Virus record (IMG/VR): IMGVR_UViG_3300032245_001763
Span: 64,001 to 102,043 of that record
DNA from: a virus
Taxonomy: Duplodnaviria > Heunggongvirae > Uroviricota > Caudoviricetes
DNA length: 38,043 bases
Strand: one strand, 5' to 3'
Both the position numbers and the translations under genes were made by a program. The notes beneath the pieces were generated by a model. That model was not told the origin of the DNA, ran no database searches, and saw only the letters and a list, made by a program, of their open reading frames with translations. Positions 1 through 38,043 of this stretch are shown here, piece by piece. The stretch's first letter is position 1. Every line of letters begins with the position of its first letter.

Positions 1-279
1 GCTAAAGATATTTTCGTTCCATCTTATAGCAATTCAATTATATCTAAATATCCTTTTAAACAAAATAAACTTAAAAATTTAATTAATGATTGTGTTTCTG
101 TAATAAAAGAATTGGATGATTCTCAAGTTGAAATGTATTTATTAATTTTTACTGAAAAACAATTTGATTTAAATCAGTTGGAAAAGTTAAAATCAATTTA
201 TAATTTTAAATTTATTATTTCTAATGAATTTGATATTAATTATATTTTAAAGGAAAGTGAAAGTGTAACATGGAATTAA
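1..279 (+). CDS. 3' end of hypothetical protein (runs off the left edge)
   Basis: Frame +1 is open from base 1 to TAA at 277-279 (AKDIFVPSY...ESVTWN*) and overlaps the next start at 270. Confidence 0.6.
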   Translation, partial: AKDIFVPSYSNSIISKYPFKQNKLKNLINDCVSVIKELDDSQVEMYLLIFTEKQFDLNQLEKLKSIYNFKFIISNEFDINYILKESESVTWN

Positions 280-1034
280 TTAAAAAATCATTTATAAAAA
301 ATTCATTATTTAATGGCGAAAAAGTTGATATTATCATTCCGTATCATGGACAATATGAAAAATTAAGAAAATTAATTTCTGGTATCATGTATTCTTTAAA
401 AAGCAACAAATATCAAATCACTCTTGTTGATGATGCTTCACCTAATAAAGATTTCGGAAATCAGCTTAAAGTTATTGATCCTATTTTAAAGGTGATTAGA
501 AGTGAAAAACAGCTTGGTTTTGGTGGTGCTTTTAATTTAGGCGTAAAGAATACTTCGCAACCTTGGATTGTAGGTTTAAATAGTGATTGTTTAATAGAAC
601 AATCTAATTGGTTGTTAGAAATGGGAAGATCTTTAATTAATTTAAGTAATTCTAAAGTTAGAATGGTTTCATCAAGAAACAATTTAACTTATGAGGGTTG
701 TTCTGATTTGATTAAAAGTGAAATGAATGATTTTGTTGATGATTATATATTAGAAGATGGATTTTTACCAATGTTTTCTTTTATGTGTCCAAGAAGTTTA
801 TTTAAAGAAATTGGTTTAATTAAAGAATATCCATATGGTGGGTATGAAGATGAAGAATTTGCTGTAAGATTGAGACATTATGGATATAAACAAGCGATAT
901 CTGGAAAGAGTTGGATTTTTCATGAAGGTGGAGCTACATTTTCATCTCTTTTAAATAAAAAACCAGAAATACAAGATCAGATTAATAAAAATAGAATTTT
1001 TTGTATTAATGATATTAAATCTTTAATTAATTAA
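270..1034 (+). CDS. Glycosyltransferase family 2 (GT-A fold)
   Basis: VDIIIPYHG, LVDDAS, LGFGGAFNLG, LNSD (DxD-like) and YEDEEFAVR motifs. Confidence 0.85.
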   Translation: MELIKKSFIKNSLFNGEKVDIIIPYHGQYEKLRKLISGIMYSLKSNKYQITLVDDASPNKDFGNQLKVIDPILKVIRSEKQLGFGGAFNLGVKNTSQPWIVGLNSDCLIEQSNWLLEMGRSLINLSNSKVRMVSSRNNLTYEGCSDLIKSEMNDFVDDYILEDGFLPMFSFMCPRSLFKEIGLIKEYPYGGYEDEEFAVRLRHYGYKQAISGKSWIFHEGGATFSSLLNKKPEIQDQINKNRIFCINDIKSLIN

Positions 1035-1068
1035 TATATAATATAAACTTTTATTGGAGATTAAGTTT

Positions 1069-1215
1069 ATGAAATGTAAAAAACCTGATGGAACTACAGT
1101 TAATGTAACAAAAATACTTTTTTATGCTAATTGCAAGTCTTCAAATCCACTATGTAATGCAAGTGAATCGGCATATGTGCCAGCTATAACCATATGTTAT
1201 CAAAGATTATTTTAA
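1069..1215 (+). CDS. Small Cys-containing hypothetical protein (48 aa, not in the ORF track)
   Basis: GGAG at 1056-1059, ATG at 1069, MKCKKPDG...CYQRLF*, 4 Cys. Its stop overlaps the stop of the convergent gene. Confidence 0.4.
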   Translation: MKCKKPDGTTVNVTKILFYANCKSSNPLCNASESAYVPAITICYQRLF

Positions 1216-1589
1216 TTTTGTTCCAAAATTGTTCCCTTTAAACCAATTGGACTAATTTCTGTCCAATTGGTTAATTTATTACTTAAAAATGCTTTTCCTC
1301 CATCTTTTTCATTAACTGCAATTGTTACGTGTTTGATGGAGTTAACACTAGGTACATCAGAAACAACTTCAACGGCTAATACTAAATTGTCTTGTGCCGC
1401 TTTAATTGCTGTTAACTTAGCTGAATCTCCAATTTTGAAATTGGAATTTGTTAGTGGACCTTTTTCGAATTTGCCCAAATTAATAGTCATATGATGTGCT
1501 ATTGTTTTCCAACCAGCGGGAATCAAATCTTTAAATGTACTTATTAACAATTTGTGTGAATTTTCATCTAAAACTAAAGCTGTGTACAT
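1212..1589 (-). CDS. 2H phosphoesterase-like protein (RNA-repair cyclic phosphodiesterase type)
   Basis: Two HxT motifs, HHMTIN and KHVTIA. Confidence 0.6.
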   Translation of the reverse strand: MYTALVLDENSHKLLISTFKDLIPAGWKTIAHHMTINLGKFEKGPLTNSNFKIGDSAKLTAIKAAQDNLVLAVEVVSDVPSVNSIKHVTIAVNEKDGGKAFLSNKLTNWTEISPIGLKGTILEQN

Positions 1590-2665
1590 TGCTTATTATT
1601 CCTTATATTTGTTGAAGATATTTGTTTTGTATCATGGAAAATTTCTTCTGAAACAAACGTACATTGTTTGTCGAAATCTTCATTTCTTTCAAGTTCGTAT
1701 CCAGATCTATGAAAAACTATAAATTTTGTGTTTTTAAATATTTCGAAATTATCAGTTGATCTTGAAAGTCTATTATATGTATCATATCCAATTATGAATG
1801 TTGCTTCATTAAATAACTTTATTTTATTTGAAAAAAGTGGTGCGTTTGTCAAAATTACTGAATTGACATGCGAATTATCATTGTACAAAAATGAGTTAAT
1901 TTGTTCTAATCTTTTTTTGCATTCTAAAAAATCTATTGTTGGTTTTTCAAAATTTTGCATAGAAATTTCGAAAGTTACATCTTTTTTTGTTAGCATTGAT
2001 GCAATTTTAGAAATTTGCAGATGTCCTTCATGCATCGGATTGAATGATCCAGGTAGAATTAATTGATGTTTATCATATTTTGGATAATTTAGTCCAATCC
2101 ATGCTTTATTGTTGTTTAAATAATCATTTTGAGGCTCAAAATGAGAATAATTATAAGATAAATAATTTATTTTAAAGTCTTTTTGTTTTCCTAAATAAAA
2201 TGATAAACATTTTATTAGTGCGTTTGAAGCTTCTTCTTCTTGAACTTCTCTTAAACTCCTTTTTTCAAAAAAACCAAGTTTTTTACTTAGTTTGAATGCG
2301 AAAGAACAAGTATCATGTGATGAATGTATTGCAATATAAATCCAATTTTCACGTTCTTTTCGTTCATTTTCTTTTGTGAGAGAACATGTCATTCCAATTC
2401 CTATATTGTTGCAACTATTGTCTATTGCAGTTTCATAAGAACGTACAGCCATCATACGAGCAGTTTCTTCTGAGCAATATTTTTCAGGTTTTTGATTTAA
2501 AAAATTATTTAAACAATCTTGATTATATGGAATTTTTGCTTCCATGAATATTTCTGAAGATCCACCATATTTTAACAAATTTGCTACTGCTCCTGTGCCA
2601 CCACCTGTAATTGATAAATATATTTTTATATTTTCTTTTTGAATTTGTTTTATTAATTCTTTCAT
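1574..2665 (-). CDS. CinA/PncC-like domain fused to a NadD/NMNAT-type nucleotidyltransferase
   Basis: N-terminal SITGG, GSSEIF, SEETARMMA and GIGMT resemble PncC/CinA. C-terminal ILPGSFNPMHEGH (HxGH), IGYD and ISSTNIR resemble NadD. Confidence 0.75.
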   Translation of the reverse strand: MKELIKQIQKENIKIYLSITGGGTGAVANLLKYGGSSEIFMEAKIPYNQDCLNNFLNQKPEKYCSEETARMMAVRSYETAIDNSCNNIGIGMTCSLTKENERKERENWIYIAIHSSHDTCSFAFKLSKKLGFFEKRSLREVQEEEASNALIKCLSFYLGKQKDFKINYLSYNYSHFEPQNDYLNNNKAWIGLNYPKYDKHQLILPGSFNPMHEGHLQISKIASMLTKKDVTFEISMQNFEKPTIDFLECKKRLEQINSFLYNDNSHVNSVILTNAPLFSNKIKLFNEATFIIGYDTYNRLSRSTDNFEIFKNTKFIVFHRSGYELERNEDFDKQCTFVSEEIFHDTKQISSTNIRNNKQCTQL

Positions 2666-2735
2666 AATATGACTTTCTAATTTTTGCTTAGGACATAAAG
2701 TTATTTAACTTAAATTTATTCCAAGGAGGTTTATT

Positions 2736-2900
2736 ATGTTAGTTTTGAGCAGAAAAAAAGAGCAAACAATTGTGATTGACAACAACATTACCATCAAAAT
2801 TTTGGAAATTAAAGGTGATAAGGTGAAAATAGGAGTGGAAGCACCAAGAAACATCTCTGTAAATCGCGAAGAAGTTGAAAAGTTATTAGTAAAAAATTAA
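2736..2900 (+). CDS. csrA: Carbon storage regulator CsrA/RsmA (54 aa, not in the ORF track)
   Basis: MLVLSRKKEQTIVIDNNITIKILEIKGDKVKIGVEAPRNISVNREE, with RBS AAGGAGG at 2723-2729. Confidence 0.9.
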   Translation: MLVLSRKKEQTIVIDNNITIKILEIKGDKVKIGVEAPRNISVNREEVEKLLVKN

Positions 2901-2921
2901 ATTTATTATAATAAATAATAT

Positions 2922-3200
2922 ATGATAAACATATGCCCATTTTGTGGAAGAAACATTAGTAGAGTTATCAATTCAGGCATTACTACTTGCGACAATTGTC
3001 AAAGAGTATTTTCAGATTCATCTGAAAACAAGATGCTCGCCGCAGCTTGGTATATTATTAGAAATAATGTAGATTATATTGATTACATATCCGAAATGTT
3101 TTGTTTGAACGAAAAAGAAACAGAAATGGTTAATAAACATATTATTGAAGATAATTTGGGGCATGATCAATTTTACAAAATTGTAATGAAAAACAAATGA
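2922..3200 (+). CDS. Zinc-ribbon hypothetical protein
   Basis: CPFC and CDNC pairs at the N-terminus. Confidence 0.6.
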   Translation: MINICPFCGRNISRVINSGITTCDNCQRVFSDSSENKMLAAAWYIIRNNVDYIDYISEMFCLNEKETEMVNKHIIEDNLGHDQFYKIVMKNK

Positions 3201-3298
3201 TAGAAACATTAATTTTCATTACAATTTTATTTTTTTATTATTCAAAAATAATTCAAAATTATATTTATAAAGAAAGTAAAGATCTTAATGAAGATTAA
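3197..3298 (+). CDS. Small putative membrane protein (33 aa, not in the ORF track)
   Basis: ATGA overlap with the upstream stop. MIETLIFITILFFYYSKII... is hydrophobic. The ORF fills the gap exactly. Confidence 0.45.
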   Translation: MIETLIFITILFFYYSKIIQNYIYKESKDLNED

Positions 3299-3812
3299 TT
3301 TATGGGGCGGACCAGGTTGTGGAAAAACATCAGTTGCAAGTGGTATTTTTTATCACATGAAAAATTTAAAAATGAATGTGGAATTAGTTTCTGAATATAT
3401 AAAAACTTGGGCATATGAAAAAAAGAACACTCAATCATATGATCAATTATATGTTTTTGCTAAACAACTCAGAACTGAAGATTTATTTTTAAGAAATGGT
3501 GTTGATCATATTATCACAGATTCACCAGTTCCAATGCAAATTTATTATGCAAGAAAATATAATTTTGATTGCTGGAAAGAATTGTTAAATATTGCTAAAA
3601 GTTTTGATTCTAAAACTAAATCTATAAATATATTTCTTGATCGAACTGGAATTGATTATGAAAATAATGGTCGTTTCGAAAATGAAATAGAGGCAAAAGA
3701 GGCAGATTGCAAAATATATGAGTTTATGACCCAATTTACCGATTCTTTTACCGTTATCAAAACTACTCATTTTGACGAAATAATATCTTATGTACTGCAT
3801 CAAATTGAGTGA
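3288..3812 (+). CDS. P-loop nucleotide/nucleoside kinase-like ATPase (NadR/AAA_28-like)
   Basis: Walker A GGPGCGKT, ELVSEY, IITDSP and RFENE lid-like motif. Confidence 0.75.
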   Translation: MKINLWGGPGCGKTSVASGIFYHMKNLKMNVELVSEYIKTWAYEKKNTQSYDQLYVFAKQLRTEDLFLRNGVDHIITDSPVPMQIYYARKYNFDCWKELLNIAKSFDSKTKSINIFLDRTGIDYENNGRFENEIEAKEADCKIYEFMTQFTDSFTVIKTTHFDEIISYVLHQIE

Positions 3813-3880
3813 AAATTCTTTACAACTTTCCTTTCAAGAAATAAAGTGATTTGCAACATCTCTTTAAAGAAAGGACTTTT

Positions 3881-5170
3881 ATGTTGAAGAAAATATTATT
3901 TGTTTTTTGCATTTTTTCAAGTGGAACTATTTTTGGTCAAGATACTGCTGAAAAATATGGTTATCCTTTAGATTTAAATTCTATTAATTTGAAACTTCCA
4001 AAAGTTGAAGATCAAAAACTTGATCTTATCTTAAAAGACAAAGATACAGTTTTTTACAAGTTAAAGCAAGTTTGGCAACATTATGTTCCACCATCGAAAG
4101 TTGAACATGTAAATCAAACTCTTGGCACAAAAACATATACAACAAATGATTTAGTTTGGGGTCTTTATTATTCAACCTATAATCCTGATGCTCATGCAAA
4201 TTTTAATTTTCCTTGGGAAACAACCGTTGGTTTAAATACAATAATTAAAACAACACAAGGTCAAAACTTTAAAACAGTTAATTTTATTTCTTTGCCAAAA
4301 GATGAAAATGGTAAAATATTACCCATATGGTATCTTAGAGAGGCACCAATAAAATGGATATTTCCAGCAGGAACAACTGTTGGTGAAATAATTTATGTGA
4401 TTAACAATAATGAAAAATATATTCAAGAAATTCGTACCAGAACTAAATCGGAAGATTGCGAAGTTTGGGAACCACATTTATATAGACCAATAGCGAATAA
4501 ACAAGAATTCATTCGTTACACACAATCACCAGATTTTATTTCTTCTAAAAAGTTTGTTTTTTTAAGAAATCCTCAAGAAGATGAAGTTTTTAGAATGGAA
4601 GGTAATGTGGAAATATTACCAGAATTAACAGAATCAAAAGTTAAAAGTATTTTATCCTTACCTTTTAAAGAAGTAACTAGTGAAAATTGGAGTCCATCAT
4701 CTTCTCAAGACTTTAGCATTTTGCCAAAAGATTATTGTTTTTCTTTATTGAAAAGTGTAGATGTTCAAGTATGTGCGGAATGCCATAGACAAACTCAAAT
4801 ATCTGTTAGAAATTTAGTTCCTAAAGATCCATCTGTAATAAAAGATCCAGTTGGAACTGGAAATATAAGAGGATCTGACGCAGTTTTTACTTGGCATCCT
4901 TTTTCTGACAATTGCATTAGAACATCTGATAAAGATCCTGTAAAAGCTTTGTTGGTAAGAAAATACGATACCGAAAATGGTTATATTAAAGTTCTTTCTG
5001 AAATACCAAAAGAAAACAGATACAATAAATTAACTAAATTTGTTCAAATGTCTTTAAAAGATTATGAGCTTCCAAAGGAAAAAATATTTTTACATGAAAC
5101 AAAACTTGAAGAAACAAATGAAGAGAAATTGACAACTGAAGATATTTCTGTATCAGGAGCGTTTAGATGA
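3881..5170 (+). CDS. Secreted protein with a single CxxCH heme-c motif
   Basis: AAGGA RBS before ATG 3881, signal-peptide-like MLKKILFVFCIFSSGTIFGQ, and CAECH. Confidence 0.55.
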   Translation: MLKKILFVFCIFSSGTIFGQDTAEKYGYPLDLNSINLKLPKVEDQKLDLILKDKDTVFYKLKQVWQHYVPPSKVEHVNQTLGTKTYTTNDLVWGLYYSTYNPDAHANFNFPWETTVGLNTIIKTTQGQNFKTVNFISLPKDENGKILPIWYLREAPIKWIFPAGTTVGEIIYVINNNEKYIQEIRTRTKSEDCEVWEPHLYRPIANKQEFIRYTQSPDFISSKKFVFLRNPQEDEVFRMEGNVEILPELTESKVKSILSLPFKEVTSENWSPSSSQDFSILPKDYCFSLLKSVDVQVCAECHRQTQISVRNLVPKDPSVIKDPVGTGNIRGSDAVFTWHPFSDNCIRTSDKDPVKALLVRKYDTENGYIKVLSEIPKENRYNKLTKFVQMSLKDYELPKEKIFLHETKLEETNEEKLTTEDISVSGAFR

Positions 5171-5949
5171 TAAAAAATTTATCTCCAGATGTTGAATTAT
5201 CAACTGTAAAAATAAATAATCAACAAATTTTTGTTGTTCGTGATGATTATTTGCAAGGTGGCACTAAACAAAGAGCAGCAATTCCTTTTTTAAATTATTA
5301 TAAAGAAAAAGGAATTAAAGAATTTTGTTATGCAAGTCCCTTTTCTGGATTTGCTCAAATTGCACTTGCTATTTCTGCCAACATTTGTGGTGTGAAATCA
5401 AGAATATTTGCAGAACATGATCCTAAAACAAAATCAATATCAGAGTTTTCAATAAAAGCCTTAAAATATTCTAAGGTAGATTTGTTTGATTCTTTATTGG
5501 AAGCTTCAAAAGCTTCAATACAATATGCAGCAAGTAGTGCTGATATTATGGAAATTCCATTGGGTTTTGATGATGAAATTTATAAAACATTTTTAATTCA
5601 AGAATTACAAAAACAATGGGATATAATTTGTAAAAAAATTAATTTTGTTCCAAAAAGAATTTGGCTTCCATTAGGAAGTGGCACTTTGATTAGATCGTTT
5701 AGAAAATTTTTGCCATCTGATATTCAGGTAAATTGTGTTAATGTTAATATTCTTGATATAAATGATAAAAGAATTTTAAATATTAAAAACTTAAATAATG
5801 TTAATTATTTTGAATCAAAGTTATTATTTGAACAAAAATGTGATAATCTGCCTCCGATTCCTAGCAATCCGTTTTACGATGCCAAACTTTGGGATACAAT
5901 CACTAGTGCAGGTTTGAATGGCGATTTGTGGTGGAACGTAGCTTCTTGA
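5167..5949 (+). CDS. PLP-dependent fold-type II enzyme-like protein (cysteine synthase/ACC deaminase superfamily)
   Basis: VVRDDYLQGGTKQR (candidate PLP Lys), YASPFSGFAQIALA and WLPLGSGTL. Confidence 0.6.
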   Translation: MIKNLSPDVELSTVKINNQQIFVVRDDYLQGGTKQRAAIPFLNYYKEKGIKEFCYASPFSGFAQIALAISANICGVKSRIFAEHDPKTKSISEFSIKALKYSKVDLFDSLLEASKASIQYAASSADIMEIPLGFDDEIYKTFLIQELQKQWDIICKKINFVPKRIWLPLGSGTLIRSFRKFLPSDIQVNCVNVNILDINDKRILNIKNLNNVNYFESKLLFEQKCDNLPPIPSNPFYDAKLWDTITSAGLNGDLWWNVAS

Positions 5950-5960
5950 AAGGATGATTA

Positions 5961-6986
5961 ATGTCAACTCTTTTGTCAACACTGAAAATATTTGGTTTGA
6001 ATGGTTCTAAAGATTATGCAAATCAAATAGCAAAAATGATAGATCCATCTGGTTTCAGTCTTTCAAAACACACAGAAACACACCATATAGATGGTGAAAG
6101 TTACATTAAAAGTGATGAAAATGTAAGAAATTGTGATGTTTATGTGATATCTAGTTTATTTAGTGATAAAGATCACCAAGTAAATGAAAAGATTTTGAAT
6201 TTATTGATGTTTGTTGGTTCTCTTAAAGATGCGTCTGCAAGACGTGTGACTGTAATTGTGCCATATTTTGCTTATGCTCGTCAAGATAGAAAAACCAAAT
6301 CAAGAGAACCAATTGCCACAAAATATATGGCTCAACTTTTTGAAGCGTCAGGAGTTGATCGTTTAATTACTTTAGATATTCATAGTTTGTCTGCATTTCA
6401 GAATTCATTTAGAATTCCAGTAGATAATCTCGATTGTGTAAAACTTTTTACTAATTATATTATTAAAGAAAAGATTCAAGATGATCAACCTACTCTTTTA
6501 GAAGATTCATCCAATTTAGTCGTATTATCACCAGATAATGGTGGAATAAGTCGTTGTGGTCAATTTCAAGATGCTTTAGAGAAAAAATTGAAAACAGAAA
6601 TTCCTTTAGCTGTTTTTGATAAAAGAAGAGTTGAAGGTCAAGTAAAAGGATCAAGAATAATAGGTGATGTAAGTGGAAAAAGAGTAATTTTATTTGACGA
6701 TATGATAGCAACTGCTGGCACTGCTGCAAAAGCAATTAAAGCTGTAGAACAAGCTGGAGGCAAGCTTTATGCTTTTTGTGCTACACACGGATTATTTGTT
6801 GGAAATGCAAATGAAGCTTTAAAAGATGTTAACAAAATTATTGTTACAGATAGTGTCTCCACTTGGAGATTAAGTGAAGAAAACAAAAAGAAGGTAACTA
6901 TAATACCTACAACAGAATTAATGAGTGATGTTATCGTGAGAACTCACTTTGAAGGCGGATCTATAAGTAAGTTGTTGGAAGTATAA
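5961..6986 (+). CDS. prs: Ribose-phosphate pyrophosphokinase (PRPP synthetase)
   Basis: DGESY, PYFAYARQDRK, LDIHS, SPDNGG, DKRR and ILFDDMIATAGT (PRPP-binding motif). Confidence 0.92.
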   Translation: MSTLLSTLKIFGLNGSKDYANQIAKMIDPSGFSLSKHTETHHIDGESYIKSDENVRNCDVYVISSLFSDKDHQVNEKILNLLMFVGSLKDASARRVTVIVPYFAYARQDRKTKSREPIATKYMAQLFEASGVDRLITLDIHSLSAFQNSFRIPVDNLDCVKLFTNYIIKEKIQDDQPTLLEDSSNLVVLSPDNGGISRCGQFQDALEKKLKTEIPLAVFDKRRVEGQVKGSRIIGDVSGKRVILFDDMIATAGTAAKAIKAVEQAGGKLYAFCATHGLFVGNANEALKDVNKIIVTDSVSTWRLSEENKKKVTIIPTTELMSDVIVRTHFEGGSISKLLEV

Positions 6987-6992
6987 AACAAT

Positions 6993-7799
6993 ATGTTAAC
7001 AGAAGCTGATAAATTAAGATTAAAACAAGAAAGATTATTCTTATTTAAAGAAGAAATAAAAAAAGAAATTTTCAATTTAGTTAGTAGCCCTCTTATTGAT
7101 TCTAAAAAAGATATTTTAATTGTAGTAAAAGATCAGCTTTTTTATGTTCAAAAATGCATTGAATCAATTCGTAAAAATACCATAAATTATAATTTATATA
7201 TTTATGATAATAATTCTTCACAAGAAACCAAAGATTATCTTAATAGCATAACTGATGCTAAAATTATAACATCAGATAAAAATGATGGTTTCATTATACC
7301 AAATAATATTTTAGCATCCATTTCAGATTCTGAATATTTAATATTATTAAACTCAGACACTGAAGTATCTTCGAATTGGGATACCACTTTAATTTCCTGG
7401 ATGAAATCACATCCAGATATTGCAATATCTGGATATTGTGGTTCTTTAATAGATTCTTCTGGTAAAGGTGGATTTATTAAATTGGGTTATGATATTGATT
7501 ATGTTTGTGGTTGGTGCATGTGTATTCCAAGAAAAATATACAATAAATTTGGATTATTTGATCAAGATAATTTAAAATTAGCATATTTTGAAGATTCAGA
7601 TCTTTGCTATAGAGTTCGAGAAGCTGGATATAAAATATATGCTATGCATTGTGATTTAGTAGAACATCATGAAAATAAGACCATTTTAGAGATAAATAAA
7701 GATCCGGAACAAAGTAAGATTTTTTTCGAATCATTTCAAAGCAATCAAGCGTATTTTAAGCGAAGATGGCAATCTGCACAAAGTAGTTTACAATCATGA
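6993..7799 (+). CDS. Glycosyltransferase family 2
   Basis: IYDNNS, LLNSD, YVCGWCMCI and YFEDSDLCYR. Confidence 0.85.
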   Translation: MLTEADKLRLKQERLFLFKEEIKKEIFNLVSSPLIDSKKDILIVVKDQLFYVQKCIESIRKNTINYNLYIYDNNSSQETKDYLNSITDAKIITSDKNDGFIIPNNILASISDSEYLILLNSDTEVSSNWDTTLISWMKSHPDIAISGYCGSLIDSSGKGGFIKLGYDIDYVCGWCMCIPRKIYNKFGLFDQDNLKLAYFEDSDLCYRVREAGYKIYAMHCDLVEHHENKTILEINKDPEQSKIFFESFQSNQAYFKRRWQSAQSSLQS

Positions 7800-7800
7800 T

Positions 7801-7816
7801 GTTTGATTGTACAATG
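7801..7816 (+). promoter_or_regulatory. Conserved 16-mer GTTTGATTGTACAATG, copy 1 (upstream of clpX)
   Basis: Exact match to 7 other copies. Contains palindrome ATTGTACAAT and -10-like TACAAT. Confidence 0.75.
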
Positions 7817-7822
7817 CTTCTG

Positions 7823-7857
7823 CCTAAAGGTCTTTGTACATAAGATTTTTAGGTTTT
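7823..7857 (+). promoter_or_regulatory. RNA hairpin in the clpX leader
   Basis: CCTAAAGGTCTT / AAGATTTTTAGG form a 12-bp stem with two G-U pairs and loop TGTACAT, followed by TTTT. Confidence 0.45.
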
Positions 7858-7891
7858 AAATGTCCTATGTACAACGAAAGGAATTACATTT

Positions 7892-9136
7892 ATGGCTGCT
7901 TCGAGAAAAAAAGATGATTCAACAAAACAATGCAGTTTTTGTGGATCATTAAAGTCAGATTATCCAATGATTGAAAGTAATAAGGGGGAAACTAAAATAT
8001 GTTACAATTGTGTAGAAAGTGCTGGAAGTATTCTTAGAGAATTAAAAAAAGAACGTGAAAATAAATTAGATATTGTAAAAAAAGTGCCTTCTCCAAAAGA
8101 AGTAGTTGAGTACTTAGACAAGTATATTGTTGGTCAAGATAATTCAAAAAAGTCAATGGCACTTGCTGTTGTGAATCATTATAAGAGATTAAATTATAAA
8201 TCCACTAAAGAAATTGATGATGTAGAAATCGAAAAATCAAATGTTTTATTGTTAGGACCAACAGGTTGTGGTAAAACATTAATGGCTCAAACTTTAGCCA
8301 AATTTCTTGATGTTCCTTTCGCGATTGGTGATGCGACAACATTAACTGAAGCTGGTTATGTTGGAGAAGATGTTGAAAATTTACTATTAAAATTAATAGC
8401 TAATGCAAATGGTGACATTAAAGCTGCTGAAAAAGGAATTATTTATATCGATGAAATCGATAAAATTGGAAGATCTGGAAGAAATGTATCTATCACTCGC
8501 GATGTCTCTGGAGAGGGTGTTCAGCAAGCTTTATTGAAAATGCTCGAAGGAACAGTTGCTAATGTTCCACCAAATGGCGGTAGAAAACACCCAGAACAAA
8601 GTTATTTGCAAATAAATACATCAAACATTTTGTTTATTTGTGGTGGAACTTTTGTTGGTTTAGAAGAAATGATTAAGAAGAGATTGGGAAATAAAAAACT
8701 TGGATTTGGAACATCTGTAACAAGTCAAGAAATAAATCAAGATGAACTTTTGGATTATGCAACCACTGATGATATTGTAGAATTTGGGCTTATTCCAGAA
8801 TTTGTAGGAAGATTGCCAGTTATTACAAATTGCAATCCTTTGTCAGAAGAAACTTTGTGTAAAATTCTTACAGAACCCAAAAATGCTTTAATTAAACAGT
8901 ATAAAAAACTTTTATCAATGGATGGAGTTAATTTAATTGTTGAACAAGATGCAATTGTTGAAATTGCAAAAGTTGCTAAAGCCAAGAATACTGGTGCTCG
9001 TGGTCTTAGATCGGTTGTTGAGGCGGTAATGCAACCAATCATGTTTTCTTTGATAGACAATAAAAGGAAGAGAATTACACTTAGTAAAAAAATGGTTTTA
9101 GATTCACTTTCCAAACACACATTGAAAGCTGCTTGA
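7892..9136 (+). CDS. clpX: ATP-dependent Clp protease ATP-binding subunit ClpX
   Basis: Zn-binding CSFC...CYNC, GPTGCGKT, LTEAGYVGEDVE, YIDEIDKI, RDVSGEGVQQALLK, GRKHP and TGARGLR. Confidence 0.95.
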   Translation: MAASRKKDDSTKQCSFCGSLKSDYPMIESNKGETKICYNCVESAGSILRELKKERENKLDIVKKVPSPKEVVEYLDKYIVGQDNSKKSMALAVVNHYKRLNYKSTKEIDDVEIEKSNVLLLGPTGCGKTLMAQTLAKFLDVPFAIGDATTLTEAGYVGEDVENLLLKLIANANGDIKAAEKGIIYIDEIDKIGRSGRNVSITRDVSGEGVQQALLKMLEGTVANVPPNGGRKHPEQSYLQINTSNILFICGGTFVGLEEMIKKRLGNKKLGFGTSVTSQEINQDELLDYATTDDIVEFGLIPEFVGRLPVITNCNPLSEETLCKILTEPKNALIKQYKKLLSMDGVNLIVEQDAIVEIAKVAKAKNTGARGLRSVVEAVMQPIMFSLIDNKRKRITLSKKMVLDSLSKHTLKAA

Positions 9137-9138
9137 TT

Positions 9139-9687
9139 ATGAATGAATTTGCTAAATATGTTCTTGAAAAACATGGAAATGATTTGAGAAAAAGTAATAT
9201 AAACAATTTTAATCTTCCTTATTATTATCATTTATTTCAAGTTGCAAACTTAGTTTATAAACTTGGTTTTGGATCAGAAGAAAATTTGTCTATTTCTAAT
9301 GGACATGATTTGTTTGAAGATACAAATGCAACAGAAGAAGAAGTTGAAAACCTCACTTCTTCTTCTGTTTTAAATTCAATTAAACTTCTTACTAAAGATG
9401 AATCAGAAGATAAAAAACTTTATCTCAAATCATTTTCAAACAAACCAATTGACGTTTTAATTATAAAAATATGTGATAGATTGTGCAATGTAGCAGATTT
9501 TACATGTTCTGACACAAAATATGCCAAGATTTACTTTGAAAAAGCTAACATTCTATTTACTTATTTTACTTCAAGAAAAGATGAAGTGATTGATAAGTAT
9601 GGAGTTTTAGCGTTTGATGAATTAAACAATTTAATTTCTTCTTTTAAAGAAAAATTAAACTTAAATCAGAAAATTATATTAATATGA
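9139..9687 (+). CDS. HD-domain phosphohydrolase (SpoT/Mesh1-like)
   Basis: LPYYYHLFQV, GHDLFEDT and IKICDRLCN. Confidence 0.7.
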   Translation: MNEFAKYVLEKHGNDLRKSNINNFNLPYYYHLFQVANLVYKLGFGSEENLSISNGHDLFEDTNATEEEVENLTSSSVLNSIKLLTKDESEDKKLYLKSFSNKPIDVLIIKICDRLCNVADFTCSDTKYAKIYFEKANILFTYFTSRKDEVIDKYGVLAFDELNNLISSFKEKLNLNQKIILI

Positions 9688-10214
9688 AAATTCAAGATTT
9701 AGTAGTTACTCAAAATGATTTGAGAAATTGGAATGAATTGCCAGCCATGATTTCTTTTGTTAAAAAAGGAAATTTTTGGACAAAAGATAAAATTACAGAA
9801 TTTAATAAAGTTAATAAAATTTCTCATTCATCTTCTTTAATTTGCCTTGTTCAATTTAAAGAAGATGATACGATTTATATTCATGATGGTCATCACAGAG
9901 TGTATTCTACTTGGTATGGCGGCAGATCTCATTTAACAGAACATGAATATTATTTCTTGTTTAAAGATTTTAATACAAAAGAACGTTGGTCTTATAAAGA
10001 TTATATGGAATTTAATCCCAATAATAATTGGTATACTCCATATGATCCAAAAAATGAAGTGAGACTAGCAAATTTCTTTTCATTTAAAGAGATAATAAAA
10101 CAAAAACTTTTAACTGAAAATTCAGATTCTGTTGAAGATTGGGTTAGAAAAAATTCAGATTTGTATAAAGTAACACGAACAGTGTTTAGCATTTCAGGTT
10201 TTTGTTATTATTAG
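9684..10214 (+). CDS. ParB/sulfiredoxin-like domain protein
   Basis: YIHDGHHRV motif. Confidence 0.5.
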   Translation: MKIQDLVVTQNDLRNWNELPAMISFVKKGNFWTKDKITEFNKVNKISHSSSLICLVQFKEDDTIYIHDGHHRVYSTWYGGRSHLTEHEYYFLFKDFNTKERWSYKDYMEFNPNNNWYTPYDPKNEVRLANFFSFKEIIKQKLLTENSDSVEDWVRKNSDLYKVTRTVFSISGFCYY

Positions 10215-10222
10215 GAGTTGAT

Positions 10223-10504
10223 ATGAAGTTTGCTAATATTCTTAGAAATAAAATACTTGATGAACAGGATAACGACATTGTTTTTCATTCAATGATAGAA
10301 ATTTTAAAAAAAGATCTTATTTCTGTTGCAAATCAAAGAAGATATAATCTATCTGGAAATTTTCTGGATAAATTTTTAGAATTTAAAAATAATAAATTTT
10401 TAAATTGGTTAAAAGAAAATGATTTCAATTATTCAATTATTCCTTTTAGCTCTAAGAGTGATGATTTAGTTATTTCAACAAACAATATGTTCATTTCATG
10501 GTGA
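10223..10504 (+). CDS. Hypothetical protein
   Basis: AGGAG RBS before ATG 10223. No recognisable motif. Confidence 0.55.
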   Translation: MKFANILRNKILDEQDNDIVFHSMIEILKKDLISVANQRRYNLSGNFLDKFLEFKNNKFLNWLKENDFNYSIIPFSSKSDDLVISTNNMFISW

Positions 10505-10509
10505 TAAAT

Positions 10510-10887
10510 ATGAGTACAAACTTAACGTGTTATTTTGGTAGAGGAATTTTTGTTGAAGATGAAAAAAAAGTTAAACACTTTTTTAATTCTAACCTGAATG
10601 AAAACGACGATCTTATCGATAGCTATTCAGATAATTCTTACAAAAAAGATATTACAAAAACTGAAAGTGGTCTGCATCTAATTTCAGATGGAATGAGTGG
10701 TAAGTATTTATTTTTTGGAGAATTAAAATATAAATTTAATAATGGTTTTTCTAGCATATTGGTTGAAAATGAAACTTTTATGTATAATAAATTATATATT
10801 TTATCAAAAGCTAATGAGTTTTTTTCTGGTATTTTAAATTTTGAAGAAGATGATATTTACACCATGTTTTTACCACATTATCATTGA
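10510..10887 (+). CDS. Hypothetical protein
   Basis: Operon-like spacing. No recognisable motif. Confidence 0.55.
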   Translation: MSTNLTCYFGRGIFVEDEKKVKHFFNSNLNENDDLIDSYSDNSYKKDITKTESGLHLISDGMSGKYLFFGELKYKFNNGFSSILVENETFMYNKLYILSKANEFFSGILNFEEDDIYTMFLPHYH

Positions 10888-10894
10888 GAAAATT

Positions 10895-11647
10895 ATGTCT
10901 TTGCCTCATTTAAAAGAAGAAAAATTATATGGTAATTGTAAAGTGTTGCATCCTGATGGAACTTTGATGTTTTTATGTGCAAGAAAAAGAGCAAATTGGT
11001 ATTTAAATCGCAATTTAGGCATTATTGTAAGTGATAATCCATTTACAATCCAATTAAGTTTTACGCCTAAAGGAAAAGGTAATTCAGATGATCCTTATTA
11101 CATAAATGGAAAAGAAAATCATTGTGTTGTTTGTGGATCAAAAGAAAATTTAACTAAACATCATGTTGTTCCGCATTGTTTTAGAAAACATTTCCCAGAA
11201 AATATTAAATCAAGATCTAGTCATGATGTTGTAATTGTTTGTGTTGATTGTCACCAAATTTATGAAAAACCAGCACTTGAACTTAAAAAACAATTAGCTT
11301 CACAACATAATGTTGATTTGAATCATCAAAAAAATGATGTTAATTTTAATATTAAAAAAGCTAAGAACTATGTTAGATCTATAATTTCTCATGGTAACAA
11401 TATACCAAATGAAAGAAAAGAAAAAATAAATAAAATTATTACATTATTGCTTGGTAAAGAAATGACATATCAAGAAGTTTTGGAAATTTCAGAATCTGTT
11501 GAAGAAATAACAGATTTTTCCGAAGTAGTAGTTTCAAAATGTGAAGATTTAAAAGAATTTATTAAAATGTGGCGAGAACATTTTGTGCAAACAATGCAGC
11601 CTAAATATATGCCAGATTATTGGAATATAAATCATAGATTGGAATAA
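10895..11647 (+). CDS. HNH-like protein resembling the C-terminal domain of eukaryotic EXD2
   Basis: YGNC...PDG, ANWYL, KENHCVVCG, HHVVPHCFRKHFP...SHDVVIVCVDCH and terminal WREHFVQTMQPKYMPDYW. Confidence 0.7.
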   Translation: MSLPHLKEEKLYGNCKVLHPDGTLMFLCARKRANWYLNRNLGIIVSDNPFTIQLSFTPKGKGNSDDPYYINGKENHCVVCGSKENLTKHHVVPHCFRKHFPENIKSRSSHDVVIVCVDCHQIYEKPALELKKQLASQHNVDLNHQKNDVNFNIKKAKNYVRSIISHGNNIPNERKEKINKIITLLLGKEMTYQEVLEISESVEEITDFSEVVVSKCEDLKEFIKMWREHFVQTMQPKYMPDYWNINHRLE

Positions 11648-11649
11648 AA

Positions 11650-12351
11650 ATGTTAAAAAAAGTTACAATAACAGGTGCAGATGATAAAATCAAACAACAA
11701 GATCTTTTGTCGATTGCGTTGAAATATCCTTTTGTTGAATTTGGGGTATTAATAAGCACTAAAACTGGAAGGTCGCGATATCCACAAATATCTTGGATAT
11801 TAGATTTGGATTCTATAAAAGAAAAAACAAATTTTTCATTACATTTGTGTGGAGATATTTTATCCAATTTTATAAATGGAATTAATCTTGAAGATTTAAT
11901 TGGAAAAAACGTGTTTTCTATTTTCAATAGATTTCAATTGAATTTTTCAAATAAATTTAACAAAATTAATTTAAATAATTTTTCTTATAATATTAAAAAC
12001 AATCCAGACAAAGAGTTTATTTTTCAAACTCGTTCATTTTCAGAACCGTTAATTGATGAAGTCAAAGATTTGAACAATGTCAAATTTTTATATGATTGTT
12101 CTGGTGGACGTGGAATTTTACCTACAGAATGGATTGGTTCTGATGTATATTGTGGATACGCAGGCGGTTTAACACCAGAAAATTTAGAATTTAATTTAAG
12201 TAAAATATCTGATGTTTGTACTGCTGATTTTTGGATTGATGCAGAAACGGGTTTAAGAACTAATGATGAATTTGATTTAAATAAAGTCGTTGATTTTTTA
12301 CAAATAGCTTCAAAATTTATAAAAAAGGAAAACATCAATGAATGCAAATAG
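11650..12351 (+). CDS. TIM-barrel protein, phosphoribosylanthranilate isomerase (TrpF)-like
   Basis: LYDCSGGRG, GYAGGLTPENL and WIDAETG resemble the PRAI phosphate-binding region. Confidence 0.55.
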   Translation: MLKKVTITGADDKIKQQDLLSIALKYPFVEFGVLISTKTGRSRYPQISWILDLDSIKEKTNFSLHLCGDILSNFINGINLEDLIGKNVFSIFNRFQLNFSNKFNKINLNNFSYNIKNNPDKEFIFQTRSFSEPLIDEVKDLNNVKFLYDCSGGRGILPTEWIGSDVYCGYAGGLTPENLEFNLSKISDVCTADFWIDAETGLRTNDEFDLNKVVDFLQIASKFIKKENINECK

Positions 12352-12691
12352 CATGACACCTTCTGAATTAAGAGCGTTAGCTGATAAAAAAGAAAAAGAA
12401 AATAAACCATTAAAGGTTGGATATTTAAAAGCTGATTTATTTGTATTCAAAGGAATTGAAAGAATTGTAGGAGGTGAAACTTATTTTAGTCCACAAGCAC
12501 AAAATTATGTAAATAGACTTGTAGAAGAAATAAAAAGTAAAATGACTTTACAATTAAAGGCTGGAACCAAATTTTATTATTATGTTAGAGATGGTTTTGG
12601 AATTTGGTGTGATGATGTTAATTACGGAAAAGAATATACTTACAAAGAAGGTTGTAGTTTTTTAGAAAACATAAGTGATTTAACAACATGA
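12338..12691 (+). CDS. Hypothetical protein
   Basis: AAGGA RBS and overlaps with both neighbours. Confidence 0.55.
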   Translation: MNANSMTPSELRALADKKEKENKPLKVGYLKADLFVFKGIERIVGGETYFSPQAQNYVNRLVEEIKSKMTLQLKAGTKFYYYVRDGFGIWCDDVNYGKEYTYKEGCSFLENISDLTT

Positions 12692-12885
12692 AAACTCTAA
12701 AACAAAAACTTAAAATTGCTAAAAACAGAATAGATTCTTTTGATCCAAGAGATAGTTTGTGTCCTATTTGTAAAAATGATTTTAGAAGAGGTTGCAATCA
12801 TACTATTGAGCAAGCAAGAGAAAAATTAAATGATAATTATTTAGATTTAAAAATTTTATCAGTTATAGAAAAGAACAAATCATGA
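12688..12885 (+). CDS. Small hypothetical protein with possible Zn motif
   Basis: CPIC...CNH, with ATGA overlaps at both ends. Confidence 0.55.
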   Translation: MKTLKQKLKIAKNRIDSFDPRDSLCPICKNDFRRGCNHTIEQAREKLNDNYLDLKILSVIEKNKS

Positions 12886-13505
12886 CAACTGGATATAAAG
12901 GCACTTACAATTTTACTTGTCTGGATCATAAGTTTGAAATTGGCAAAACCTATGAATTATCAGGAACTCCAATCCCTTGTGTTTATGGATTTCATTATTG
13001 TGTAAATCCGAAAGATGTTCTGGAATATTATTCAATTAAACATAACTTTCGTTTACTTGAAATTGAAGATCTTGGAGAATCAATCATTGATTATAACAAA
13101 TCAGTAACAAACAAAATTCGTATTGTAAGAGAAGTTCTAAAAGAAGAATATTACCAGTTACTTGGTTTTGTTAATAACGAATTGACAATTACTGATAAAT
13201 ATGGTTATTGGAAAAAACATGAATTTGATGAAAGAAATAATTGTATTCGTTATGAAAATTCAAATGGTTATTGGGAAAAACGTGAATATGATGAAAGAAA
13301 TAATTGTATTTGTGTATATTCAGATGGTTATTGGTTTAAACATGAATATGATGAAAGAAATAATTGTATTTATTATGCAACTTTATCTGAGTTTTGGACA
13401 AAACATGAATATGATGAAAGAAATAATGAAGTTCGTTTTGAAAATTCATATGGTTATTGGTTTAAACGTGAATTTGATGAAAGAGATAATTGTATTTATT
13501 TTTAA
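12882..13505 (+). CDS. Paralog 1 of a family with conserved GYK...C..GFHYC N-domain and YDERNN repeats; the frame continues past TAA to 13571
   Basis: Five E[FY]DER[ND]N repeats before the stop and a sixth repeat after it. Confidence 0.8.
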   Translation: MTTGYKGTYNFTCLDHKFEIGKTYELSGTPIPCVYGFHYCVNPKDVLEYYSIKHNFRLLEIEDLGESIIDYNKSVTNKIRIVREVLKEEYYQLLGFVNNELTITDKYGYWKKHEFDERNNCIRYENSNGYWEKREYDERNNCICVYSDGYWFKHEYDERNNCIYYATLSEFWTKHEYDERNNEVRFENSYGYWFKREFDERDNCIYF

Positions 13506-13571
13506 GATTCATCTGGTTTTTTGGAAAAGTATGAATATGATGAAAATGGGATGAAAATTATACAAAAATGA
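13201..13571 (+). repeat. Imperfect about 60-63 bp coding tandem repeats (W.K.EYDERNN)
   Basis: Recurring gaatatgatgaaagaaataat-like units. Confidence 0.8.
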
Positions 13572-14218
13572 ATAATTATTACAAATATAGCAGAACATAT
13601 CATGTACCTTGGTCAGAAGGAACTCAATCAGATGATAGAATTCTAGAAGACATTTCTCATTTTGAAAATCAACAGATTGTTGTAACATTAAAAATGGATG
13701 GTGAAAATACATCAATGTATTCTGATCATATCCATGCGAGATCTTTAGATTCTAAGCATCACGAATCAAGAAATTGGGTTAAACAATTACACTCTACAAT
13801 TTGTTCTTCAATTCCAGATAATTGGAGAATTGTTGGAGAAAACATGTATGCTAAACATTCAATTTTTTATAAAAATTTAAAATCTTATTTTTATGTCTTT
13901 GCAATCTATGATGATAAAAACACTTGTTTATCTTGGGATGAAACAAAAACATATTGTGAACTTTTGGGGCTAGTACATGTTCCAGTTTTGTATGAAGGAA
14001 TTTGGGATTTAAATAGAGTTAAATCTTGTTGGACAGAGTATGATTCTGATGGGAATGAACAGGAAGGTTATGTAATAAGAGTAAAAGATTCTTTTTCTTA
14101 TGAAAATCAAGATGAAGGAATATATTCAAAATATACAGCTAAGTATGTAAGAAAAAATCATGTTCAAACAAGTCAACATTGGATGAATGAAAAAATTATA
14201 TTAAACGAGTTGGAGTAA
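13568..14218 (+). CDS. RNA ligase family nucleotidyltransferase
   Basis: Motif I KMDGENT, GENMYAKHSI, FYVFAI, EGYVIR (motif IV) and KYVR. Confidence 0.8.
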   Translation: MNNYYKYSRTYHVPWSEGTQSDDRILEDISHFENQQIVVTLKMDGENTSMYSDHIHARSLDSKHHESRNWVKQLHSTICSSIPDNWRIVGENMYAKHSIFYKNLKSYFYVFAIYDDKNTCLSWDETKTYCELLGLVHVPVLYEGIWDLNRVKSCWTEYDSDGNEQEGYVIRVKDSFSYENQDEGIYSKYTAKYVRKNHVQTSQHWMNEKIILNELE

Positions 14219-14220
14219 AA

Positions 14221-14736
14221 ATGAAAACTGGATATAAAGCTACTTATAATTTCACGTGTCGAGGTTGTATTTTCGAAATAGGCAAATCTTATGAATTAAT
14301 GAGCAAGCCAAAAATGTGTGAACATGGTTTTCATTATTGTGTAAATCCAAAAGACGTTTTGAATTATTATCCAATTAAACATGATTTTCGTCTACTTGAA
14401 ATTGAAGATGTTGGCACATCCATCACTCATGAAGATAAATCTGTAACAAATAAACTACGTGTTATTAGAGAAATTCCAAAAGAAGAATATTACCAGTTAT
14501 TTGGTATTGTTAATAACGAATCAACAATTACACTAAAATCTGGTTTTTGGTTTAAGAATAAATATGATGAAAGAAATAATAAAATTTATTATGAAAGTGA
14601 GGATGGTTATTGGATAAAACGTGAATATGATGAAAACAATAATGAAATTTATAACATAAGTTCAAATGGTTATTGGTTAAAGAGTTTGTATAATGAAAAC
14701 AACATTTGTTTGAAAAGAGAAAGTAATTATATATGA
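14221..14736 (+). CDS. Paralog 2 of the GFHYC/YDERNN family
   Basis: MKTGYKATYNFTCR...GFHYCVNPKDVLNYY, about 3 repeats. Confidence 0.8.
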   Translation: MKTGYKATYNFTCRGCIFEIGKSYELMSKPKMCEHGFHYCVNPKDVLNYYPIKHDFRLLEIEDVGTSITHEDKSVTNKLRVIREIPKEEYYQLFGIVNNESTITLKSGFWFKNKYDERNNKIYYESEDGYWIKREYDENNNEIYNISSNGYWLKSLYNENNICLKRESNYI

Positions 14737-15185
14737 AAATTGGATATAAAGCCACTTACAATTACATTTGTCGAGGTTGTATTTTTGAAATTGGTAAAAC
14801 TCGTGAACTAAAAGGAACTCCAATACCTTGTAAATATGGTTTTCATTATTGTGTAAAGCCAAAAGATGTTTTAAATTATTACCCAATTAGAAATTGTTTT
14901 CGTTTATTAGAAATTGAAGATCTTGGAGATTCAATCGTTAAAAACGACAAAACTGCAACAAATAAGATTCGTATTATTCGAGAAATTTCAAAAGAAGAAT
15001 ATTACCAGTTGTTTGGAATTGTCAATAATGAATTGACATTTGTTGATGAATTTGATGGTTGGGTAAAATATGAATTTGATGAAAGAAATAATCAAATTTA
15101 TTGTGAAACATCAAATGGTTTGTGGGAAAAACGTACGTATGATGAATACAATATTTGCTTAAAAAGAGAAAGTGGACGTAAATGA
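14733..15185 (+). CDS. Paralog 3 of the GFHYC/YDERNN family
   Basis: Same N-domain, about 2 repeats. Confidence 0.8.
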   Translation: MKIGYKATYNYICRGCIFEIGKTRELKGTPIPCKYGFHYCVKPKDVLNYYPIRNCFRLLEIEDLGDSIVKNDKTATNKIRIIREISKEEYYQLFGIVNNELTFVDEFDGWVKYEFDERNNQIYCETSNGLWEKRTYDEYNICLKRESGRK

Positions 15186-15649
15186 AGACTGGATATAAAG
15201 CTACCTACGATTATTTTTGTAGAGATCATAAATTTGAAATTGGACAAACTTATGAATTATCAGAAAAACCAATTATGTGTTATTATGGTTTTCATTATTG
15301 CGTAAATCCAAAAGATGTTTTGCAACATTATCCAATTAAACATGATTTTCGCTTATTAGAAATTGAAGATTTGAGCAGTATTACAGTTAATACATTTGAT
15401 AAATCTGCAACAAATAAATTGCGTGTTGTAAGAGAAATTCCAAAAGAAGAATATTATCCTTTGTTTGGAATTGTAAATAATGAATTGAAAATTATTGATG
15501 AAGAGGATGATTATTGGGCAACATTCAAATATGATGAACGAAACAATCTAATTCGTTATGATGATTCATATGGCAATTGGGTCGAGCGTGAATATGATCA
15601 AAACAATAATCAAATTTATTATAAAAACTCCCCCTATACTTTTTCATAA
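15182..15649 (+). CDS. Paralog 4 of the GFHYC/YDERNN family
   Basis: Same N-domain, about 2 repeats. Confidence 0.8.
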   Translation: MKTGYKATYDYFCRDHKFEIGQTYELSEKPIMCYYGFHYCVNPKDVLQHYPIKHDFRLLEIEDLSSITVNTFDKSATNKLRVVREIPKEEYYPLFGIVNNELKIIDEEDDYWATFKYDERNNLIRYDDSYGNWVEREYDQNNNQIYYKNSPYTFS

Positions 15650-15671
15650 AGTTTAATTTTATTATTCAAAA

Positions 15672-15687
15672 GTTTGATTGTACAATG
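15672..15687 (+). promoter_or_regulatory. Conserved 16-mer, copy 2
   Basis: Exact GTTTGATTGTACAATG, intergenic. Confidence 0.75.
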
Positions 15688-15704
15688 GGTTGATTTTAGA
15701 AAGG

Positions 15705-16193
15705 ATGTTTAAGATGACAAAACGAGTTATTAAAATTAAAGGAGACGAAATTTCCAATTCTTCTAAAGTCGATAAACTAATTGAAAATATTTCAAATATT
15801 AAATCTGAATTATCAGAAGCGGATTTGTTAAAAATCACTTCTGAATTAGAATCAAGAAAAAAAGAACTTTTAAACAAAAGACTTCTTGAAGAAAATAAGA
15901 TTATTGAATCACAATATGATTGGTTGATTAAAAATGCAAAAATGCTTTTTGATTATTTTAAAAATATTCCTAATTGTCATGACGGTCATAGGCGTTGCAA
16001 TGTTTCTAGTCGTGGAATTGGTTTTAGCATCTGGGATATAGATGAAGAATTTTTACAAAATATTGAAAGATGTGGAGAATCTATTTGTCCAACCTGTCTT
16101 TTGGAAGAAATTATTAATTCGCAGCATAATCCAGGAATTGTTTTATGTGGTCTAAACATAAAATATAAAGATTTAAATAAAATTATTTATTGA
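15705..16193 (+). CDS. Hypothetical protein (coiled-coil N-terminus, Cys-containing C-terminus)
   Basis: ATG at 15705 or 15714 rather than the TTG inside the motif. Contains CPTC. Confidence 0.55.
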   Translation: MFKMTKRVIKIKGDEISNSSKVDKLIENISNIKSELSEADLLKITSELESRKKELLNKRLLEENKIIESQYDWLIKNAKMLFDYFKNIPNCHDGHRRCNVSSRGIGFSIWDIDEEFLQNIERCGESICPTCLLEEIINSQHNPGIVLCGLNIKYKDLNKIIY

Positions 16194-16359
16194 ATTTAAA
16201 AAAATAATTAAATTTTTTTAAAAATAAATCGATTTATCATTATATGAAAATTCGTAAAAAAGTCAAAAAGAAAAAAATTAATAATGGAATTAAGATTGTA
16301 AAATCTAAAATTACTAAAAACAAAACAAAAAAATAATTTTTAAATTACACTTGTGCAAA

Positions 16360-16375
16360 GTTTGATTGTACAATG
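16360..16375 (+). promoter_or_regulatory. Conserved 16-mer, copy 3 (upstream of the PARP)
   Basis: Exact match, about 50 nt before ATG 16426. Confidence 0.75.
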
Positions 16376-16425
16376 TGACAACTGTATCAACACATCAAAT
16401 TTAACATTTAAGAACTGAGAAAAAT

Positions 16426-18015
16426 ATGTCAAAAATTGAGAAATCTACATATCCAGATGGTCATGGACCAGATGATTTTACTTGTTTTGGACCTCCAGCA
16501 TTAAAAGATGGTGAATTTAAAGGAACCATGATTTGTGATCTTGGATGTTTTTTTCAAAGTTTATCAGAAGATACACCACAAGATAGTAATAAATATTATC
16601 ATGCATCTATTGTTCAAAGTAACAAAGATCAAAGATGGTTTACATATTTTGAATGGGGTCGTACAGGAGCATCTAATCCACAATTTCAATTTGAAGAATT
16701 TTCTTCAAAGGAAATGGCAGAATGTGCTTATGTAAAACAACTTGAGTCAAAAAATGTTAAAAGAGGTGAGTGGCATCAACATGCAACTTTAGGTAAAATT
16801 TTAAGAGCAAAAGCCGGAAAAGATTGTTATTTAGTTAGACCACAATCAACCAGATCAACTGGTTTGCCAAGTGCCAGAACAATTAAATTAAATGAATCTG
16901 TTGTTAAACCAATTTCTGCAACAAAAAAATCATCTAAATATGATCAACAAACAATTTCTTTCATGCAAGATTTAAATATTGCAACAGTTTCTTATACAAG
17001 ATCGGCTATGACAGATAATAGTTTGCCGACTAATGCGGCTATCATTGAAGCAAGAGATATTCTTTCTGCTGCATTAAATCAAATTAAAAACATTGGAGAT
17101 AATATTGATGATCAGATTAAAGATAAAGAAATTAACAGTTTGACAAGTTTAATTTACAGCAGAATTTCTAAGAAAAAAGATAGAAATGAACAACCAAGTG
17201 AGTGGCTGTTGACAAAAAATAATATTTTTTCATGGCAACAAGACTTAGATGCGTTTGAAAGTGCATTGAATGTTACTGATAACAATTCGGTAGAAGACAC
17301 ATTTAATCCATTTGGTGGAGCAAATGTTGAAATGGAATGGATTTCACCTACTAGTGAATTAGGAGCATTTATTTATGGATGGTTTCCAAAAGCCACTAGA
17401 GGAAGGCATCATTATATTAAGAGTGTTAAAATTAACAATGTTTGGAGAATTTCTAGAGAAGATGAACAGTCAAGATTTTTTAAAGAACAAAAATCTTTAT
17501 CTGGATCTTTACCTAAAACTTATGAAATTCCATTGCATCAACCTAAAAACAGAATTGATCTTAATAAAGAAGAAGTTTCATTGTACAATAGCACTAACAC
17601 TTGTCTTTTGATGCATGGAACCAGAACAGTAAATACTGTTGGATTATTGACTTCTGGATTTAAATTTCCAAAAGAATTAGTAGGAGTGCCTATTGCTGGA
17701 GCAATGTTTGGTCAAGGAATATACACCGCTGATGATTTTGGTAAAAGTGCTGGATATACTTCTTTAAGAAATTCTTATTATGCATCAGGAAGTGGTGGGG
17801 TTAAAAATAGAGGTGCAGTTATTTTCCTTTGCGATATCATTTTGGGAAATCCACATGTTGCTTCACAAGCGTATCCTTATGTGAAATATCCAACTGGAAC
17901 ACATTCGATTTTTGGAAAAAGTGGAATAACTTCTTCATTGCAAAATAATGAATATATTATCTTAAAAAAAGATCAATATAAGTTTAGATATATTGTTGAA
18001 TTTGATGCCGCTTAA
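16426..18015 (+). CDS. WGR-domain poly(ADP-ribose) polymerase-like protein (WGR + helical regulatory + catalytic)
   Basis: YFEWGRTG. Catalytic LMHGT, AMFGQGIYTAD, KSAGY and NNEYII give the H-Y-E triad. Confidence 0.88.
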   Translation: MSKIEKSTYPDGHGPDDFTCFGPPALKDGEFKGTMICDLGCFFQSLSEDTPQDSNKYYHASIVQSNKDQRWFTYFEWGRTGASNPQFQFEEFSSKEMAECAYVKQLESKNVKRGEWHQHATLGKILRAKAGKDCYLVRPQSTRSTGLPSARTIKLNESVVKPISATKKSSKYDQQTISFMQDLNIATVSYTRSAMTDNSLPTNAAIIEARDILSAALNQIKNIGDNIDDQIKDKEINSLTSLIYSRISKKKDRNEQPSEWLLTKNNIFSWQQDLDAFESALNVTDNNSVEDTFNPFGGANVEMEWISPTSELGAFIYGWFPKATRGRHHYIKSVKINNVWRISREDEQSRFFKEQKSLSGSLPKTYEIPLHQPKNRIDLNKEEVSLYNSTNTCLLMHGTRTVNTVGLLTSGFKFPKELVGVPIAGAMFGQGIYTADDFGKSAGYTSLRNSYYASGSGGVKNRGAVIFLCDIILGNPHVASQAYPYVKYPTGTHSIFGKSGITSSLQNNEYIILKKDQYKFRYIVEFDAA

Positions 18016-19405
18016 TTATTTTATTGATTATTTTTTCTAGATTATGAAAATTTAAATATGATATGGTGTAAAGTTTAATTTTATTTTTTTTACACCATAC
18101 CTTTTTAATTTCATCTAATTTAATTGCTTTTAAATAGTTTTTATTTGCTTTGTTTTTGTTTATATTGCCAAAACGAACTGGATAATAGTGTTGTTGTCCT
18201 TGAAATTCAATTAAAATATTTTCTATCTTAAAATCAAATCGCAATGGAAGTTTGTTTCTACAATTGTCAAAACATACTTGTCGTTCATATTTTATTTTTT
18301 TCTTTTTTAGTAAATCTTCTATCTTATTTTCTCCAATAGAAGATTTACACATAGGACAATTTGTTCCTTCTTTGTAAAATCCTCCTATTGTTCTTTTACA
18401 ACAACTTGTTTTCCATTCATGACCTTTTTCGCAAATCCACCAATACTTTTTTGAACTTCCTGACAATATTTCATTTGGATTTGCATTTTCATTTTTTATT
18501 GGATGTAATTCTTTAGCGATTTTTGGAAATAATGTGGCTAAAGAATTATCTTTACAAACCTTTTGATTCATACAATATGGGCATTTATTTCCTTTTTTAG
18601 TTCTATTGAAACAACTTGTTTTCCACTCATGACCTTTTTTGCAAATCCACCAATATTTTTTATTAGATCCGTAAATTATGTCTTTTGAATTTATTGATCC
18701 GTTTTTTATTGGATGTAATTCTTTAGCGATTTTTGGAAATAGTGTGGCTAAAGAATTATCTCTACAAATTTTTTGATTTTTACAAAAAGGACAATTATTT
18801 CCATTTGTGCGATTAAATATAGATGTTTTCCATTCATGACCTTTTTCACAAATCCACCAATATTTTTTATTTGAAAAGCATCCAACATCATTTGGAGTTA
18901 AATTATTGTTTTTTGTTGGGTGCCAACTTTTCGCAACAATTGGGTTTTTTTCATTTAAACAATTATTGGTTGATACCAACCGTCCAGAACAATATGGGCA
19001 ATTATTGTTTCCATTTGTGCGATTAGATATTGAACTTTCCCACTCATGACCTTTTTCACAAATCCACCAACATTTTTTTCCTGAAGAGTATGATATGCCA
19101 TTTGGAGTTAAATTATTATTTTTTGTTGGGTGCCAACTTTTTGCAATATCTGGTCTTTTTAAAAGTAGGGAGTTGTTTTCTGAAACAACTCTTCCAGAAC
19201 AATATGGACAATTACTTTTAGATTTTGTTCGGCTTGCAACAGAGCTTTCCCACTCATGACCTTTTTCGCAAATCCACCAATATTTTTTATTTGAAAAACA
19301 TGTTATATCATTTGGAGTCAAATTATTATTTTTTGTTGGGTGCCAACTTTTTGCAACAATGGGAAACTTAATAGACAATTTATTCTCATCAGTCAATTTT
19401 CTCAT
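17984..19405 (-). CDS. Zinc-ribbon repeat (DUF4379-like, x5) plus C-terminal Vsr/DUF559-like endonuclease, putative homing endonuclease
   Basis: Five WWIC..GHEW...CP.C repeats, then GENKI...FDFKI...IEFQGQQHY. Confidence 0.8.
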   Translation of the reverse strand: MRKLTDENKLSIKFPIVAKSWHPTKNNNLTPNDITCFSNKKYWWICEKGHEWESSVASRTKSKSNCPYCSGRVVSENNSLLLKRPDIAKSWHPTKNNNLTPNGISYSSGKKCWWICEKGHEWESSISNRTNGNNNCPYCSGRLVSTNNCLNEKNPIVAKSWHPTKNNNLTPNDVGCFSNKKYWWICEKGHEWKTSIFNRTNGNNCPFCKNQKICRDNSLATLFPKIAKELHPIKNGSINSKDIIYGSNKKYWWICKKGHEWKTSCFNRTKKGNKCPYCMNQKVCKDNSLATLFPKIAKELHPIKNENANPNEILSGSSKKYWWICEKGHEWKTSCCKRTIGGFYKEGTNCPMCKSSIGENKIEDLLKKKKIKYERQVCFDNCRNKLPLRFDFKIENILIEFQGQQHYYPVRFGNINKNKANKNYLKAIKLDEIKKVWCKKNKIKLYTISYLNFHNLEKIINKIIKRHQIQQYI

Positions 19406-19556
19406 TGTTTTCCTCTAAATTTAAATAATTTACAATTAATTCTCGGATTAATGCTGATATTGTTTTATATTTTTTATTACAATTATATTCTAATTTCTCA
19501 TAAAGAGATTGTTGTATTAATACTCTTAGTTCTCGGCTTATTTTTTCTTTTTTCAT
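19389..19556 (-). CDS. Ribbon-helix-helix (CopG-like) DNA-binding protein
   Basis: AGGAG RBS before MKKEK. ELRVLIQQSLYEKL...TISALIRELIVNYL fits the RHH pattern. Overlaps the endonuclease start. Confidence 0.65.
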   Translation of the reverse strand: MKKEKISRELRVLIQQSLYEKLEYNCNKKYKTISALIRELIVNYLNLEENNEKID

Positions 19557-19757
19557 AATTGCTCCTATGTTATATAGTGAACATTGGAGTTTTTTTGATT
19601 TACTTTTTTCAAAATCTTTGTACAATATGTTTGCAATTTGTGTTGATGTTAATTAAATGCATAACAATTTAATTGTTCATAAAATGATTTAGGTTTATTA
19701 TTAGATTGGGATTTGTAATGCTTAAATGTGCAATTTACAATTAAGGGTTTTTATTAT

Positions 19758-20012
19758 ATGTTAGAAAAACAAATCAATGGCAAAACTGCAATTTACCCAG
19801 CAGACATTGCTAGAAAAAACAATTGGAAAGTTGGTGATATAATTGTTGGCGAAGAAGAAGGTAGATTGCCTTTAATTTGTGAAATTACAGCTATTGGAAA
19901 ACAAATGGTTTTAGGTTCTTTATCTAAAAATGGAGTAATTCAAAGTGATGAAGTTAGAATTCCATTAAATGATATTTTTATTAATTGGTCAAAAAAAGAA
20001 AATGTTTTTTAA
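19758..20012 (+). CDS. Hypothetical protein
   Basis: WKVGDIIVGEE...EITAIG. Start reassigned to ATG 19758. Confidence 0.55.
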   Translation: MLEKQINGKTAIYPADIARKNNWKVGDIIVGEEEGRLPLICEITAIGKQMVLGSLSKNGVIQSDEVRIPLNDIFINWSKKENVF

Positions 20013-20034
20013 ATTTAATTGAAAGGGTTTTAAA

Positions 20035-20739
20035 ATGTTAGATTACGATGATATTAAAGTTGTAGAAGATGTTGTGAATGACAACATGGGTTCTGGAAAA
20101 ATGTTCACTGCATACGATGTATCAATAAATGTTATTTCAAAATTGATATCTTCTGGAAAATACAATAAAGATGTGCATAAACACTCATTAATAAAGAGTG
20201 TTATTCATAATGTTGTGTCAGATTTGGCACCATTGTATTTTTATAAGAAAACACTTCATGTGGTGGGACAAAATGGTGAAAAAGCATTTGTTTATCATCA
20301 CACTAATAGTGATGTAAATACTTTTGTTCCTAAAGTTGGAAAAACAAAGATTGCATCAACTACAAGTGTTTCATCTCAATCGGTTTCAAGTATTTCATCT
20401 CAATCAACTACAAATGTTTGTTCTAATTCTGCTAGTTGTTCTAGTTCTAGTGGTTGTTCAGACGGTTGTAAAAAACAAGACTCCAGAGGAACTCTTTGTA
20501 TTCCAGCAACTTTATTGAGAGAAGTTGGAATATATGCTGGAAACACAGCATATGTTGTCAATGATGGTGGATCTATGGTTGTTTCAAAAAATGTTCCTAA
20601 TAAAGTTGCAGAGTATACTGTGGATTCTTATAATAACGTAAGAGTTACAAAAAGCGTATTGGATAAATTTTTTAGTAATACTCCAAGTGGATTTAAATTT
20701 ACAAAGTGTGCATCTGGAGTTGTTGTTAGTGCTGTTTAA
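20035..20739 (+). CDS. Protein with Ser-rich linker and C-terminal AbrB/MraZ-like swapped-hairpin domain(s)
   Basis: DSRGTLCIPATLLREVGI and TVDSYNNVRV resemble AbrB/MraZ repeats. Confidence 0.5.
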   Translation: MLDYDDIKVVEDVVNDNMGSGKMFTAYDVSINVISKLISSGKYNKDVHKHSLIKSVIHNVVSDLAPLYFYKKTLHVVGQNGEKAFVYHHTNSDVNTFVPKVGKTKIASTTSVSSQSVSSISSQSTTNVCSNSASCSSSSGCSDGCKKQDSRGTLCIPATLLREVGIYAGNTAYVVNDGGSMVVSKNVPNKVAEYTVDSYNNVRVTKSVLDKFFSNTPSGFKFTKCASGVVVSAV

Positions 20740-20751
20740 AGAAAGTTATAA

Positions 20752-21777
20752 ATGACAAGTTTAAGGTCTAAAATTACTGGTATGTTTTTTGGTGTTGCTA
20801 TTGGTGATGCATTAGGCAAACCAGTAGAAACTTTTTCTAAATCTAAAATAGATAAAACATTTGGAAGAATTACAAAATATGAATCTTCTAAACACCATAA
20901 ATGGTTTGATGGTGATGAAATTGGCACAATTACAGATGATACACAATTAACAATAGCTGTTGCAGAGTCGATAATTGAATCTAATGGTTTAAATATGGAT
21001 TCTATTGCAAAATGGCATGTTGATGCATTATCTGTAACAGATGCTGGTTGGGGTAATTCTACAAGATTGGCTGTAAAAAATCTTCAAAGTGGCATTAATT
21101 GGTCCAATTCTGCTATAAAGGGAGAAAATTATGGAGTTGGAAATGGGGTTGCGATGAAAGTTAGTCCCATTTCTGCTTATTATGTTATTAAATCTATTCA
21201 AAAAAATGATTATAATTTAATTATAGATAATGTTACCGATTTTCTAGTTAAGTTTAACAACATGACACATTTAAATCATGTTTCGTTAAAATCTACAGGA
21301 ACTATGTTTTCAGCATTTTCATATTGTCTTGCTGAAAATAATGGATTTAATCCGAATTTAATGAGCGAGAATTGTTTTTTATATTCATGTTTAAATCAGC
21401 ATAAATCAAATGATAATTATGAATTATCATTATCAAAAGATAATTTATCTTCAAGAATTTATGATTTATTTAAAAATTATAAAGATTATTCAGAATCAGA
21501 TATTATTGAAAAATATAATGGAGGTGGTTGTTACTGTTATGATAGCATTCCTTTTTCATTATATTTCTTCTTAAAAAATCCAAATTCTGTTGATTCTTTG
21601 TTTGAAGTGGTAAGTTCTGGTGGCGATACAGATTCGAATGGATCTATGGTTGGTGGTTTATTGGGTGCTTTAAATGGCGTGGAAATTTTCCCTCAATATT
21701 TAATTGATGGTCTTAAAGATAAAGAACAGATTTATTCTCTGGTTAATAGATTTTGTAGTGTGCTTGGAGTTGATTGA
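20752..21777 (+). CDS. ADP-ribosylglycohydrolase (DraG/ARH family)
   Basis: AIGDALG, TDDTQL, GNGVAMKVSP and GGDTDS. Confidence 0.9.
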   Translation: MTSLRSKITGMFFGVAIGDALGKPVETFSKSKIDKTFGRITKYESSKHHKWFDGDEIGTITDDTQLTIAVAESIIESNGLNMDSIAKWHVDALSVTDAGWGNSTRLAVKNLQSGINWSNSAIKGENYGVGNGVAMKVSPISAYYVIKSIQKNDYNLIIDNVTDFLVKFNNMTHLNHVSLKSTGTMFSAFSYCLAENNGFNPNLMSENCFLYSCLNQHKSNDNYELSLSKDNLSSRIYDLFKNYKDYSESDIIEKYNGGGCYCYDSIPFSLYFFLKNPNSVDSLFEVVSSGGDTDSNGSMVGGLLGALNGVEIFPQYLIDGLKDKEQIYSLVNRFCSVLGVD

Positions 21778-22193
21778 TGAAAAAGAAAGAAATTTTGTTT
21801 TTAGCTAATAAAACAAGAAATTTCATTATAACTAGATATAAATCTAGTGAAACTTTTTGTGCTATTTCATCATCTTTATTGAGTGTTGATTTACATGATG
21901 CTGAAATAAAACACGAAATTGTTGGAAACAATCGTCATGTTTTTTTAAAATTAAATGATTACATTTTAGATGTAACTGCTGATCAATTTGGATTTTATGA
22001 TCAAATAGAATTTTTTAAAATTTCTAATTTAAAAGAACACACGCCATATTATTGGAATATTGAGTTTGCATTCAAAGATTATAAAGAATTGGTTGAGTAT
22101 CAAAATATTAATTATTGGCCATTAGATCAAATTGTTAATCAGTATCATTTTAAGGCATATTATAAATTTGGCAACTGGAGAAAAGCATCTTGA
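21774..22193 (+). CDS. Hypothetical protein with possible papain/transglutaminase-like C-H-D triad
   Basis: FCAISS...RHVFL...LDVTADQF. Confidence 0.4.
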   Translation: MMKKKEILFLANKTRNFIITRYKSSETFCAISSSLLSVDLHDAEIKHEIVGNNRHVFLKLNDYILDVTADQFGFYDQIEFFKISNLKEHTPYYWNIEFAFKDYKELVEYQNINYWPLDQIVNQYHFKAYYKFGNWRKAS

Positions 22194-22744
22194 ATATATT
22201 TTTTTTACATGAAGATCCTGTTATTTCTGCTCGTTGGCTTATTGATCGTCATGTTGCTCATGGTAAAATGATTGTTGAATCATCTCAAATGTTGGCAAAT
22301 TGTTATTTACCTTCTCAATTAAACAGAGATGATTGTCCTAAAACTCAAAAAGGTGAATCTAGAACTTATGGTTATTATAATCATTGTTGTTCTAAGTGGA
22401 TTAGAGAATCTCTTTCCAATTTTAATTGGCTTTTAGAACATGCCCAAGAAATGGGTAGAGAAAGAATGTATAGAACTGGAAAAGATCATTTTTCTATTAA
22501 ATTTATTAATTGGTGTGCCAATAACACACCAAATATTAAAGATATAGGTTTGACAAAGCCAGCAATGGCGTTTAATAATTGCGATCAATTTAAAGATGAA
22601 AACAATATTACTCTTTCTTATAAAAAATTTTATGTTTTTGATAAACGATTTGATAAAAAAGGTAATAAAATGGATTTTTACACAAAAAGAGAACGTCCAA
22701 AATTTTGGGAGGAACTTTCTTATCTACTTGATAAAATTGCTTAA
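22190..22744 (+). CDS. Pyrimidine-dimer DNA glycosylase/endonuclease V (DenV)-like protein
   Basis: MNIFFL..DP..SA...DRHV..KMIVESSQML. TTG start with GGAG RBS. Confidence 0.7.
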   Translation: MNIFFLHEDPVISARWLIDRHVAHGKMIVESSQMLANCYLPSQLNRDDCPKTQKGESRTYGYYNHCCSKWIRESLSNFNWLLEHAQEMGRERMYRTGKDHFSIKFINWCANNTPNIKDIGLTKPAMAFNNCDQFKDENNITLSYKKFYVFDKRFDKKGNKMDFYTKRERPKFWEELSYLLDKIA

Positions 22745-22760
22745 TGTTAAAAATTAGTTA

Positions 22761-22808
22761 AAACTATTTATTGTTAAAATAATATGTTATTTTAACAATA
22801 AATAGTTT
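22761..22808. terminator. Perfect 22-bp inverted repeat with a 4-nt loop, probable terminator
   Basis: AAACTATTTATTGTTAAAATAA-TATG-TTATTTTAACAATAAATAGTTT in intergenic DNA. Confidence 0.55.
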
Positions 22809-22892
22809 ATCTTTTTAGCGGTTGTTGGCATCTTGATTTATTAAAATAATTTAAACCTATAAAAAGGATATTTTTTAATAAAAGGAGTTTTC

Positions 22893-23261
22893 ATGAGTCA
22901 ATTTACAACGCCATTAATAGGAGAATGGAATGATGAAATGACTATTTTTACGTTGAAAGAACCATTTGTTTATTATGTTGGCAAATTAAATTCTGGTGAG
23001 AAAATAGAAGTTCCTGCTGGATTCCCTACAGATTTTGCATCTGTTCCAAAAAAATTACATTGGTTATTGCCACCAACTGGTCGTTATGGTAAAGCTGCAG
23101 TTTTGCATGATTATTTGTATGAATATGGTATTGGCACTAAGGAAAAAGCAGATTATGTTTTTTATGAAGCAATGGGTGTTTTAAAAGTGCCTAATTTTAT
23201 TAGAAACATAATGTATTATGCTGTTAAAAAATTTGGTGTTGGAAACTTTAAAAGGAATTAA
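22893..23261 (+). CDS. DUF1353 domain protein
   Basis: VPAGFPTDFASVP, GKAAVLHDYLY and AD.VF.EAM. Confidence 0.8.
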   Translation: MSQFTTPLIGEWNDEMTIFTLKEPFVYYVGKLNSGEKIEVPAGFPTDFASVPKKLHWLLPPTGRYGKAAVLHDYLYEYGIGTKEKADYVFYEAMGVLKVPNFIRNIMYYAVKKFGVGNFKRN

Positions 23262-23265
23262 TATA

Positions 23266-23451
23266 ATGAAATTATCAAATAAAGATGTTCAAAACTTGCT
23301 TGAGTTGAGTGAAATTATGGGACTTTCTGTTTCCAAAACGATGCAGAAATCGTTACAATTGTTGTCTTGTTGTTTAAAACAAAGGAAAAATGGCAAAATT
23401 GCAATTGTTTCGTCGGAAAATAATATATTAAAAATGGTCAACTTTAACTAG
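23266..23451 (+). CDS. Small putative DNA-binding (CopG/RHH-like) protein
   Basis: AAGGA RBS before ATG 23266. LLELSEIMGLSVSKTMQKSL. Confidence 0.4.
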   Translation: MKLSNKDVQNLLELSEIMGLSVSKTMQKSLQLLSCCLKQRKNGKIAIVSSENNILKMVNFN

Positions 23452-23469
23452 TTTATATAGGAATATTTA

Positions 23470-23748
23470 ATGTTTGTTCCATTAATTGGAAATTGTTTTT
23501 GTTATGCGTATTTAATGAAAGCAATTTATGGTGGTCAAGTGTTTACTGTTGAAAATGAACCTTTTCATAAAGGCAGACAGGTTAAACACTATATGTTGAG
23601 AGACAAAAATGGTAAAGTGAGACATTTCAAAAGAATATTTAATTTTTTACCACCACCATTTTGTAATTTTATCTTTGTGGGTAAAATTGAAATTTCAGGT
23701 AATAAAAGAAATAAAAGGAGAAAAAATGAAGCCGTTCATGTAGGTTAA
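23470..23748 (+). CDS. Hypothetical protein
   Basis: GNCFCYA, basic C-terminus. The 3' end overlaps the RBS and start of the next gene. Confidence 0.55.
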   Translation: MFVPLIGNCFCYAYLMKAIYGGQVFTVENEPFHKGRQVKHYMLRDKNGKVRHFKRIFNFLPPPFCNFIFVGKIEISGNKRNKRRKNEAVHVG

Positions 23749-24076
23749 AAATTATGTTTATGTCGTAGTAAGGCAAGATTTGCCTTGTAATCAAGTTGTT
23801 GTGCAAACAGCACATGCAATTATGGAATTAGGAAGAAACAACAAGTTATCATTAGAGTTAGATCATCCTTATTTAGTTGTTTGTTCTTGTAAAGATGAAA
23901 AAGAATTAATTAAAATTTATAATGATATTATATCTAAAAATATAGAATGTTATAAATTTCATGAATCTGATATAGATGATCAATTAACAGCAATTGCTAC
24001 AGTTCCTGTTTTCCAGCAGGACAGAAAGCACTTCAAAAAGTTAAGATTACTTAATCTAGCTGGAGGTGCAACATGA
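23726..24076 (+). CDS. PTH2-like peptidyl-tRNA hydrolase with an in-frame TAG at codon 6 (23741-23743)
   Basis: AAAGGAG RBS, then ATG AAG CCG TTC ATG TAG GTT AAA AAT TAT GTT TAT GTC GTA GTA AGG CAA GAT TTG. YVVVRQDL...VVQTAHA...ESD...TAIA matches the PTH2 fold. Confidence 0.7.
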
Positions 24077-24642
24077 ATATAGAGCAATTAGCTATCGCAA
24101 TGTTACAATGCGAACAAACAAAAAATCAAACAGTATTTCAGCATGGAATTTCAGTTTTTAATTATTTCACTAATTTGGTTGAAAATGAAACTGATAATTG
24201 GAAAATTCCTTTGTGGTTTGAAGAAAACAAAAAAGAATTATTAGATAACATTTATGATTTAGAAACAATTAGTTTGTATACTAGGTTTCACGATTGTGGA
24301 AAACCATTTTGTAGAGAAGTAGATTCTGACGGAAAGGTTCATTTCCCCAACCATGCAGAAATTTCGAAAAAAATGTTTTTTGAAGCTACTAGCAATACAA
24401 TTGTTTCTAATTTAATTGGTTGGGATATGTGTCTTCACCAAGATTCTTCAATAGAAATACAAAAGAAATTAGAAAATGTTTGGTCGAAAAAAGATGCTTA
24501 TACATTACTTTTAGTTTCTTTATGTGAAATTCATAGTAATGCAAGTATGTTTGGTGGTATAGATAGCATTAGTTTCAAAAGTAAATGGAAGAAAATTGAT
24601 CAGAGAGGAAAACAAATAATAAAATATTATTTAAAATCATAA
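24073..24642 (+). CDS. HD-domain phosphohydrolase (similar to HD domains of CCA-adding/RNA end-healing enzymes)
   Basis: QHGISV, FHDCGKP and HFPNHA. ATGA-coupled to the PTH2-like gene. Confidence 0.75.
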   Translation: MNIEQLAIAMLQCEQTKNQTVFQHGISVFNYFTNLVENETDNWKIPLWFEENKKELLDNIYDLETISLYTRFHDCGKPFCREVDSDGKVHFPNHAEISKKMFFEATSNTIVSNLIGWDMCLHQDSSIEIQKKLENVWSKKDAYTLLLVSLCEIHSNASMFGGIDSISFKSKWKKIDQRGKQIIKYYLKS

Positions 24643-24649
24643 ATATGAT

Positions 24650-25516
24650 ATGAATTTTAAAGATTGGTATTTGTTTGAGAATTCAAACTTTAGACAAGTT
24701 TTATATCACGGAACTTGTCTAAAGTTTTTACCTTCTATTTTATCTCAAGGTTTAATTCCAAATATTAATAAAACTAATTGGAACCAAGACAGAGAATTGT
24801 CACTAACAAATAACGATCTAACTTCTTACGGTGGTGTTTATCTTGCAACTCAATTACGTTTTGCAAAATTTGCATCAACAAAATCTGCAAAAGAAAATAA
24901 AAGTGAGCCGATAATTGTTATTTGTTCTATAAATCAAAAAACAGCAATTTCAGATGAAGATTATGTTTTAATTCCAGCAATTTATGATCATAATTTATAT
25001 CAAAATTTAGTTTTATATAAATATTATTTGAACAAAAATAATAACGATTTAAAGGAATTTTATTTACAATCATATAATTCTTGGAAATCAAAATTGTTAA
25101 AATCTAATGATGTGACATCATTAAATGACAATTATTTAAAAAGAATTGATTTGGTATTAAAAGAATTGTTTTTTACAATTATTAAAAGAACTATTATTCT
25201 TAGTAAAAATGATAATTTAAATTATGATTGGTCAAGATTGTTTGATCAAAATGAGAAGATACCAGATTTACCTTCAAACATTCAAGAGGTAGAATTGATG
25301 TACAGGAAACTCCATGATCAATTATCTAAAATAATTAAAAGATTTGATTGGAGCATGAGGGTTATGTCCCCAATCAGATATTCAGGAACTAATAAAATTT
25401 TATCAATTGTTCAATTACTTGATGAGAACAATGTTAAAATTCATTATGGAACTATACCACAACAATTTATTGATGATTATAAAAATTTTATATCTGGAGA
25501 TATCAAATTTGTATAA
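24650..25516 (+). CDS. Putative ADP-ribosyltransferase-fold protein (H-Y type)
   Basis: LYHGT..FLPSILSQGL, GGVYLAT and DEDY. Confidence 0.55.
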   Translation: MNFKDWYLFENSNFRQVLYHGTCLKFLPSILSQGLIPNINKTNWNQDRELSLTNNDLTSYGGVYLATQLRFAKFASTKSAKENKSEPIIVICSINQKTAISDEDYVLIPAIYDHNLYQNLVLYKYYLNKNNNDLKEFYLQSYNSWKSKLLKSNDVTSLNDNYLKRIDLVLKELFFTIIKRTIILSKNDNLNYDWSRLFDQNEKIPDLPSNIQEVELMYRKLHDQLSKIIKRFDWSMRVMSPIRYSGTNKILSIVQLLDENNVKIHYGTIPQQFIDDYKNFISGDIKFV

Positions 25517-25532
25517 GTTTGATTGTACAATG
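25517..25532 (+). promoter_or_regulatory. Conserved 16-mer, copy 4
   Basis: Exact match, starting immediately after the upstream TAA. Confidence 0.75.
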
Positions 25533-25559
25533 TATGAATAACTTTTTTGTGGAGTTTTT

Positions 25560-26075
25560 ATGTTTCAAAAAGCAAATTATTCTTTTGAAGGTAAAACAAT
25601 AGTCGCAGAAACCGATGATGTTAAATATGTTTTGAACAGATTGCAAGATATAAGTAAAATAACTTTTTTAATTGACAATGTACAAGTTAAAGTTAAATTT
25701 AAAAGAAAAATGGCTTTAAAGATTAAAGAAGATCAAAAATGCATATCTTGTGGATTAGAAATTAATAAATTTTTGATAGGTAAATATTTGGAAGATACTG
25801 CTTGCTTAAATTTAGTTCCAGTAAATTTTGAAAATAATTTAACTATTTCATTTACTTTAGATCACAGAATACCAAAAGTCTGTGGAGGCAGTGATGATTT
25901 ATATAATTTGTGGCTAATGTGCTCGCAGTGCAATTTTGTTAAATCGCATTATAGAATTCCTTATTTGAATATTAAAGATATAAAAAAAGAATATTTTGAA
26001 ATTAAAAAAACTAATCATAAATTAGCAGGAGATTTCTTAGAGAAAGAAAGAAAAAAATACCTTTCATGGATATAA
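25560..26075 (+). CDS. HNH endonuclease
   Basis: CISC...LDHRIPKVCGGSDDLYNLWLMCSQCN. Confidence 0.8.
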   Translation: MFQKANYSFEGKTIVAETDDVKYVLNRLQDISKITFLIDNVQVKVKFKRKMALKIKEDQKCISCGLEINKFLIGKYLEDTACLNLVPVNFENNLTISFTLDHRIPKVCGGSDDLYNLWLMCSQCNFVKSHYRIPYLNIKDIKKEYFEIKKTNHKLAGDFLEKERKKYLSWI

Positions 26076-26094
26076 TATTATTTTGGAGTTTTTA

Positions 26095-26598
26095 ATGTTT
26101 AGATATGGTGAATTTCCAATTAACTTTGTTTTAGATAAAATAGAATATACTAATGTAAGAATTCCCATATCATTAAATGATAACACTTTATATGTAAGAA
26201 TGAATTCGCAAAGATATCATTTGTTTAAAAAGCAATTATTTTGTAATTCTTGTGGTCTAACTGGTGTTAAATTTTGTCTTGAAACAAGTGAAAAAAATAG
26301 TATTTATCCTCATTTTAATTTATATGCAGAAGAAAATGGAAATGAGGTCTTAATGACAAAAGATCACATTATTCCAAAATCAAAAGGTGGAAAAAACAAT
26401 CTTAAAAACTATGTTACAATGTGTTCTGTATGTAATTTTTTAAAAGACAATAAATTCATCACTTATGATCAAGTGTGTATTTTAAGAAAATTTTGGAACA
26501 CCAATGTTGTTCAAATGAGTAAAAAAGAGTTAATTTCTAATATAGAAACTTTAAGGTTGGATCTGGAACAATGCAATTTAAATCAACAGGAAAAATAA
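26095..26598 (+). CDS. HNH endonuclease (paralog of the upstream gene)
   Basis: CNSC...TKDHIIPKSKGGKNNLKNYVTMCSVCN. GGAG RBS before ATG 26095. Confidence 0.8.
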   Translation: MFRYGEFPINFVLDKIEYTNVRIPISLNDNTLYVRMNSQRYHLFKKQLFCNSCGLTGVKFCLETSEKNSIYPHFNLYAEENGNEVLMTKDHIIPKSKGGKNNLKNYVTMCSVCNFLKDNKFITYDQVCILRKFWNTNVVQMSKKELISNIETLRLDLEQCNLNQQEK

Positions 26599-26963
26599 AA
26601 TATTCACCTAAAACTCATAAGATTGATGATAAATGGTGGGTTGTTTTAGATTGTCAAGTAGATATAGGTAAATATTACAGAAATTTGTATGAATTATCTA
26701 CTTTCAAAACTGAAAAACTAAAAGTTCCATCATGGAAAGAACACATTACAATTGTGAGAAATGAAAAACCAGTTAACGAAGAAGTTTGGCGTGTGTACAA
26801 TGATAGAATTATAGAATTTGAATATAACACAATTCCCAGATGGAACGACCAATATTATTGGTTGGACGTAGAGTGTGATTTTTTTTATCAACTAAGAATT
26901 GAATTAGGTCTGCCTAAAGAACCAGAAATTCCATTTCATTTAACATTTGGAACTAAACTATGA
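26571..26963 (+). CDS. 2H phosphoesterase-like protein
   Basis: EHITIV and FHLTFG (two HxT motifs). Confidence 0.65.
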   Translation: MQFKSTGKIKYSPKTHKIDDKWWVVLDCQVDIGKYYRNLYELSTFKTEKLKVPSWKEHITIVRNEKPVNEEVWRVYNDRIIEFEYNTIPRWNDQYYWLDVECDFFYQLRIELGLPKEPEIPFHLTFGTKL

Positions 26964-27739
26964 TCATAAATTTTATTAGTATAATTTTGATTTGTGTAAC
27001 TTGCGTTATTGCTATCATCTATTTCTTTCAAGAATGCGAGCTTTGGGTATCTTCAGAACCAAAACTTGATGATAATAAGAAAGTTGATGAAAAACAGTCT
27101 AATGTGTCTGATGCGTCAAATGAACCATTTAGAAGACTTTCTGCTTTTAACAAAAAAATAGAAAGACTTCAGGAAGAGTTAAAGTTAGATAAAAAAAATC
27201 AACCAGATGATTCTCTTAACGAACTTTTGGTTATTAAAGAATTAATTGATTTTGAGTATACCAATAAATCTATAACCAAAAAAATATATACTGACTTTTT
27301 TAATGCCTTTGATGAAATACTATCTTTAATTGATGAATTTACAGATTTGGAAAAGATTATCAAAAAAAATAAAATAAAAGAAAAAGATTTAAAGACTTCA
27401 CATCAAGTTGTTGAAGAAAAATTCTCTAAGGAAATCAAAAAAGATTTTATTAAAAAACGAGAAGAAAATTTAGCTTTAATAGAAAATTTAACAAAAAGAT
27501 TGAGTGAATGTGTAAAGTCACAACTGTATGCATGCAATAAAGAAAACTTAAAAGAAGTGGAAAACTCCATTTCTCAATTTACAAATTCGTACGAAATACA
27601 TAAAAGAACAGAACTTGAATTGAACAAGTTTCAAAATGAAGTTGATGCTGAAGTAAAATCAGAAGAAAAAATATACCCAATTGATTTATCTTTAAATGTA
27701 GTTAAATTTGATGAAATTGCTAGAAAATTAAAAAGTTAA
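26960..27739 (+). CDS. Membrane-anchored coiled-coil protein
   Basis: N-terminal hydrophobic helix and an E/K-rich helical body. Confidence 0.55.
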   Translation: MIINFISIILICVTCVIAIIYFFQECELWVSSEPKLDDNKKVDEKQSNVSDASNEPFRRLSAFNKKIERLQEELKLDKKNQPDDSLNELLVIKELIDFEYTNKSITKKIYTDFFNAFDEILSLIDEFTDLEKIIKKNKIKEKDLKTSHQVVEEKFSKEIKKDFIKKREENLALIENLTKRLSECVKSQLYACNKENLKEVENSISQFTNSYEIHKRTELELNKFQNEVDAEVKSEEKIYPIDLSLNVVKFDEIARKLKS

Positions 27740-27758
27740 TTAGAAAGGTTTGTGTGTT

Positions 27759-28610
27759 ATGATTAGATTATTTAAGAGTATTGTAAAGTTTTTTTCCACA
27801 TTGTTATCTGGTCTTTCTGGTCTTATAACCAATAAGAATAAAAAGATGTTGAGAAACAAACATGTGATTGAAGAAAAAATCAATTCTATTATTGAAAAGA
27901 AAGAAAAAGAACTTAAAGAATATGTAGAGCTTGCTGGTGAGAATATTAAAATTCTTACAGAAAAAGAACAAGATTGTAAAAATTTGCAGATAGAAATTGA
28001 CAAATTGTTAACATTGAAAGAATATTCTTTAAATGAAGCTAAAAAAGTAGCCAATGAATTACTTGCAAAAAGTCAAGATCCAACTCAAAATAATGAATAT
28101 ATTAAGTATAAAGAAAATTACATTAAGGTTGAAAATTCTTTAAAAGAAAAAGAAGAAAGTTTGTCAAAAGTAAAAATTCTTGTTAAAGATTATTCTGAAA
28201 GAAGAGCTAAATATAAAGCTGGCTCTATAAGCAAAAGACAAGAAATAGAAGATTTGAAAACAAAGAAAACTAGTTTGAAAAATGAATTGCAAAATGCAAT
28301 TGAAGAACGTAGAATTTATGAAATGGAATCTGGAATTACATCATCATCTTATGATGAAGATCTAAAGGAACTTGAAAGTACAATTAAGAGTTATACAGCC
28401 GAAGCATCAGCTTTAAAAGATATTTCTGATGACGCAAATTCTAGTGCCATTTTATATTCTAAAATGGTTGAATCTTCTGTTAATAATTCAATTGGAAGTC
28501 AATTTGATTCTCTAATTTTAGATAAACCAAGTGAAGTTGTTTATCCACTTTTGATTCCTGCAACAGAAGATGGTTTGTTATTAGAAAATAAGAAAGAAAA
28601 TAATCAATGA
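27759..28610 (+). CDS. PspA/IM30-like coiled-coil protein
   Basis: Long helical hairpin after an amphipathic N-terminus (LFKSIVKFFSTLLSG). EA.A..D pattern near the C-terminus. Confidence 0.45.
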   Translation: MIRLFKSIVKFFSTLLSGLSGLITNKNKKMLRNKHVIEEKINSIIEKKEKELKEYVELAGENIKILTEKEQDCKNLQIEIDKLLTLKEYSLNEAKKVANELLAKSQDPTQNNEYIKYKENYIKVENSLKEKEESLSKVKILVKDYSERRAKYKAGSISKRQEIEDLKTKKTSLKNELQNAIEERRIYEMESGITSSSYDEDLKELESTIKSYTAEASALKDISDDANSSAILYSKMVESSVNNSIGSQFDSLILDKPSEVVYPLLIPATEDGLLLENKKENNQ

Positions 28611-29557
28611 ACGAAGTAGTAATGATATTAGGAGCACCAGCTTCTGGAAAAAGTACATATTCTAATCTTTATATTAAAAGAGATTATGTGTATTTAAATA
28701 GGGATAAAGTTGGTGGGAAAGTATCTGATTTACTTCCTAAACTAAATGGAGCATTAGCTGCTGGGTCTAAAGTTGTATTAGACAATTTATTTACTACAAA
28801 ACAATCCAGAAAAGAATTTATAGATTTATGTTTAAAATATAATGTTCCAATAAAATGTGTTTGGGTTTCAACTTCAATTGAAGACTGTCAAATTAATTTA
28901 CTATTCAGGATGCATAAAAAATATAAACAAATTTTTATGCATCCTGAAGATATAAAAAGTCATTCAGAAGCAAAAAAAGATCCAAATGTATATCCACCCG
29001 TGGTATTATTTAAATACAAAAAAGAATTTGAACCTCCAACAGAGTCAGAAGGTTTTTCCGAAATAGAAATTATTCCTTTTGTTAGAGAATATGATTCTAA
29101 ATTTAAAAATAAAGCTCTAATATTAGATTATGATGATACATTAAGAATTTCCAAGGGTGAAAAACAATATCCAATAAAAACAAGTGAAATAGAAATTCTT
29201 CCAAATAGAAGAGACAAAATTCTTGAATATAAAAATAATGGATATTTAATTTTAGGTGTATCAAATCAGTCTGGTGTGCATAAAAATATTTTTACATTAG
29301 AAGATGCACATGCTTGTTTTCAACATACAAATAAATTGCTTGATTTAGAAATAGATTATCAATTTTGTCCACATCAATCTACCCCTCCAGTTTGTTTTTG
29401 TAGAAAACCACAAAGTGGCAATGGTGTTAAATTAATTACTAAATATATGTTAAATCCAAAAGAATGTATATTTGTTGGCGATGCTACTACTGATAAAACT
29501 TTTGCTAAAAGAATTGGTTTTCAATATTATCATCCTGATGACTTTTTCAAAGTTTGA
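28607..29557 (+). CDS. Polynucleotide kinase/3'-phosphatase (PNKP): P-loop kinase + HAD IIIA phosphatase
   Basis: GAPASGKST, VVLDN, LDYDDT, SNQSG, CRKP and FVGD...D. Confidence 0.85.
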   Translation: MNEVVMILGAPASGKSTYSNLYIKRDYVYLNRDKVGGKVSDLLPKLNGALAAGSKVVLDNLFTTKQSRKEFIDLCLKYNVPIKCVWVSTSIEDCQINLLFRMHKKYKQIFMHPEDIKSHSEAKKDPNVYPPVVLFKYKKEFEPPTESEGFSEIEIIPFVREYDSKFKNKALILDYDDTLRISKGEKQYPIKTSEIEILPNRRDKILEYKNNGYLILGVSNQSGVHKNIFTLEDAHACFQHTNKLLDLEIDYQFCPHQSTPPVCFCRKPQSGNGVKLITKYMLNPKECIFVGDATTDKTFAKRIGFQYYHPDDFFKV

Positions 29558-29567
29558 TTGTACAATG
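29552..29567 (+). promoter_or_regulatory. Conserved 16-mer, copy 5 (overlaps the PNKP stop codon)
   Basis: Exact match. The motif's GTT TGA provides the final Val and the stop. Confidence 0.75.
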
Positions 29568-29582
29568 GAAAGAAAATTAACA

Positions 29583-29774
29583 ATGAATTATAATTATATG
29601 TTAAGATTAAAATATTGTTCTATACTATTTTTAATGTGTGGATTCATGATTGGATCTGCAATTCCAAAACATATTATTTTTTATATGGTTTCATCAATAA
29701 TTTTTTTAGTTTATTATTTTAAATTAATTAAATTAAACGAAAAAGAAAGACAATGTGACAAAAATGAATCTTAA
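29583..29774 (+). CDS. Small two-TM membrane protein
   Basis: Two hydrophobic segments. Start reassigned to downstream of the motif. Confidence 0.5.
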   Translation: MNYNYMLRLKYCSILFLMCGFMIGSAIPKHIIFYMVSSIIFLVYYFKLIKLNEKERQCDKNES

Positions 29775-30591
29775 TCCTGTATGGTTAATTGAAAAATATA
29801 TTTTTGATGAAAATGTAGATAGATTTAAATCAGTATTTTCAAAATATTCCATTAATTATAAATTAATGGAATATTTTCCATTTATGGATTTTAATCCTGA
29901 TGAAGTTTTTAGTCCTGATAAACTTGTTGTTTTTTATGGAAGTTTAAATTTTGCATCTAAAATAAAAAATAAAGCTAAGTGGATACCAGGTGTATGGGGT
30001 AATTTAAATAAGCTTAAATGTTCTTGTTATTATAATTATTATGGTAATTATTTACTTAATGATGATTATATAATGCTCCCTTATGGGGAATTAAAACGTA
30101 AAAAAGATTATTTGTTTAAGTTATTTGGAGATAATGATTTTATCTTTGTGAGACCAGATAGTGGTTTTAAAACTTTCACTGGTGATGTTGTAAATTACAA
30201 TAATTATGAAAAAGAAGTAGATTTTCTTGGATTTTATGATGTGGATGCATCTAATATCGTTGTTATATCTAGTCCAAAAAATATCGAAGAGGAATATCGA
30301 TTTATTTGTATTGACAAAAAAATTGTTACTGGATGCACCTATAAGATAAATAAAGAAAAAAATGAAATTGCTTCTTTTCCTAAAGAAGCAGAACAGTTTG
30401 CACAAGAAGTTGCTAATACTTGGCAACCTGAATCATGTTTTACAATTGATATTGCAAAACATGAAGGTAAATATAAATTATTAGAAATTAATTCTTTTAG
30501 TAGTTCTGGTTTTTATCAATGTGATATTGAAAAAATCGTATTGGCAGCAAACGAAATGGCTATTAAAGAATTTAATGAATATCTTGATTGA
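29755..30591 (+). CDS. ATP-grasp protein (DUF4343/R2K-like)
   Basis: FYGS, FVRPDSGFKTFTG, EEYRF, FTIDIA and LLEINSFSSSGFY. Confidence 0.8.
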   Translation: MTKMNLNPVWLIEKYIFDENVDRFKSVFSKYSINYKLMEYFPFMDFNPDEVFSPDKLVVFYGSLNFASKIKNKAKWIPGVWGNLNKLKCSCYYNYYGNYLLNDDYIMLPYGELKRKKDYLFKLFGDNDFIFVRPDSGFKTFTGDVVNYNNYEKEVDFLGFYDVDASNIVVISSPKNIEEEYRFICIDKKIVTGCTYKINKEKNEIASFPKEAEQFAQEVANTWQPESCFTIDIAKHEGKYKLLEINSFSSSGFYQCDIEKIVLAANEMAIKEFNEYLD

Positions 30592-30971
30592 ATATTAAAA
30601 TGTCTGACAAAAAGAAAATAAGAAAAGAATTTAGAGATGCTTGTTTAACTAGAGATAAATTTTGCTGCAAAGTTTGTGGCAAAAAAGGAAAAGATAGACA
30701 GGGTGGTGAATTACATTTGAAATTTCATTCAAAATCTCAAAATTTAATTGATCTTGATTGTCATCATATTCAAAATCGAAATGATATTCCAAATGGAGGA
30801 TACATTAAAGAAAATGGAATATCTTTATGTACTGATTGTCATATAAATGCTGAATTATATCACATTTCTGAAGGGAAAGAGTTTGTTCCTGGATTTCATC
30901 CAAATGATTTGTTTATATTAATTGGATCTTCTTTAGAAAAAGCAATTAATTTTTCAAAAAAAATAAAATAA
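30588..30971 (+). CDS. HNH endonuclease
   Basis: CKVC...HHIQNR...NGISLCTDCH. Confidence 0.75.
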   Translation: MNIKMSDKKKIRKEFRDACLTRDKFCCKVCGKKGKDRQGGELHLKFHSKSQNLIDLDCHHIQNRNDIPNGGYIKENGISLCTDCHINAELYHISEGKEFVPGFHPNDLFILIGSSLEKAINFSKKIK

Positions 30972-31033
30972 TTTAAAGTATTTTTATTGATTCAAACTAC
31001 TTTAAATTATTATTGATTAAAGAGGAACTTATT

Positions 31034-31603
31034 ATGGATAAAGATTGGCTTAATGATTTAGAACAAAATATTAAAGATACATTGGTTGAAAAAACAACTC
31101 CTGTAACTCAAGCAATTGGAATCAAAAGTGAAGAGAAAACTTCCGAAAGGCATAATTTTATGGAAAATATTACAAAAAATGAAAACACCACAATTATAAT
31201 GATAATTTTGGCATTAGCTGCTATAACCTATTTTGTGTGGCAAAATAAGCAACAAAATATGTTTGCTGATAGTTCGCCTATGAATATTCCTAACCAAAAT
31301 CTTCAGGATTATTCTAATGTACCACCTTGGTATAATAAGCAATTAGAACCGCAAGATGAATTGCAAAGAAAATATGAGGCAATTGATGCCGCCGCTAAAA
31401 AAATATGGGAAAGAACAAAATGGAATACTGATAAACTAATTTTACTATCAACAATCAATAATAACAATGTTTCTGTAATGCAGAATAATTATCCTAAAAG
31501 TGAATTGGTATATCTAAATCCAGATTGGACAATTAGTAAGATGCCAAAAGCTATTAAGCTTGATGAAGAAGATAGGTTGTTTTTACAAAAATTTCTTAGA
31601 TAA
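31034..31603 (+). CDS. Single-TM hypothetical protein
   Basis: GAGG RBS before ATG 31034. TM segment IIMIILALAAITYFVW. Confidence 0.6.
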   Translation: MDKDWLNDLEQNIKDTLVEKTTPVTQAIGIKSEEKTSERHNFMENITKNENTTIIMIILALAAITYFVWQNKQQNMFADSSPMNIPNQNLQDYSNVPPWYNKQLEPQDELQRKYEAIDAAAKKIWERTKWNTDKLILLSTINNNNVSVMQNNYPKSELVYLNPDWTISKMPKAIKLDEEDRLFLQKFLR

Positions 31604-31624
31604 ATTATAAAATCTATAAATTGT

Positions 31625-31655
31625 AAAAAAGCCATCTTTAAAGATGGCTTTTTTT
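31625..31655. terminator. Bidirectional intrinsic terminator-like palindrome between convergent genes
   Basis: AAAAAAGCCATCTTT|AAAGATGGCTTTTTT is a perfect 30-bp palindrome with A/T tracts on both sides. Confidence 0.75.
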
Positions 31656-31656
31656 A

Positions 31657-32367
31657 TTATATGGTGTTAAATCGATTTGTTTCTATACTATAAGTTCCAA
31701 AAGGATCATTTCTTGCTTTAACAACATATGAAATACAATTTGACAATTGAAAAGCTGTTTGTTTTGCAATTGTTTTGTCATTACGAATAGATTCAGAAAT
31801 TCTAATGTGCATACAATTTTTTTCTGAATCAAAATATTTGTTGTCAATATCATTTAATATTTGTGTTAAACAGTTATTTGATGCGTCGTTAAATATACTT
31901 ACACTTGAAGTTTTAAAAGCATTCAATTTAAGTGTTTGGCATTTTGTTAAAAATAAATATTTATAAAAATCTGCACATGTGATAGATTTATCATATCCAT
32001 TTGAAATTAATAAATCCATATTTCGATCAGTGATAAATTTATTTACTATACCACTTATGATGAATATCATGGGAATATGACCTAAATTTAAATAATTATT
32101 ATAAGAATTTATTATTGGATCATAAAATTCATCTTTAATAACTTCACATTTAATGTGATCTAAATTAAAACAATCAGCTTTATCTTTGAAGTAATCAAAA
32201 TGAAGTGATTTTTCCCAACCATGATTTACGATTCCAGTACATGATAATGTATCGATAATTGTTTCAGAGATAAAATCAGTATTTAGGTGTTTATTGCCAA
32301 ATGGTGCTATTATTACAACTGGAACATTTTTATTTATACTTTTAATATGACTAACTCTTAAAGACAT
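31657..32367 (-). CDS. Hypothetical protein (weak resemblance to the N-formylglutamate amidohydrolase-type N-terminus)
   Basis: VVIIAPFG...IVNHGW. The expected His (APHG) is absent. Confidence 0.45.
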   Translation of the reverse strand: MSLRVSHIKSINKNVPVVIIAPFGNKHLNTDFISETIIDTLSCTGIVNHGWEKSLHFDYFKDKADCFNLDHIKCEVIKDEFYDPIINSYNNYLNLGHIPMIFIISGIVNKFITDRNMDLLISNGYDKSITCADFYKYLFLTKCQTLKLNAFKTSSVSIFNDASNNCLTQILNDIDNKYFDSEKNCMHIRISESIRNDKTIAKQTAFQLSNCISYVVKARNDPFGTYSIETNRFNTI

Positions 32368-32402
32368 GTTTATCCTTTTTTTTGTTTAAAAATGTTATTC
32401 AA

Positions 32403-32418
32403 GTTTGATTGTACAATG
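32403..32418 (+). promoter_or_regulatory. Conserved 16-mer, copy 6 (upstream of the sigma-like gene)
   Basis: Exact match, about 50 nt before ATG 32468. Confidence 0.75.
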
Positions 32419-32467
32419 ATCTGCTGTTCATTCCGTATATTACTATTTAGATTGAGGAAAAATAAAA

Positions 32468-33430
32468 ATGAATAAAAATTCAACTTATATTGAACTTATT
32501 GAACATTTAGATTTAGATGAAAATCAAAAAAATGAACTTTGTATTATAATGTCTAATTCTAATCGTTTATCAAAAAGTTACCTTGATAGAATCAAAGAAA
32601 ATACTAAGTTTTCTATGGAAAAATTTATTTCCACCATAATTTCAGCACCAAGTGATGTTGATCTTAATGTTAATGGAGTAATTATTCCATCTTGCGATTT
32701 AAAAATCATCAAAAATGTTTCAGAAATTGAACATTTAGTGTTATCTAGTATTGGTGGTTTAATTTGCAAGTTGTCCAATAAGGCTTCAATGAATCCTTGT
32801 GGAACTCAATTAACGTTTGAAGATTATTATAATGAAGCTTACATGACTGCACGTAGAGCAGTTTATTCTTATACTGATTTGAGCATTAAATTTACAACTT
32901 TTGTTCAAAAATCAATTATGAATAAGTTTCATAACATCAATAATGCAAACAAAGCGTTATCTCCAATAACAAAATCTTCTAAATTATTACGAATTGAATA
33001 TTCAAAAATAAAGAAAAAGAATTCAAACTTGTCATTTGATGAAATTGTCAAAATTATGAATTTGGATGAAAAACAAATCAAATCATTAAAGGCGACAAAT
33101 TGTTTGGTTACTCCTATTTCTCAATTTGAAGATAAAGAAGTAAGTAGTTTTATTGATTCTGTACCAGATAAATCAATTAATATAATTTCAGAAATTGATA
33201 TACCAAAAATTTCTGATTTTGTTAAATCAGAAATGTCTGATTGGGATTATCAAGTATTTAATGCTTTTTTAACTGGACAACATGGTTGGGCATCTGAAGT
33301 TGCAAGTAAAAATATTAATCCAGAAACTGGATCTGCTTATTCTAGACGTGCTCCTAAAATTGCCTTAGATCGTGTTATTGAAAAGATTAAAACGAAATTC
33401 TTTTCTCGCGAATATAGTGAAGCGGCATAA
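32468..33430 (+). CDS. Divergent sigma-70-family RNA polymerase sigma factor-like protein
   Basis: Region-2-like EDYYNEAYMTARRAVYSY...KFTTFVQKSI, region-3-like SFDEIVKIMNLDEKQI, and C-terminal helix-turn-helix-like segment. Confidence 0.6.
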   Translation: MNKNSTYIELIEHLDLDENQKNELCIIMSNSNRLSKSYLDRIKENTKFSMEKFISTIISAPSDVDLNVNGVIIPSCDLKIIKNVSEIEHLVLSSIGGLICKLSNKASMNPCGTQLTFEDYYNEAYMTARRAVYSYTDLSIKFTTFVQKSIMNKFHNINNANKALSPITKSSKLLRIEYSKIKKKNSNLSFDEIVKIMNLDEKQIKSLKATNCLVTPISQFEDKEVSSFIDSVPDKSINIISEIDIPKISDFVKSEMSDWDYQVFNAFLTGQHGWASEVASKNINPETGSAYSRRAPKIALDRVIEKIKTKFFSREYSEAA

Positions 33431-33435
33431 TCTAA

Positions 33436-33468
33436 AAACTTGACTCGTATAATATACGAGTCAAGTTT
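33436..33468. terminator. Perfect 16-bp inverted repeat overlapping the 5' end of motif copy 7
   Basis: AAACTTGACTCGTATA-A-TATACGAGTCAAGTTT, 5 nt after the sigma-like stop. Confidence 0.65.
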
Positions 33469-33480
33469 GATTGTACAATG
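33465..33480 (+). promoter_or_regulatory. Conserved 16-mer, copy 7 (upstream of the RuvB-like gene)
   Basis: Exact match. Confidence 0.75.
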
Positions 33481-33512
33481 TTTGATTTACTATTGTTGCA
33501 AAGGAATTTTAA

Positions 33513-34616
33513 ATGACAGGTTTTTATATTCATCAAAAAGAACTAATTTGGTTTAATAAAGATGAAGAGGGTCCATCAGATCAAGAAAAATTAGAACTTA
33601 TTAGTCAAAATAATCCAGATAATCCATTTAACAATTTTGTTGGAAATGAAAATGGTGTAAGGCGTTTATTAAGAGCCGCTTATACAGCATTTGGAAGATA
33701 TAACAGATGTTGCAATGACCAAAATTTTGCTTTACTGGGTCCGGCTTCTGTTGGTAAAACTACTATGGCAAAAATGTATGCCAAATTAATTGGTATACCT
33801 TTTGTTGAAATTAGTCCAAAAAGAATTAATAAAATAAGTGATGTTATTCAATGTATTTCAGATGTGTTAAATAATGTCAGTGGAGTTTGGCAGGATTCAA
33901 GTGGTAATGAGTGGGAATACACTTTAAGTTTAGTTAATTTGGGTGATGGAAAGAGATTTTGTCCTCCGATTATTGTATTTATTGATGAGGTTCACGCATT
34001 AAAAAATGCAATTGTTCAAGGTTTATTGAAAGCTACAGAAAAAAAAGATGGAATATTAGTTGATGAAAATGGGATTCATTTAAATTGTACAAATGTTTGC
34101 TGGGTTGTTGCAACTACTGATAGAGGTCAACTGTTTGATGCATTTGATACTAGATTTACAAAAATTAATCTTGAGCCATATACACTTAATGAAATTTCAA
34201 AAATAATAAGTATTAATTATCCAGATTGGACTAATAAGGTTTGCGATTTAGTAGCAAAATATTCTGGTGGTGTTCCTAGAGAAGCTATAGCATTTGCTAA
34301 AGAAATGTGTTTAGAACATGCAATTAGACCAGATAGTTGGGAAAATATCGCATTAACTGTTGCAAAAGATAACAATATTGATGAACATGGAATGTCCTTT
34401 CAACGTTTAAAAATATTGAAGTTTTTAAAAGATGCACCTGTTCCAAAAAACAGATTAGCAATTACATTAAATTGCAAAGAAGAAGAATTAGAAAAATTTA
34501 TACTTCCTCCAATGTTGCAGTTTACTTTAGACAGAAATCCACTTATAACAGTAACCAGTAAAGGTTACACAATTACGGAAACTGGTTTGGAAGAATTAAG
34601 AAAAAGAGGATTTTAA
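33513..34616 (+). CDS. RuvB-like AAA+ ATPase (Holliday junction branch-migration helicase-like)
   Basis: LLGPASVGKTT, VFIDEVH, VATTDRG...DTRF, GVPREA and a C-terminal winged helix (ITVTSKGY). Confidence 0.75.
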   Translation: MTGFYIHQKELIWFNKDEEGPSDQEKLELISQNNPDNPFNNFVGNENGVRRLLRAAYTAFGRYNRCCNDQNFALLGPASVGKTTMAKMYAKLIGIPFVEISPKRINKISDVIQCISDVLNNVSGVWQDSSGNEWEYTLSLVNLGDGKRFCPPIIVFIDEVHALKNAIVQGLLKATEKKDGILVDENGIHLNCTNVCWVVATTDRGQLFDAFDTRFTKINLEPYTLNEISKIISINYPDWTNKVCDLVAKYSGGVPREAIAFAKEMCLEHAIRPDSWENIALTVAKDNNIDEHGMSFQRLKILKFLKDAPVPKNRLAITLNCKEEELEKFILPPMLQFTLDRNPLITVTSKGYTITETGLEELRKRGF

Positions 34617-34622
34617 AAATCA

Positions 34623-34805
34623 ATGAAACACGATCCTGTAACTATTGAATATTTCAACGCAACAAGAATAAGATATATTCTAGCTACATTAATGGAATAT
34701 ATTGAAGAAGTCGGTCCACGTGATTTACGTGGATTTAAAGATGAAATTCCAGATTTTTTGAACATCTTACCTGAATATAATCCTTTTGAAGATGATGATG
34801 AATGA
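34623..34805 (+). CDS. Hypothetical protein
   Basis: Operon spacing. Acidic C-terminus. Confidence 0.5.
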   Translation: MKHDPVTIEYFNATRIRYILATLMEYIEEVGPRDLRGFKDEIPDFLNILPEYNPFEDDDE

Positions 34806-35311
34806 AAAATAAAAACAGCAAACTTATTAAAGAAGTAATATTGTCTAATTTTGAAAGAAAAGTTTTTCTTTTATATCAAAATGGACATATTCAGATAGAA
34901 TCGTATGATTATAATAAAGATTATAATGATTTAGATCAAATTGATGAAATTTCATATTATGAAGATAATAATGGAAAAAAATTAAATCCTGTTTATGAAT
35001 CAATTTTTAATGATTATCCAAAAATAAATCTTTATTTACTTTTTGAATATTTTGAAAAAGTAAAAAAGGATAATCCAGAAATTGATCCAAAAGAAATAGT
35101 CCTTACATATAGACCTTCTTGTTATGCAAGTGAAGCATGTTATAGAATATCTCATTTTAGAGAAGAAACTGATGAAGAATATCAAGAAAGACTTTCTTTT
35201 TACGAAATGAAAAAATTACAAAGGCAGAAACGAAAAGAAGAAAAGAAGAAAATTTCTGTTGAAAATAAAAGAAAACAATATGAAAAGTTAAAAAAAGAAT
35301 TTGGTGATTAG
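34802..35311 (+). CDS. Hypothetical protein
   Basis: ATGA overlap. RE.TDEEY.ER followed by a basic tail. Confidence 0.55.
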   Translation: MKNKNSKLIKEVILSNFERKVFLLYQNGHIQIESYDYNKDYNDLDQIDEISYYEDNNGKKLNPVYESIFNDYPKINLYLLFEYFEKVKKDNPEIDPKEIVLTYRPSCYASEACYRISHFREETDEEYQERLSFYEMKKLQRQKRKEEKKKISVENKRKQYEKLKKEFGD

Positions 35312-35312
35312 A

Positions 35313-35966
35313 ATGAAAAGCTATCCGTCTATTGATGGAATATCAGAAATTGATCAATTTTTAGGTAAAGATTGTATAGTTTTTGAAAAAAATGATGGTT
35401 CAAATTTAAGATTTGAATGGTCTAAAAAAACTGGTTGGTCGAAATTTGGAACAAGAAACAGATTGTTTGATTTATCAGATAAAGAATATGGTCAATCAAT
35501 CAATATTTTTCAAAATAATTTTGGAACAAAATTTACAGAGTTGTTAAAACAACAATTTCCTAAACTTGAGAAAGCAACTGTTTTTTGTGAATTTTATGGA
35601 GAAAACAGTTTTGCTGGTCATCACAATTTTAATGATCAAATGAAATTATGTTTATTTGATGTTGACATATTTAAAAAAGGATTTGTTGATCCTTACAGAT
35701 TCATTGAATTATTTGGTTCTTTTTCAATTCCAAAAGTGTATTATCAGGGCAAGCTAACAACTAATTTAATTCAAGATATTAAAAATGGAATATTTGGTGA
35801 AAATGAAGGCGTTGTAATTAAAGGCGTTAATGGTAAAAACTCTAATCATAACAATATATGGATGATTAAGGTAAAAACCAATTTTTGGCTTGAAAAAATT
35901 AAAAACAAATTAGGATTTGAACAAATTTATTTAGAAAATTTAAAAGAACAATCATGCAAAGAATAA
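35313..35966 (+). CDS. RNA-ligase-like nucleotidyltransferase
   Basis: EKNDGSN (motif I), FCEFYG, LFDV, EGVVIK (motif IV) and IKVK (motif V). Confidence 0.7.
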   Translation: MKSYPSIDGISEIDQFLGKDCIVFEKNDGSNLRFEWSKKTGWSKFGTRNRLFDLSDKEYGQSINIFQNNFGTKFTELLKQQFPKLEKATVFCEFYGENSFAGHHNFNDQMKLCLFDVDIFKKGFVDPYRFIELFGSFSIPKVYYQGKLTTNLIQDIKNGIFGENEGVVIKGVNGKNSNHNNIWMIKVKTNFWLEKIKNKLGFEQIYLENLKEQSCKE

Positions 35967-36295
35967 TGATAAAAACACGTAATAATAACGAAATAAAACT
36001 TAAAGATTTGCGTAAGAATGGTTATTATTATTTTAAGTATCAAGGTTATTACTACAAACTAATGATTAAAACAGATTCGGTCTATTGCTCTCTGAAATAT
36101 AGAGAAAATCATATAGTTGCTATTAACATGAAGTCACTTACAATTAGGGACATTCATAAAGATGAATGGGTTTTACCTATATTTAATGTAAATTGTAATA
36201 TAGAAGTAGAAGAAGTTGGCTCTAAAGATTTGAATTTTCAAAAAAACAATCAAGAAAATTTTACACATTTTGTAATTGACACAAATTGTGTTTAA
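35954..36295 (+). CDS. Hypothetical protein
   Basis: Overlapping operon arrangement. Confidence 0.5.
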   Translation: MQRIMIKTRNNNEIKLKDLRKNGYYYFKYQGYYYKLMIKTDSVYCSLKYRENHIVAINMKSLTIRDIHKDEWVLPIFNVNCNIEVEEVGSKDLNFQKNNQENFTHFVIDTNCV

Positions 36296-36307
36296 GAAAG
36301 GTGTTAT

Positions 36308-36574
36308 ATGGAATACAGTATGAATCCTGGAATTTTTTACTTTCCTTTTTCTGAACTTTTAAATGATGATGAATTCATATTACATTCATCTCATTTGAAT
36401 GAAGGTGAAAGTTCCCCTATATTTGTTAGAATAAATAAAAATTCATATAAGAATGTTGCAACTTTAGAAGAATTTCAACATTCCGATTCAGAGTCGCATA
36501 GACTCATGGTAGCATTAGCACCTAGTGATAATGAATTTGCTTTCATTGGAGAGTCAGATGATGAAAATCAATAA
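36308..36574 (+). CDS. Hypothetical protein
   Basis: AAGGTG RBS. No recognisable motif. Confidence 0.5.
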   Translation: MEYSMNPGIFYFPFSELLNDDEFILHSSHLNEGESSPIFVRINKNSYKNVATLEEFQHSDSESHRLMVALAPSDNEFAFIGESDDENQ

Positions 36575-37001
36575 AAAAATTATTCTTCCTGTTTTGGTTT
36601 TATTAATTTCTATTACAATTCCTGTTTTTATATCATTTAAAAATGATATTTCTATTTATATTCATAATAGAAATATCGCTCTTGAAAAAGAAAAAATCAA
36701 GATTGCCGAAGAAGAAAAGTTAAAACAAGAAATACAAGTAACAAAAATTAATTTGATTAAACTTGTTTCAACTTTGACTACAGATTTAGTTGATGGATCT
36801 TTTAGAAAAGATGTTGTAATAAAATCGGAAGATTCTTGGGGAACTACTTTTAAAGTAGATTTTAAGTCTGAAGAAAGATTACAAGTAAAGTCTGCCGGAC
36901 CAGATAAAATTTTTGACACTCCAGATGATTTAGTGGAGGAAGGTATAAAAGAGGTTCAAAGTGGAATAAAATATTATTTAAAGTCGTTAATTAGAAAGTA
37001 A
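36558..37001 (+). CDS. Membrane protein with a type II secretion protein G (GspG)-like C-terminal domain
   Basis: N-terminal TM helix. DSWG...VKSAGPDKIFDTPDDL matches the GspG DPWG...SAGPDG..GT.DDI motif. Confidence 0.65.
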   Translation: MMKINKKIILPVLVLLISITIPVFISFKNDISIYIHNRNIALEKEKIKIAEEEKLKQEIQVTKINLIKLVSTLTTDLVDGSFRKDVVIKSEDSWGTTFKVDFKSEERLQVKSAGPDKIFDTPDDLVEEGIKEVQSGIKYYLKSLIRK

Positions 37002-37010
37002 ATCTTTCAA

Positions 37011-37026
37011 GTTTGATTGTACAATG
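37011..37026 (+). promoter_or_regulatory. Conserved 16-mer, copy 8 (upstream of the rIIB-like gene)
   Basis: Exact match, about 50 nt before ATG 37078. Confidence 0.75.
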
Positions 37027-37077
37027 TTGCGTCGTTCGATGTTTTTATTTTTTTAACTGTTTAATTGGAGATAATTT

Positions 37078-38043
37078 ATGAGTATTGCATTTACAAAAAC
37101 CAGCACTGGTCAAATTTCTGCTTTTTGCAAAGGTAGAAGTTTTGTTGTTTCAAGCGATCATGCCTTTTATGACAAGGTCATAGAAGCACTAAAGAGTGGA
37201 AATGAAGATGATTTTTGCAGATATGCCGATCTAAAGACAGAAGTACATAATGTTGTACAAAATCTTTCTACTGATCCTAGTGATGTTGTCAAAATTATTG
37301 GAGATACTGTTTACTTCAATGATTTGGTAATTAATAACACTATTACTGAAAGAATTATTTCCTTTATTAAGGATGGTCTTCCATACCAACCAATGGTTAA
37401 TTTTCTTAAAAACATCATGAAGAATCCAAGTTTTCATTCAGTTAATCAACTGTATAAGTTCTTGGAAAACAAGTGTCTTCCAATCACTGATGATGGTTGT
37501 TTTCTTGGCTATAAGCGAGTAAGAAGCGATTATTATGATTTCCACACTGGAACAATTCTTAACAAAGTTGGAAGTTCTGTAGAAGTTCCAAGAAATATGG
37601 TTGATGATGACTTTTCAAAGGATTGTTCATATGGATTGCACGTTGGAGCAATTTCTTATGTCCAGAATTTTCATTCTGGATCAGGTGTTATCTTGCTGGT
37701 AAAAGTCGATCCTGCTGACGTTGTTTCTGTTCCTGAATATGACTCTACAAAAGTTAGAGTTTGTAAATATACAATTATTCAAGAATTAGATCCTACTACT
37801 TCCGGAATTGATTCTGTTTATCATTCTCTTACTGAAATGGATAATCTAAGAGAAGAAGATGAAGAAGATCTTGAAGAAGAAGATTCTTTTTCTTGCACAG
37901 ATTGTTCTTGCGGAAATTGTGATGATGAAGACGAAGATATGGATGATGAAGACGAAGATATGGATGATGAAGACGAAGATATGGATGATGAAGACGAAGA
38001 TATGGATGATGAAGACGAAGATATGGATGATGAAGACGAAGAT
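37078..38043 (+). CDS. rIIB-like phage protein (partial, runs off the right edge, not in the ORF track)
   Basis: GGAG RBS. Open frame with NPS..SVNQLYKFL...LPITDDGCFLGYK, VEVPRNMVDDD...CSYGLHVG and VKVDPADVVSVP...K.RVCKY. Confidence 0.8.
   Translation, partial: MSIAFTKTSTGQISAFCKGRSFVVSSDHAFYDKVIEALKSGNEDDFCRYADLKTEVHNVVQNLSTDPSDVVKIIGDTVYFNDLVINNTITERIISFIKDGLPYQPMVNFLKNIMKNPSFHSVNQLYKFLENKCLPITDDGCFLGYKRVRSDYYDFHTGTILNKVGSSVEVPRNMVDDDFSKDCSYGLHVGAISYVQNFHSGSGVILLVKVDPADVVSVPEYDSTKVRVCKYTIIQELDPTTSGIDSVYHSLTEMDNLREEDEEDLEEEDSFSCTDCSCGNCDDEDEDMDDEDEDMDDEDEDMDDEDEDMDDEDEDMDDEDED
37921..38043 (+). repeat. Perfect 21-bp tandem repeat GATGATGAAGACGAAGATATG (5 full copies + 18 bp), encoding DDEDEDM
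   Basis: Read directly from the sequence, in frame with the rIIB-like ORF. Confidence 0.95.

What the first reader, a model, noticed from the sequence alone, without database searches (positions are those of the whole stretch)
23714..24642. Amber-interrupted PTH2-like gene coupled to an HD protein: a candidate termination/readthrough-sensing switch
Seen: a strong RBS (AAAGGAG) precedes ATG 23726, giving MKPFM, then TAG (23741-43), then in frame VKNYVYVVVRQDLPCNQVVVQTAHA. The ORF caller's TTG start at 23780 cuts off the YVVVRQDL strand. No in-frame ATG/GTG/TTG lies between the TAG and that strand. The gene is ATGA-coupled to an HD hydrolase. Known: PTH2 enzymes begin with a conserved hydrophobic-VR.DL strand. 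UAG is read only by RF1. prfB autoregulates through an internal stop. Very short minigenes (lambda bar) cause peptidyl-tRNA drop-off that Pth must clear. Inference: full-length protein, and perhaps the coupled HD enzyme, is made only when UAG termination fails (RF1 depletion or inhibition, or a suppressor tRNA); otherwise a pentapeptide minigene is made. That would be a stop-codon-gated translation-rescue/tRNA-recycling module. TAG ends five other genes here, so this is not global recoding. A single-genome nonsense mutation or read error cannot be excluded from one sequence.
Basis: partly seen in the sequence, partly recalled or inferred. Interest (0 to 1): 0.85.

Follow-up and report, generated by a model that had tools for sequence, protein, structure and literature searches.

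The report
Amber-gated phage tRNA-end enzyme module
A giant phage's small tRNA-hydrolase-like gene really does carry a stop codon (TAG) six codons after its start, and the same stop is kept in about twenty distant large phages that nearly always also encode a tRNA able to read TAG, so it is a built-in translational gate, not an error.

Summary
SD (23714-20), ATG 23726, MKPFM, TAG 23741-43, then a PTH2-fold ORF in frame whose core first strand lies before any usable start codon. Its stop overlaps the start of an HD hydrolase gene (ATGA).

The TAG is programmed, not an error. An independent 530,789-bp assembly has the identical leader. Of 20 distinct homologous loci with a short leader, 19 end it in TAG, one in TAA and none in TGA, and a purine always follows. 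Codons just after the TAG are under purifying selection.

The gate sits at the 5' end of a conserved PTH2-like + HD module. HD-PTH2 fusions such as XacN1 also start with MK-TAG, and in four phages the HD gene has a second conserved TAG. All 11 gated phages that could be checked encode tRNA(CUA); two ungated ones do not.

In this phage I found no tRNA(CUA), but only about 119 kb of about 531 kb could be searched.

A dedicated suppressor tRNA is a likelier key than RF1 failure. What the module does is inferred.

This scan has found the same arrangement several times on other DNA. I found no published description.

The parts
23714..23720 (+). Shine-Dalgarno sequence AAAGGAG, 5 nt before the leader ATG
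   Evidence: Read directly. SD-like purine tracts sit at the same place in most of the 20 gated homologs.
23726..23743 (+). Leader: ATG + 4 sense codons (MKPFM) + in-frame TAG (23741-23743), followed by G
   Evidence: The leader is identical in the 530,789-bp ENA scaffold (L027). Clade relatives have MKEFL-TAG, MLDL-TAG and MSGFT-TAG.
23744..24076 (+). PTH2-fold ORF (110 codons + TGA) with no start codon of its own before the core first strand
   Evidence: Pfam PF01981 at 27.3 bits. PDB profile hit 2zv3, E 2.5e-6. Model pLDDT 95 with TM 0.74 to Pth2 structures; strand 1 is residues 3-10. The first canonical start is codon 13.
24062..24068 (+). SD GGAGGTG for the HD gene, inside the 3' end of the PTH2-like ORF
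   Evidence: Read directly.
24073..24642 (+). HD-domain phosphohydrolase partner (189 aa); its ATG overlaps the PTH2-like stop (ATGA)
   Evidence: Metal-ligand motifs H24, H73-D74, H94, D118 and H122 are invariant in 45 homologs. Model pLDDT 97. The best fold matches are HD domains of CC-/A-adding tRNA nucleotidyltransferases (profile hit). It is adjacent to or fused with the PTH2-like domain in 18 of the 23 loci compared.
24650..25516 (+). Third gene of the local operon: 288-aa protein with a weak ADP-ribosyltransferase / Tpt1(KptA)-like N-terminus
   Evidence: Pfam PARP E 4.5e-4 and PTS_2-RNA E 0.034. NCBIfam RNA 2'-phosphotransferase E 0.0056, far below its cut-off. The same position is kept in relatives L028 and L035.
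23470..23748 (+). Upstream 92-aa ORF in another frame; its TAA (23746-48) overlaps the first codons after the TAG
   Evidence: It is conserved at 83% identity in L035 and has no family hit.

Best explanation
The TAG at 23741-43 is a programmed 'amber gate' at the 5' end of a conserved two-enzyme module.

How it works:
- Ribosomes start at the SD-backed ATG 23726 and make MKPFM.
- At UAG they either terminate through RF1, giving only a pentapeptide, or insert an amino acid from a UAG-reading tRNA.
- After insertion they continue into a PTH2-fold ester hydrolase. Its stop overlaps the start of an HD phosphohydrolase.
Here it is presumed to lie in the unsearched 78% of the ~531-kb genome.
- Output of the module is therefore set by the ratio of charged suppressor tRNA to RF1.

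Why the gate sits in a leader: the leader is short and variable, so any inserted residue is tolerated and aborted products are tiny.

What the module does (inferred): it acts on tRNA 3' ends. PTH2 enzymes cut the ester at A76. The HD domain resembles the phosphoesterase domain of CCA-adding enzymes. The gene sits in an RNA-repair/NAD island.

Shown: the gate, its conservation, purifying selection behind it, the folds, the module linkage and the co-occurrence with tRNA(CUA).

For: 1. The TAG is not an assembly error. An independent 530,789-bp scaffold has the identical leader.

2. The gate is conserved. There are 20 distinct loci, spanning cultured phages of Yersinia, Serratia, Pectobacterium, Xanthomonas, Stenotrophomonas, Acinetobacter, Ralstonia, Tenacibaculum and Salmonella, plus metagenomic giants.
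- All have ATG (GTG in one) + 1-6 further sense codons + stop directly before the module.
- The stop is TAG 19 times, TAA once and TGA never.
- The next base is A 14 times, G 6 times and never a pyrimidine.
- By contrast, 13 of 27 terminator TAGs in this contig are followed by T.

3. Seven loci have no ATG/GTG/TTG in the 40 codons after the stop. Two of these (fHe-Yen9-03 and BF) have none in the whole ORF. Yet the 27 codons after the TAG show pN 0.04-0.06 against pS 0.31-0.79.

4. The gate follows the module, not the domain. The HD-PTH2 fusions CM1, XacN1 and Xoo-sp13 begin MK-TAG, MK-TAG and MKK-TAG. The PTH2-HD fusion in pT24 begins MK-TAG. In L001-L004 the HD gene carries a second conserved TAG at codon 47.

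5. tRNA(CUA) co-occurs with the gate.
- Present: fHe-Yen9-03, CBB, ME3, RsoM2USA and Arash; pT24, the 595-kb phage and CM1; L031, about 60 nt upstream; L036, 2.1 kb upstream; XacN1, whose two CUA tRNAs had 'no identifiable target' (PMC5852040).
- Absent: RaK2 and Hallingskeid, which have no gate.

6. The suppressor tRNAs have different acceptor stems and discriminator bases. That fits a gate placed where the inserted residue does not matter.

7. Folds.
Against: - No tRNA(CUA) or tRNA(UUA) was found in this phage. I searched the 102-kb contig, 8.6 kb upstream of it and 8.5 kb downstream of it, which covers -65 kb to +22.8 kb around the gene. In most relatives the tRNA lies within 13 kb.
- TAG still ends about 16% of ORFs in this contig, so a strong suppressor would extend those proteins. 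Most have a back-up stop within 0-23 codons.
- In L031 and L032 an ATG or GTG follows the TAG directly, and XacN1 and Xoo-sp13 have an ATG 4 codons on. Some copies could therefore be made without readthrough.
- One locus has TAA instead of TAG.
- Nothing is experimental. Expression and charging of the tRNAs, readthrough itself and the enzyme activities are all unmeasured.
- The PTH2-like protein scores far below NCBIfam's Pth2 equivalog cut-off and lacks the canonical GKGK and DAG-x-T stretches in the profile alignment.
Confidence: 0.7

Rival explanations
1. RF1-sensing switch without a dedicated tRNA. The UAG is read only when RF1 is depleted, inhibited or outcompeted, by near-cognate host tRNAs. 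The module would then be induced by termination stress.
For: - No suppressor tRNA was found in the 119 kb of this phage that could be searched.
- UAG is the RF1-specific stop, and it is TAG in 19 of 20 loci.
- With any suppressor, output still depends on RF1 competition.
Against: - Every gated relative that could be checked carries its own tRNA(CUA), often next to the gene. Ungated ones lack it.
- The purine after the TAG is the context I recall as favouring tRNA suppression (from memory: Bossi, Miller).
- 78% of this genome is unsearched.
Confidence: 0.12
2. The leader is a regulatory mini-ORF. The PTH2-like protein is made by reinitiation or non-canonical initiation just after the TAG, or by a frameshift from an overlapping frame, with no readthrough.
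For: - ATG or GTG follows the TAG directly in L031 and L032.
- ATT or ATA follows it in five loci.
- In L001-L003 an out-of-frame ATG/TTG plus an A-run lies just after the TAG.
- Here the upstream 92-aa ORF ends 5 nt past the TAG.
Against: - In the window no ATG/GTG/TTG/ATT/ATA/CTG lies in frame between the TAG and the core strand.
- The out-of-frame start and slippery run are absent here and in most lineages.
- A +1 slip at GGT-TAA cannot re-pair.
- This reading does not explain why the stop is always TAG, why a CUA tRNA co-occurs, or why the HD gene has an internal TAG at codon 47.
Confidence: 0.08
3. A decaying gene, a nonsense mutation or a sequencing error in one genome.
For: The gene is unannotated or truncated in many GenBank records.
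Against: - The TAG is identical in an independent assembly.
- The same gate occurs in 20 loci.
- Purifying selection acts behind it.
- No other stops or frameshifts occur in any copy.
Confidence: 0.02
4. Genome-wide TAG reassignment (code 15-type recoding of late genes).
For: Giant phages with suppressor tRNAs often recode TAG (10.1101/2021.08.26.457843; PMC13037316).
Against: - TAG ends 27 of 170 ORFs in this contig.
- No other gene is split by TAG. The two candidates found are neighbouring genes with their own starts.
- The XacN1 authors found no other readthrough targets.
Confidence: 0.02

Closest known systems
Stop-codon recoding in phages with phage-encoded suppressor tRNAs (TAG read as Gln, code 15; crAss-like, Lak and other gut phages; bioRxiv 10.1101/2021.08.26.457843; PMC10879173)
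   Same: A phage-encoded tRNA(CUA) reads in-frame TAG in phage genes while the host uses the standard code. Timing or regulation of translation is the proposed purpose.
   Different: There, dozens of (late) genes carry TAG and TAG is lost as a terminator. Here one module is gated, at a fixed place in a 2-7-codon leader. TAG remains a normal terminator, and the inserted residue appears irrelevant.
prfB (RF2) autoregulation through an early in-frame stop codon
   Same: A stop codon early in a translation-factor-type gene makes its synthesis depend on the balance between termination and an alternative decoding event.
   Different: prfB uses UGA and a +1 frameshift at codon 26, and its product recognises that very stop. 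Here the ORF stays in frame, the stop is UAG and a tRNA is the likely reader. Feedback by the product is only a hypothesis.
Archaeal/eukaryotic peptidyl-tRNA hydrolase Pth2 (PF01981; PDB 2zv3, 3erj, 1q7s, 1xty)
   Same: Same fold over the full length (TM 0.74). The N-terminal strand with R-x-D-L and the Q-x-x-H-A helix are shared.
   Different: The score is far below the equivalog cut-off (23 against 82 bits). The GKGK loop is shortened, and D-A-G-x-T is replaced by E-P-D with a 4-residue deletion. The substrate may differ.
PTH2 of jumbo phages, listed among RNA-repair genes (Iyer et al. 2021, PMC7824862)
   Same: The same protein family in large phages, proposed to free peptidyl-tRNA after tRNA damage.
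   Different: That survey mentions no in-frame TAG and no suppressor tRNA ('suppressor' occurs 0 times).
Orphan amber suppressor tRNAs of Xanthomonas phage XacN1 (Yoshikawa et al. 2018, PMC5852040)
   Same: A standard-code jumbo phage with two tRNA(CUA) genes.
   Different: The authors found no target. Here the HD-PTH2 fusion ORF364 is seen to be preceded in frame by ATG-AAG-TAG, which gives a candidate target.
HD domain of CC-/A-adding tRNA nucleotidyltransferases (PDB 3wfo-3wfs; UniProt O67911, Q72K91, Q9RV39)
   Same: The best sequence-profile and fold match of the partner protein, with the HD metal-ligand motifs kept.
   Different: The matches are weak (E 4e-4 to 3e-3, TM about 0.6, 14-16% identity). 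The protein stands alone at 189 aa with no nucleotidyltransferase head.
Lambda bar minigenes (peptidyl-tRNA drop-off; from memory)
   Same: A very short ORF whose translation can release short peptidyl-tRNA, linked to peptidyl-tRNA hydrolase biology.
   Different: As I recall, bar minigenes are two-codon stand-alone ORFs that are toxic when Pth is limiting. Here the mini-ORF is in frame with, and serves as the start of, a hydrolase gene.

Membership tests
Pth2 peptidyl-tRNA hydrolase (PF01981 / TIGR00283) | Pfam PF01981 match above the gathering score | tested here: met
   27.3 bits against a cut-off of 23, covering profile positions 3-114 of 115.
Pth2 peptidyl-tRNA hydrolase (PF01981 / TIGR00283) | Pth2 alpha/beta fold over the full length | tested here: met
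   Model pLDDT 95. TM 0.74 to 2zv3, 0.76 to 3erj and 0.74-0.76 to 1q7s.
Pth2 peptidyl-tRNA hydrolase (PF01981 / TIGR00283) | Equivalog-level score (same function as archaeal Pth2) | tested here: not met
   TIGR00283 scores 23.4 bits against a cut-off of 82. NF003314 scores 15.6 against 126.
Pth2 peptidyl-tRNA hydrolase (PF01981 / TIGR00283) | Canonical active-site stretches (GKGK loop; D-A-G-x-T) | tested here: inconclusive
   In the profile alignment to 2zv3 the GKGK loop is shortened by two residues, and D-A-G-H-T aligns to E-P-D plus a 4-residue gap. Family-specific invariants are Y6, H24 and E74, with R10, D12, Q21 and T82 near-invariant. Which residues are catalytic rests on memory.
Pth2 peptidyl-tRNA hydrolase (PF01981 / TIGR00283) | Hydrolysis of peptidyl- or N-acyl-aminoacyl-tRNA | not testable with these tools
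   This needs an enzyme assay.
Amber-gated PTH2-like/HD module with tRNA(CUA) (a class seen repeatedly in this scan; no paper found) | SD + start + 1-6 further sense codons + in-frame TAG directly before the module | tested here: met
Amber-gated PTH2-like/HD module with tRNA(CUA) (a class seen repeatedly in this scan; no paper found) | A conserved core strand lies between the TAG and the first canonical start | tested here: met
   Strand 1 is residues 3-10 after the TAG. The first start is the TTG at codon 13.
Amber-gated PTH2-like/HD module with tRNA(CUA) (a class seen repeatedly in this scan; no paper found) | HD partner adjacent or fused | tested here: met
   ATGA overlap at 24073-76. The same partner occurs in 18 of the 23 loci compared.
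Amber-gated PTH2-like/HD module with tRNA(CUA) (a class seen repeatedly in this scan; no paper found) | A tRNA with anticodon CUA encoded by the same phage | tested here: inconclusive
   None was found in about 119 kb of about 531 kb. The rest of the scaffold could not be read.
Genome-wide TAG recoding (genetic code 15 phages) | Many in-frame TAGs in conserved genes | tested here: not met
   Only this gene in 102 kb.
Genome-wide TAG recoding (genetic code 15 phages) | TAG no longer used as a terminator | tested here: not met
   27 of 170 ORFs end in TAG.
prfB-type autoregulatory recoding | A frameshift is required to pass the early stop | tested here: not met
   The ORF continues in the same frame.
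prfB-type autoregulatory recoding | The product acts on its own recoding signal | not testable with these tools
   Whether the hydrolase acts on the suppressor tRNA is unknown.
HD-domain metal-dependent phosphohydrolase superfamily (partner gene) | H...HD...H...H...D metal-ligand motifs and an all-helical HD fold | tested here: met
   H24, H73-D74, H94, D118 and H122 are invariant in 45 homologs. The model has pLDDT 97 and matches HD domains. Pfam HD itself is only E 0.058, below its cut-off.

The most novel reading that the evidence does not exclude
The suppressor tRNA and the gated enzymes form a closed circuit. The PTH2-like/HD pair acts on tRNA 3' ends, by deacylation or by removing blocking groups. 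This includes the very tRNA(CUA) needed to translate the pair. The phage tRNA would then serve as a dedicated reporter of tRNA 3'-end status or charging, and the module would regulate itself. That would be a tRNA-based homeostat, possibly a counter-measure to host toxins that block or acylate tRNA ends. It would also explain why 'orphan' suppressor tRNAs persist in standard-code jumbo phages.
Probability: 0.15. Interest if true: 0.9.

Novelty: new variant of a known kind. Interest (0 to 1): 0.72.

Why it matters
- **A target for orphan suppressor tRNAs.** Many standard-code jumbo phages carry amber suppressor tRNAs with no known target; the XacN1 paper says so explicitly. A conserved single-module target gives them a purpose. 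It also defines a natural, minimal switch made of one tRNA and one gene.
- **Annotation.** Gene finders miss or truncate this gene in cultured phages. It is unannotated in fHe-Yen9-03, BF and RsoM2USA, and cut short in CBB, XbC2, Arash, pT24 and this window.
- **Function.** The link between a PTH2-fold hydrolase and an HD domain like that of CCA-adding enzymes points to an uncharacterised tRNA 3'-end activity in phage infection.
- **Testability.** Several carriers are in culture, so the idea can be tested directly.

Tried and rejected
- **Searches that found nothing.**
  - DNA similarity of 22800-25600 to GenBank phages gave no match.
  - IMG/VR searches with the alignment and with the single protein found nothing usable.
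  - Rfam at a permissive threshold on 20000-28000 found no RNA near the gene.
  - PADLOC gave no meaningful hit.
- **Other amber-split candidates.** Both are neighbouring genes with their own starts.
  - G000:3197-4309 is a 65-aa ORF followed by an SPFH/band-7 gene.
  - G000:17567 has ATG-CAA-TAG four codons before a real ATG.
- **The ARAGORN low-threshold 'tRNA-Pyl(cta)' at G000:3101-3172.** I rejected it as a decoder.
  - It lacks U33 and has a weak anticodon stem.
  - Infernal (22 bits) and folding show a tRNA-like element with an acceptor and T arm plus one long hairpin, and the 'CTA' lies inside a helix.
- **The tRNA-like RNA at G000:~46866-46937.** It has no CUA either.
- **Reading the whole 530,789-bp scaffold.** This was not possible.
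  - Walking out from both contig ends added 17 kb and no further tRNA.
  - One look-up failed.
- **Frameshift readings.** A +1 frameshift from the overlapping 92-aa ORF, and a -1 slip from an out-of-frame ATG/TTG seen in L001-L003, were considered. Neither is conserved.
- **Complex prediction.** The PTH2-like + HD job returned 'no answer'. It counts neither for nor against binding.
- **Literature.** Six searches found no description of the gate.
Full report
**1. The observation**

- The window reads AAAGGAG (23714-20), five bases, ATG (23726), AAG CCG TTC ATG, TAG (23741-43). It then continues in frame GTT AAA AAT TAT GTT TAT GTC GTA GTA AGG CAA GAT TTG... to TGA at 24074-76.
- The first ATG/GTG/TTG after the TAG is the TTG at 23780, which is where the mechanical ORF list starts.
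- The stop overlaps the ATG of a 189-codon gene (ATGA). GGAGGTG lies at 24062-68.
- The 110 codons after the TAG match Pfam PTH2 above its cut-off, over nearly the whole profile.
- With an alignment of 60 relatives they fold (pLDDT 95) into the Pth2 fold. TM is 0.74-0.76 to the M. jannaschii, A. fulgidus and human enzymes.
- Strand 1 is residues 3-10 after the TAG. R10 and D12 are near-invariant. A TTG-started product would lack all three.

**2. The TAG is not an error or a decaying gene**

- A 98-aa truncated product 99% identical to the window's lies on a 530,789-bp ENA scaffold. Its DNA has the identical leader and TAG.
- Gene positions on that scaffold wrap around relative to the 102-kb contig that holds the window. 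The phage genome is therefore about 531 kb and probably circular or permuted. The contig is about a fifth of it.

**3. The gate is conserved**

- tblastn against GenBank phages found the domain in 37 records, mostly jumbo phages. In many of them no CDS, or only a truncated one, is annotated under the match.
- I read upstream in frame in 14 representative records, and in nine metagenomic relatives reached through either the PTH2-like or the HD protein.
- 20 distinct loci have a start codon, 1-6 further sense codons and then a stop directly before the module. The stop is TAG in 19, TAA in one and TGA in none.
- Leaders vary: MKPFM, MKEFL, MLDL, MSGFT, MSH, MTH, MAQ, MT, ML, MK, MR and others.
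- The base after the stop is always a purine (A 14, G 6). In contrast, 13 of the 27 TAGs that end ORFs in this contig are followed by T.
- Seven loci have no canonical start in the 40 codons after the stop. In fHe-Yen9-03 and Serratia BF the whole ORF has none.
- Among four related phages, the 27 codons after the TAG show pN 0.04-0.06 against pS 0.31-0.79. That stretch is translated.

**4. The gated unit is a two-enzyme module**

- The downstream 189-aa protein is adjacent to or fused with the PTH2-like domain in 18 of the 23 loci compared. PHROG 14850 is itself such a fusion.
- pT24 has a PTH2-HD fusion behind MK-TAG.
- CM1, XacN1 and Xoo-sp13 have the reverse order, HD-PTH2. That fusion also starts with MK-TAG, MK-TAG and MKK-TAG. 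The gate therefore tracks the 5' end of the module, whichever domain comes first.
- In fHe-Yen9-03, BF, CBB and XbC2 the separate HD gene has its own conserved in-frame TAG at codon 47. That explains why it is annotated as two fragments.
- The HD protein keeps the H, HD, H, D and H ligands in 45 homologs and models at pLDDT 97.
- It is closest, weakly, to the HD domains of CC-/A-adding tRNA nucleotidyltransferases.
- The next gene (24650-25516) has a weak ART/Tpt1-like N-terminus.
- The neighbourhood holds RNA ligase, PARP, ADP-ribosylglycohydrolase, PNK and R2K genes. A role at tRNA or RNA ends is a reasonable inference, not a result.

**5. What reads the TAG**

- ME3 has an annotated tRNA with anticodon CTA about 450 bp upstream.
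- I located all tRNA hits in ten phage genomes with Rfam RF00005 and read their anticodons with ARAGORN.
- tRNA(CUA) is present in fHe-Yen9-03, CBB, ME3, RsoM2USA, Arash, pT24, the 595-kb phage and CM1. pT24 has only three or four tRNAs in all.
- tRNA(CUA) is absent in RaK2 and Hallingskeid. Their PTH2-like genes have normal starts and no adjacent HD partner.
- Two metagenomic relatives have it about 60 nt and 2.1 kb upstream.
- XacN1 has two, for which its authors found no target.
- That makes 11 of 11 against 0 of 2, although the lineages are not all independent.
- The tRNAs have canonical CUCUAAA loops but different acceptor stems and discriminator bases. The inserted residue is probably not conserved, which fits a gate placed in a variable leader.

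**6. This phage**

- The 102-kb contig has 31 tRNAs (none for Leu, Ser, Tyr or Phe) and no CUA or UUA anticodon.
- A low-threshold 'cta' call is an artefact inside a tRNA-like element.
- No tRNA lies in the 8.6 kb before the contig or the 8.5 kb after it.
- The remaining ~412 kb could not be read. The key for this particular lock is therefore unseen.
- TAG is still a normal terminator here (27 of 170 ORFs), and no other gene is split by TAG. This is not genome-wide recoding.

**7. Interpretation**

- Best reading (0.7): a suppressor-tRNA-dependent gate on a tRNA-end-processing module.
It is disfavoured by the tRNA co-occurrence.
- Reinitiation or non-canonical initiation (0.08) cannot work in the window, which has no candidate codon. 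It also does not explain the TAG exclusivity or the internal TAG in the HD gene.
- Error or pseudogene, and global recoding, are effectively excluded.
- A feedback circuit, in which the enzymes act on the suppressor tRNA itself, is the boldest reading left open (0.15).

**8. What was known**

- Iyer et al. list PTH2 among jumbo-phage RNA-repair genes without mentioning TAG or suppressors.
- Phage recoding papers concern many-gene reassignment.
- Six literature searches found no description of this gate.
- Earlier notes of this scan report the same amber-gated PTH2 with tRNA(CUA) on other DNA, including a PTH2/HD fusion. I reached the pattern independently before reading them.
- This report adds five points. 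I cannot tell from the short notes whether any of them was already made there.
  - A TAG leader precedes the XacN1-type HD-PTH2 fusions.
  - The HD gene of four phages has a second TAG.
  - The base after the stop is always a purine.
  - The two ungated phages checked lack tRNA(CUA).
  - No suppressor tRNA was found near the gene in this phage.

Noticed in passing
Same genome, outside the window: G000:3012-3085 and G000:7534-7604 (= L033): Two otherwise good tRNAs (Infernal 38 and 51 bits) have abnormal anticodon loops. ARAGORN reads 6 nt and Infernal reads 8 nt for the first. ARAGORN cannot assign an anticodon.
   Followed up: partly
Same genome, G000:3090-3171 (= L033): A tRNA-like element lies 5 nt after an odd tRNA. 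It has a perfect 7-bp acceptor stem and T arm, but one long 8-bp hairpin replaces the D and anticodon arms (Infernal 22 bits). It is not a decoder.
   Followed up: partly
L001:1962-1964, L002/L003/L004:1956-1958 (phages fHe-Yen9-03, BF, CBB, XbC2): The HD partner gene has a conserved in-frame TAG at codon 47 (SELD-x-G-TAG-GD), followed by G. GenBank annotates the gene as two small fragments.
   Followed up: yes
L006:946-954 (XacN1), L005:943-951 (CM1), L013:943-954 (Xoo-sp13): The HD-PTH2 fusion gene is preceded in frame by ATG-AAG-TAG (ATG-AAG-AAG-TAG in Xoo-sp13). This is a candidate target for XacN1's 'orphan' suppressor tRNAs.
   Followed up: yes
L037:9618-9641 (JGI Ga0502760, 213-kb contig): This is the only leader ending in TAA instead of TAG (MTTSGFT-TAA). 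No tRNA lies within 10 kb. CM1 carries a tRNA(UUA) as well as tRNA(CUA), so ochre readers do exist in such phages.
   Followed up: no
L035:8774-9928: A TnpB/Cas12f-like (OrfB_IS605) gene is inserted between the PTH2-like and HD genes of a close relative. This breaks the overlap seen in the window.
   Followed up: no
L011:2807-2881 (Salmonella phage Arash, record 49176-49247): The tRNA annotated as tRNA-Phe in the record has the anticodon loop CUCUAAA, i.e. anticodon CUA.
   Followed up: partly
window 13568-36300 (also seen in L027 and L059): There is a dense RNA-repair / NAD-ADP-ribose island: RNA ligases, three DUF7666 genes, WGR-PARP, ADP-ribosylglycohydrolase, PNK (AAA_33 + PNK3P), an R2K ATP-grasp gene and a Tpt1-like gene at 24650-25516.
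   Followed up: no
window 25560-26598: Two tandem HNH endonuclease-like genes lie directly after the module. Their position is conserved in relatives L028 and L035.
   Followed up: no
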